Made by a program: the position numbers and the translations under genes. The notes under the pieces were generated by a model. It saw nothing but the letters and a program-made list of their open reading frames with translations, had not been told where the DNA came from and did no database searches. DNA of 64,000 bases, taken from contig CP075493.1 of the NCBI GenBank assembly GCA_021613535.1, positions 11,346,001 through 11,410,000 on the forward strand. The letters run 5' to 3'. The stretch comes from Adineta vaga (taxonomy: Eukaryota > Animalia > Rotifera). Below, in pieces: positions 1 through 64,000 of the stretch. Every line of letters starts with the position of its first letter. Positions within the stretch are counted from its first letter, which is position 1.

Positions 1-830
1 AGCCATGTTTGTCGTTGTTCGTTCATAAATATAGAAGGCTTTTGTATCTTATCTTTATAGATGATACCGACTGAAAGAGTACCATCACTTACAGATTCGG
101 ATAAATGTACATTAAATCGAATTGTCTGGTAGCGTTTATTTTTCGAGAGAAAGCCTTTATCTACAGACGCAAATACTTCATGTGAATATGTTTTATTAAC
201 ATATCGGACCTCAGAATTGCCGAACATGCCATGATTAAATCTTCTACTATTCTCATCTTGTACTTCCATAGTATAAGTTTCACAGCATATTGTACGATTG
301 TTGTTTGAAAATTTGATATGATCATCGGTTGAATGATTTTGAAATTGAATTTCGTTTTCCCAGAGAACTGAAAGTTTTGTCGCATAATCAAAGCAATCAT
401 TAATATGGTATTCTAGTTGTTCAAGGCGTTGTCCGTGTTCTTGAATAATATTTTCCAATCGAATAATATCATCAAGTCGAATACAATCCAAATTAAACTG
501 CATGTTAAATGAACGTGATAGGCGTCCAAAATTAACAATAAGAATCACATTTAATACTACTTTCGAACCTTGTTCTATTATTTGAAGATTTTTATCGGAA
601 CATTTTCCATCATTATCGATCAGTTCATGGATTAATTCAACCAAATGCTCACATGTTTCACAAGCACCTTGTGTCATATTCAGAACTGCATCTTGATCGA
701 TCTCCGTTCGATAGATTCTTTTCGTTTGCCGATGTTCAGCACCAATTGTTACTTTTGATTGAAGACAATGAACATCAATCTTATATAGTTGAAGAAGATT
801 TTCATCAGGTTGAAACTCGTTACACGACAT
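1..830 (-). CDS. Partial ORF running off the left edge; possible XRCC4/SAS-6/CCDC61-like head + coiled coil + SPRY-like C-terminal part
   Basis: Manual translation from ATG at 830 stays open to the window edge (MSCNEFQPDENLLQLYKIDVHCLQSKVTIGAEHRQTKRIYRTEIDQDAVLNMTQG...IRLENIIQEHGQRLEQLE...DDHIKFSNNNRTIC...). Absent from the ORF track because the stop lies outside the window. Domain calls are by eye. Confidence 0.7.
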   Translation of the reverse strand, partial: MSCNEFQPDENLLQLYKIDVHCLQSKVTIGAEHRQTKRIYRTEIDQDAVLNMTQGACETCEHLVELIHELIDNDGKCSDKNLQIIEQGSKVVLNVILIVNFGRLSRSFNMQFNLDCIRLDDIIRLENIIQEHGQRLEQLEYHINDCFDYATKLSVLWENEIQFQNHSTDDHIKFSNNNRTICCETYTMEVQDENSRRFNHGMFGNSEVRYVNKTYSHEVFASVDKGFLSKNKRYQTIRFNVHLSESVSDGTLSVGIIYKDKIQKPSIFMNEQRQTW

Positions 831-980
831 TCTTTTTTTCTTCTTTATCTTATGCTCAGATAACATTCCTTTTTATATTAGAAGACAAGCAAAAGTTTAT
901 TTAAGATATGACTGACTATTATATCCATAATATTTAGACTATACACACAACTTACGAGAAAACGAGAAAAAAACTGATTG

Positions 981-2272
981 TTATGAAAATAATGAAAATA
1001 GGAAAGATTTTTCTGAATTTTTCGTTTTCCAACAATAGTTTGTTCGTCTATGAATATTTTTTATTGAATGTCTTGATTTACTTAAAATCAATCGTCGCCA
1101 ATATGCATTACGTAATTTTTCCATACGATACGTTTGTTTCATGTGATAATATTTTTTCATTGAAATTTCATATAATTTCTCTTTTAAAAATTCTTCCGTT
1201 ATTTCTGTATGAGTTTGAATAATAATAACAGGTAGATCTTCATAGAGACTATTCAGAGAGGAATTCCAAACAATTGGTATCACATCAAGATATAGTGCTT
1301 CCCATGTACGATGGCAATCAATACCATTTCCACGCGGTGATAACCAAAATGAATATTGACGATTTCGTATGTAAATATCAGCAAGATTTGATCGACCGAC
1401 ACCAGGATCTTTACCAATACATGTTATAAATGATTTTGTTTTGTTTTTACGTATGCATAAATCTTTCCATATACGTCGACGAAGTCCAATTCCATCACTA
1501 TCTGCCATAAAATTGATTAAGAGAAGATTTTTTCTATTTGAACTACTTTTATCAAACAATACTCGACGAGTCATATCAATTGGTTGAATATAATGTAATG
1601 GTTCATCGATATCACCATAGAGTTGTGGTACTGTATGATGATTTTGTTGTTTATAAATTGTTTTCATTGCTTCAACCATTTCGTAACATTGAAGTCCTAA
1701 ACTGCAATGCTTTTTTAGAGAGTTTTATCTATTTGTAGTTTACCGATAGGAATATGGGTAAATTTCTTGCTTTTTGAACCATCAATTTCACCATTTTGAC
1801 CGAACCAATGAATAATTTTCGAATCGACTCGTTCCAAATAGTCCAAATTTGGTGAAGATAAGTCACCTTCGCCTGTTATTAAAACAAATTTATGAATGAG
1901 ATGTGGATAAATGTCCATGAAAAATCTACTAATTGCCCAAATACTAACATAAATAATACTACCATCAGGTAAACACGGAGCTATATGTCGTGCGTTTGTT
2001 GTCGTTTCAATTTTTTCATTAAATTGATTAGGCCAACCATAAATCCAATCAGCCATATTACGAAAATTCAATTGACAGATAAAGTCAGGATGATGTTGAG
2101 TAACATGTTTTGAATCAAATTCAAGACAAGTAGACGATAAATTAATGGTATAGGGACATAGTTTTGTACAGTCAAACAATTCTTGTTGGTTTGATAATTT
2201 CCTACGATTAATTAGAAGATGAACAATGTAGAACGTGAAAATGGAAAAGAGAACAACAATATAACGTCTCAT
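981..2272 (-). CDS. Exostosin-like (GT47-type) glycosyltransferase, type II membrane, 2 exons
   Basis: N-terminal TM anchor; motif SPRGNGIDCHRTWEALYLDVIPIV. A 47-nt GT-AG intron at 1697-1743 joins ORFs 1715..2272 and 981..1679 (HIPIG|LQCYEMVE). Confidence 0.85.
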
Positions 2273-2794
2273 GAGTATATCGATATAGCGCGCACCCCTC
2301 GTCTAAATGAATAACTTCTCTGTGTATATACATATTTATTCATTAAAAAAAAGTTGAACTACATGGTCTATCTCGTATGTAAACTTGTGAAGTAATGATG
2401 TCACCATATATCATCTTTCGTTCTCGTCATATGTTCGTCAGATGATATCACATGATAGCATATGTCCTATTTGTGTCATGTACTATAGTGAACCTTTTCT
2501 CATCCTTATATAAACTCCCTATTTTGTTATTAATAAACAGTATTGTATATACAAATACATATAGATTTATCTTCTTCTATCGTAACAAAGTACTATTTAT
2601 TGCATCAACTATACTATAATGAGGAGAAATAATAAATGATATCTCCATTCATTTTCATGAATATATATATTATACTAAAAGATGTCATTGATGAATTATA
2701 TAAGTATAGAAGATTTGTTTTTATTTCAAATGCTAACAAAAAAAGAAAACAGAATTATTTCCCTGAGATTATGTATATAGAATTGTGTTATAGA

Positions 2795-5700
2795 TCAGTT
2801 TTCGAGTCGTAATATACTTTCATTGATATGTTGTTTAATATGTTTAATTATATGAGATGACGATGAATAGTTCTTATTATAAATCGATAAGGCTGTTTTA
2901 TATTCAGCTACTCCTTGATTGAATTGACCATTTTGAATATGAATTTTAGCCATAATTGCATAAATATCAGCTAATGATGAATCTTTTAATGAAGTAGTTT
3001 CAATTGATTTATTAAAATAATATAAAGCTTGATTATAATCACGTTTATCAAGATGAATATTTGCAATAATCAGATAATAAATATCAGTGGTGAATTCACT
3101 ATTTGAAGTTTTATTTTTGACTTGTAGACGAAGTAATTTTAGAAAATAATTCAATGCTTGATCTCTATAATAAGATATGAATGAATTATTGTGAAAAATT
3201 TGATAGAGATTAATAAGTAATTTTTGTTCCGATTTTGTTTGTGTATCAATTAATTGTTTCCAATGATCGGATGGTATTTCTTCCGTAGGATTATACACAT
3301 GTCTAATTGAATAAATTTTTCCTATCATTGTATAGATTTCTTCGATTACTAAATTTTGACTTTCACAAAAAATACATCGACTAAAGAAAAGTAATGCTTC
3401 GTCATAAATCTTTCGATGAAAATAAATATATGCCATTGTTTTATAAACATTTACTAATGAAGAATCTTTTGTTGTCTTTTTATCAACAATCTTCGTTAAT
3501 AGTTTATAAAAGTAGAGTAATGCTTGATTATAATCTTGTTTTGTTAGATTAATATTAGCAATAATTTTGTAGATTTCAATGAATGAAGAATCATCGGATG
3601 GTAATGTTTTCGATTGTTTATCGAGTATTTGTTGAAAATAACTTATTGCTTGATCACGATGTCGTTGATCAAAATATTTACCTTCGATAATTTTCAACGC
3701 GCTCGATGATGCAGATGATAATGGTTTAAAGATCGATTGTTCGAAATAATCATATGTTAAATAGATCATTTGAATATAAGAATAGGTTTCTTTGATTGAT
3801 TCCGTATCAATTGATTTAGCTTGAACATGACAATCTAATAGAAGATTAAAATATAATAAAGCTCGAGAGAATTGATGTTGTTTGAAGTAGATAATTCCAA
3901 TGATTTGATAAATATCCGCTAAAGATGGATCTTCAACAAGTGTTTTTTCTAATAATTTTGTTAATAATTTTCGAAAATATTTGATTGAATGTTTTAAATC
4001 TTCTCTTTCAAAATGAATTACACCGATTAGTTTGTAGATTTCAATAATTAGCGAATCATTTATTGGGATAATTTTCAATTCATAATGAAGTAATTTATGA
4101 AAATATTTTACAGCTTGATCGAAACTTTGCATTTCTAAATAAATATCTGCAAGAATTTTATATGAATTACTTAAAGATGATTTTTCTTTGATAGATTGTT
4201 CAAAATATGAAATAACTCGATTGAAATAACGATGTTCATTTGAATTTTTAGTCAGAGAGATTATTCGAAATGATCTTGGTAATCGTGCGGTTGTTATAAA
4301 TTTAATTTTTGCTTTTTGCTTTGAATCGAATCGATTATGATGAAGAAAAACCTTTCCAATATTTGTTAATGTTTCATTTAAGACTTTCGAATTCGTTTCT
4401 AATTGACAATCGAATAGATGATTATAATAAATAAGTGCTTGAGGAAAATCAGATTTTTCAAAATAAATATTAGCAATCAATTTATAAAGTTTAATTAATG
4501 TTCGATAATCGGATGGTTTTGTTTTCAATTGATTTAATAATAATTTCTTTAGATAAATTAATGCTTGATCATAATTATGTATTTCCATATTGATGTTTCC
4601 AATAACTTTATAGATGTCAATTAACATGGGATCTGTTGATGATTTCGTTGTTAATTCATTTTTCATTAAATTTTCATAGGAAACTAATGCATCATCCATA
4701 TTTCGTTTTTCTAATTGAATATTTCCAAGAACTTTATATAAATGACTTAGTTTCGGATCTCCAACTTGAAGTTTTTCCAATTGAACTTTCAATAATTCTT
4801 CAAAATAACGTAGAACTTGATCTAAATGTCGTTTTTCAAAATGTACACTTTCAATCATTCGAAATGAATCCGTTAAATCAATTGTATTTGTTATTCGATT
4901 TTGCATTTGTGTCATGATTAAATTTCCAAAATAGAGTAATGTATTATCGAAAAAATTATTCTGCGCATAGATATTACCGATAATTTCATAGATATCATCA
5001 ATTAATTTTTCATCTAACGGTTTTACTCGTGATTGAGCATCAACTAATCGATTTAAATGAATCAATGCCAGTGAATAATCTTCCGTTTTTAAATAAAGAT
5101 TTGCAAGAATTTTATATATATCAATTAATGATGGATCATCTGGAAGTTTACGTTCCAAATCATTTTTCAATGATTTACGAAAGTTATCTAATGCTTCATC
5201 TAAAGCATCTTTTTTCAAATATGTCTGTCCGATCGTATTGTATGTTTCTGTAATAGCAGGATTGCCTGTAGATAATCGTTGTAATTGATTTTTCAGAAGT
5301 TTATCGAGATAATCTAATGCTAAATCATAATTATTTCTTGCGAGATAAGTATTACCAAGAAGTGAATAAGTTTCTGCTACGGATGGATGTTTTCCGGATA
5401 ATGTTTTCAATTGATTTTCAAGTAATTTATGAAAATATTCTAATGCTCGATCATAATCACCTTTCTTTTTATAGAGTGAACCGAAATTTTTAAAACTTTC
5501 AGCAAAATCCGAATGATTATTTGGTAAAGATTTAAGTTGTAGATCATAGGCTTTCTGTATACATTCAAATGCTTTTGTTTCTTGGTCGAAATCAGAATAC
5601 ATCTGTCCCATAGCAATATAAGTATAACCTAAATCTGGATGATCAGAAGATAATGCTTGTTGTTGATTTTGAATTGCTCTTTCAAACATATTTATTGCTT

Positions 5701-7057
5701 TGTCAAATTGTTTTAAAGCTGTAAAGATTTTGCCAAATTCTATAAATGTATTTGCCATGGTCAATGACGTTGCATTGGATTGAGTTGTTAAACATTTATA
5801 TTGATATTCTAAAGCAATTTTATAATTTTTCATTCGAAAATGTAATTTCGATAGACCAGAATAAGTTATTGAATGATTATTTTTATCGATCTTTAATGCT
5901 TGTTCATAATGATGAAAAGCTAGTGGATAATTTTCTTGATACGAATGAATTAATCCTAAATCATTATGGCATTGTACAATAAGAGGATGATCTTTAGATT
6001 TCGAATCTTTCGATAAATAATTCATTGCTACATCTAAATGTTTTCGTGCATCATCATATTCTCCTTTCTTTTCATTAACTTGTGCAAGTCCATGATAACA
6101 ACTTGCTATATCTAAATCATCTTTTATTAATTTATCTTTTAATAATGTTTCATAATGTATTTCAGCTTCGTCAAATTTTTGCATTTGTATCAAATACGTA
6201 CCGAGACATACTAAAACATTCTTTCCTTCTAATTCTTTTTCTAATTCTTCTTGAAATCGAGTCAAATCACCATCTTCATCACTACATAATGTTAAATTTG
6301 CTCGCCAAATTTGTAATTTCTTATCAAACCAGATTTCATCAATACGAAAAACACAACCAAACATAAATAAAACTTCGTCTTCTTTTGCAAATGCACTTAA
6401 ATTTTTGACATCAGCATATGGTCGAGTAGATTGTTCTAAATTCAGAGAAATTTCTAATAAGATCGTTGTTAATGTATCTGATTTTGCTCCACTCATAGCA
6501 AATTCTAAAGCTTGTTGTCGATTTGTACTTGTGGATAGAAATGAATTCATAGAAAGTAATTGACCTTTGGCATATTTTATTCGATTAACTTCATCAACAC
6601 TTATCATTTGTCCACGATAAACTGTTAGAAATCTTGATGGACTTGTAACTAAAAACATGATTTGTTCATAGGCTAATTGATTATATAAATCACGAATAAA
6701 TTGAGTAAAAGCTATTAAATCTCCGATATTTTGTGTTCGTAATGCTTTATTCAATAAACGATAAATACATGATTCACGTGTATACCAATAAACAGCTTTC
6801 GTTCCTTTATAACTAGTATCATATTCGATCATAATAGTTTTATCTTTTTCATCTGTTGGCACAAAATGTTCAATCAGTTTGATTTTTTCAGATGAATCGA
6901 TCAAACCATTCGCTAATAAACGTTTAAGAATAACTTGATAGAGTAGAAATTCTCCATTTAAACTATTATGTTGACTTTGCATATCTTGTAAGCAAAAGAC
7001 ATTTGCCATTGAACCAGCATTTCCACTCGTTTTACTTACAGATTTTCTTCGCAACAT
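2795..7057 (-). CDS. ADP-ribosyltransferase (R-S-E clade) domain fused to a long TPR array, 1420 aa
   Basis: ART motifs VYRGQ, FLSTS and EDEVLF, followed by about 1100 aa of TPR repeats (e.g. HPDLGYTYIAMG, HPSVAETYSLLG); single ORF. Confidence 0.9.
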   Translation of the reverse strand: MLRRKSVSKTSGNAGSMANVFCLQDMQSQHNSLNGEFLLYQVILKRLLANGLIDSSEKIKLIEHFVPTDEKDKTIMIEYDTSYKGTKAVYWYTRESCIYRLLNKALRTQNIGDLIAFTQFIRDLYNQLAYEQIMFLVTSPSRFLTVYRGQMISVDEVNRIKYAKGQLLSMNSFLSTSTNRQQALEFAMSGAKSDTLTTILLEISLNLEQSTRPYADVKNLSAFAKEDEVLFMFGCVFRIDEIWFDKKLQIWRANLTLCSDEDGDLTRFQEELEKELEGKNVLVCLGTYLIQMQKFDEAEIHYETLLKDKLIKDDLDIASCYHGLAQVNEKKGEYDDARKHLDVAMNYLSKDSKSKDHPLIVQCHNDLGLIHSYQENYPLAFHHYEQALKIDKNNHSITYSGLSKLHFRMKNYKIALEYQYKCLTTQSNATSLTMANTFIEFGKIFTALKQFDKAINMFERAIQNQQQALSSDHPDLGYTYIAMGQMYSDFDQETKAFECIQKAYDLQLKSLPNNHSDFAESFKNFGSLYKKKGDYDRALEYFHKLLENQLKTLSGKHPSVAETYSLLGNTYLARNNYDLALDYLDKLLKNQLQRLSTGNPAITETYNTIGQTYLKKDALDEALDNFRKSLKNDLERKLPDDPSLIDIYKILANLYLKTEDYSLALIHLNRLVDAQSRVKPLDEKLIDDIYEIIGNIYAQNNFFDNTLLYFGNLIMTQMQNRITNTIDLTDSFRMIESVHFEKRHLDQVLRYFEELLKVQLEKLQVGDPKLSHLYKVLGNIQLEKRNMDDALVSYENLMKNELTTKSSTDPMLIDIYKVIGNINMEIHNYDQALIYLKKLLLNQLKTKPSDYRTLIKLYKLIANIYFEKSDFPQALIYYNHLFDCQLETNSKVLNETLTNIGKVFLHHNRFDSKQKAKIKFITTARLPRSFRIISLTKNSNEHRYFNRVISYFEQSIKEKSSLSNSYKILADIYLEMQSFDQAVKYFHKLLHYELKIIPINDSLIIEIYKLIGVIHFEREDLKHSIKYFRKLLTKLLEKTLVEDPSLADIYQIIGIIYFKQHQFSRALLYFNLLLDCHVQAKSIDTESIKETYSYIQMIYLTYDYFEQSIFKPLSSASSSALKIIEGKYFDQRHRDQAISYFQQILDKQSKTLPSDDSSFIEIYKIIANINLTKQDYNQALLYFYKLLTKIVDKKTTKDSSLVNVYKTMAYIYFHRKIYDEALLFFSRCIFCESQNLVIEEIYTMIGKIYSIRHVYNPTEEIPSDHWKQLIDTQTKSEQKLLINLYQIFHNNSFISYYRDQALNYFLKLLRLQVKNKTSNSEFTTDIYYLIIANIHLDKRDYNQALYYFNKSIETTSLKDSSLADIYAIMAKIHIQNGQFNQGVAEYKTALSIYNKNYSSSSHIIKHIKQHINESILRLEN

Positions 7058-7707
7058 ATTGAAAATGATTATTCTAAATAGTTGCGAAATTGAATTTAAA
7101 CTTTATTTCATTATTTCCTTTGAAAATTTGCACTAACCTTTCCTTTCAATTTCACGGAAAAAAAATCGAATAGATAAGTAATTAATATTGCACTTGATTT
7201 CTATATTTGTTGACGATGTAAAGAATACATCACCTGTAAATATTATGTATTCAAACAATGACCTTGCATTATACCACGTGTTTTTCTTTCGTTCCGATAA
7301 ATTATCTAGATACATTTAATATACATGTAACATAGATAATTAAGATAGGATGATTGGTAAAAAAGAAGTAATCGTTATGAAATATGGGGTATTTTTTGAA
7401 AAGACATGATGAATATGAATTTAAATTATTTTCGAACATTTCTATTCGATGTACTGATGAATCAAGAAAGAAAAAGAATACATGAAATTTTGTTATATAT
7501 TTGCATCATTATATTGACAGTTTAGTATGACTGAATAAATCACATATCGATAATATCATATAGAGTCTTATTCTTTTCGTTTCTTTTCATCGCTTCTATC
7601 ACGGCCATATGCTGCCGTATATTATTGATCGATACTCTTTTATTTGAATCTTATTTTCGAGATTGCTATACTATAGTTATTCGTTGTAATATATAAATTC
7701 AGACGCA

Positions 7708-8433
7708 ATGATGAGTTTGAGAATAATGACATTCAATGTTGCTGCTTGTCGTGAACCATCTCGTGGTATTGTTGATGTAGCACAAACAATTGAACAAGAA
7801 CAACCAGATTTTGTTGCTCTGCAAGAAGTTGATAAGTTTACACGTCGATCAGGTTCTGAAATTGATCAATTAGTTGAACTTGCTCGTCATGCACACATTT
7901 CTCATATGTTATACGTTCCTGCAATGGATTATCAAGGAGGACAATATGGAAATGGAATTCTGTCAAAACATGATTTTGATACTGTTGCACTAACACATCT
8001 TGATGGACGAAATCAAGGTGAACCAAGATCGTTAGGAATCGTCTCATTTAAGTTAAACAATGATGAAAAACTTTTCTTTGGCGTCGTTCATCTCGAACAT
8101 GAGATTGTAGAGCTTCGTGAAGCACAAGTAAAAGAAGTAATTGAACTTTATCGACGTATGGAACTTTACAAGCAGCCATTCATTCTAGCTGGTGATTTTA
8201 ATGATGGACCAATCAGTCAAACAATTCAATTAATAACAACGGAATGTGATTTACAATTGCCGTATGATCAATGTTCAAAAACATTTCCGGCAGATAATCC
8301 TACTATAACAATTGATTATATTTTCATGAATCAGAAAGCAATGGAAATGTTTGAATTGAATAGTTATCGTACATCGAACACAAATATTTCATCGGATCAT
8401 CTTCCATTAATTATGGAACTTAAACAAAAATGA
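7708..8433 (+). CDS. Endonuclease/exonuclease/phosphatase (EEP) family protein, bacterial type
   Basis: Motifs MTFNV, DFVALQEVD, YGNGILS, AGDFN, IDYIF and SDHLP; intronless. Confidence 0.9.
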   Translation: MMSLRIMTFNVAACREPSRGIVDVAQTIEQEQPDFVALQEVDKFTRRSGSEIDQLVELARHAHISHMLYVPAMDYQGGQYGNGILSKHDFDTVALTHLDGRNQGEPRSLGIVSFKLNNDEKLFFGVVHLEHEIVELREAQVKEVIELYRRMELYKQPFILAGDFNDGPISQTIQLITTECDLQLPYDQCSKTFPADNPTITIDYIFMNQKAMEMFELNSYRTSNTNISSDHLPLIMELKQK

Positions 8434-9079
8434 TGATCTTCTAAACAAAGTTTTTCTTCTCTGGTTACTTTTTGACTATATACTGATCGTTCAGTTATAT
8501 CACTATTTTACTAATAAATATTCTAGAGTGAACGACTAAAAGGAAAATTTGCACTTAATAGTTGTTTTCGTGATACATTAAGATGTATTACCTTGAGAAA
8601 TATCAATTAAAAAAACATATAGACAGGTCTATTTTTCTCATTTCGATTCTTGATTTGCCTAGACGAAACCAGGTGATATATCTAGAAAATATCAGCAAAG
8701 TCTGCCCATATTTTCCGTTACATTTAATTATTACCGATAGTATTCATGTAATATCACGCAATTTTTTTATGACATGAATGTTTTCTTTTCAATGTGAATG
8801 AAGAGAATGAGCACATTGTTTTTTTGTGTCAACAATTTAATGGAAAATAAAGTACACGGAAAGAAATTTCTATAGATAATAAGCGGAAAGGTATGGTGTA
8901 TTTTATACTGACCTATAAAACGATGGTAGATGTAAACAACAACATATACAAATTTCAATCACATATTTATTCGTCAATTGTTGTATAGCAGTAAGTTTGT
9001 TTTTTTTTGATTGATGCATTTGTCTTCAATCGAAGATTTTTTGGCAATAGAAATAATATTGATCGTAAATTAATTTTAG

Positions 9080-9384
9080 ATGTCTACAACTCGTGCTGCT
9101 GCCACGACTGCTGGCTTATTCCGACCACAAAGTTCGTTCAAGTATATCTTTATTGATTTTTATTGCTTTCATTTTTAGCTCAAAATCAAGCCGCTAAACG
9201 AGACGCATGGTATGGTCCATATGGTAGATGGGGTCGTGGTTGGGGTCCTTCATGGGGATGGGGTCCTATGCCTTACAGTGGTTGGGGTGGATGGGGCTGG
9301 GGAGGATGGGGTATGCAGTTGCTCTTTATCTGAATAATATCGTAACATTGTTGTTTATTGATTTTAGATCCTTTTTGGTGGTAA
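9080..9384 (+). CDS. Small Gly/Trp-rich peptide (66 aa, 3 coding exons)
   Basis: Exons 9080-9131, 9179-9310 and 9368-9384 with GT-AG introns give MSTTRAAATTAGLFRPQTQNQAAKRDAWYGPYGRWGRGWGPSWGWGPMPYSGWGGWGWGGWDPFWW*. TATAAAA at about 8914, a probable 5'UTR intron (donor at 8991) and AATAAA downstream. Confidence 0.75.
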
Positions 9385-9997
9385 ACGATGAATCTGATCG
9401 GATCTATCAACTCTTCTGAACGCCTTTACATCTCACTATAAACTCTTTTCTCCTCTGCGTATCTTTGATAAAAAAATGATTGAATAAACTTTTGTAAAAC
9501 ATGAAATAAAAGAAATATTAAAGAGTTGAAGATAAAAAAATATGTACTCTATTGTTTGTACCTTTGCCGTGAACATTATAGAGATGTGAGTAACGGTTCG
9601 TACTAGATGTGGCAAGCATTCTATTATCCATAATTAACTAGTCTTGATGAACATCAATTGGCATTAATATATATATATAGATATATAACAGACACGTCTA
9701 ATAAACCATGATAGATCAGCCTTGGCGAAATTTGGCCTACTACACACTTTTGAGGAATTCTTTGACATATAAAGATCTGGGGTATGGTGTGTGTGGTCGA
9801 TCGAACTAGCGAAATCTTAGTGTCAGTGTATTCAATGATACTATGAAAAATAAAGAACAAAGTTTGTTACATATCTTATTAAAATAACTTAAAGAATGTG
9901 ATTTTATATCTTCTAAATATTACATGTTAAATAGATAACGATATTTAAAAAGAAATATTATCTAAAATGTGTCCATTCTACGCAGTTTAATTGCTTA

Positions 9998-11693
9998 ATG
10001 TCGACAGAAGCTGTCGTCACAGTCGATTGTAAAAATGTTATCGAGGATTTAAAACATATTTGGACGTCGATTTCTTTTGATGAAATCAATTGGTCGTACA
10101 CTGAAAGAGGAAAAGATTTACTTCGAACATTGAAAAGTACGTAAGATTCTTTATTAGTTTTTAAATCTTCACCTAGAAAATCAACTCTCTCGTTTTATGG
10201 TAGATGAAGTATTTCAAAGACCATATTATGTATGAAATCATAATGCATTTACTAGTGGAAATTGTCTTAGTTCTCCTGCTCATGGATCTACAAATGTTTA
10301 TGTTGAAGATGAACAGAAAAATCCTATTTATAATTTTAATATTATTGATCAACTTTACGACAATTACATTGAAAATAATCTTATACCTTTTGTTGAATTT
10401 AATTTTATGCCATTCGATTTAGTACCAAATCAGAGCGCACAACAAGATTATGATTTAAATGGATGGAAATATCCACCTAAAGATTACAAGAAATGGATTA
10501 GTTTAATTCAAACATTTCTTAAACATCTAGATGAACGATATGGAAAACAAATTGAAAATTGGTATTTTGAAGTGTGGAATGAACCTAATATTCTAAATTA
10601 TTGGTTAGGAACAGTAGAAGATTATTGTCACTTACATGATTTTTCTGTCCAAGCTTTGAAATCGATTAATCCAAACTTGAAAATTGGTGGTCCAGCATTG
10701 GCTACAAATGGTTCGAGTGGAGATTTTCTAGAGAAATTCTTAGAGCATATTACAAATGCTGAAATCCCGATTGATTTTATTTCATTTCATATCAAAGGTT
10801 AACATACTACATAGAAGAGAACATCTTAATCTTTACTCCTGAACTTTTCTTCTCTAGGTGCGTATTTCAGTCCTCTTCGTTCATATGGTCATAAAGTTGA
10901 ACTTGAATATCCAAGTATATCACGAATTATAACTGATATTCAAACTAATTTGAATATAATTAATCAATTTCCAAATTTGAATAATGTCTCAATCTTTATT
11001 GACGAATGTGATCCAACAGTCGGTGCAATCTATGAAGTATATGACAATCCAAATTTTGTTGTATGTAACACAGAATATTATCCATCTGTGATTGCAGAAA
11101 TGATTTATACTATTTTATCCATATCACCCAGAATTCATTTGATATGCAATTCATTGTTTTATATGGAAGGAAAAAGATTATTTGAAGGAAATCGAACATT
11201 TTTAACGAATTATAATTTACATTTACCTGTTATGAATGGATTTAAATTATTCGAAAAATTACAAACAAAACAATTTTCTATTGAAATAAAAGATAATCAT
11301 ATTCCTCTTCATGGTATTTCAACATTTCATGAAGCGAATTCCGATATTCAATTGTTATTATTTAGTCATATTGATGATTATACACTTTATGAAAATCAAA
11401 ATGTAACAATAATATTCAATAATATGAAATTAAACTATGTACTAGTTAGACATTATAAAATTGATGCAAATAATAATAATATCTATTCGGAATGGGTAAA
11501 ATTTGGTAAACCAGATTATTTGAATTCAGATCAATTGAAATATTTTCAAAATTTTCAAGAATTGAAATTATTCGATAAACCAATTGTATATCAAGTCGAA
11601 AATAATCAACTTATTTTGAATGGATTTAATATTTACACGCATTCAACTGACTTTATTGAAATTATTAATTTAGATGTTTCTTCTTCACAATAA
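9998..11693 (+). CDS. Glycoside hydrolase family 39 (beta-xylosidase-like), 3 exons
   Basis: WTSISFDEINW, YFEVWNEPN (acid/base Glu), KIGGPA, DFISFHIKG and IFIDECDP (nucleophile); introns at about 10137-10203 and 10798-10857. Confidence 0.88.
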
Positions 11694-11826
11694 ATTATAC
11701 TTTAACGAGTATATGATCTATTGCCTTTTAATTGACAGTTATGAATTGTGTCAGATGATAGAAGTGAAGTAGATCTGTGTATTTATTTCGGAATTAACTA
11801 AATGATGAGTAATTATAAAAAATGAG

Positions 11827-14028
11827 TTACATATACGTTTGACCAAGTTGCAAAGCTTCTTCATACGCTTGAATGCTATGTGTGAGTTTATTTCGAAGAA
11901 CTGTTTGTTTGTGTGGTTCACGCATGTATTGAAGCAGTTGTGATGAAGGTATTGAAGTGCTCAATAGTTGATCTATTTTCAATGCACATTTTGTGATGAA
12001 TTTATAATAGCATGCCTGTGTGATACTATCAGTCATACGTTTTTCCACAACCTAGAAAAGAAAACAAACGCTTGAGCTGTTTTATTTACCAACGATGAAA
12101 TCGGATGTTTTACCTTGGAATATGAATGTAAGGCAATTTGAATATCCATTGCTGCTTGTGCTTCATTAGATACAGATGCATAAGCAATTGTACTACTAGT
12201 GGTAGACGTTTTTAGATTCGGCAAAACTGCTACTTTTGAAAAATTAACCGATGCCGATGCAGCAATACTTGGTTGATTGTCTGCATTGTTTTCCTTTTTA
12301 TTCTTTTCTTTGATTTTGTTCACCGTGTCCATATAGTAGTGATTGAGAGTGAATACACGTCGTTCCATGTCAAGTATTTCTAAAACATGTTCTAATAGCT
12401 TCTCTTTTACATCATTTAATTGTTTAACAATAATTTCTTTCAAACGTTCATTCAGACGAGGATAATTTTTGTTAAAGGCTAATTCAAATAATCGTAACAA
12501 CGATTGACTCATGTAATCGTGCATCCGTTCAACTACATTATGACAGCATTGTGGTAACTTTTTCAGTTCTTTTCGGAAGAGACCGACAATAATTTGATAA
12601 CTTGGAAAATTAGGTAGAGAAATGCCACCTGTTCGATCGATTTCACGAAGAACGATTTTACGATACTGATTTGAAAAAAAGTTTGTATAACTTTTTTGAC
12701 ATTCATCTTGAAATGTACGTTGTATTTGGTATACCTGGTATGCAATATGATTCTCGTTATCTTCATCATTTTCATCGGCTTCATCGGATGCAAGTTCCTC
12801 TTCCTCCTCCTCCTCTCCTTCTTGAGGCTCATTATCGGAAATCGTTTTAGAATTTGTCGGTGTGGTAACACTTTCGAGAGTATCCGTCGATACCAACTGA
12901 TGTACTCGCCTTTCACATTGTCACAAATACTTTCTCGAAATGTATTGACCATTGATTGAAAACAGGCCCAGCATTCAATTTCAGTATTTATAGAAATTGG
13001 AATTTTTTTCAATCGAACTTTCTTTTCAACGATTTGTTTTTTTAATTCTTTGATAATGTTCGGAAATGTCGAACGAATACGTTCTTGCTGAATGGTAGCT
13101 AAACGTCGAATTAATTGTTCACTACCTTTGAATTCATCCGGTAGATTTTGAAATGCTTCTTTATGTTTAATGAAGAATTGCTTTTCACGTTTTTTCATTT
13201 CATCGAATGATATATTCTGATCAATTTCATCTTGATTTCTATTGAGAACAGCAACACAACCCAAGTGAAGATCCATTGAACCCGATCCCCGACCCTGTAA
13301 TTTGTCTGCAATGCCTTTATCGTATTTATCAATTTTGGAAGCTGCAATCAGTTGTCGTTGACATAAAGGATCGAATTTCTTTGCAAGTTTCATCGATTCT
13401 GATGTTGTAAAATCAACAGATGCTGGAATGACATGTAGCACAATCTAAATATATAAGATAAATAACTGTAAGTGATAACTTACAAAATTGAAAATTATTT
13501 ACTGCAGTAGGTGGTTCAATATATTTATTGATTAAACTTAAAATTTGTTCATGAATATTATCTGATTGACCGGACACTGCATTTCGTGTGATACCTGGAA
13601 GATCAATAAGTGTTAGATCATACAGGATATCGCGTTTGTATACTGTTAAATAGATAGGATCTGAGCTGGTCTGTTCCTTTACCCGCGATTTCTGATGTTA
13701 ATTGATTAACTTTATCAGCAATCTTTGTAAAATCATCAATACGAATCTCTTTCGTCGAACCAACGCTTCCACGTATTATTGCATATTCCTTGTCTGTAGT
13801 TGTTGTTTTCATTCGTAGTTCCAGTGGACAACGAGTACAAATGTTTTGTGCACGAGGTAATTGAATACCACATATAGCTTCTAATACCGATGATTTGCCC
13901 ACAGATTGATCACCAACCACTACAATTTCTGGTAGAGTAATTTTTTCTCCTTGTAAAACTTCACGCATTCTATCTACCGCCAATAGAAGACCACGTGATT
14001 CTTCGCTGTTCAACTGTTCACTTAACAT
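11827..14028 (-). pseudogene. Mx/DRP4-like dynamin-family GTPase with two exonic frameshifts (pseudogene or assembly error)
   Basis: G1 GDQSVGKSS, G2 CTRCP, G3 DLPG, G4 SKID, stalk FTLNHYYMD and a GED. Frameshifts at about 13670 (GTD/SSDPIYLTV) and about 12900 (KGEY/QLVSTD); two short introns. Confidence 0.8.
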
Positions 14029-14644
14029 ATTGCTTGGAAGTAAATAAAAAGAAGTGCTAATACGCTCGTAGCTGACGCAGTTCGCACGTTAATTTATACC
14101 TCAATACGACTGGTAAAAAACCCAACGAAAATTCTTTTTTCTCTTAAAAAACAAAGGTAAATTATTCAAATAGTTTTTGATATGCTGCAACAGAATTCTT
14201 ATCTTAAATACGTCTTACTCGTACATTTTCGTTTTTCTGTTTAGAGATAATATAACCAATCTATTTAGATATTTAACAACCTGATTAGTTGTTGTTAAGC
14301 ATATGAAACATTTTCTTGCAACGTATAAAATCTCATAAGCGTTTTTATTCACCTGAAACTAACATTCAGATGGTGGATAAGAACAAAAGAAAAGAAAAAT
14401 ATGAATGCATTTTATTTCATCTATTTCATACGGGTTGATTCTGCTAAGAATGTTCTATGGTTACGTTTTCAATGCCAATAGTGCTGCTATTCTTTTCTAC
14501 AACGATGATGAAAGATTATACTTTATTATGAGAATAAGATGCGTAACAGTGTATCATATCAAAACGAAAGTGAAATTGATCTTTATAAAAGTTCCTTGAC
14601 TTCGTTTATTATGAAAAAAGTTTCACATTATATATAGATATAAA

Positions 14645-15996
14645 TTAAGATGATAGATTTGTCGCAGAATGGAATTTACCGGCAAATAACGTAAGATTTT
14701 GTCTTATTTCACGAATATAAAATAAAAATGGACGATCAGCTCGAAATACAATTGGGGGAGGTTGTCGCACTCTTGCACATGATAATGACGCTATAAGAGC
14801 TGTAGCAGCAGCTGCTTCTGTACCTAAAACATACAAAATGATTTATTTTATTAGATACTACTACTATTCGTTCTTACCATGTTCATTAACATCAATAAAT
14901 GCTTTGTGAACGACCTAAAATTGTTAATGAAAAACAATACATTTCTTGATCAAACGATTCTTTACTTTGCTAATAAATAAACTAGAACCACTCTCTTGTT
15001 TACTAACGATACCACTGAGATCGGCTTTCTTTTCATCAAATGCATTTCGCATTCCAAGTTGTTCTAAAACGGCATTTAATTCAAATTTTGTTTCCATTTT
15101 AAATTTTGGTATATGTAATAATATTTCTTGTGATGTTGTATTTTGTTGATTGAGAACATCTTGTAATAGATTAGGTTTTGAAGCAAATGTTTGTTCAATT
15201 TCAGATAATAAAACACCTACATTTGGTAAAACAACTGTAAAAACAAATTTAACATCTTTATTCGTATTTTTATAGGGCATATGCACGATCTGTATCTGTA
15301 ATTGTTTATTTTCTGCATAAGCAAATCTTTCTTTTTGATACATCAATTTAATTTTCGAAGTATTCCCATTAGCTTCATGGAAATCTGCATTTTGATCAGT
15401 TGAATGTTCATTAAATTCTCGGATCCATGTTCCCTTGAGAACAAAGAAATTATTATAACAATAACAAAAATTATTCTACTCACTTTAAAATAAATACAAT
15501 TAATGATAACCAATCGTGTATCTCTTGTAATGTCATTGGGTGTAAGTAAATTACGTATTAATCTATTTGTTTGTTCTTCAACCCAAATATTAATTGTTCG
15601 AACAACTTTTTCACTTTCATTCACAAAATCTTCAAGTTTAATATCCGCTGAAAAAGATTTTTGAACAAGTTGTAAATAATCATCGCGAAGTTGAAAGGCC
15701 TTTTGTGAATAAAGACGATTGGCTAATTTTAATTGAATTTGTCGATCTTGTTCAGCAAGAGAAAAAACATTGAGAATTTGTTGTGATGTTTTAATTAATT
15801 CTTCTGTTGATGTAAATTCAAGTGCATGTAACATTTGATCTAATGTTTCTTCTCGAGCGCCAACAGTACACATTGATATAGCTAAAGCAATACTTGCTGG
15901 AGACAAAAATATATTTTGATCAGTATGATTTTGATTCAGAGTTGAATAAAGTTTCTGACCAAAATGTTCGAAACCAGTTGTCGCAGATGCTCCCAT
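14645..15996 (-). CDS. Intracellular inhibitory-type serpin, 4 exons
   Basis: NIFLSPASI, INCIYFKGTW, IPKFKME, hinge EHGTEAAAAT and FRADRPFLF; three short introns; no signal peptide. Confidence 0.92.
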
Positions 15997-16418
15997 GTTT
16001 TGGTTTTTTTTGTATATGTGTGAAGAAAATTGAATTATCAGAGGTTTTTCATATACCGATATCCTTTTATCAATATTTATTCTTTATTTTGTAGATAAAG
16101 AAACTCATTATATGAATAAGAAATGTGTCATTACACATAGTGAAAACGTGTAAGTTTTTCTTATATTCTATTAGTCACTCGCATGAAGAAAATTTGATTG
16201 TTATCGATAGAGAATTTATACTCTAGCATCGTTGTGACGTTTATTTGTTGGTTTGACAATGATTAATCATTTTCTAATCGCTGAAATTAAAATGAACAGA
16301 ATGTTAAATTTATCGTTCATATTTTATCTTCTTGTACAAAACGATCATAAATTTTAACTCGTTGAAATTATCATGACAAGAATATCTATTGATGGCTTTT
16401 TCTGATATAGTTTAGTCG

Positions 16419-17345
16419 ATGAATCCATCGGATGTTTTTATCATACCTATTTCAATTCGATTTTGGTTTTTTCTTATTTCGAATATTCTCTCAGTTATTT
16501 GTTCATTCTTTGTTCTTTTTCATCTTTTATCTGATCGAATTCTCCGTCACGCTTTGCATAATCATGTTATTATTCTTCTTCTTCTACTTGGTTTAACTTA
16601 TGAATTAATAACTGTACCGTTGATGTTGTATTATTATCAAACTAGTGAGACTTGGCAAATATCAGCAAGTTTTGCAAATTTTTGGACATTTATTGATTAT
16701 CTATGTTTTACAACACACTTAATGGGATTTGCTTGGGCTTCGATCGAACGACATATTCTCATATTCCATCATCAATGGATATCAACAAATATCAATCTAT
16801 TTTTCATACATTATTTTCCTTCCATCATACTTTTGATCTATTGTTTTCTGTATCATTTTATATTGATTCTGTTTCCCTTTTGTGGATCTTCGACGCTTAT
16901 GTCACCATTCAATGGTGTTCCTGTTCCTTGTATTCTATCCTATCCATCGTTTATCAAATGGGATGCTATTTGTCATCAAATGATTCCAACATTTATTATT
17001 GGTATATCGAGTATTGCATTATTTATACGTGTTCTTCGACGTAAAACTCGTTTAAATCAATCGATTCATTGGCGTAAACAGCGACGAATGATCATTCAAT
17101 TATTATCAATATCCACTCTTTATTTTATATTTATGAGTCTACGAATGGCTTCACAATTCTGTATATTAATCGGTCTATCAACAGATGATGTCATGGCACT
17201 ATATTTTCATGGTGCATTCTTGGCAATTTATGTTGTATTTCTTTTTCCATTTGTTTGCTATGCAGCAATGCCTGAATTGGGAAAGAAATTGAAAACAATA
17301 TGTCAGACGCATTCAAAGCGAAGACGAACAATTGATCCTACCTAA
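16419..17345 (+). CDS. Rhodopsin-like 7TM GPCR
   Basis: Seven hydrophobic segments, WASIERH (ERY-like) and WRKQRRMIIQLLSIS; intronless. Confidence 0.85.
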   Translation: MNPSDVFIIPISIRFWFFLISNILSVICSFFVLFHLLSDRILRHALHNHVIILLLLLGLTYELITVPLMLYYYQTSETWQISASFANFWTFIDYLCFTTHLMGFAWASIERHILIFHHQWISTNINLFFIHYFPSIILLIYCFLYHFILILFPFCGSSTLMSPFNGVPVPCILSYPSFIKWDAICHQMIPTFIIGISSIALFIRVLRRKTRLNQSIHWRKQRRMIIQLLSISTLYFIFMSLRMASQFCILIGLSTDDVMALYFHGAFLAIYVVFLFPFVCYAAMPELGKKLKTICQTHSKRRRTIDPT

Positions 17346-17642
17346 AAACGGTTCGTAGATGTTATATTTTTTTGAGAAAAATAAAAAGCAATCCTAATTT
17401 GTGTACAATTTTCAATTCCGTAGAATACAGCACATGACTGCTCCCATCTATCGTTCATAGATATGCTTGACTTCTCGTTCTCTTTTTTTTTTATAACTAG
17501 TTACCATTGGCTTTCATTCAGCAAACAGGCATAGAATGTGCCGATGAGTAAGTTTTTCTTTTGCAACTATTACGTATTTCATTTATTTTTCTCTTCCTCT
17601 TCTGGAGTTTAATTTCTGAAATTTTGCAAATCATCAAACAAA

Positions 17643-18051
17643 ATGCAATCATCGATGTTTCTTTCTACTGTCACTCTATTGCTTATTCAATTCGTTTACA
17701 ATGTATATGCCGACGATCGGCCTATTATTATCGGATCCAGTGTAGGCGGTGTTTTGGTATCGGTAAGTTTGAATTTAACATATAGTGTACACTTGTATCT
17801 TCCCTGTTATTTTAGATCATTTTAATTCTTGATTTAATTGCCATTTTTGAGCTTTTACGATCAAGTGGACGTGGAGCATGTTCTAAACTTATTTGGATCT
17901 TGATCATTTTCTTCTTTCCTATTGGTGGTAAATTTTCAATTAATTTTATCTTCTACATATTTTGATTCGTTTTATGTTACATATCATTTAAGGTCTCATT
18001 CTTTACTGGTGTTGTGCTCGAAATCGTACTGTCGATCAAATCGTCGTCTAA
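17643..18051 (+). CDS. Small membrane protein with a stand-alone PLDc_N-like domain, 3 exons
   Basis: Spliced product MQSSMFLSTVTLLLIQFVYNVYADDRPIIIGSSVGGVLVS|IILILDLIAIFELLRSSGRGACSKLIWILIIFFFPIG|GLILYWCCARNRTVDQIVV*; the KLIW..I...P..G.ILY pattern matches PLDc_N. Confidence 0.75.
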
Positions 18052-19283
18052 ACAATGAACTAACAGATACGCTTTCTTAATTTTTTCATCATTGTAAACA
18101 CGCTGAACTAAATAAAATTGTGAATATTATAAATCGATTTTTCAATCATACTAATGACTATACAAATCTTGAGGGTGTATATCTAATAAAACATGTTGGT
18201 CAATATTTTGTTAGTAATCGAGTAACTTATCATTAAATAAAAGATATTCGTAACGATCCATCGAAATATAAGGATTAATTATACATACATTCAGATCGGA
18301 TAACTACGCATAAATATGTATGCACTTCTTTGCTTCAAGGTAAAACCAAATAACACACAATGTTTCGTCATCGAAATAGACAATTTCGACTTGCCCATAG
18401 TAACTCTTCAATAGATTCCAAAAAATATATACAAAAACTATTGCTTAACATGGGCAAAATTAACTCGAATAAAAGATATTGAAATCGCCCGACAATTAGG
18501 AAGTAATAAACAAAAATTTGGTTATATTCGTAGTAAAAAATTAATAACAGGTCGTAAATTAGATGTTAAACGTAAAACATATATTTAATTCCTTCATGAA
18601 ACCAATCTTTCTTTATGCACATGTAGCTAATGTAATTTTACCGAATGGTACATGACTAGTTGATAAAAGAAATTTAATACTTCCTGATAATGCTAAACAC
18701 GATGTGAGTATGTATAATCCATGAAATATTTATAGATATTCTTTTTGTTTTCATTTAATGTTCTGGTATTCCTCCAGATTGGTATGAAGTCTATCGAATA
18801 ATCTATAGAGTATTATTTTCCTTACATAAGAGATCGAGTTTGACTGCGATATGATAAGTAAACTGTTGCTCATTATACTACTAGTAAGTCTTCAATTTGA
18901 ACACAATATATGAAAATATATTTAATGGCACCAGAAAGTAATGGTACATGTACTTTAGACAATATTGAGTTAGGAATTAAAGAAAAACAAGTCTAATTAT
19001 TTAAAGATAAAAAAGTAGTTTTGCTCATATAAAAACCAGTTGATAATCATGATTCTGTGAGCATGAACGTACAGCATTTCAACATCACGACAAAGTATGA
19101 TGTTTCGGAATAACAACATGAAGTTGAGGAATACATACGATTGATGGAATCTTCCTGTTCAATAGTCATATCAGCTATTGTTTTGCAGCCTTTATTGTGA
19201 ACTATTTACAGAAATGGTTGTCATCGAAAATAATTATTTGGTTAGAAAAATTTGACATACATAGTTCTGCACTCCGAAACGAA

Positions 19284-19574
19284 TCTATACATAACTACAA
19301 ATGTGTGTCTGTATGTCACAATAGTAAAAACAATGCGAGTTTTTGAAAGTTAAAAGTACACAAACACTTTGTTGCAGTTGACAACGCCGTACGTGTATGT
19401 TGATTATAACATTAATTTTGTTCAGCTCGTTTTCACACGCCTCTCGAGAAATCTTCATACTGTAACTATACACTCGCACTGTAGCGATAGCAACGTTGTA
19501 ATGCTACGTTTTGTTTGATGCACGTATATATATAGAGAGAGAAAGAGAGATTGAAATGCATAGCAATTGTCTAG
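19284..19574 (+). mobile_element. Possible non-autonomous Helitron-like element
   Basis: Starts A|TCTATACATAA...TGTGTGTCTGTATGTC and ends CTAG|T; internal imperfect hairpin at about 19480-19508. No coding sequence. Confidence 0.4.
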
Positions 19575-19816
19575 TAGACATCGTAAAATAGAAGGCAAGT
19601 TATTCAAAGTGATGAAGTGGTTGTTTTGTATTGTTTGTATCGCTCAGTTAGTTGTAATCTCTCCAAACTGATCTTTTCCTACACAAAGAGATAGAAAAAT
19701 GATAGTTACCTCCTCTATTTAAATCTGTCATAGATTTTTCGAATCATTTCTCTATCATTGATTATATCAAAACCGTAGTATTGCTTAATTTATCTTTTCT
19801 GTAAATCGGTTCATTG

Positions 19817-20569
19817 ATGATCAATCCTACCACACGCCCGAGAAAGAAATTTGACCAAACAAATTTCACTAGGATGGACGAGTCATTGACTGAAATTTCG
19901 ACGTAAGTTATTCTACATTTATCTACAGTACATCAATATATCTTGACTATATTTATGTTATCAGAGGTGATAGAAAAAGAAAAATTTCTCTTAATTTTAT
20001 TACTATTTATTATCGTTGTATCTGTATGTGCAGCGATAAAAATACAGTTATAGCTTCGGTGACAACAGGTATGCAGATAATAAATAAAAAGAAGAGCTTG
20101 AGATCGATTTTATATATCTAGTATTCGTTTTGAATTTGTAGTAACAACAGTAAAGACTACTACAGCTACATTGGTGACGACGAATACTACAACAGGTATG
20201 TTACTTACTGCAAAGTTTCGTAAGAATTACATATTAATTGCTAAGGACTGTTTCTATTGACGTTTTGTGAACAGATGTATGTCACGAGAAAGAAACTCTG
20301 CTCTATAACACACACACGATCACTTAGAAAAACAAAGAAAAGGACAGTCAAAAATAATCTATAGTAACTCGTAACATACTCAACTGTTAAAACGTTTCGA
20401 TATATTTATTTTTATCAGTTTTTTTTTGTTTCTCTAGTTAATTTATGTAGTTATTAGTGGAAGTCCAAATGGAATTACGACCGGTGATTTTAATGATGAT
20501 AGTAAGATGGATATAGCTACTGCAAATGCAGGAAGTAGTACAGCACAAATCTTCTTCAATCCATCCTGA
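19817..20569 (+). pseudogene. Disrupted type II membrane gene: TM + Thr-rich exon + one terminal FG-GAP repeat
   Basis: Short exons with GT-AG ends; frameshifted TM exon (FLLILLLFIIVVSVCAA); Thr exon VTTVKTTTATLVTTNTTT; last exon holds only GSPNGITTGDFNDDSKMDIATANAGSSTAQIFFNPS*. Confidence 0.6.
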
Positions 20570-20991
20570 TGTACTGCACTTACACTTTTAATATTTGTTT
20601 TATACAAGAAAAGATGTAAATATATTTTATGAATAAATGATTCATTCTGTCATAGGAGGTTTCGTGTACCCGCAAACATAGAACATCAATATTAATTATT
20701 ATAAAGAATACATCAACAAGTAAAACAAAAAATAAATGTACTAGTAGTATTTTCTAGTGATGAATTTTTCTAGAAAATAATCACAGACGAAATAAGAAGT
20801 TTCTGGAGAATATTCTTTTTTTTTATATGACTCATTGAATAGAGAATATGCACATATACATGTGAATAATCAATTGATATCGCTATTTTTATTGATCTAG
20901 ATTTTATTTCTGTATTTGTTTCTTTTTTTCATAAATACAAAAAGTGTTTTCATTGTTGGGAACTAACGAGTGAAAAATTAATAAAAATATT

Positions 20992-21066
20992 CATTCTACG
21001 TACTTTTCTTTCCATGCTTTGTTGCCTCTCGTCACTGATTTTCCACTGGAAATATCTATTTATATT
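20992..21066 (+). promoter_or_regulatory. Conserved promoter block of His-rich gene copy 1
   Basis: Aligns with 26692-26766 and begins the same 145 bp upstream of the ATG; contains ATTTTCC and a TATA-like element. Confidence 0.6.
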
Positions 21067-21136
21067 ACATATATTTTCTCTCATACCCTAGTATTCAGTC
21101 ATTTCAACAATTCTTTCTCTTCATACGACATACAAA

Positions 21137-21409
21137 ATGAGCAATCCTACTGGAATGCATACTAGAACCGCTCAACATTTTCGCAATGTTGGTGCTCAAC
21201 TACGTAATGCCGTTAATCAAAACAGTGGACAAAATCTTCATTCTGCTCACGGTTCAGTGCATCGATATCAACCAAGCCATGGAATAGCTTATGCATCCAA
21301 TCCTGTTCATAACAACTATCATTATTTCGATATGCATTCTCTGGCAGAGGATTACACATATCAATTTGTCAAACTCTTTCTGCACTACATGATTCATCCT
21401 AAGAGATAA
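21137..21409 (+). CDS. Orphan His/Asn/Gln-rich small protein (90 aa), paralogue of 26837..27106
   Basis: Ungapped alignment with 26837..27106 (36/89 identical by hand); AAAATG start context. Confidence 0.8.
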   Translation: MSNPTGMHTRTAQHFRNVGAQLRNAVNQNSGQNLHSAHGSVHRYQPSHGIAYASNPVHNNYHYFDMHSLAEDYTYQFVKLFLHYMIHPKR

Positions 21410-22096
21410 AACAATCCTTTCATCAATAATCTTCAAACGTGTCTATTGTTTCTCGGCAAGATAAACATATCTTTTTTTGTAGTTATTTGTATTCTTGATA
21501 GAAAGAGATATATTTATTAACAGAATGAATAAAAAGCTATAAGCAATAACGCGATCACCAAATAGACGACCACATTTGATGATGTTACTAGAGAAAATAT
21601 AATCATATAACTAGTACAATACGTGATTGAAATCTTTTTGTTAATGGATAATATTGGTTCTTAAGATCAAATGTAAAAGAACGATTGAAAATATTCGTGA
21701 TAAAAGTGAATACTAGTATAAGAACCTTTCTGATGTAAAAATATAGAGTAAAGAATACTAAATTACAGTTTAATTATATAAATCTCAGATTATTATGTGT
21801 TTCTATCGCATGCAATAAAAAATAATATACATTTCTTTCCAATTGATTCGTGTTCTTCCACGACATTCATGTCAATCTGTGGTGATAAATAAATGAGTCA
21901 CTGGAAAATATGACTATTACGAATAGAATTACACTGAATGAGACCATCCTGAGAGTGAGTGGATATCAAAAGAGAAGAGCAATCTACACTAAAAACGACA
22001 TCGTTCATCATTTTTGAAGTATTCATGGATGCATTTTATTTTAAAAATTAAATGAAGATTTAGATTTAGACAAAAATCATCGTGCTCATGATCTTA

Positions 22097-25000
22097 TTAG
22101 AAAATTTTTTCAATAAAATTCTTCGTTGATTGAACATGTTTACTTGCGGTGCATGAAGACAGTGTGTTGCAAATACCAGTTGACTGATGAACTAATTCAG
22201 GAGCTTGGTAGACATTAATGATATATCGTCCAACATTGACTCCAATCTAAAATTGCAGTTTTGAATTAAGAAAAAAAAACTTGTTGCTTTTCTACTATAT
22301 CTATAGTGTAATTACTCCAAAATAAAGTTGTCATTAAATTAAAATTTGTGCCATTAGCAGTGAGAAGATCAATGTTTACCTAGTGTGGAACTAAACTCAA
22401 TGAGCGGATTTTAAATGAGCTTAACACCATGAAAATGGCAAATTGGGATAATCTTACATATGTTGTTTTGTATATTACTTTTGGCTCTACAAAAATCCTT
22501 CGAAACAGTGTTTTGCTTAGCAAGAGTTTTTTTTTGTATATAATCTATTCTATATGTTTGCTAATATCGGAACTAAACTTGAAGATTTATTCCAACACAT
22601 AGATGATGTTAGTTTGCCGTAGTTCACTACTTTTATTCTTCTTTATCAGTATAAGTCGTGTGTTCAGAATTGAAGCATGTGATCGATGTGAGTCTGTTGC
22701 TGAAAAACTAAGAAAAAAAACTTTATGACAACGAGTATACTTACGTCACGTATTACAATTGCTGTAAAGTTTGCTTGCTCATAATGAACTGTCAGCGTTT
22801 CGTGTGTGAACGTCTTAATTAAAGACGGATTGATTCCTATACAAAAATTTCTTTACTTTCCATAATAATCAATCTATCTCACCGTTTTGCTCACACTCCA
22901 TCCAATCAGCTTCTTGTCCTAAAACTGTAACTGTGCAGAGTGCACTACTCGAAATTCCACCAAACAAAACTAGTGTCAACTAAAGCAATATATACACACG
23001 TAAATATTTCATATATAATATTAACTAATTATATACTTCTTCGATGACGGAGCCTGTGGTGCGAATAGTAAATCGGATATATTTATTTTTGACTAACTCG
23101 AAGTTTGCTGATTGCCCTGAACAGGATCGAGTTGGTGGTGTTGCTTGATTTGTGGGATGCCATGTCTGAACATATATATCTTGATAGATAGAACACTTGA
23201 ACGATGCAAGGGGAATAACCGTCGTGGTCATTGCTATAAATATAAAAGGCGGATTTATCGATTCGAGAAAATGTATACAGTCTAGTTATTAGCCATTAGT
23301 CTCATATTTAAATCATTCAATATTCATTCACTAAATAAATATATATATATATATATGATTGCCTACTGATGAATATAATGTGGTACGACGTCTTATTATA
23401 AAGATGAAGTTTCTCGATGTTTCTTTTATCTTTCAATGTGAAAATACTTTACGAGTTGTAAAAGCGTACGATGATGTTTCTATTTAATATCTATCAATAA
23501 CATCTGGATATCTATCCTCAAATGAATGGAAGAAAGCGAATATTATGTATAGTAATATTGATCAAACAGAAAGTAAAAGAAACGTTAAAGCTAAAACTAA
23601 TAATGTATATCCATGTATGATATAGAAACAATTATATTTAAACTAACGTGTAGTAGTCGTCACTGTACTTTCACTTGTTGTTGTTGTCGATAGCGGCGCT
23701 GTTGTCGAACGCGGTGTTGTTGTCAATAGCGGCGTTGTTGTCGAACGCGGTGTTGTTGTCAATAGCGGCGTTGTTGTCGAACGCGGCGTTGTTGTCGGTA
23801 ATGGTGTCGTCTAAAAGAATAGCTTGTTCTAAATATTACATACATGTTATATCCTACCGCTGCTGTTGTTGTTGAAAGGCCAAGCAATTGTGGTACTTCA
23901 GCTTGAGCTTCTTTAATAGCTTCGTCCAATACAGCAGTAGCTTCTTGTATGCTCGTATTTATGACTTGCTGAATTGAATCGATTGATGTCATGTCACTAG
24001 TAAGTTCTTCGATCATCAGTACACTGACCATACTCTCAGCCGCCTAAAGATAGTTTATATATCTTATGATCAAATCACGAACCGCATTGATATCACTAAC
24101 CTTCGGTTGTCCTGTGAACATTAAATCTTCTATACAACCCGTCAATGCATTTAAAATAGTATCGTTCATATTGGCATTTCGTTGATGTGGTGCTCGTCGA
24201 CTTTTACCTAGGTAGGTACTAACATGAACGCCACAAATAGATTCTGCTTGACTGCGTGTTATAGTTCGAGCTTGAGGATGAATACTTTCATCGTCTAGTT
24301 CTGAATCTACTGGCAGTGCTTTCAGCTGACATTCCTGGTCAAACTGTGTACATATGCCCGTTGATTTCAAAGCAAGATGAGCGGGTTGCCACACATGAAT
24401 ATTGAAATGAGGTGTATATTGGCGAGATTTTCCCTGGGAAGGTCAAATAAGATTATTAGAGGCCATATTGAGGGTATATATGTGGGTGAATGTACTCAAA
24501 AACATGATTGAACACAAGATTCCATCAACCGCATTGTCATTCACATTCGCTCATACTCTCAAGATATATTAAACTCACTTGAAACAAAATCATTATCGCA
24601 TTTGTGTGCGTTTTTGTATGTCAGTTAAAGATGAAAACTCAAGGAGTTAAATGCTGATCCTGAGAGAATTCAAAATTTCGGCGAGATCCTAAAACCGATA
24701 TTCGATAAGAACCGAACCCCATACAAAATTGTCGAAACTAATAAGGATGCAATAAGTCTACTATAACTTACCTAAGTCCATCCTTCCTACTCATAGTTCG
24801 TTCGAGTACATAAAAGTTAGATACTATAATAGATCTCACGATCTGCCTTTCTCCCCCTCGGGAAAACTTGTCTTTTTTAGATACAAGTTATTGTTTTAGT
24901 GAAAAATGATTCAGAACGCTTATCTTGTTTCTGTTTTTACTGAAATCTCTTTCGGTCAATGTTATAGAGAATACGTAAAAAATATTGTAACAGTGTGCAT

Positions 25001-25655
25001 ATTTTCTCTTTTGTAACATTTACATATTTATTAACACATTCAGAATAAATTCGATTCTATTTCTCAATGAAAACAAATTCACAGGATATTGCGGGTTTTC
25101 AATGAAGTAAGACTTATTGTATCGTTTAGACTAACACAACCACGACATCTACATAGTAATACTTACGTCAAATTGTATAGTCGATAAGAAATTTGTTTGG
25201 TTAGAAGCCACTGTCATTGTATAATGAGTGCCAGCATTCGTAGCTTTCCATGTAATACCTATACACCTCCATTAGATAAAGGCCAGTTAACTCATCCACT
25301 TACCGTATTGCGCACACTTGTTATCACTATCTGCCTCCATCTGAAAATCCTCGGAATAGAGGACACAAACCCGTTTCTTCGTAAAGATATCATAAAACCA
25401 CAATTCCGCCTGCAAAAAGAACCGTTGTATCAGTGATTTTGAGCATTAAGCTTCAATTACATACTTCGACCATCCATCTTTTTATAACCTTAACTCGGTA
25501 ATATAGATATTCATTTCTGACTAACGTAACAAATGATGGCATATAACAGTCTTGATATTGGTTTGGCTGCTGAGCACTACCCTTTTGTCGCCATGTGTAC
25601 ACATGAGGATCGGTGACGGCTTTGCATTCATATACTGCTTCCTGTGCCACAACTA
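22097..25655 (-). CDS. Multi-exon protein with two vWD/RGM-like domains separated by a Thr/Pro-rich mucin-like linker (5' end and last exons uncertain)
   Basis: Domain 1: CKAVTDPHV...FNIHVWQPAHLALKSTGIC...CIEDLMFTG. Domain 2: CSIYQDIYV...YIINVYQAPELVHQSTGIC. Many GT-AG introns with matching exon organisation in both domains. Confidence 0.7.
23676..23800 (-). repeat. 18/36-bp coding tandem repeat encoding TTTPRS/TTTPLL
   Basis: Units such as GTTGTTGTCGAACGCGG and GTTGTTGTCAATAGCGG alternate within the mucin-like exon. Confidence 0.9.
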
Positions 25656-26691
25656 ATAAAAATGAACATAAACTGTTAAAATATGTTAGCTTTCTTGATA
25701 GACAAATAGTAACCTTGGATGTTAAGTTGGTTGACGAGAAAAACGATAGCAAAAACCTGAAAAAACATTTGACTGGCCTGAAGAACAGATATGCGTGATA
25801 TAGTCTTTTAAAACTAGTTATATAAACTGTTGGGAAAGAATGAAGACAAAATTGATTCAGCTGTATTAATATTTTGTCTTTCTATCGCTTCTGAAAAGAT
25901 AAGAAAAACTTTTTGATCTGTTCTGATTGTTTTTGGCTTTATACTATAAGTGTTAAGATGAAATATTATTTTTCTCGTTGATATCGACCTTTCGGCGAAA
26001 AATAAAATATTGATGAAAGAAAACGAATTATTTCCGAGAATGAAAATGCTATAATCATATTTTTTGTCGATTTTTAACAGTTATCTTGCGTACCGATTGT
26101 CGGGTACCAGTAAGAATGAAAATAATAGGATTTTGATGTGTCCAATAAGTCTAAAAAATATAAGGAATAGAATGAATATGAGCGCTGACGACGGCTAAGA
26201 TTTTGGATGTAGGTAAGTTTGGGCGGTCGACTGAACAAAAGGAAACTATATTGTTGGTTTAATCATTCATAGACACACCAGGAATCACAATACTATTCAT
26301 AATCCATAAGATCATCATGTTTCATAAAGGCGTCATATTTGGAGAATGTCAACCTCATCGTTTGTGACATCTTCACGCACCGAATATATCGGTTTGAGTC
26401 TCCATTACACCTGTGTAAGCAGAGAATCCTAACCTCATAGAGCGGTGCACATACAACTATTGGTACTTTCGTGTCAAACTAGTTTTTAGATCTTATTATG
26501 CAAATCTTCCCGTAGTTCATTTACTCTCGCATATCTAAATTGATTACACATACAGGTATAGTCATGTATAATTCGAAAAGTATACAGATTCTCTATGTCT
26601 GGCCAATACATAAGAAAAAAGTGATTTTCGAGTTTCGTCATAACTTCCTATATTGCGAGATATAATCAATGCGAAAATTGGTAAAAGCCAA

Positions 26692-26766
26692 CATTCTGTG
26701 TACTTTTTATCCATGCTTCATTGCTTCTCATTACTCATTTTCCCTGATAGAGTGTCTTTTTATATA
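26692..26766 (+). promoter_or_regulatory. Conserved promoter block of His-rich gene copy 2
   Basis: CATTCT...TACTTTT...TCCATGCTT..TTGC.TCTC.T.ACT.ATTTTCC is shared with 20992-21066. Confidence 0.6.
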
Positions 26767-26836
26767 GCTGCTCTTTTCTATCGGGTAATAACATACATTT
26801 ACATCACTTCCCGTTCTTCATCATAGCATATAAAAA

Positions 26837-27106
26837 ATGAATAAACCTACTGGAATGAATACTGGAACTGCTCAACATTTTGCCCACGTTCGTGTGCAAC
26901 TACACAACGCTATTCATCAAAACAACCTACAGCAACTTCATCCTGCATTTGGTCAAGCTCATCAAAATCAACCAATACGTGCAGTTGCATTTGCATCTCG
27001 TGTGTCACATTATGGTGGTCAACAACCAGGTGGATATCCCGCAGCGAATCCTTCTGTAGGCGAATTCGCTAGACGCTTTGCTCATCATCTCGTTCATAAT
27101 AAATAG
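26837..27106 (+). CDS. Orphan His/Asn/Gln-rich small protein (89 aa), paralogue of 21137..21409
   Basis: Shares PTGM.T.TAQHF, QL.NA, QP, A.AS and F...F.H...H with copy 1. Confidence 0.8.
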   Translation: MNKPTGMNTGTAQHFAHVRVQLHNAIHQNNLQQLHPAFGQAHQNQPIRAVAFASRVSHYGGQQPGGYPAANPSVGEFARRFAHHLVHNK

Positions 27107-27502
27107 AGCATTCGTTCATAGATGATGATCGGTCATTTTATATACATAACAAACGCTTTTTTGTTTGCATTCTTTAAAATATTAAATCACTTACATATAT
27201 TGAAATCGATCAAACTATTTGATGCATTTTATATCAGTTGACAGACCGACACATATTTTAATTCAAAAATTGCTGTATAGTCATTCAAGAGACAAAACTA
27301 TCTTTTTGAAAGTTCCGACTCGTTAGAAAAGCCTTTTACGTAATATACAGAAGTAAATATCTTCAGGTGATTATTATAAGAGAAACATGAATAAAATCAG
27401 TATCTTTAAAAAAAACACATGAGTGACGGTTTCCTGGCTATCACAAACGTAGTTATCATATCTTCATATATACGTTCTCATTCTCCCTCACAATCTCTTG
27501 TT

Positions 27503-28819
27503 TTAGATAAATGATTGAAAACGAGATATTTGTTCACAGATATCATTAAAGTTGGGCCTTTGTAATACTTCCGATTTCATACAATCTTCTTTTAATTGAT
27601 CCATAGCTGTAATTAGTTTTTCGTTCGATTCATTTGGATCCATGCGTTCTAGCAGTTCTTCTAGAAGACAACCAAAAGCTCTTACTTCTACACGTTCTAT
27701 GGCGAAGGAATGATGCGAACAATATTGAGTGTAAAAAGTAGCTGCACCAAAGTCGCCTAATAAAGTTCCAGTTGCACCCACTAAGATATTATGAGCATAA
27801 AGATCACCGTGCATAATACCACGGCTATGTAGATGAGCGGCTGCTGAAGCTATTCCAGATGCAATCTGCATGAGTTTGTCTACGGTGAAAATCGTACCGA
27901 GCGAATAAGTATCTCGCGTACATGTATCAAAATTTGGTGGATCGCCTAAAATCTTGAAATCAGGTGGAATAAGTTCAAAAACTAGACCTTTCTGTTGTTG
28001 CGTATAATCAATAGTTCTACCTAAAATTTTGACAAGATTTTGATGAACACCTACGGCTATACAAGCATTCATTTCATCGGCAGGTAAACCATCGCTTGTT
28101 ATTTCCCCCTTGAATAACTTTACGGCGACTTCCTGTTGCGTCTGTATTTGTTTCCAGTTAGCTTTCGAAATGATACCCGAAGCACCTTCACCTAGCCGTT
28201 CTATTAATGTCAACTCATTCCATGGAATTTCTGTAAGATCACTAGCGACTTGTGGCAGTTTACTACATGCATTGGAAGAAAATGACAACCATGACAATTT
28301 CGGTAATGATAGTAACCACGAAGGTATTTCAGTAAATTGATTGACCGATATGCGAATGAGTTCTAAGTTTTTGCATTGTGCCATGCTCATCGGTAGTTCA
28401 GTCAGAGCATTGCCTGCAAGCATTAGTTTTTGAAGTCGAATACATCGTCCAATCGTAGAAGGAATAGTCGTTATACAATTGTTAGTTAATACCAGCCAAC
28501 GTAGTGTGGGTGAAAAGACCTGTTCAGGTATAGAGGAAATCTTGTTTGCTTTAAAACCTATCATCTCCAAAAGTGGACATTGCGACAGTACCAAAGGTAG
28601 TTCTGTAAAATCATTATTGGCAAAGAAAGCGATCTTTAGTTTTTGTAAACATTTGAAATTGTCAGGTAAGTGTGTTAGATGATTGTTCGATAAATCAAGA
28701 ATTTCTAGTGAGTCGGAGAGATTCAGTATTTCGTGTGGAAATGTTGTTAGTTGGCAGGTAAGTTTGAGCTTTCGAATACCGACAAGTTGACCAGATTGCA
28801 ATTGTTCCAGTGTATGCAT
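27503..28819 (-). CDS. Bacterial-type leucine-rich-repeat Ser/Thr protein kinase
   Basis: N-terminus MHTLEQLQSGQL, LRRs, then GEGASG, VAVKLFKG, TSDGLPADE, HGDLYAHNIL and LGDFGAA; intronless. Confidence 0.9.
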   Translation of the reverse strand: MHTLEQLQSGQLVGIRKLKLTCQLTTFPHEILNLSDSLEILDLSNNHLTHLPDNFKCLQKLKIAFFANNDFTELPLVLSQCPLLEMIGFKANKISSIPEQVFSPTLRWLVLTNNCITTIPSTIGRCIRLQKLMLAGNALTELPMSMAQCKNLELIRISVNQFTEIPSWLLSLPKLSWLSFSSNACSKLPQVASDLTEIPWNELTLIERLGEGASGIISKANWKQIQTQQEVAVKLFKGEITSDGLPADEMNACIAVGVHQNLVKILGRTIDYTQQQKGLVFELIPPDFKILGDPPNFDTCTRDTYSLGTIFTVDKLMQIASGIASAAAHLHSRGIMHGDLYAHNILVGATGTLLGDFGAATFYTQYCSHHSFAIERVEVRAFGCLLEELLERMDPNESNEKLITAMDQLKEDCMKSEVLQRPNFNDICEQISRFQSFI

Positions 28820-29329
28820 ATTGATTAATATTGCAATATTATATAAAAATGTAATGTTTGGATGAAAAATGTCGTATGTTGAATATTAGTCCGTACGTCA
28901 GAGAATAAAAAGAAAACGTTGTAATTTATTGTGCCTTCTTCTGTTCTTTACTGCTCAAGAAAAGAACAAACAAAAAAGAAAGAAACGTTTTTCTTCCTCT
29001 TTGGTATTCATAAAAGAAACTTTGACAGTATTCTATGTAAACATTTTTCTTATTTAGCTTCAAAAAGGAAGAAAAAAGATGCCGATGTATAGAAGGTTGT
29101 GGTTTATGTAACATAGGTATTGATTTATTCATTTTGTGATATGGCGTCATTTTTTTTTCCTTTCTTTAGATGAATATTCTTTTTTCTAACGTTTTATCAA
29201 GCCACGTGAAGGCGTTCTCTCCAAAGGTTATATTATGCAGCAAATAAAATGACTTTTTTCTCCTCGTTTTATTATCACATAGATGTGCATAGGCAATATA
29301 TTTACAATCAAATTTATATAATCGGAAGT

Positions 29330-31223
29330 ATGCAGTATGCCGAAGTGATTATTGTTGGAGGAGGTGTAGCAGGTCTTGCAGCTGCAAAAACACTGGGACC
29401 TCTGAGAAACTACGTTTTAGTAGAAGCTCAAAATTATCTGGGTGGTCGTATTCTTACAATTGATGCAGACAGTATTTGATAAAGATATCGATTTTTTCAG
29501 TAAATGATTTATCTGTTTTATTTTTTCCTTTTCAGCACCTGATCTAACTGTTGATTTGGTAAATAACATTTAAATACATGCCTATGTAGCTAATCGAATG
29601 TATCATCTATCATTGAGGGTGCACAATTTGTACATGGTGATAAGAAAAATATGGTGTATGACATTTGTAAAGAATTGGATATACTTTTGTCGTACGACAA
29701 TCTCGAAGATTCTGATAGTGGTATGTGACAAAAAAAAAATTTTTTGTTTGTCTTCTTTTCTCTCTCTCATAGAAACGTTAGTCGTAACATCAGAAGGCAG
29801 AATATTAAAATCTGAATTGATTGAAAAAGCAAGCGACCTGTGGGAACGTGCAATTGACAAGGCTGAAGAAAAATATAACGATCGACCAAAATCATCACCA
29901 GTATCATTTTCTAGTTTTGTACCAAAAGAATTTCAAAGAAGATTACTCTCATCGTCACTATTTTCGAGAGATTTGATCGAACCTATCACTGATTATTTTA
30001 TCAAACTAGAAATGACTGAAGCTGCTTGTTCAACATTATCTGATTTAAATTTAAAAGGTATGATAAAGCAATCTTTCTATGATGGCTCTCGATCAATAAT
30101 ACATGAAAGATTACTTTCGATTTAGAATACGTAGCTTATGCAAATCTTGAAGGTGAACATGAAAATGATTTGAAAAATGGTGGCTATCGGCCATTCATCC
30201 ATTATTTGAAGTCTTTCATATCTGATAAGAATCGTATTCGTCTAAATTGTGAAGTAACTGATGTAAAATTCATGAAACAAGATGCTAAATTAATAGTACA
30301 ACTGAAAGATTTGAATGAACAATGTACTAAAACAATGATCTGTGATCATATTATTTGGACGACTTCATTGGGTTATTTGAAAAAGAACTTTCATAGAATA
30401 TTTGCAGATGAACCGGAATTAATTCAACAGAAACAAAATGCTATTGCTAATATTGGCTTTGGTACAGTAAACAAGGTAATTAGTTTTTCAAAATAATAAT
30501 AGTAGAACATTTGTCTAACTGTATTTATTTCGTTTTTTGCATCAGGTTTTTCTCATATACAAAACAAAATTTTGGAAGCAGCATTCTACGAGTATTGTGA
30601 TGCTGCATACACAGAAGAATCAATCATTTCAAATGTCTACTTTATTAAGACAACAGTTGGATGCGGAGCAGGTCACTTCTGAAATTGTCCATGAAATTGT
30701 TCAAATGCTTTTCCATTACGACATTCTACTATCAACGAACATACCAGTTCTTATTTGTTGGTTTGTAGGTCCTGCTGCAATAAACATGGAACGTATTAGT
30801 TCATCAACACTTGGACAAATTTGTCATGAAGTTCTTTGCAACTATTTGAATATTGATCATATAGAGCACCAGCCGATCCACATACTGAAGTACAATGTTT
30901 ATTGCTCATATCAGTAGATCATTAGTAATCTTTCTTATGTTTCTGTATTTAGAAGTGCATGGCATAGTAATCCTTATATTTGTGGATCTTATTCATTTTA
31001 TTCTATAGATTCGACAAAACATGATGGTGAACAATTACGAGCATCTTATACACCTGATGGAGTATGATAATTACATGATTTAAACTCACTTTAAATATCA
31101 TTTTAGGTTGAGAGAATAGTATTTGCTGGTGAAGCAACACATGAAGGCTACTATTCAACGGTGAATGCTGCACTGGAGACAGGCATTCGAGCTGCCAATA
31201 AAATTTTATCTATCAATAATTAA
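29330..31223 (+). CDS. FAD-dependent amine oxidase (polyamine/spermine oxidase-like), multi-exon
   Basis: GGGVAG dinucleotide fold, LGGRI, DLGAQFVHG, GFGTVNKV, WHSNPYICGSYS and FAGEATH; about 8 exons, including a 23-nt micro-exon at 29536-29558. Confidence 0.88.
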
Positions 31224-31744
31224 TACATTTTCTTTATGGAACATACAAATAGTTATGAGAATGATCATGCCAATTTTACTTTTAACAAAAATATAAACCA
31301 TCAAAAAAGACTAAAAGAGTTTAATTAGAGTATATGAGTATTATCAATATTTCGAATCGTAACTATTGTCATTTCTTAAATATCCAAGGTTTACTATCGG
31401 CAACGGTATATTTATATCTTTCTATAGGCCAACTTTCGTAAACTCCATCATGAACTATGTTCATCGCTTTGCTATCTTCTAGTAACCTTCAAGCCTGCAC
31501 TGTGCAATATTTGCTTGTCCATATACAGATAATTTAAGTGCGACAATCAGCATTTGGAATACCATACCAATGTTTTTATACTTATAATAGTACAAACGAA
31601 AAATAGAATTGTTGCGTCATCATCAACGATGATTAATATTCTGTGTTACGTGTCAAACCGTAGTAGTGGGAAAAAACCCAATGTTAACGAAATATAAAAC
31701 AATGCTATTATCTTGAACATCTGATAGTAACTGAATTCGAAAGT

Positions 31745-32620
31745 ATGGCTGCTTCGAAGCATGTAGATTATGAATATATAAATGAGAATGAAATTGATGA
31801 AGAACTTAGATGTACCATATGTAAGCAGCCATTGCAATCACCTGTCAGTCTAGTAGTGTGCAATCACACTTTTTGCAGAGAATGTATTGAAACATGGCTT
31901 AATCAGATTCAAACATGTCCCACTTGTCGACAATCAACATTTGATAATAGTCGCCGTCGTTTTGGCGAAAAGCTTTCAATTCAGCCACTTCCATTTGCTC
32001 CAATTAATACTCGAATTGTACTCAATCAACTCGATCGTCTTCGTGTTCGATGCATACTTTGTCAAGAGAGCAACATTCAACGTTGTCATTTCAAAGATCA
32101 CGAACAACACTGTACCAAGAAAATAGTTTCGTGTCCGTCAGTCGACATTAAATGCATTTGGACAGGACCAAAAGACAAACTGGCTATGCACATTAATGAA
32201 TGTATATTTCAACAGATTCGACCTATCATTGAAGAACTTCAAGCAGATGTAAAGGCGGCTAAAACAGAACAAGTTGAGCTCACAAATTCTGTGGAGCTGC
32301 TCGAAAAGAAGGTAGTCTTCCTTCTCGCATTTATTAATAAGGGTAGCCCATTGGTTCAGAATTGTAGCAAGCCGATGCATGATTGCAAATATGGTAGTGA
32401 CCAGGCTTCTCAATCGAATAAGTTTTTTTGTTGTAACATATGCCATGCACAAATTCATCGAAATCAGATTGCACTTCACGCATGTTCAGGTGATTGTATC
32501 TGCCAAGAATGTCTTCACGACCAATACTCCGAGGACTATGAAAACGATTATGATGACGCCGATTATAATCGTCAACATGAATCAATGTTTTCACCAGATT
32601 CAGAAGATGCATGGCATTAA
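31745..32620 (+). CDS. RING finger + TRAF-type zinc finger + coiled coil protein (probable E3 ligase) with an extra C-terminal Cys/His cluster
   Basis: C3HC4 RING CTIC...CNHTFCREC...CPTC; TRAF-type finger C...C.WTG...H...C; no MATH domain. Confidence 0.88.
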   Translation: MAASKHVDYEYINENEIDEELRCTICKQPLQSPVSLVVCNHTFCRECIETWLNQIQTCPTCRQSTFDNSRRRFGEKLSIQPLPFAPINTRIVLNQLDRLRVRCILCQESNIQRCHFKDHEQHCTKKIVSCPSVDIKCIWTGPKDKLAMHINECIFQQIRPIIEELQADVKAAKTEQVELTNSVELLEKKVVFLLAFINKGSPLVQNCSKPMHDCKYGSDQASQSNKFFCCNICHAQIHRNQIALHACSGDCICQECLHDQYSEDYENDYDDADYNRQHESMFSPDSEDAWH

Positions 32621-32933
32621 TTCTTTTTTTGATATACCTATTCCAAAGAGTATTAACTATTAACTTTTTATTTATATTTCATCATCGCATGTCGGTGATT
32701 GAGTTTGTTGTTTTAGTTCTATGAATAAAAATATCTGAAAACTACATTAGACTTTCGTTTCAATTGTTTGTTTTTCTTTTGAATAGTTAACAAAAGTGAT
32801 TCTGAATAGTAAACAGCACGTAAATAATATCTTAACTTCCAATGTGCTTTATAACATGCAATTTGAAAATTTGACAATATAATAAGCGATGACATAGTTA
32901 CATCTACACATCAATCTATGGAACTAGTTAGCA

Positions 32934-33724
32934 CAGTGAAACCTCTCTAAGATGAGCACTAACGGGACCGCGTAAAAGGTGTTCATATTATAGAGGTTTC
33001 ATTTTGAACGAGGTTTGTGTATATAGTGTACGATGAGCATAAACACATGACAATGAATACTATATTCTTTTTATATTGATGTCTGTGATAGGCAATATAA
33101 AATTAAAAAATGTCTTTTTTATCTCCCCAAGTTTGATTTGTGATTACTGTATTATATAGCTTATTTTCTCATGTCCTTGTTTGGAGTTGGGAAAGTTCAA
33201 TTTTAGATCCGAATTGATGAACTGTTTAAAACGTACATTATCAAGAACTTAGTTGTTCAAATAGTTTTTGAGACAAACTTCAATTTTAAGAAACGTGAGA
33301 TCGGACGAACTGAATTGGTTTTACTTCATTAAAATATCTTCAAAACGATCTGTGTATAGCTCTATAAGAGTGACCAGATCCTAAAGCTGAACTGTTAAAA
33401 CAGTTTAGTTCTTTTTTGAAAAACGCTGCTGAATAAGTTCAGTTTGTTCAGACTAACTGTTCAAAACGTTTTCTAATTTATTTGAATAGAGTCCTTGAAC
33501 TTCAGCTAGACAACCCATACTTCTCATTGCATATAAGAAGGCGTGTTTATTCGGTGCATGTACATTATGCAGAGGTTTTCTTACATAGAAGGGACCAGAA
33601 AAAGCGTTCAATTTTTAGAGTAAGGAGGTGTTCATCTTATATAACTCTATTTACAGTACAAATCGGTCGGGACAACAGGAATATATGTTTAAATAGGAGG
33701 TGTTTATTAACAGAGGTTTCACAG
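32934..33724. mobile_element. pogo/Tigger-like non-autonomous element (MITE), probably with a nested insertion
   Basis: Left end CAGTGAAACCTCT and right end AGAGGTTTCACAG followed by TA; subterminal AGAGGTT/GGGAC motifs; internal GAACT/AGTTC-rich segment at about 33180-33520. Confidence 0.6.
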
Positions 33725-34532
33725 TATATCAATGGTTTAATCACCATACTACAGTTTTGATGGCCCGAGATTCATAAGTGTTATTATTATCACAATTAAA
33801 ATATAGGTGCTTTTTAAATCAGACAATGTCTACAGAATTTCATACGTTGATAACACAACATTTGTTAATATTGAGTAGTCATCCCAGTCCCACTCCAGAA
33901 TCACTTGTCTCTCCAATCGCAAGAACTCGATCGCTATACATCACACAAGATTTATTTCCAAAGTTTACTATTAAAATTGCGTATTTTGATTTACTACCGT
34001 TGAATAATAAACTTATTATCCATAAATTCATGTTCGTGTGTAATTATTCAGAAAAACTGACATCAAAGAGTTTTAAAATATCAGTTGAAAATATTTCCAT
34101 TGTGTTTGATTAATGGTATAGGCATTACTTTCAATAGTTCAATTTATAAAAATACATCTTTCATAAAGGCATTGTTAGTAGAGTTTAATTACACTATATT
34201 TTATGTATTCATAGTTCTAAAATAGTATCTTTCCTTTATTTTGTCTGAAATTATTTTTATCTAACAGAATTATATCCTGCACATTGTTTGTGATGAAAAA
34301 GTGAATAAGAATAAATTCATCATAGAATTGTTGAAATTTTTATTCAAAGATGTCAATATATCGAAGGAGAAAACCAAAAATTTAATTTTGCACATTCGCA
34401 ATCAAAAACATATACATTATAGTGTCAAATTATTTTTTTTTAAAGTGCACTCATGTCAATATTCGATTCATACATAAGACATTTATACATGCGCTCAAAG
34501 ATGTTAGTTTTTCATTGAATACTACATCTGCA

Positions 34533-36239
34533 TTAAACCAATGATTGATCTTCTTCTTCCCAGTAAGCTCCATCTTTGATATTAGCAAACATAATACAAC
34601 TATGAAATCGAAAGAATAGCGACATAGGTACAAAAAGAGCAGCTAAAATATCCCAACTACCACTATAGACACTGATTTGAATTTCATTCGTATCATATGC
34701 TTTAGCACTAAATGTATCAAATAGCCAAATAGCAAAACTTAATATAATCCACATTTGATTGATTCCTTTATTTAACATTCCATTGTATCGACGAACTTTC
34801 CAAATAATTGTCAATTGAAATGTTGTTTGAATAATTGGTATCAGAGAAGCAGTCAACGTCAACCAACGTATAGATTGAGTTAGTTCTTCTTGTGCTTCTG
34901 ATATAACTGAACCAACAAGAGTAACGCAACAGTAAATGTCCAAGAAAAGATTCGAGATGATTAAAATAGCAAAATCAATTATGAATTCCATATTCACTGT
35001 TTGACCCTGTGACACTTGTGCAAGAATATTTTCTTTCTGACATAATTTGTCTAATGAATAAATTGAATATAAAGACATAATGGATAAAAGGATGATTTCA
35101 CAAACTTCACTAATCAATGTTAACATACTGCTTTTCTCATAAACGACTGTAGTACTTCGACGATGATCGTCGTCATCCGTATTTGCTTCTTGAAATAAAA
35201 CGATGACTACTGAAAGACTTACTAAAAGAATTCCAATAGCAGGAAGTAAAATGGATGGAAATAAGATATCATTTTTTCCTAATGGACGTTTGATTTTCTT
35301 AAAACAAACAGAGAAACATGATAGCATATTTTTCGGGTACTTGCACATTGCTGAAACTTTTCTGTTAGCCACACAATTTATACAGGATATATTTTTACTG
35401 AACCATTGATAAAATTTTAAAATGATGTTGTTCTTGCTGGTACCAAGACATTCAGATATTATTAATAGTTCAATAAAAGAAGCGAATCGATGTTCTAAAC
35501 CAAGTGGATATAAAAAAGGTGCGATTTGATCAAATCGTTTTAAACCTTGATTACTCAGGGCTGCTATATCACATGAGTCAGGTTTATTCTTATGGAAGTG
35601 TACTTCTTGAAGAAGTATCTGTGCCCATTGAATTAAACAAAAGATTGATAAACACGTTAAGAATATTTTCGATTCTTTTTTCGTAAATTTGAATGGATGA
35701 TCAAGTTGATGAAGAATGAACATTAATATACATAATTGACATAAACTTTTCAAAAAATTTGCTGCCATCGATAGAGCAAGATTGGTCGAACAATGCAAAC
35801 CCGGTGCATAATTTTGATTAATAATTAAGATAAGCTGATCACCAAATCTTGTCATAATGAATAATGAATCGCCTACACCGAGAATAAACAGAAATGCAAA
35901 CACAATATTTGAGTGTTTTTTAGTGTGGATAGAAGTTTGATGTTCAATTGATACACTATGCGTGATAGATAGTACTGTTCTAATAATGCCATAGATTGTT
36001 ATTACATATGTGAACATTAGAAGAATATCGGCGATTTGACCTTTTTCATTGAATGCCGTTGTACTTGAGTCAAATAATGCAAATCCAATAAGAACTACGG
36101 ACGACAGGGGGAAAAGAATTAAGGTGATAACCCAAAAACAACTTATCAACGGTTTCGAAGATGCATCGTCATTTAAGAAGGATTTATCGACATTAGAATG
36201 ATTAAGATCTATATTTTCAGTAAGATCCAAATCTGCCAT
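34533..36239 (-). CDS. Otopetrin-like proton channel
   Basis: About 12 TM segments; FLYPLGLEHRF and FFRFHS match the otopetrin signatures FLYP..IEY and FYRFHS; ATG at 36239. Confidence 0.8.
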   Translation of the reverse strand: MADLDLTENIDLNHSNVDKSFLNDDASSKPLISCFWVITLILFPLSSVVLIGFALFDSSTTAFNEKGQIADILLMFTYVITIYGIIRTVLSITHSVSIEHQTSIHTKKHSNIVFAFLFILGVGDSLFIMTRFGDQLILIINQNYAPGLHCSTNLALSMAANFLKSLCQLCILMFILHQLDHPFKFTKKESKIFLTCLSIFCLIQWAQILLQEVHFHKNKPDSCDIAALSNQGLKRFDQIAPFLYPLGLEHRFASFIELLIISECLGTSKNNIILKFYQWFSKNISCINCVANRKVSAMCKYPKNMLSCFSVCFKKIKRPLGKNDILFPSILLPAIGILLVSLSVVIVLFQEANTDDDDHRRSTTVVYEKSSMLTLISEVCEIILLSIMSLYSIYSLDKLCQKENILAQVSQGQTVNMEFIIDFAILIISNLFLDIYCCVTLVGSVISEAQEELTQSIRWLTLTASLIPIIQTTFQLTIIWKVRRYNGMLNKGINQMWIILSFAIWLFDTFSAKAYDTNEIQISVYSGSWDILAALFVPMSLFFRFHSCIMFANIKDGAYWEEEDQSLV

Positions 36240-37255
36240 ATCTTTTCTAAAAAAATCAATACGATACACTATTAACCAGGCAATATCTTTGAGTCAATAA
36301 AAAACGTAAACATCTGTTCTTCGATTTATTTTTGCTCGCTATTGTATATCAGCTATCGCTTTCGAGTCTAATCGACATGTCGTTGACAGTTGCGACTGGA
36401 ACATGAAAAATATATGGTAAAATTGTGATCATTTAGACAGACGACACCATAGTTCTCAACCATTTCGGTTGCTATGAGAGGATGTTCATATGAACTGAAA
36501 GATATAGTAACGATCAGAAAAATTCTTCGGAGTGAAAAAGATTTCCGAAAATTGAAACTCTATCGGTTGAGAAGAACGAAAAAGGACATTAGAGCACGAT
36601 CAAAACCGTAAAAATCAAGTGCAGAATAATAAATAGTCATTCTATATTTATTTTTATTATTCGATAAACCTTTGTCAAGTATATAAGCATGATGTAGCTC
36701 CTTATAAAATCTTTTTTTTCTCACCATAGACGTCACAGAACATTTGTTGTCAGTTTCAAAGTTATACGACTTCGATTTCTGCTTTTATATAAGAATAGAG
36801 TCATTCATATACTATTCAGATATTGGAAAAGTACTTTTAAATTCAAGGATATATAAATTTGCAATTGATAACAAATAGTCAATAAGATTGAAAATAGAAA
36901 AGATTTTATGAAGAAGAATATCATAGTCATAAACTTGAAAAGGGTTTATCAGATAATAAAGAAAAAGTGAAGATTTATTATTCACAATTTCACTTTTTAC
37001 ACTGTTCGTTATAGGTAATTAGTAAACTTTGATTAACAAATGGAGATTACATTGCTGAAATTTTCATAAAAGACACAGAGGGCAACGTGATTTTCTCATA
37101 TTCTGTATTTGTTATCAATTTGTAACAGCTGTAAAAATATATAAGAATTAATTTTTATTTATGCGCCACCGTCGCATATCGAGTGAGTGAAATAATTCTT
37201 TATTTCTTGAGTTATCTTAGAAAGAGTATGCTTGTATTACAAAAATTCAATTCAA

Positions 37256-40200
37256 TTATTCTGTTTGAAAAAAAGAAGAATATCCATAAATATCACGAGC
37301 TTTAGCGAATGCATCAATAAGAATAGACCATCGATGTTCATCCATTACGATATCAGTAATCATTTCATTCTCGTGAATTCGAATCAATGTTTTCGGATCA
37401 GATAACGCTGTCAGCAAGCAAGTACTGGACATTGTAATTGAAATGATGAACGAACGGAAATTATCATCATTCAGAGCGACTGTTTTTCGAGTATATAACT
37501 CAAGAAAAGGAACTATTGGAAACTGAAAGTAACGAAAAAAGAGTGAATCATATTGGGATGTTCGGAAGAGAAGATCTAAAGTTGTTTCATCGATATTTTC
37601 CAATACAGATGGAGCAATGTCTAATCTCCAAATTTCTTTACCATGTAGGGCTGATTGACGATTGAAGTAAGAGAAAGACGAATAATTCTCTAAAAGCTTT
37701 TGGAATTCTATTAAACTAGTGAGAGGTTTGCGTTCTCTAGTTATCTCTTGCACTGTTTTAATGAAGTTCGAAATTTCATTCTGTTCGTCGCATGTGTATA
37801 AAGTAAATGATGTAGGATCAAGTTGTAAGTGTCTAAGATTGTTCAGAGTCGGTCCTTTTGTAATAAGACGATGTATTAGTCGTAGATTACGTGGAATTTT
37901 ATCGTAGACCATCTTTAATGCATCAATATTTTCCGTTGTCCACAAATCAGGTAGAAAATAACGTCGTGTCGATGGATCTATGTTTAAAAGATCTTCTCTC
38001 CACGCTGTCAGCCAACAGTGATCATCAATCAAATCAACGAACCATTCAAATAAATATGTGTTGCTATAATCATGAGCACGACGATTTCTATTCGATATCC
38101 ATGTCAAAATAGGATCAATCGTTCTCTTATCGATGTTTTTTGCATCTTCGTGTGCAAATGGACAGCTTCCTCTAGGAAACCAATGAGCAATACGAGAACA
38201 ATGTCGAAGACCAACTAAATCTCGTGGTTCATTGTCGACAGTGGACCAAAATTGACTTGTACATAAACTGGAGCGTTCTATGTCGAAGAAAAAACGAAAA
38301 ACATCTCGTGTTCGATAGCTATATTTTTCTGAGCTATAAAATGGATTATTTCATCCGTATTTTTATTTAATTCCAATATTTTAATCATATAACGAGCTGC
38401 TAAATATTCTTGAAAGCTACGATGAATAAAAGAGTAGCTCTCATCGTTGAATGTAACAGAAGAACTTCGTTTTTCGGATATCAGTAAACCAATGCGAAGT
38501 ATAGAGGAAAATGATGAATCGGGCATTTTGCCATAATCTTGTCGACGAATAATAAACTGATTCGATTTAACTGCTTCAAATGCTAGATATTCCACATGAG
38601 CGAAAGCAATGGCTTGAGATTCTTGATAAATATTTCTTCCCGATAAAGCGGACCTACATAAATGATGATATTTCAGCAAATATTGTCGAAGAAGATAATC
38701 ACACATTTTTTCATAGATTTGTCCTCTCGTCATACTAAAATCAAATTTAGCTTTATCTTTTTCCCATAAATTGCAAATGATCTCCAAACATGCAGGAATA
38801 CGTCCTATTTTCATTAATTCATCAGAATAACGAATAAATGACCAGCATTCTTCTCCTGTAGTTCGAAGCATGTACGAAAAATATTGACTTATATATTTTT
38901 CAATATCTTCATAGGTAAAATTTTGAATTTGAATTTGAATATCATATGGAAAATCATGTATCGCATAGGGTCGAGATGTTACTAGCAAATGTACTCTATC
39001 GAACAAATCTTTTTTGATTGAGCGTAAATATGTCGGAATTACATGTTCATCGTATCCATCAAGAATCCAAAGAATATTGATGATGTTTCCAACAGATTTG
39101 TTAATTTTTGTTTATCTAAATTTTCAAGTTTACAATCTCGAAAACATTCTCGCTAGATAATATTTGCTAGAGAATATTTATTCTTTATTTTTGGGTAGAG
39201 TTTTGAATTTAAATTTCGCATTTTAATGTAGAACAACCATTCAAATCGATTTCGCCAGATTTCACCAATTGTCCATGAATATGTTATGTATTGACAGACC
39301 GTTGTTTTACCACATCCAGCTTCTCCAAGGATAAGCACACGAGGTTTATTGAGAATATTCTTTAGTTCTATTGATACATTGTTGTTTCGGAATCACAATG
39401 AAACATATTTTTCATTGAGGAGAGGACTAGTTTCGAGGTTGACATGACTTAAGAGCTGTTTATACTGTTGTCTGTAACTCATTTTGAGTTTTTCTTGAAG
39501 ACGTATTTTTTCTGGCAGAGGTAGACAATTGAAATCTTCTTTGGCTAATTTCCTATATTGATAAAACAGATCGGTGAGACTATGATGTGCTTCCTCTTCA
39601 GCAAGTTTAGCTAGCTGATTTGCATTGTTTTTTTCGTCTAATAGTAATTGTTCGCAAAGTACTTGATATCGTTCGCCTAAACGTATACGAAAGCCAGGTT
39701 CATAACATTTAACAAAACAATTCGTATCTGCTTGTTCAACAAAACTAGGTGAAGTTTTGTTTTGTACCTCTTCGAGATGATGAATTTGCCCATTGAGATT
39801 ATATATCAATGAACTACCCTCTTCGAATGTTAAATCTCGTCTAACACTATCGATTAATCTAATAAAATAGTCTATATTCAATTCTAACTTGTTCACATCT
39901 AACTTTCCAAGAATTCGTGGTGTAATTCGATTACAATCAAACGTGAACGATTCGATATTATGCATATTGCTTGGGTTCGAAGAACAAAGATTATCAATAC
40001 GAATGATAATATATGTTGAATCATTACGATGAAATGAAACGCAAACAGCATGTTCAATCCAACCCGTTGGAATAGTGTATTCCTGATTGATTTCGAGTTG
40101 TTCAATTATACTAATGACATTTTTGGCAATAGATCGATAATATTTGATTAAAACTTGAAATGATTGTATCTCAGAAAATGGTTGATTAAATATTTTATCC

Positions 40201-40828
40201 ATTTTGTCACATGAAATGTACGATATAGTAACAAGAAAATAATATGTTTCTAAATTATGTAAAAGTTCATTTTCAATGATTGTAAACATATGATTATCAA
40301 CATTGATCTTCAAATGAATAAGTTTTTGAAATAGTGTATAAATACGTAGTTGAAGAAGTATGTCCAATGTAGATCCTTTACATACCTTCTGGTTACGATG
40401 GATCACATGATCATAATCATGAAGAGCAGTAATAAGAGTATCGAAATCGTACTTCTTATATTCACTCGTAATACGATGACAAAGGAGACGACTGATCGTA
40501 TAATCAAAAAGTACGTCGTTTTTTTTTCTTTTGTGATCGATCATAGTGATTAATATAGAACATCCAATGCTTTTCCAATTGTTTTTGGTTTAAACGATTT
40601 CTATGTTCATAAAGTATATGAAGTGAAAACGATTTATCGTTTTTAGCTGCCAGTTGAGTTGGAGAAATAAATGCATGCGTATGATGATCATAATGAGATA
40701 AATTACAATCAACTCTGTGTTGAATCAGATCATTGATCAACTCTGTGTTCAATCAGATCATTGATCAATTGTGTGTTCGGATGTTTCTTTAGTGTCTTGA
40801 ATAAACATGTTTCAAGTGACAGCGTCAT
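37256..40828 (-). pseudogene. NLR-like pseudogene: ankyrin-like repeat + putative Cys-protease domain + NACHT NTPase + helical C-terminus
   Basis: Walker A GEAGCGKTT, Walker B ILWILDGYDE, LLVTSRP and FIHRSFQEYLAA. Lesions: 28-bp duplication at 40711-40766, frameshift at about 40525, in-frame stops at 39393 and 39153, frameshifts at about 39085 and 38325. Confidence 0.85.
40711..40766. repeat. 28-bp tandem duplication disrupting the NACHT gene
   Basis: AACTCTGTGTT(G/C)AATCAGATCATTGATC occurs twice with one mismatch. Confidence 0.9.
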
Positions 40829-41709
40829 AACATAATAGAATATATTTTTTTCTTTAGTTCGCCACGTACACAAAAAGAAGAAGATGATGAGGTTCTCATG
40901 TCAATAGAATATAATATTTTTGCATTTCTTTTTTCTTTCTTCTCTTATTAGCATTTCTCGTCGTAGCACTTAGATTTCATCAGTCGTGTTCGTACAACCA
41001 TATACTATGATGAATTCATTTTAACGAGAATAATGCATGACTAGATGAAATAATTTAGACACACTGAACGCTCTTAGAGACGAAATGCACGAGGAGCGGT
41101 GACATCAATAAACTTTCTTATTCATCAATAAAATATAAAAGCGATAAACATAGAATAAATAGCAAATACATTTGCATCCTTCGTGTTTTGAAGATTTGTG
41201 TAGATGAATCGATATTTTTAAAAAGAAGTAAAAAACACACTCTTCAAGAAGAAATCCGATAAATTCCATCCGATCTTGCAAAGCAATCGATTAAACACAA
41301 TTAGCTTTATGTTTCATTTGACGATACCTTTGAAAAATCAGTCGTGGCAAACAGAATAAAAAGTAAAAACAACAATAAAATGTAAACATCGGTCAATTTA
41401 AGAAGCGCTAGAACGTCGCACTTGGTCTATATTAAGAAATGAAAAATCAGAGTTGTACATTTGGTCTTCAATCGAACAAGAAAAAAGCGACAGTAAGTGT
41501 TGTTTGACAAGAGAATAACTAGAGAGCGAATATTTTTACTGACGATAAAAGAAGTTGCATCGGCCACAATTATAATCGAACTGTTGTTCAAGCTCATTTG
41601 ATAGTACTCACTAGATGATTTTGACAGAAAACAAGTGCGTAACTAGATTATAACAGACACTATTCTCTTTCAATCAATAAGGATCCACATCCATACTGCC
41701 TCATTTATA

Positions 41710-42342
41710 TTAGAAATAGCGGAGATTCCCGCTGCAAAGAGGACACAATTGACGTTTTTTTTATCTAGAACAGTTCTTTTCTCATCACACACTGGACCTC
41801 TGCGTTGGTATTTACCCGTCATCTATCAAAAAATCCTCACACCCTCCATGCCTGCCCTGCCCTAGCTAATGTAATTCTTCAGGTCGTCACTCAGCGCGAG
41901 TTACCTGTCTTCCACACGTCGTTCTCCTCTTTACTTAGACCCCTCCTATATCCCTTTTCACGTCTTGCATCAGGTCTTTTTTTCAGAACTTTTCGCATCT
42001 CTTCATTAGTTCTTTCCTACGGGTCTTGTCTCGCTATGCATACGATATACAGCTCGGTTCCTTTCAAAATTCACTCCCACCTTCCCGCTGCAACTCCAGT
42101 CCCTCAGTAGATCTACCTATCCTCAACCGCTCGCTGCAAATCATTCTATAATTTATACTTCAGATTCAGTTTTTTTGAGAACCCAACCCAGGCATTGCAA
42201 TTGTGCATCTTGGATGCAGACACCGAGCCCCCCCCCTCTACCCACACCCTCAAGCATTGTGGAAAGCTTGGTGACATTAGCTACTACAGGGACTGAATGC
42301 ATAGCAAACAGACAGACAAACTTCCTTCTTTATATATATAGA
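41710..42342 (-). mobile_element. Probable non-autonomous Helitron-like element
   Basis: Minus-strand 5' end A|TCTATATATATAAAGAAGGAAGTTTGTCTGTCTGT; putative 3' hairpin AGCGG..CCGCT then CTAA|T; GC-richer than the flanks. Confidence 0.5.
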
Positions 42343-42589
42343 TATAGATAGAGAAAAAAAATAATGAATTTACTTTTGATAAGAATGTCTCTTCGAAACA
42401 TCCATCGAGCCAAAGAATCAAACAATCCTAGATTAGCTCACTTCTAAATTGAAATTCGATGCATACTTCGTCCTGTGTGATTACAATTTCTATCAGTTTT
42501 TTTTACAAACATCTCTAGATTTTTCATTATACCTATCATCAATTCATATTCTATCATTGAATACTACTTCTAAGAAAAGTCGATTACAA

Positions 42590-44579
42590 ATGGCACAACA
42601 CGAGATTCAACTTACTAGTTTAACCATGGATATGCAACCACACATCCATCCAGTGGTTTCAAACCTTCGTAACGAAACACGAGCAGACACTTACATTGAA
42701 AATAGGTAGAAATACTATTGCATAAAATATTTCTATGGATTTGTTTTTAAGTGACAAAAAGAAAGAAAAAAAGACTTCTTGGTCTGCTTTAAAATGGCTA
42801 CTACTTATTCTGATTATCATTATAATTGGTTTATTGATCATCTGCATAGTCCTCGCGATTATGCTTGCAATTAAAAATACTGCAACAGGTATACATTACA
42901 ATTGATTTTTTCTTTGTGTCTTATATTCTTTCTCGTTGCTAACAATAAAGATTATTTGAGACATTATGAAAGTGTATAGAGCGCATTGCTTACACTCGTA
43001 CAAACCGGATGAAAAATGTAAGACAAAGTAATTGCACAATTCATCAATGTAAATTTATTGTAAATCATCAAAGTTTAGTATAGTACATGGAAAACGAGAT
43101 ACATTATGATACGATCGAAGAGTGCGAAAATTTGCGAGAAAAAAATGTATCCTGTCTATGTACTTGATATATGAAATTTGTTCCTTTTTTTCAAATAGAA
43201 ACCGTCATAGTAAGAACAACAACGACAACGACAACAACTTCAACGACCACGTCAACGACTACCTCGACGACGACTACAACTACTACGACTACATCAACAA
43301 CAACTTCCGCAACATCAGCAGAACTACGGAGTAAGTAATTAAGTTAGATAACATGTTCTTATTAAAAGGATAATTAATTCAAATGGGAAAAGCCACAAGT
43401 TGTATCTTTAGCTATTCAATATTCTCTATCATGATAGTAGATTTTCGAGTGCTGGTCATGACAACTCGAGGTTGACCTACTTTGCGTCGAAAATCAGCGT
43501 AGTATTACACTGATTACAGAGAAGGAAACTCATGTACAAGATTTAAAACATTTTCCTCTTCTGTTTTCGTTATTTTAGTATGGACAGTGACAGGAAATGT
43601 GAATACCGCACGATATGCACATACTGCATCGATATTAAACAATGGAAAAGTATTGATTGCTGGTGGAAATAGTGGCACTAATTATCTGAACAGTGTTGAA
43701 TTGTATGATCCATCAACAGGTATTTGGACAAATACAGGAAGCCTGAATACGGCACGACACGGACATGCATCATCGACATTAACAAATGGAAAAGTATTAG
43801 TTATTAGTGGACGTAGTAATACGGTTAATTATTTGAATAATGCTGAACTGTATGATCCGTCGACAGGCACTTGGACATATACAGGAAATATGAATACTGC
43901 GCGATTTGATCCCACAGCATCTCTATTAGGAAATGGAAAAGTTTTAGTTGCTGGCGGAGCTAATGTTAGTGTAGCTGTAAACAGTGCTGAATTGTTTGAT
44001 CCGTCAACCAATACTTGGACTAGTACAGGAAGTATGAACACTGCACGATATAGACATATCGCATCGGTATTAACCAATGGAAAAGTTTTAGTTGCTGGTG
44101 GAACTGATGGGAGTGTAACTTTAAAGAATGCTGAATTGTATGATCCATCAACCGCTACTTGGACTAGTACAGGAAGCATGAATGCTGCACGAGTTGATTT
44201 CAAAGTAGTCCTCTTAACCAATGGAAAAGTATTAGTTTCTGGTGGACACAATACTGCTGGTCAGCAGAGTAGTGCTGAGTTGTATGATCCATCCACTGGC
44301 ATTTGGACATATACAGGAAACATGAATATCCCACGATATTATCATTCATCATCCATATTAACAAATGGATTTGTATTAGTTACTGGCGGAATTCAGGATT
44401 CTAGTACTTATCTAAACAGTGCTGAATTATATAATCCATCTGTAGGTACTTGGATAATTACAGACGATATGAATGCTGGACGAAGTGAACACACAGCATC
44501 GATACTGACAAATGGAAAAATATTAGTTTCGGGTGGAGCCTCCTCTGGTACTTTTCCGAATATGGCTGAATTATATTGA
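42590..44579 (+). CDS. Type II membrane protein: cytosolic N-terminus, TM, poly-Thr stalk, 7-bladed kelch beta-propeller; 4 exons
   Basis: TM exon KWLLLILIIIIIGLLIICIVLAIML; Thr exon at about 43199-43330; seven repeats of MNTAR..H.AS.L.NGKVLV.GG...AELYDP. Confidence 0.88.
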
Positions 44580-45132
44580 TCAATAAGGACTGAACGATAT
44601 TTATTCTTTTCAAAGCTGAAAGACAAAATTTTATTTCTTAATTAAACACTTTCATTTTTAAAACTTTTAAGTTAAACGCTATCATTAATCGAACAATACA
44701 CGCGTGATATTCGAATTGAAACATATGATGTCTAATCAAATAATATAATAGTTGTCAGAAAGAAGCGTCAGTTGAGAAGAATTAAATCATTGTCAGTACT
44801 ACTAAATCACATTTTTTTTGTTTTAAGAATAGGTGTAGAATTGAATCTGAAATATATTATACTCTCTGTATCATCAAGTATATTTACTATCAAATCTCAA
44901 CAACACTGTCTGTTCAAGGGCGAATGTTTAGACAAAAATTTAGTATTATCTGAAATACACTTTCACATATTTGATGAGGGTACGAATATAGTAACAAAAA
45001 AGAAAACACTATGTCAACATCAATGGCATTCTAAACTAGAGAAAATACAGTAGAAAACTTCTCTGTATGACATTGATATCATGATTATTGATTTTTCATC
45101 AACTAAATTACACACATATGGAAATATAGTGT

Positions 45133-47507
45133 TCAATTCATAAAAATATCATCTTTCCATGTACCATCTTGAATTGTACCATTTGCAAAAATGAATTTTC
45201 CTAATCCCTGTTTATTATCATCTTTCCAATATCCTAGAAAATGATCACCTTCAGGCCAAAACATTTCACCATATCCATCTGCCGTATTATTTATTGAATG
45301 GCCAACATATTTTCTACCATCAGTATAATTATAAGTACCATTGCCATGCATCATGTCATTTTTCCAATGGCCTTGGTACCATGAATTATCCGGCCAATGC
45401 ATTTCACCATATCCATCTTTTGTATCATTAACAAAGTGGCCGATATATTTTCCTCCATCAGCATAATAATAAGTTCCATTTCCATTCATCTTATCAAACC
45501 TCCAGCCACCTTCATAACGTGCTCCTCCTGGCCAAACCATTGCACCATAACCATTGAATGTATCATTAACTGATTCACCAACATATTTTCTACCGTCTGC
45601 ATAATAATAAGTACCATTCCCATTCATCATATCATTTTTCCATCCGCCTATGTAACGGGCATCATCAATCCATTGCATAGTACCATAACCATCGAAATTA
45701 TTATCAACCAAGTGACCAACATATTTTTTTCCATCACTATAATAATATGTACCATTTCCATGCATACTATCATTTCTCCAATATCCTATATAATGATCAC
45801 CATTTTTCCAAAACATTTCACCTAATCCATCCTTAATACTATTGATATAGTGACCAATAAATTTTTTACCATCTGCATAATCGTAAGTTCCATTTCCATG
45901 CATACTATCATTTTTCCAGTATCCCAGATAATGATCACCTCCAGGCCAAAACATTTCACCATAGCCATCAGCTGTATCTTGAATTGAATGACCGATATAT
46001 TTTCTACCATCAGCATAATAATAAGTACCATTTTCATGCATCATATCATCTCTCCAATGACCTTCATATCGCGTATGATCTGCCCAGAACATTTGACCAT
46101 AACCATTGGATGAACCATTAATAAAATTGCCAACATATTTTCTACCATCAGCATAATAATAAGTACCATGACCATTTAACATACCATTACTAAGATATCC
46201 TTCATATCGATCATCATTATTGTAAGTAATATCTAGAATGTTTTCAAAGTAACATCGAATCATGTGAAAAGAAGATCAAACTCACTAATATAAGTTGGTA
46301 TGTTAGAAAACGTTGAAATGAACGGCCAACGATAGTTAACTTCGATACCACCTCGAAAACGATTTGTTGTTGAATTAAATTTTGGAATACGTGGACCTAG
46401 TACTATATATCAAGAATACAATTATTTCAGTGAAACACATAATAGATTAAATGAATAAAGTACCAGATTCAGGGCGAAATAATCCTGTCACATTAGTAGA
46501 TGATAATTTTCCACACTACAAATAAGTAATTTAGTCAATAGAAAACTTCTACATTTTATGTTTGTAACCTACTATTTTTTTCTCTAATCTTGCGTATCCT
46601 AATGCAATAAGTTCGGCTACGGAGAAAATTTGATCATGTTTGTTAAATAATGGAGGTAAAACATAAACTAGATGAATATTTATTTAAAGAAATACAATTT
46701 CTTATAATATTACTACTAACTATCTTTATTTGGTGCATAGATGACTGTTTGTGCACTTAACGAATGCAAAAAAATCCGCTGTGTAACTTGAAAACTTGTA
46801 AATGGTCCAAGCAAAGCTAATGAATATGAATTTCTGTTGAAAAATAGCATAAATGAAATGTTTTATTTTTACATACGAAATGTACGAAGAGTATATCGAG
46901 CTGCTGGAAAACGAAATCGTTGTGAGACTCGATGTCTACCATCTTCTGTTGGTTGACGTATGAAAATATTTATATGTCCGATTTTATTAGGTTTCTATTT
47001 ATCGAAAAGATACTTTTACAATTCGAAAACCTAGTTACAATCAAATAACTTACATAACGAGATCGTTGATCTTTTGATTCACTATTACCATATCTATTTC
47101 TACCAAATGATTGACTTGACCAATCATCGTCACAATTAGCAGCATTACCATCATCTATTTCATGATTTCCATGACGATTAAGTTTCGTCAATAACACTTT
47201 AGTTTAGAAATAAAAAAAATACAAGTTTCCTTTGCGAATTATATAATTTACTTTTGTTATCATTATTGGTTTTGTGTTTATTTTCATATATTTTAGAAGA
47301 AATTAACAGTGTTACAAATGTAATCATTATAATAAATAAACTAATAGCGGTACAAAGCCATATCGTTTTTGCAACACGATCAGTAGAATATGACCCTAAT
47401 CGTATACGCTGTTGTGGTTGTTGTTGTTCAGTTTCTATTGTCAAAGATTCTATTATTTCTTTTTCTTCATCTTCATACCACGATCTTCCATTTCTTGTAC
47501 TCATCAT
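45133..47507 (-). CDS. Type II membrane protein with an unknown ectodomain and 15 MORN repeats; about 8 exons
   Basis: TM IWLCTAISLFIIMITFVTLLI; six small in-frame middle exons; last exon has 23-aa Y.G.W....M.G.G repeats. Confidence 0.82.
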
Positions 47508-48084
47508 AGTTAAAAGTAATGTCTTTTAGATTAATACCACTTGTTTCGGAACAGATATTATAAAGAAAAAAGTTGCTCATTTTATAAGGGTTTTATACTT
47601 GCATTGATATTCTTTATCTGATAAAGATACGTTAACCACCATTCGAACCAAACGGTAATGTCAAAAGGAAGAAAGAAGAAAGAATACGAGTCACAAAAGA
47701 ATAAGGTTAAGTTTATATTATTAATAAAGATCCAGGTTTACTACTTACTATAAATGAATAATAAAATCATTCATTTTTTCGTGTCCCACAATAATCTAGT
47801 TGATTTTCATTGAAAAAAATGAATATATTAATGTGATAGATCTTACAAGTAATTATCTTACACAGCGTCTATGTTGAAAATAGGTAAGAGTAAATATCTG
47901 CAAAGTGGTATAGAGAAGAATAGAGGTGAAGGTGAAAAGTATGATTAACATACTATGCCTCGAATATGGATGACAATAGGTTAAAAGTTACAGGTGAATC
48001 TACAAACAATAAGACAAATTAATTTATCACTGAAGTTAGAAATACGGCTAGTATTAATTGACTGATTCATACTGTGTCACAATC

Positions 48085-48225
48085 CATTCAAACGACGTAA
48101 TAATACTAGAGGAACAATTAGTTGTCCTTGTATTGTTTGTGGTAATATTCACAATGAACATCATTATGGTGTTCTTATCTGTAATCCATATAAGATATTC
48201 TTCAATCAAACTCTTCAACAATCAT
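48085..48225 (+). pseudogene. Degenerate nuclear-receptor first zinc-finger remnant
   Basis: One frame reads CIVCGNIHNEHHYGVLICNPYKIFF versus consensus CxVCGD...HYGV.TCEGCKGFF; the fourth Cys is Tyr and no second finger is recognisable. Confidence 0.55.
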
Positions 48226-48595
48226 CAATCAATTCTTTCTTGTTTTTTTTAAATTTTTATCAACATTTCATCCTAGAACATATATTGTCTGCATTCTTTT
48301 AACATGAAAGATATAGTATTTATCGAAAGAATTCATTCATCGTACTGTCAGTATTATTCCAAGCCTATACTCTCAAGCACAATAGTTTCATCTACACAAT
48401 TACCGTGGACGTATAACTTACTATATTCAAAGATTTGCACTACTGATGTGATTTGTACGAAATCAAATTCTAACGGACCAAAAACTGATGTTTTTCGATA
48501 TATATAGTATATAAGTATAAATCAATTGCGCAATAGCTCAAATTCTGACAGATTGGTTGGAAGTTACATTCGACAAAAAAATCCAAATTTTGGAT

Positions 48596-48699
48596 TTTTT
48601 CCCAGTGAATAGATTATTTTCTTTTCAGACTTTATAAGTGGATGTCTTTTGGTTATTTTTCATACTTCCGTTTCATGTATTACATTTCACTGGGAAAAA
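48596..48699. promoter_or_regulatory. Perfect 14-bp inverted repeat upstream of a TATA-like box
   Basis: TTTTTCCCAGTGAA (48596-48609) and TTCACTGGGAAAAA (48686-48699); TATATAAG at about 48723. Confidence 0.5.
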
Positions 48700-48790
48700 C
48701 TTTTCAAGGATATTCATATATATATAAGCAGCAATATTCACGACGTTATTGTACTTTTTTTTCCTTTTAATTACGTTGATCATTCTCTTG

Positions 48791-49163
48791 ATGGCTGAAG
48801 ACAAACGACAAAGAAATATCAAAAACCAAGCAACTGCTCCACTGATAACGGGTTTAAGTCAACCGTCAATCAGTCAAGCTATAGAAGCGGCACTGAAAGC
48901 TGAAAATGCTAGACCTCCCATACAAATCCGACGAGATGGACCAGGTCATTATCAACTTAGAATTCAAAGAAATATAATATACTCAACAGGTAGTAGATTT
49001 TTTTATAGAAAAATCAACGTATGCTATTTTTTTCGTCGTAGGTGGAGACTATGGCCATTTAACATACGAAGAAATTCTCGGTATAATTCGACATTATTTT
49101 GCAAGCAGCGAAGAAAGATTTAATGTTTTTCATCGTGGTAACGATAATATATTCAATTTATAA
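48791..49163 (+). CDS. Orphan small protein (about 106 aa), 2 exons
   Basis: MAEDKRQRNIKNQATAP...NIIYST|GGDYGHLTYEEILGIIRHYFASSEERFNVFHRGNDNIFNL*; GT-AG intron at about 48990-49041; TATA upstream and AATAAA downstream. Confidence 0.7.
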
Positions 49164-49593
49164 TAATGTGACTGATTCGTAAAGCAAATCTTATTTCAAT
49201 TTTTTTTATGAATTCTCCACTAAAATCAAGAAATCTTACTTAATAAAAAAATTTTTTCATCAATTAATTATCTAAGATCGGCAAAACTTTCAATCAATGG
49301 ATTGATCGAATGCAAGGATATACAGCTTCCTGTCATCTGTTTCTCGTCTAACATACAGTACATTTCGACTATGCACCTTTTTCTTTCCCTTTCTTCATAT
49401 AACTTCTTTTACGAAAATTATCGATCGAAAAAGGAGAAAGGAAAGAGCAATAAGTGTATGACCGTATAGTCGTCGAATGTGACTAAAGAATTCGTCTTTT
49501 ATTTTCGTCCAATGCATTTGTTGTCTCTTCGAATAGAATTAGAACGAAATGTCGCATGACAAATAACGTGCTATATTTGTTTGTTTTTCTATA

Positions 49594-50996
49594 ATGGATA
49601 ATCAAGAATTTCGTGGTATTTTGTTAAAACTTCAAGATCGTTTAAGTGATAATGATCGTAAACGTTTACATTTCTTTTTTGGTAATGATGTTCCACGACG
49701 TATTCGTGATGATCCAACACTTGGTGGTACTCTTAGTCTATTGGAATCACTTTTCGATCAAGACAAAATAAATGAACAAGATTTTAGTGTACTAGTCAAT
49801 GCATTAGAAGAGATTTGTTGTTCAGATGCGGCAAAATTATTAAAAGGTGAGATTATCAACTACAGTTCATATATTTTCCTATTTTACTCGAATTAGATCA
49901 TATGAAACAAACAAAATCATATGGTACAAAACAACCGCTAGAAAGATTATCATCTATTATGCCAAGTGGAATAATCAATGACTTATTGAATGATCTTGAA
50001 GAAGATAGATGTGCAATGAAAACTGGTGCATATGAACAAAGATCATATTTCTCATTTGAATTCATTATCTTCATCGTTCATTTCTAGATCAATATGCTGT
50101 ACATTGTATTAGTAATATAAATGCTCATGTATTTCATGATACAAGACCTAATATCAGTCCACCTACGATTATTATGCAAACAGAGAATAAATCACAATCA
50201 AAATGTTCACATTTTTTTATACATATGCCAGTATTTCAAAAGTATTTGGTGCTCGTTGTGATAATCTTCTTTATTACTTCGTTCATATTCTTAAGTTTAT
50301 TTATTCAAAAAACGTCTTTAATCAGTGCTCTTCGAAAAAATTCCAATACAAGTACTGAAAATGATTCGGAAATGAATAAAACTATTCAATTCTTAAATAA
50401 AAGCATGATACTTCTTGAACAAGAGAAAAGTAAGTGAAACAGAATTCTGATTATCGATGATGTGTCAAACGAAGTTTTTAGATCAATTACCAATTCGTAG
50501 TGGTACTCGATTTTGTGGAGTTGGAGGTGGTTATTTTGATGATTCATTAATATCAAATTTTACTTGTTCTCATCATCTTCGTGGTATGAGTAATCAACAT
50601 CGTTCTTCGTCATCGAATTGGTTTCAATTTCATTATTCATCAATGGATCGTCCTAGTCCTATTCTTAAAAGTGATGTACATGGTGCAAAGAAATTCGATT
50701 CTGAATCTGATATATCAGAACAATTCTATCTAGATAGAGATGATGTTGTTTATAAAATTCAAGTATTATGTCGAAATACAAATTATTATAAAGGAGACAA
50801 AACTTATACTGTTTCGGCCGTTCGAGCAATACGATTATTTACAAAAAAGGAACGAAGTAGTGCACCAATTGAAGATACTAATGGTGATTTATATACGGAA
50901 CAATTTGATGGATATTATGTAGCTTATGCTACTGGATTATCAGGAATATATCTCGATCAAATACAATTTTATTGGACTCGAGCAGCGAAGAATTGA
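49594..50996 (+). CDS. Death-effector-domain (DED) + TM + jacalin-like lectin, type II receptor; 4 exons
   Basis: Exons 49594-49846, 49897-50025, 50088-50429 and 50482-50996 splice in frame (all phase 1). DED-like FRGILLKLQDRLSDNDRKRLHF...LLESL..QDKINEQDF; TM YLVLVVIIFFITSFIFLSLFI; jacalin-like GVGGGYFDD...GLSGIYLDQIQFYW. Confidence 0.85.
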
Positions 50997-51885
50997 TATT
51001 GAAATTTATTTGTTAATAAAGTATATCTGTTCTACATTGTATGAGAGAACATGGATCGTGTATCATTCATTGTCAGTTGAATTATTTAATTGATTTTACT
51101 CTTGTCTTCTCTATGTGAACTGTGAATGTCTCTATAATTTATTTAAGTGCGAAATTTTCACTATAAAAATACAACAATAGACACAGTTGAGATAGAAATC
51201 TGCTTGTGGTTCTTTCTCTTCGATTTCTCTGATGAATTAACTCTGATAGTTTTCCGCGTCCATTTAGATTAATGATTCATTTAACACGAGCATACTTTTG
51301 AATATTTGTTCGACATTGCTTGCAATCTTTGCTGATGTTTCTGTATATTACATTTTGTACAAGTTAGCTATACTCTACAAGAAGACATCTTACAAAACAA
51401 TAAGTTTAATGATTCATATTCTAGCTTGAGCATGATCAACCATACCGACCGATTATTAAGCACAACATAAAGTGTAACGGCATGCATATTTTTTCAACGC
51501 CTTGTTTTTTTTTGTTATGACTACGAAGAAGAGAACGGCAAAATTAGAAAAAGAATGAATATGTTGGTGTGCTTTCCATACCACCTTGCAATACTGTAAG
51601 TAAATATTGATGTCAGTTGAATAAATATTTTCTACAATGAGTCAGTGAGTGATTCAACTGCAATTTATTGACACTCAATACTCTGATCGGTAGATACATC
51701 ACAGTAATTGTACCCAAGTAATATGTATTTTGTAGGCTTACTTCTCATTTGGAATTAACAAATGTGAGAAAATGAAGATTTCTATACTGCAGAAATCAGG
51801 ATTAGATTTTTATTAAATCACGTATGTGACTACGTAGTAATGATAAATACATATATCATGTCATAGAAATATTTCTTTTTTTCTA

Positions 51886-52215
51886 TCAAGAATTGTCCTC
51901 TTCTGTTGTTTTGGACGATGTAAGATTCTTCACAAGAATGGCTTCACCTGCAAAGAATATAATTGTTCCAACAATGAATATACCTATTTCAATAAGTTGT
52001 AAAATTCCACTATTCTTTGCATATTGTCGTGCTGATTTATTAGAACTATTTCGACATATTATCCAATTAAGAATCCAAATGCATGGAATACATATGCCAA
52101 GAATTAGAAGCAACAAGGCGATATGATTATCTTTATCGTCTTCATGTGTGGTGGAATGATTTTTTACATATCGTTCAGATAGAAAGGATGATGAAGGTGA
52201 ACCAACCGATGACAT
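51886..52215 (-). CDS. Small two-hydrophobic-segment membrane protein (weak PEN-2-like pattern)
   Basis: 109-aa ORF with LLLLILGICIPCIWILNW...ARQYAKNS and a second TM; TATA-like element upstream. Confidence 0.65.
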   Translation of the reverse strand: MSSVGSPSSSFLSERYVKNHSTTHEDDKDNHIALLLLILGICIPCIWILNWIICRNSSNKSARQYAKNSGILQLIEIGIFIVGTIIFFAGEAILVKNLTSSKTTEEDNS

Positions 52216-52713
52216 TGTTTCTTAAAAGTTGATTAAGAACGAATAAAAAAGGACTAGAAGAATTGTTTGTTTGTTTGTTTGTTTTTGAATTAAAAGCAAT
52301 ATTGATTAAGTAAGTTTTAGTTACTATATAAAGTATCGGGTATATGTATTACAGTAAAAAACAATGAAAACTTCAATTAATAAAATACCGATAAACAGAT
52401 CTATTTATTTATGAGATTGTGTGAGAGTATGACAGCAAGACAATTCGAAGAAACGTACATTGACTGAAAGCAATAAATATTTTCCGATGAAATATGTACA
52501 TAAGTTCATACTTGATTATTTTTACACATAGTTCTTGAAGTGAAATATTTTTGTAAGAATCAATAACATTTCTTTTAATAAGTCATCAATTTTTTAATAT
52601 AATTTTCTGAGTGAAGCTTACAATATAAATAAACTGTACTGCGCATAAAAGTGGTTAGGCATCAACGAAATCGTTATGAAACGCTAACTACTGAAAATCG
52701 AAAAAGAAAATGT

Positions 52714-53008
52714 TTAGTTATCACAACGACCAGCAATCGATCTCCAACTTCCATTCACTTTGCATTTGCAAGATGTGTAACCAAATCCACGGCATGAACC
52801 AGTTACAGCACCGATATTCTTGCCAATGCAATTAGCTTCACAACGTGCTGAGTTCCATGGACATCCACAACTTCCAGCCGAAGCCATATCTATAAGAGAA
52901 AAATAGATTTACTTGTTTCTTCAAAGCTTTTCACATTGTTGTTCATATACCTAATGTCATTCCAAGAAAGAGAACAACGACAACGAGAAGAATAAGAGCA
53001 CGAGTCAT
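52714..53008 (-). CDS. Secreted CS-alpha-beta defensin-like peptide with 8 Cys (77 aa, 2 exons)
   Basis: Exons 53008-52951 and 52889-52714 give MTRALILLVVVVLFLGMTLDMASAGSCGCPWNSARCEANCIGKNIGAVTGSCRGFGYTSCKCKVNGSWRSIAGRCDN*, with a C..CxxxC..GxC..CxC motif. Confidence 0.88.
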
Positions 53009-53540
53009 AGCAATATTGTTTCTTTGATTTCGAAATAGAATATAATTTGTATTTGTAGTAAATATACTAAAGAAACGTGTTTTATATACTTTTTCGTAAA
53101 TGTAATATGAGTATGAAAATGGGAAGCAGATTAACGACACAATATATCGAAGAAACAAGAATAGAACGGAAGTAAATGCATATATCACCTTGATTGATAG
53201 TTATGAAAAAGAAATATGAGAAATAAAGGTTTGTTTTTTTCTTTCTATAGTCATAGATTTAGAATCATTGTAAATGAATAAGATTAGACAAAAGAAAAAA
53301 ACTAATATGTTGTCATGTATTTCAAAGGGCATTCGGTAAATAAAATAGTGGGGTAGTACATTTTTTTTCTCATTCTTTATTTGAAAAGAAAACGAGAATA
53401 TGTTTTGTCAATATATTTCACTCATGAATAATTTATGTAAATTCGTATTTTAAATTAAATCAAATCATCTCAATAAGTGTAGAACTTCTTAAGAAATTTT
53501 TTACAATAATAGATGACGACACGTTCTAAAAGATCAATGT

Positions 53541-54005
53541 TTAACAGTTGTTTTCTTTTGCATATTTACTTGTCCACTCGCTTGCCATGTAATTGTACAT
53601 TTTTTGATCTGTTCGATAGAGTTTCAAAGCTTCCTTATTCAGTCCATGTTCTGGATTGGGATCTGTTAGTAATGAACATAATGATATTAGAAGACCACGT
53701 ATCGTCAATGCTGGCGACCATTGTGAGTGTAAAATATCCAAGCAGATTTCTCCATTTGAGCTGATATTTGTATGGAAAATATTCGTAGTGAAACGTACAG
53801 TAGGTGGTTTGAAAGGAAATTCTAGTGGAAAGTCGATTATTAAATGAAATCTGCCACCAGCATATGGTGTATTTTGTGGTCCATCGATCCAGCCGACCCA
53901 ATGAAGCATGTTTTTGCTTGGATCTTCAGGTTCTGCGTAACATAATGGAGCGGGATTCTTTTGCAATTCGTCAAAATGAATAGCGAGACGTTTCGCAAAA
54001 GCCAT
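53541..54005 (-). CDS. Ubiquitin-conjugating enzyme E2 (divergent UBE2D/Ubc4-like)
   Basis: GPQNTPYAGG, FPFKPP, FHTNISSNGEICLDIL (catalytic Cys), QWSPAL and DPNP; ATG at 54005. Confidence 0.92.
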   Translation of the reverse strand: MAFAKRLAIHFDELQKNPAPLCYAEPEDPSKNMLHWVGWIDGPQNTPYAGGRFHLIIDFPLEFPFKPPTVRFTTNIFHTNISSNGEICLDILHSQWSPALTIRGLLISLCSLLTDPNPEHGLNKEALKLYRTDQKMYNYMASEWTSKYAKENNC

Positions 54006-54746
54006 AATACTAAAGTAGAAATAATCTAAAAAAGAAAGAAAAATACGATCTTCACTTGAAACAATTCCAACCAAAATTGGTCTGTTATATTATAAAGTCA
54101 ATGAGCAGACACTGCCCGTTGTGCAAAAGTGCCGTATAATATATGGCAATGAATAGCGGGCAAAAGTTGTGTCCTACGAGAACGAATTTTTCTGATCCCC
54201 ATTCGCATGGGAAATGGGAATGCGAATAGAAAAAAGGCCAATCCCGCAGAACAGTAGGGAAAAGCCAACACAGCTAAGAAGGAAGTAAATTAATATTTCC
54301 TTAGTGCATTCTGTGAAACATTTCTGATTGACTTCACGACACAAATCTATAAAAATAACATCTTTCAAAATAAATAAAAAAAGCAATGAAACAACCTATT
54401 TACATATATAAAAAATTTCAGATGGTATCAATTGGTACGACGTCATATCATTCGTCGAAACAACTCATGACTCTTATCGGAATAGTTATCAATATTTACA
54501 AATAATAGAAATTTCTGACGAAAAAAAATACAAATATTAATCATTTATAATGGCAAAGAATGTTATGATTAATAACCTCTGTACTTGCATAACAACACAG
54601 AAATATATATTTCAACATAGTCATGTTACTCATGTAATCAATTGCAACATATTTTGAAAGTATACTGAAATAGAAAAGAGAAATAAAGCATCAAGAGAAA
54701 CTTTTCCATTTGATGGCACCACGTTTCATAGTTCTTTGTTCTCATT

Positions 54747-56130
54747 TTAATATAGGAGGACGAAGAAGAGAAAGACTGAAAGAAGAAGTGTCACTGTTTG
54801 GTAGAGACTGATAATTTGATAACATGCAGATGAATGAAGTGTTTTCTTTTCGAAACAGTCAAACAATTGATCTGTGAGATTAACTAAAGTAGTTGTTACT
54901 TGTTGAGCCAATGCATCGCCCCAAGTAATATCACCACTAGACAATAGAATCACGCCTAAGTTGCGTTGTTCATTGATCATCATTGAATGAGCAACACCAG
55001 GCATCCATCCTCGATGACCAACAAGATGTCGACCGTTTTGAAGTCGCCAATTCCAAATCAGTGCGTACCGTACATCAGGTTCTTCGACTGATCCATCCTG
55101 TCGAACAATACGCAGCATTTCATTGATTGATGACGATTTCTGCAGAAGACGAGGAGTGAAATTATTCAAAAATGATCGGAGATAGATGGATAAAGAATAA
55201 GTTGACATTCGAAGCATGGCTGCTGGATAGACACTAATACTGTAAGGAGGTATATAGAGCCATTCAGATGAGTTTGGTGCCTGTGAAATAAAAGAAATAG
55301 TGTTAACACTATATGATCAGTTCTAGTAAAACGGAAAATTGTACCTGAACAACATTTAATTGTGGAATAATCTGTTGATAAGTAGCTAACAATGATATAT
55401 TGTAGACAAAATGTTCAACTATATCTTCACGTTTCGAAGCAAAATCTGCCAAACGATAACTGGCTTCTGTATGTCCAATTTCTAATCGATCAAAAATCAT
55501 CAATCGTACATAACGTTCAAATGTTAGATGTGAGACACGTTCCACGACCAAAGCACCCCATGCTGCATTTACATTAGAGTAATATGTTACATTGCCTGGC
55601 GCTTTTGCAAGCCAACTCGCATTATTTGTCAAATACCGTAGAGTAACTTCGGTTAAATTAGTTTTCACAAAATCATCACCTGGCATTCCATGCTGAAATT
55701 CTTCTTCATAATTCGATCCAAGGCCAGTTGAATGTGAAAGAATATGACGCATTGTAATTGTGACATTTGGAAAGAATGGATGAAATATTCGTATTGGAAA
55801 ATTTAAATATTGATTGACATCCTTATCAAGATCAAGAACTTCTTTTTCGACCAGTTGCATCGCAGCTAGAGCAACAAATGTTTTTGAAATAGAAGCAATA
55901 ACAAAAATCGATTGTGATGTATCAATGGGATGTTCAGTAGAAAGAGGAGAATGATAACCGAAACCTTCGGCGTAGAGAACATCTGTAGCATTAACAACTA
56001 TAGCTGCAAAACCCGGCATATGGACACGACGAAGTTCATTTTCAATTGATATTTTCGATGGAGGACATTGTCGTGCTGTTGTAGTTAGTGATGACATAAT
56101 AAAAATAAATATACATTGCATGACAATCAT
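54747..56130 (-). CDS. Beta-lactamase/serine-hydrolase family protein with signal peptide and C-terminal hydrophobic anchor; 2 exons
   Basis: SxxK (SISK), LSHSTG, YxN (YSN) and HxG (HRG); intron at 55281-55344. Confidence 0.88.
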
Positions 56131-56720
56131 TTCTACATCAACACCAAATAAATCGTATAAAACTATTCTAAGGTAAAAGAAATATTCTTCAGCTACTCCT
56201 AAGCATCGTGCAAATATACCTGAGTATAATGTTGATAGACTTTATTAACCTTTCTTTTTGTCTTTCTTATCTATATTTGATTTTATCTTATATCAAATAG
56301 ATTTAATCCAACATTGTAAGAAAGAAATCAGTTTTTCTAATACTAAGCATCATTACAACACGTTAGTGGAAATTATGTGCATTGATAGATACAAAAAATG
56401 TATATAACATAGTACTAACTGTTAGACGTGTTCAACTCACTGACGTCAAATAGAGAAACGCATATTTACATCAGTGATTAACTATGTTTTAAGCCAGGCT
56501 CTTTTTTTTCTATCATATGTTCATATTTTTTTATACAAAAATCTGTATGGTTATATTTATCAGTGTGTTAGCTTCTGAAAATCATATGAATAGAAGTAAC
56601 GGAAATTCTGATATGCATTATATGCTTGGAAAACAGATTCCATTCTGTTCATGGAAAAAGTATTTAATAAAAGAAAAATAGAAAGAAACATTCATTCTAT
56701 CAGTATCAAGCAAATCAACT

Positions 56721-59700
56721 ATGCGACTGCTATATTTATTCACATTTATCATTTTATGCAAAGTATTCAATACACATTATTCTGTCTATCATTCAGATCA
56801 ATCGTTATCAACTAATTTTGGATTCGATTGTCTTTATGGTCATTTGACAGATAATGAAGAATACGAAGATATTCGTAGTGATACAACATATCATTTGATT
56901 TCTTATTGTAGAAGACCAATTGAACATGATGATGATGAAAATGAGAAAGAATCAATTCTTTCAACTGAAAACATATACAATAATATAACATTTACTGAAT
57001 TATATCAATATGGTGTAACAACTGAACAATTACTCAATTGGTCAGCACCAATTGATCTTGTTGAACAATATGCCATGAAAGATAATACAGATCGAATACA
57101 CATTTTTTACAATTGTTCATTGCCTTGGTTCGGTCCTAAATGTCAATATAAATTCGACAATAATGCATCCTTATCGTTTAATGAAATTCTTCGATTAAAT
57201 TTTCTTACACGAATAAGAATTACTAGCACCTTACCTGATTTCGATATTGATACATGTTATCCATTTTTAATCAATTGTTCTTATAAATTACCATTCATGT
57301 GTCTTGATTGGCGTGAAATTTGTGATGGCAAATATGATTGTATGAATGGAGAAGATGAACAAAACTGTCAAACAATGGAAATATTCGAATGTCCTGATAA
57401 TACTTATCGATGTCATTATGGTGGACAATGTATTCCATTGACATTTGTCCGAGATAAACATAGTCATATCGATTGTCTAGATGGTACTGATGAGACAGTA
57501 GTTATTGAACAAGAAAATGCCTTATTCGGAGCATTTTGTTATACAATTCCAACATTTCAATGTGAAGAACATATGAGTCGTTATCAATTTTCTTCTCAAT
57601 GCGGTGATGGATATTATTATCCATATCATTTGAGTACTCGAACGAAAATGAGTTGTGCTAATGGACGATTTTTAAAATTGAAATTGTCTCGAAATGATTC
57701 ATTTTCAAATATTTCAAAACAATCCTGGAAAGAATTATTAGAATCAACATTGATTTCCAATATGCACATTTGGTATCGAACATTAACGAATTCCAATTCA
57801 ATGTATACATTACTATCTTGTAAATCTACAAATAGAATATGTTTGTCAAATTGGTTTTTCAAAGTACAATTATTTAACACTCATCCTATGTTTCATTTCA
57901 TTTATTTATCAAATCGTTCATTTTCTGATTTCTATCATTATGTACAACCGAATTACATTTGTTTTTATCCGAAAGATTGCTTACAATTGGTTAAAGATGC
58001 GATCGATATTGGTTTAAATAATGGATTGATTTGTTATTATACGAATGATATTTCGGAAGAATCAATCACCAATGAAACACAAATACGAAAAGTTCTAGAT
58101 AAATTGTTTCTTCGTTGTGTAACAACAGGTATCGAACGAACATGTTCACATTCATCTCTTTTTCATTGTTCGATCTCATTGAAATGTATTTCTAAACATC
58201 GTCTCGTTGATGGCATTTCTGATTGTTATTATAATGAAGATGAACTATTCGATAGTTGTCAATTAAATGATTCACAACGATTTATTTGTTCATCTGAACC
58301 AAACAAATGTTTAGCACCCATTGCTTTATATAATCGAAAATATGAATGTCAAGGAAAAGAAGATGAAATGGATGAAATTCAACGAAATATTCTCAAAGGA
58401 TATGTACCTATTGGTCTTATATGTGATGGTGTGAAAGAACAGTTATTAGAACATGCTAATGATACCGATGAAACAGATTGCAAATATTGGCCATGTAATA
58501 ATCCTTATACACGATGCAATGGTGTTTCAACTTGTCTGGATGGTACTGATGAACTGAATTGTCCTCTACTAGAATACAGTATAAATACGGGTCAGTGTTC
58601 AAAACAAATTGTTACAAATCTATTTTGTGAACGGGCTATACATTCAATTGCAAACAAATTCGATAGTAAAATAGTTCATGTTACAAATAATACTGTCCTA
58701 GATTATGCGACAAATAAAAATCGTACGAAATGTTTCATAACACCGAAGTGCTACTCATTACCACAAATATGTCAATTCGACGTTTTAAATACATTATTCG
58801 ATCAACTTTGTCATCTACCTGAAGCGTTAGTCTGCTTGCTTGAGTTGTTCTATTGGAAACCAATACTTCGAACGAATATTTGTCATTTTAATTTGTACAC
58901 ATCTAGCAAAGACGATCAAGTACAATCGGCATTTACATCAACACAACTTGGCTACTTTCCAATAGTTTCATCTGCTTTATCTAACTCAAATAATTCCAAT
59001 ATGAAAACAACTACTAGCATTGAAACACTAACGAAAACATTTAAAAACTGGTATTGTAATCGTGGTATTCTTGTTTTTCACAAAAACAATCAAACAAAAA
59101 CATGTCTATGTCCACCCACTTATTTCGGTCATCGATGTCAATGGCAAAATCAACGTCTTAGTTTAACATTTCAATTTATCTATCAAACAAATACTTATAA
59201 TACAATTCTCATCTTTCAACTTATTATTATGCTTATTGATCAACAAAAACATATGACATCCTATCATGAACAAATTCTTTATATTCCCAAAGAAAATTGT
59301 GATACAAAATATAATATTTATTTACTTTATCCAACTAGACCAAAGAATCTTTCAATAAATTATACAATTCATATTGATATATTTGATAAAGTAACATTGA
59401 CTTATTATGGAAGTTGGTTTTTATCAATTCCATTTCTATTTTTACCCGTTAATCGAATTGCAACGCAAATATTTATTCCAGCTACACCTAAAATGATATC
59501 TAAATCATGTCCTTTAGTTTGTGGTCATCACGGTCAATGTGTTGAATATCTAAATCAGAATAATTCCTATTTTTGTCAATGTCATCAAGGATATTCAGGT
59601 TTACATTGTCATATTCCTCATCATTGTTCTTGTTCATCCGATTCATTATGTTTATCATCATCAATTTGTGTTTGTCCAGTAAATAAATTCGGTTCAAAAT

Positions 59701-61466
59701 GTTATTTAAATCATTCCATATGTCAACAATCAACTAATCCTTGTCAAAATCATGGATTTTGCGTACCTGTCGATGATCGAATGGGTTTAAAGAAATTCTT
59801 TTGCTTATGTCCCGATGGTTTCTCTGGAAGAACATGTGAACATCATCAGAATCGAATTGATATCAGATTTGATCCTAAGAAGATTACTATGACACCATTT
59901 ATATATGTACATTCTATCCGAGCATTAAAAAATGATAATCATCAATATACAACTATATTAAAAAAAGTTCATCCTGAACAAAATCTTCTTACAATTTATG
60001 TGAAATTTCCATTTCATTTGATTTTCATTGAATTATTTGATCATAAATTTTATTTAGCTGTTTTAAGAGAAAAATTTCTTGAATCCGAACATATTCAAGC
60101 AAATATTGTCTTTAATCAACGATGTTTTCATATTAGTGAATTAATGAATAAACTATTTCTTAATTATTCATTTCTTCATCGTGTAAAATATTATCCATTA
60201 TTATGTCAAGAAAATCTTCATCTCATGTGTTTCTATGATGAAAGACAAATGTGTACTTGTGATCGTTCTCGTTTTTCTAATTGTTTTACATTTAATATTC
60301 CATCCCTGTCATACGATTGTCAAGGAAGAAACATTTGTGAAAATAATGGTCTATGTTTACAAGATAATCCTGCATGTCCAACACAATCGATATGCGTTTG
60401 TCGACAATGTTTTTATGGAACGAAATGTCAATTTTCAATGAAAGGTTTTGTTTCATCACTTGATTATATTCTTGGCTATCATATTATACCAAATCGTTCA
60501 ATAAATCAACAATCATTTATTATTAAAATGACGCTTGTAATCACAACAATTATGTTTTGCCTTGGATTACTCAATGGTTTTCTATCGATTGTAACATATC
60601 GAATAAAAGAAATCAAATGTATTGGATGTGGATCATATTTGTTAGTTTCATCATGGAATTCTATGTTTTTAATCATAATGTTAGAAGTTAAATGTTGGCA
60701 TTTACTTTTATCCCAAATGTCCGTTCTAAATAATCGATCGTATTTGGAATTCACTTGTTTATCTTTAGATGTTATTCTTAATGTTCTCATTGCAACGAAT
60801 GATTGGTTTGGTGGATGTATTTCAATTGAACAAGTATTTAATACATTTAAAGGTGTAAATTTTAATCAAAATCGAAGTAAGAAACTAGCAAAACGAATTA
60901 TATTTGGAATATATATTTTAACAATTTTAACGAATATTCATGATCCTTTTTATCGTCAATTGATTGATGATATCGATATTGATGAACGACGAACATGGTG
61001 TATTGTTCAATATTCACCTACAATTGATACTTACAATACAATTGTTACGTTTTTTCATTTTCTTATGCCTTTGTCAATCAATTTCTTATCAACTTTCATC
61101 GTTATTTTCCTAATGGCACAATCTCGTTCAACAACACGATCACAAATAACATTCAATGCAAATTTACGTGAACAATTTCATCAACATAAACATAATTTAA
61201 TTGCAACATGTGCATTATTTTTCTTAGCTTTACCTCGTTTAATTATATCGTTTGTAAGTAGATGTATGAAATCATCACAAGATCCTTCATTATTTCTTAT
61301 TGGTTATCTTATTTCATTTATTCCATCGATGATGACATTCTTTGTTTTTATCATGTCAGCAGATGGATACAAAGAAGAATTCTATTCAAGTGTTCGACGA
61401 TTTTTTACAAGAATACATCGAATGAGAGTTGGAGTACTAGTTAATGTTATGAACTTCATGTTTTAG
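56721..61466 (+). CDS. Large intronless 7TM receptor with an LDLa/EGF ectodomain (1581 aa)
   Basis: Signal peptide, LDLa motifs (CDGKYDCMNGEDE, CLDGTDE), EGF motifs (C.C..GYSG..C) and C-terminal rhodopsin-like TMs. Confidence 0.9.
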   Translation: MRLLYLFTFIILCKVFNTHYSVYHSDQSLSTNFGFDCLYGHLTDNEEYEDIRSDTTYHLISYCRRPIEHDDDENEKESILSTENIYNNITFTELYQYGVTTEQLLNWSAPIDLVEQYAMKDNTDRIHIFYNCSLPWFGPKCQYKFDNNASLSFNEILRLNFLTRIRITSTLPDFDIDTCYPFLINCSYKLPFMCLDWREICDGKYDCMNGEDEQNCQTMEIFECPDNTYRCHYGGQCIPLTFVRDKHSHIDCLDGTDETVVIEQENALFGAFCYTIPTFQCEEHMSRYQFSSQCGDGYYYPYHLSTRTKMSCANGRFLKLKLSRNDSFSNISKQSWKELLESTLISNMHIWYRTLTNSNSMYTLLSCKSTNRICLSNWFFKVQLFNTHPMFHFIYLSNRSFSDFYHYVQPNYICFYPKDCLQLVKDAIDIGLNNGLICYYTNDISEESITNETQIRKVLDKLFLRCVTTGIERTCSHSSLFHCSISLKCISKHRLVDGISDCYYNEDELFDSCQLNDSQRFICSSEPNKCLAPIALYNRKYECQGKEDEMDEIQRNILKGYVPIGLICDGVKEQLLEHANDTDETDCKYWPCNNPYTRCNGVSTCLDGTDELNCPLLEYSINTGQCSKQIVTNLFCERAIHSIANKFDSKIVHVTNNTVLDYATNKNRTKCFITPKCYSLPQICQFDVLNTLFDQLCHLPEALVCLLELFYWKPILRTNICHFNLYTSSKDDQVQSAFTSTQLGYFPIVSSALSNSNNSNMKTTTSIETLTKTFKNWYCNRGILVFHKNNQTKTCLCPPTYFGHRCQWQNQRLSLTFQFIYQTNTYNTILIFQLIIMLIDQQKHMTSYHEQILYIPKENCDTKYNIYLLYPTRPKNLSINYTIHIDIFDKVTLTYYGSWFLSIPFLFLPVNRIATQIFIPATPKMISKSCPLVCGHHGQCVEYLNQNNSYFCQCHQGYSGLHCHIPHHCSCSSDSLCLSSSICVCPVNKFGSKCYLNHSICQQSTNPCQNHGFCVPVDDRMGLKKFFCLCPDGFSGRTCEHHQNRIDIRFDPKKITMTPFIYVHSIRALKNDNHQYTTILKKVHPEQNLLTIYVKFPFHLIFIELFDHKFYLAVLREKFLESEHIQANIVFNQRCFHISELMNKLFLNYSFLHRVKYYPLLCQENLHLMCFYDERQMCTCDRSRFSNCFTFNIPSLSYDCQGRNICENNGLCLQDNPACPTQSICVCRQCFYGTKCQFSMKGFVSSLDYILGYHIIPNRSINQQSFIIKMTLVITTIMFCLGLLNGFLSIVTYRIKEIKCIGCGSYLLVSSWNSMFLIIMLEVKCWHLLLSQMSVLNNRSYLEFTCLSLDVILNVLIATNDWFGGCISIEQVFNTFKGVNFNQNRSKKLAKRIIFGIYILTILTNIHDPFYRQLIDDIDIDERRTWCIVQYSPTIDTYNTIVTFFHFLMPLSINFLSTFIVIFLMAQSRSTTRSQITFNANLREQFHQHKHNLIATCALFFLALPRLIISFVSRCMKSSQDPSLFLIGYLISFIPSMMTFFVFIMSADGYKEEFYSSVRRFFTRIHRMRVGVLVNVMNFMF

Positions 61467-61604
61467 CTTGCTTTCAGCCCTAAATATTTAAAGCTTACTG
61501 TCTTATTTTCTTTTTATTGAATTTAAAATAAATTTCTATATTAACGGGTGGTGTGAATGGAGATGGGGATGACCAAGTTCTGAAAACATGCACTCACATC
61601 CCCA

Positions 61605-61880
61605 AGAATTTATTATCGTTGTTATTATCGTTCACGTCAAGTATATGAATGGCAAAAACATCGAAAGATGACTATTCAAATTTTATCAATAACATTTCTT
61701 TTCGTAATCTTTTATATTCCAAGTGTATTTATCGTTTTAGCTCAACTATGTAACATATCACTTGGTGATACTTTCAATTTTCAAATGATGATGATCTTTC
61801 TCTCCTGTGATTCAATATTTCCTTTACCGATCATATGTGCTTGTTCATTACCTAAATTAGATAAAAATAATCAAATATAA
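61605..61880 (+). pseudogene. C-terminal fragment (TM6-7) of a rhodopsin-like GPCR
   Basis: WQKHRKMTIQILSITFLF...P.ICACSLPKL parallels WRKQRRMIIQLLSIS...PFVCYAAMPEL of 16419..17345; upstream TMs are missing. Confidence 0.65.
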
Positions 61881-62635
61881 ATTTAAGTGGTTACAGCGAC
61901 GGCAACAACAAACTCTTGTTTCTCAATTAAGAGCAATGACATAAATGAAAAGTGAAAGACAAAATGCAACGATTCCTATAAAAAAACTAATTATAATGAA
62001 TATTATATATATATATATCTATTGATGTTCTTTGAATAAATTTTTGCGTACTGTATTCTCATGAATGTTTTTAGAATTGATTATTGTTCCGTCTTTGAAA
62101 ATAAAATAATCAAGATTAAAATTTTCTCTTAAGATTTTATTAGAGAGATTCAGACGGTAGTCTAATAAGTGAGGTAGATATAGTAACGGTGGAAGAAAAG
62201 AACAAAGTATGGTACGTAGTAGGAAATAAAATCATAAAAGTATGTGTTTGCCTACATGAAAAACAAACAATATTTTCGGAGCGTTGTCGACGTTATTTTT
62301 GAAGCTTTATATTTTTTGACTAGTCTGTTTTTCATCTATGAGAGAAACAGCAAAATTTCTCCGCATTTTTTGGTTATAAATTCATCATAAAAGTAAGTTT
62401 TTTTCCTTATAAAAATCTTTCATCAGATCAACGCACGTATCGGAGAGGCCGCAAATTATTTGAAAAAGAGAAAGAAATTATTCGAATAATGGTTATTTTA
62501 TCAGTTTTTCTGTTGATATATTATATTTGGACGAATAAGAGAGAGAGAGTTAGATACTTTTCGTTCATCGTTCAACTTAGTATTATATCATCAAGAACGA
62601 AAAAAGTGTATACATCTGTATTTTAATGTTTTCAG

Positions 62636-63267
62636 ATGCCAGTAAAACAACTTATACTTTGTGTTATAACAATAGTCTGTGCGGTGCTAATATATAAACT
62701 TTCACGATCAAATCGTATGCAGATTGATTTTCCTGTGAATGAGAAAGAATGCCAGAGAGTACGCGAATTAGTTCAAAACAAACGGATTCATTTAACTATG
62801 GAAGAGCGCTCTACAACGTTCGAAAGTATTGAGAATGCAAATTTTAGTGATTATGTAAAAGTACTTCTCGATCAGCATAAAAATTCCGATAAATCAATAC
62901 AAGATTTTATTGCTCGAATTCCTTTCACTGAACACAGTCAATTTCTTTTCCATGGATAGTCACTGGATGGCGAAATTCTTATTCACTTACTCTTATTGCA
63001 CACAAGAAATACGATGGTCATCATAAGATTCTCATCTCCAAATTATCAAGAGAGCTTACCATATCGATCTGGATGAAAATATTTTCACCTCTGAAATCGC
63101 TGTTTGGTATGACAACGAGTGAACATGAACAAATAGACGAAATTCTTGCAGGCAAATTTAGTGAACAAAACAAACAAATGTTAGAAAACATGATGTTATA
63201 TGTAATTGCTGGACATATCAATACTCATTTTGCTAATGATATTCAAATCAATTTTGTTAATAAGTAG
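62636..63267 (+). pseudogene. Disrupted gene for an unknown protein with an N-terminal TM
   Basis: ORF 62636..62959 ends at an in-frame TAG; coding-like sequence continues and shifts frame at about 62990 into ORF 63073..63267. Confidence 0.55.
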
Positions 63268-64000
63268 AAATCTCTAACCTGAACTTATTATTATTATTAT
63301 TATTATTATATTACTACTGATTGAATGATTGATTTCGAAATTTAGTTTACAAATATATTTTATCATTGTTGTTATCTTTGAAAAATGTCTGAAATAAAAG
63401 CTCTATAATCTCTTGTTCTAAGTCAGAAGAATTCATTTTGAAAAGTTTGTAAATATCCAAATGATGTTACTATTGGATGAATTAAACTTTGAAAATCTTT
63501 TTTTTACATATAGTAAAGAAGTGAGTGTGAAGATGGGTCAGAATGTCTCTTTTCTTTACTCATACCTACGCCCATCATTTTTTATTTAAATATACTCTCA
63601 GTATAAGATATCTTGAATTGTCTTCAACAATACAAATAGGTGATATAATCAGTTTTAACAAACAAATAAGAGCAACATGCCCAGAATGGTCCATAAATAT
63701 CGACGCGAGAGGCTACTAAAATATTTTGAATGAAATCTTTCGTATAAGTTTTTAGTAGACTTCAATAAATGTCTTGTACAATAAAATGATGAAGAAATGG
63801 ATTTACTAGAATTCATTATAGTCAAATGTGCGAAACTCCATAAAGAGTCATTCCCATTTAATGTCACTGTGTTTTACTAGAAATTAACCATTTTTGCCTT
63901 TCTTTAATACGAAACACATCGGACATGGTGATTGCATTAAAAATTCACTTCTTTCTTTTTCTATTTATAATTAAAGTAAAAACAATGAAATCTTCACTAG

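Follow-up and report, generated by a model that had tools for sequence, protein, structure and literature searches.

We describe I4U23_003694, a gene of the bdelloid rotifer Adineta vaga that encodes an N-terminal DED, a linker, a single transmembrane (TM) helix, a stalk and a C-terminal jacalin-like lectin domain. On balance we favour the view that its product is a type II glycan-sensing immune receptor which clusters DEDs for a partner other than caspase-8. The gene would represent one combination of modules among about 45 bdelloid DED-TM genes whose last exons are exchanged. It lies in a window of 64,000 nucleotides (G000:C1:11346001-11410000) of the A. vaga genome, which comprises 100.8 Mb in six contigs. 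Bdelloids resist fungal pathogens, and the DED-TM family offers concrete, testable candidates for their recognition.

Exon structure and domains of I4U23_003694

GT-AG introns were enumerated over positions 49594-50996 of the window, and eight combinations each yielded one open frame. The chosen combination predicts a product of 412 aa and three introns of 50, 62 and 52 nt with phases 1/1/1. This four-exon model is identical to the A. vaga database protein P0121, the hypothetical protein I4U23_003694. The seven other combinations were rejected, as they agree neither with the public model nor with the orthologue of Adineta ricciae. Folds and database searches were run exon by exon; P0121 surfaced in the exon 1 search and was compared locally. 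The preliminary description of this DNA had proposed four exons joined in frame and separated by phase-1 introns throughout. Both points are borne out by the public protein and by the A. ricciae gene, in which the splice sites and the phases are kept. The features, in window coordinates, are as follows.

49594 to 49846, plus strand: exon 1, DED (residues 1-84) with a phase-1 donor at its end; from Pfam, the AF2 model and structural matches
49847 to 49896, plus strand: intron 1, 50 nt, phase 1
49897 to 50025, plus strand: exon 2, predicted cytosolic linker with the family motif SLSxIMP...LLxDxxED[KR]; from the family linker alignment
50026 to 50087, plus strand: intron 2, 62 nt, phase 1
50088 to 50429, plus strand: exon 3, variable linker, transmembrane helix and stalk
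50243 to 50305, plus strand: transmembrane helix and probable signal anchor, about residues 180-200, Kyte-Doolittle peak 3.06
50312 to 50429, plus strand: stalk with four N-glycosylation sequons (214, 219, 224, 231) and a short heptad pattern
50430 to 50481, plus strand: intron 3, 52 nt, phase 1; ectodomain swap point
50482 to 50996, plus strand: exon 4, jacalin-like beta-prism I domain (residues 243-412) and stop codon
50517 to 50531, plus strand: GG loop (G254-G258), predicted sugar site, aligned with the GG loop of ZG16
50943 to 50957, plus strand: predicted GXXXD mannose-binding motif (G396-D400), counterpart of G147-D151 of ZG16

As modelled, exon 1 folds as a DED and lies nearer to DEDs than to PYD, DD or CARD. 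The AlphaFold (AF2) model, made from 79 relatives, has six helices and a pLDDT of 91.6. In a wide structural search with this predicted model DED chains took ranks 1-11 (Z 10.7-11.9, rmsd 1.5-2.2), the DEDs of FADD, vFLIP, PEA-15 and caspase-8 being the best folds; the best other death folds reached Z 9.8 (PYD), 8.6 (DD) and 7.7 (CARD). Foldseek ranked DED assemblies of caspase-8, cFLIP and FADD first, none of which reached E 0.001. Pfam DED (PF01335) matches exon 1 with E 8.5e-8 and 32.8 bits, slightly under the curated cut-off of 35.9, which is exceeded by seven paralogues. Among solved structures the best sequence match of the exon 1 family profile is caspase-8 DED1 (E 9e-6); a single-sequence search of the PDB sequences gave no useful match. 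The helix-2 phenylalanine F27 aligns with the FL motif of caspase-8 and is kept in 75 of 79 rows. The RxDL charge-triad motif of helix 6 reads CxDA in this gene and in most of the receptors (C76 in 70 of 79 rows), and RxD[LI] is retained in the two DED-only proteins of the genome. To our knowledge, the RxDL motif is not universal among DEDs.

A single hydrophobic segment is found in the product, with a Kyte-Doolittle peak of 3.06 at residues 182-200, and the N-terminus has no hydrophobic stretch. Sequence statistics make a type II topology likely, with the DED inside and the lectin outside. Lysine and arginine are richer on the N side of the helix in 31 against 12 of 52 TM-bearing relatives (Wilcoxon p 0.015; the relatives are not independent), and the family has 2.9 sequons per 100 aa in the 45 residues after the helix as compared to 1.2 on the N side. 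Judged by eye, the coiled coil of the stalk is short, comprising about two heptads (I227/L230/M234/L237). The conserved acidic motif of the linker was considered as a hemITAM, a reading ruled out by the lack of YxxL; in this gene a Cys stands at the position of the Tyr. Its reading as a caspase-cleavage site is disfavoured on general grounds, as K or R follows the Asp.

Exon 4 scores 24.7 bits with Pfam Jacalin, above the cut-off of 22, and its AF2 model has a pLDDT of 91.1. The model matches jacalin-related and mannose-binding beta-prism lectins as well as ZG16 (Foldseek E to 3.5e-8, Z up to 17.7), and its nearest cluster in the Atlas, with 54 members, consists of rotifer jacalins. In these lectins the mannose site is defined by the GG loop and the GXXXD motif, Asp151 of ZG16p being essential (PMC4059138). 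The jacalin family profile aligns both loops with ZG16. Since both are intact in exon 4, the jacalin domain of I4U23_003694 is predicted to bind mannose/glucose-type glycans. The Asp of the GXXXD motif is lost in about half of the other jacalin rows. Taken together, the parts named in the preliminary description are recovered: a DED-like N-terminal domain with a predicted death fold, one TM helix without a signal peptide, a short coiled coil and a C-terminal jacalin-like domain modelled as a beta-prism I. The type II orientation that it had suggested is favoured by the skews in charge and sequons.

I4U23_003694 has a one-to-one orthologue in A. ricciae (locus L081). The orthologue reads as an open 421-aa four-exon product with the same phases; six of six splice sites are at aligned positions and the introns have diverged. 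The TM helix is at the same place (hydrophobicity peak 2.78), and the GG loop and the GXXXD motif of the sugar site are retained. Identity between the two species is 89% in the DED (dN 0.054, dS 1.33), 60% in exon 2, 31-42% in the linker, TM helix and stalk of exon 3, where the frame and the helix are retained, and 74% in the jacalin exon (dN 0.18, dS 0.82, dN/dS about 0.2), the ratios being rough because dS is near saturation. By these substitution rates the DED and the jacalin domain are under purifying selection, and the linker and the stalk evolve faster. A pseudogene or chance frame is ruled out by dN far below dS. The public A. ricciae model omits most of exon 3, though the exon is open there, which is probably a prediction error.

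A two-exon defensin-like gene is found at 52714-53008 (minus strand) of the window, with a signal-peptide exon and an 8-Cys peptide which among PDB sequences matches an arthropod-type defensin best (E 4.6e-4). The same neighbour is present at the orthologous locus of A. ricciae (72% DNA identity). As it adjoins the receptor gene in both Adineta species it supports orthology; for an immune role its support is circumstantial. Other genes in the window encode an ART-TPR protein (2795-7057, minus), an LRR plus kinase-like protein (27503-28819, minus), a Kelch propeller (43587-44579, plus), MORN repeats (45133-46263, minus), a beta-lactamase-family hydrolase (55309-56130, minus) and an LDLa/EGF protein (56721-61466, plus). 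An ORF at 53541-54074 (minus) resembles, by eye, a ubiquitin-conjugating E2 enzyme.

DED genes of bdelloids and their last exons

Searching the A. vaga genome with exon 1 revealed DED exons at 54 places, and the family profile added one broken copy. A TM-bearing frame lies within about 700 nt of the DED exon at 44 of the 54, and the DED-TM genes number about 45. With few exceptions a phase-1 GT closes the DED exon. In at least eight A. vaga copies the DED is interrupted by stops or frameshifts. The last exons of the A. vaga genes encode an NHL propeller (12 genes), jacalin (about 10), TPR (5) or DM9 (3); further members have small unclassified last exons and some seemingly end after the coiled coil. 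Among full-length relatives with a named source, Adineta and Rotaria are the only genera represented.

When public models were mapped to DNA, the same three phase-1 junctions were found in jacalin, NHL, DM9, TPR and GH16 members, after residues about 85, 116-134 and 207-250. In a weakly resolved tree of 38 A. vaga DEDs (84 columns; built without several near-duplicates and without the loci whose DED is broken or partial) the last-exon labels need 16 changes, against a minimum of 8 and a shuffled mean of 25; the labels are therefore clustered but re-paired. A single clade of jacalin-bearing DEDs is rejected (p-AU 0.001). The earlier suggestion of exon-shuffled, swappable ectodomains fits both the common junction before the five kinds of last exon and the rejection of this clade. 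The ectodomains attached to the DED exon are jacalin, NHL, TPR and DM9 in A. vaga and GH16 in A. steineri.

The A. steineri member (locus L086; P0126 and five relatives) is a DED-TM protein ending in a laminarinase-like GH16 domain, the catalytic acidic residues of which are replaced in six of the six copies seen. Replacement of these residues is the pattern of insect glucan-recognition proteins, and from its sequence the A. steineri protein is a candidate beta-1,3-glucan sensor. Carbohydrate-recognition folds of three unrelated kinds are found repeatedly as last exons: jacalin, DM9 and, in A. steineri, the beta-1,3-glucanase fold. DM9 is a mannose-binding PRR fold (PMC10377782).

Several loci depart from the common plan. 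The first of four tandem DED-jacalin genes (L031:8167-8406, minus strand; G000:C4:11117169) has no TM frame, and its product is a possible soluble decoy. At L034:906-1448 (minus strand), 1.5 kb after the start of a DED-TM gene, a frame encodes a mannanase galactose-binding-like domain (PF21253, E 1e-23); it possibly represents another carbohydrate ectodomain, or else a gene of its own. On a metagenome contig (L085:1745-2087) a DED fragment is fused to the second half of a jacalin domain upstream of an intact family gene. This fusion is the deletion product of a tandem copy.

Possible DED partners and alternative readings

The preliminary description had proposed a candidate glycan-sensing death receptor that couples microbial glycans to DED signalling without a FADD-type adaptor. 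On this reading, once triggered by glycans, the DED would itself recruit a DED-caspase, nucleate caspase filaments and start apoptosis. The domain is indeed a true DED with caspase-8 DED1 as its best profile match among solved structures (E 9e-6), and the A. vaga genome contains 70 caspase-domain matches. At least one of them is an animal-type caspase, with a QACRG motif inside the match at C1:5158082, but it lies megabases from any DED. No DED was found within the 30 best of the 70 caspase loci, where a very divergent DED prodomain could be missed, and no DED exon of the genome reads into a caspase domain. None of the 55 DED places shows a DED joined to a caspase or to a death domain, as in a DED-caspase or a FADD-type adaptor, a search that could likewise miss divergent DEDs. 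Between any caspase match and a DED the shortest distance is 4.6 kb, the DED being that of a DED-TM-TPR gene; between a death domain and a DED it is 17 kb. The motif DCC[RQ] is present in 23 of the 30 best caspase loci and QACRG in none of these 30, and several of the caspase-like genes examined begin right at the peptidase domain. Many A. vaga caspase-like genes have been described as divergent and horizontally acquired (PMC11258130), and rotifers have been reported to be without a DED-containing caspase-8 (PMC12066828). With no detectable DED-caspase, the caspase-filament step is left without its partner, and we consider a death receptor of this kind improbable. As caspase-8 was not found in A. 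vaga, the receptor probably reports microbes by another pathway.

Genome searches for CARD, NF-kB RHD, IRF and TNFR repeats were blank; they were run without a positive control and are not evidence of absence. Along with only one credible QACRG caspase among 70, they suggest an unusual immune and death toolkit. Paired adjacent death-domain matches at G000:C2:6577916-6578497 and C5:11530128-11530674 are possible adaptor genes.

Two A. vaga helicases, with RIG-I as best structural relatives, are tipped by the same type of DED. They are encoded at G000:C5:14943574-14949500 (L041), where a DED-only ORF at C5:14943574 is followed by two DED-tipped RIG-I-like helicase (RLR) genes with DEDs at C5:14944045 and C5:14947766, the first of these genes apparently fragmented. 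A tandem DED-DED RLR was considered at this locus and rejected, the first DED being a separate ORF with its own stop. A single-exon DED-only protein of 126 aa with a canonical RxDL motif is encoded at G000:C2:2299807 (minus strand; L049) and is a candidate adaptor or decoy. In the A. vaga DED tree the receptor DEDs are separate from those of the RLRs and of the DED-only proteins. Lophotrochozoans are known to have DED-RLRs; the RLR survey does not mention rotifers (PMC8998645).

These helicases give rise to another explanation, in which the DED-TM core works as a MAVS-like adaptor that docks the DED-tipped helicases and the C-terminal domain provides location or a second input. The DED type shared with the RLRs would fit, as would the absence of a detected CARD (in the uncontrolled search), the order death fold-linker-TM, which is the layout of MAVS, and the several members that end soon after the TM helix and coiled coil. 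However, there are just two RLR genes to about 44 TM genes, and their DEDs, as those of the DED-only proteins, branch apart from the receptor DEDs. A C-terminal part of 210 residues argues against a tail anchor, and large, varied and sequon-rich C-terminal parts with kept sugar sites suit a sensor better; an adaptor role seems distinctly unlikely to us. That the proteins are soluble cytosolic DED-lectin sensors, the TM exon being skipped or the topology not being type II, is more improbable still. Several public models are without a TM helix (P0290, P0142, P0147 and others), a TM frame is missing from one DED-jacalin gene of A. vaga (L031:8167), and NHL and TPR folds are usually cytosolic. Yet the genomic DNA spanned by P0290, P0142 and P0147 contains open TM exons, the gene of A. 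ricciae gives an intact 421-aa four-exon product with a TM helix, and the TM exon is kept at 44 of 54 loci. A glycan receptor outside immunity, in which the DED is no more than an oligomerisation or scaffold module, could sort food or symbionts, mediate adhesion or self recognition, or act in glycoprotein trafficking or in the membrane stress of drying, and even jointly we hold these roles to be unlikely. The jacalin domain is conserved between species (74%, dN/dS about 0.2) and not hypervariable, the RxDL motif is degenerate, and no canonical immune or death effector turned up in the uncontrolled CARD, RHD, IRF and TNFR searches. The rapid birth and death of genes, with at least eight broken copies, the recurrent gain of microbial-glycan folds, a non-catalytic glucanase among them, and the use of a DED shared with RLRs nevertheless resemble immune repertoires.

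We therefore return to the type II glycan-sensing immune receptor as the reading we favour. The TM helix would serve as a signal anchor that leaves the DED in the cytosol and places the glycosylated stalk and the jacalin domain outside or in the lumen. The lectin would bind mannose/glucose-type glycans, most plausibly those of fungal or oomycete walls, and multivalent binding together with the short coiled neck would cluster the receptors. The clustered DEDs could then nucleate a homotypic DED assembly, by analogy with DED biology. Their partner would not be caspase-8 and is probably a DED-bearing protein common to the DED-tipped RIG-I-like helicases; the DED-only proteins and the DED-TM members without an ectodomain are candidates. 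A defence response would be the output. Several points speak against this reading. Most last exons belong to the NHL and TPR classes, folds that are usually cytosolic and are not known to sense glycans. The GXXXD Asp is missing from about half of the jacalin rows, the RxDL motif reads CxDA in most members, and no downstream component was found in the CARD, RHD, IRF and TNFR searches, which had no positive control. Among the rows listed in the supplements of PMC11258130 there is no DED, jacalin or infection-response entry.

A wider proposal, which we advance tentatively, is a DED-centred immunity of bdelloids. About 45 shuffled type II receptors, with lectin, glucan-binding, propeller and TPR sensors, and the DED-tipped helicases might converge on DED assemblies and signal without caspase-8 or FADD, possibly also without CARDs, NF-kB or IRF. 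If true, both the receptor class and its output pathway would be new. As our searches turned up no DED-caspase, identification of the DED partner would reveal DED assemblies at work in a non-apoptotic or non-canonical way. I4U23_003694 is a good first test case on account of its one-to-one A. ricciae orthologue, its predicted intact mannose-type site and a single residue, D400, which offers a binding-dead control.

Comparison with known receptors and adaptors

Genuine DEDs reside on cytosolic adaptors, caspases and some cytosolic sensors. BAP31 and BAR are membrane proteins once said to hold DED-like segments, which presumably are not regarded as true DEDs. No description of a DED as the tail of a single-pass receptor, or of the present architecture, was found in the open-access literature. 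On recognition receptors for cell-wall glucans in bdelloids, PMC11258130 offers no more than speculation.

The product of I4U23_003694 shares with the TNFR death receptors (Fas/CD95, TRAIL-R) a single membrane pass and a death-fold domain predicted to be cytosolic, and in both clustering would drive homotypic assembly. TNFR death receptors are type I proteins that carry a signal peptide, Cys-rich TNFR repeats as well as a death domain; FADD is their only link to DEDs. In contrast, the DED is here on the receptor itself, which is predicted to be type II with a lectin ectodomain: the DED is N-terminal, no hydrophobic stretch precedes it, and the jacalin domain is C-terminal. Moreover, neither FADD nor a DED-caspase was found in A. 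vaga. Type II C-type lectin receptors such as Dectin-1, DC-SIGN and CLEC-2 have their N-terminus inside, a short stalk or neck and a C-terminal sugar-binding domain. The rotifer protein resembles them in its predicted N-in topology, stalk and C-terminal lectin, and a role in pattern recognition is probable. It differs in the beta-prism I fold of its lectin and in its tail, a folded DED and not an ITAM or hemITAM, the linker motif being without YxxL. By its features the protein falls outside both the TNFR death receptors and the C-type lectin receptors.

The lectin domain itself has the beta-prism I fold, GG loop and GXXXD motif of the mannose-specific jacalin-related lectins ZG16p, BanLec, Heltuba and artocarpin. 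Identity to these is about 12-20%, and none among the structure and literature matches is fused to a DED via a membrane anchor. In plants chimeric jacalins have been linked to antifungal defence, as in the jacalin-lectin kinase OsJacLK1 (PMC13165441). The grafting of a DED onto an immune sensor by exon gain has a parallel in the DED-RLRs of lophotrochozoans and in death-fold-grafted NLRs (PMC8998645, PMC5094078). Those sensors are cytosolic, whereas the sensor described here is predicted to span the membrane and is swapped among many folds. The order of parts also recalls a further system. MAVS is a CARD-linker-TM adaptor with an N-terminal death fold, a disordered linker and one TM helix; unlike the rotifer proteins it has a CARD and not a DED, is tail-anchored without a large C-terminal domain and exists as a single copy. 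Overall, the receptor family appears to use known logic and to combine the workings of type II lectin receptors with those of death-fold receptors.
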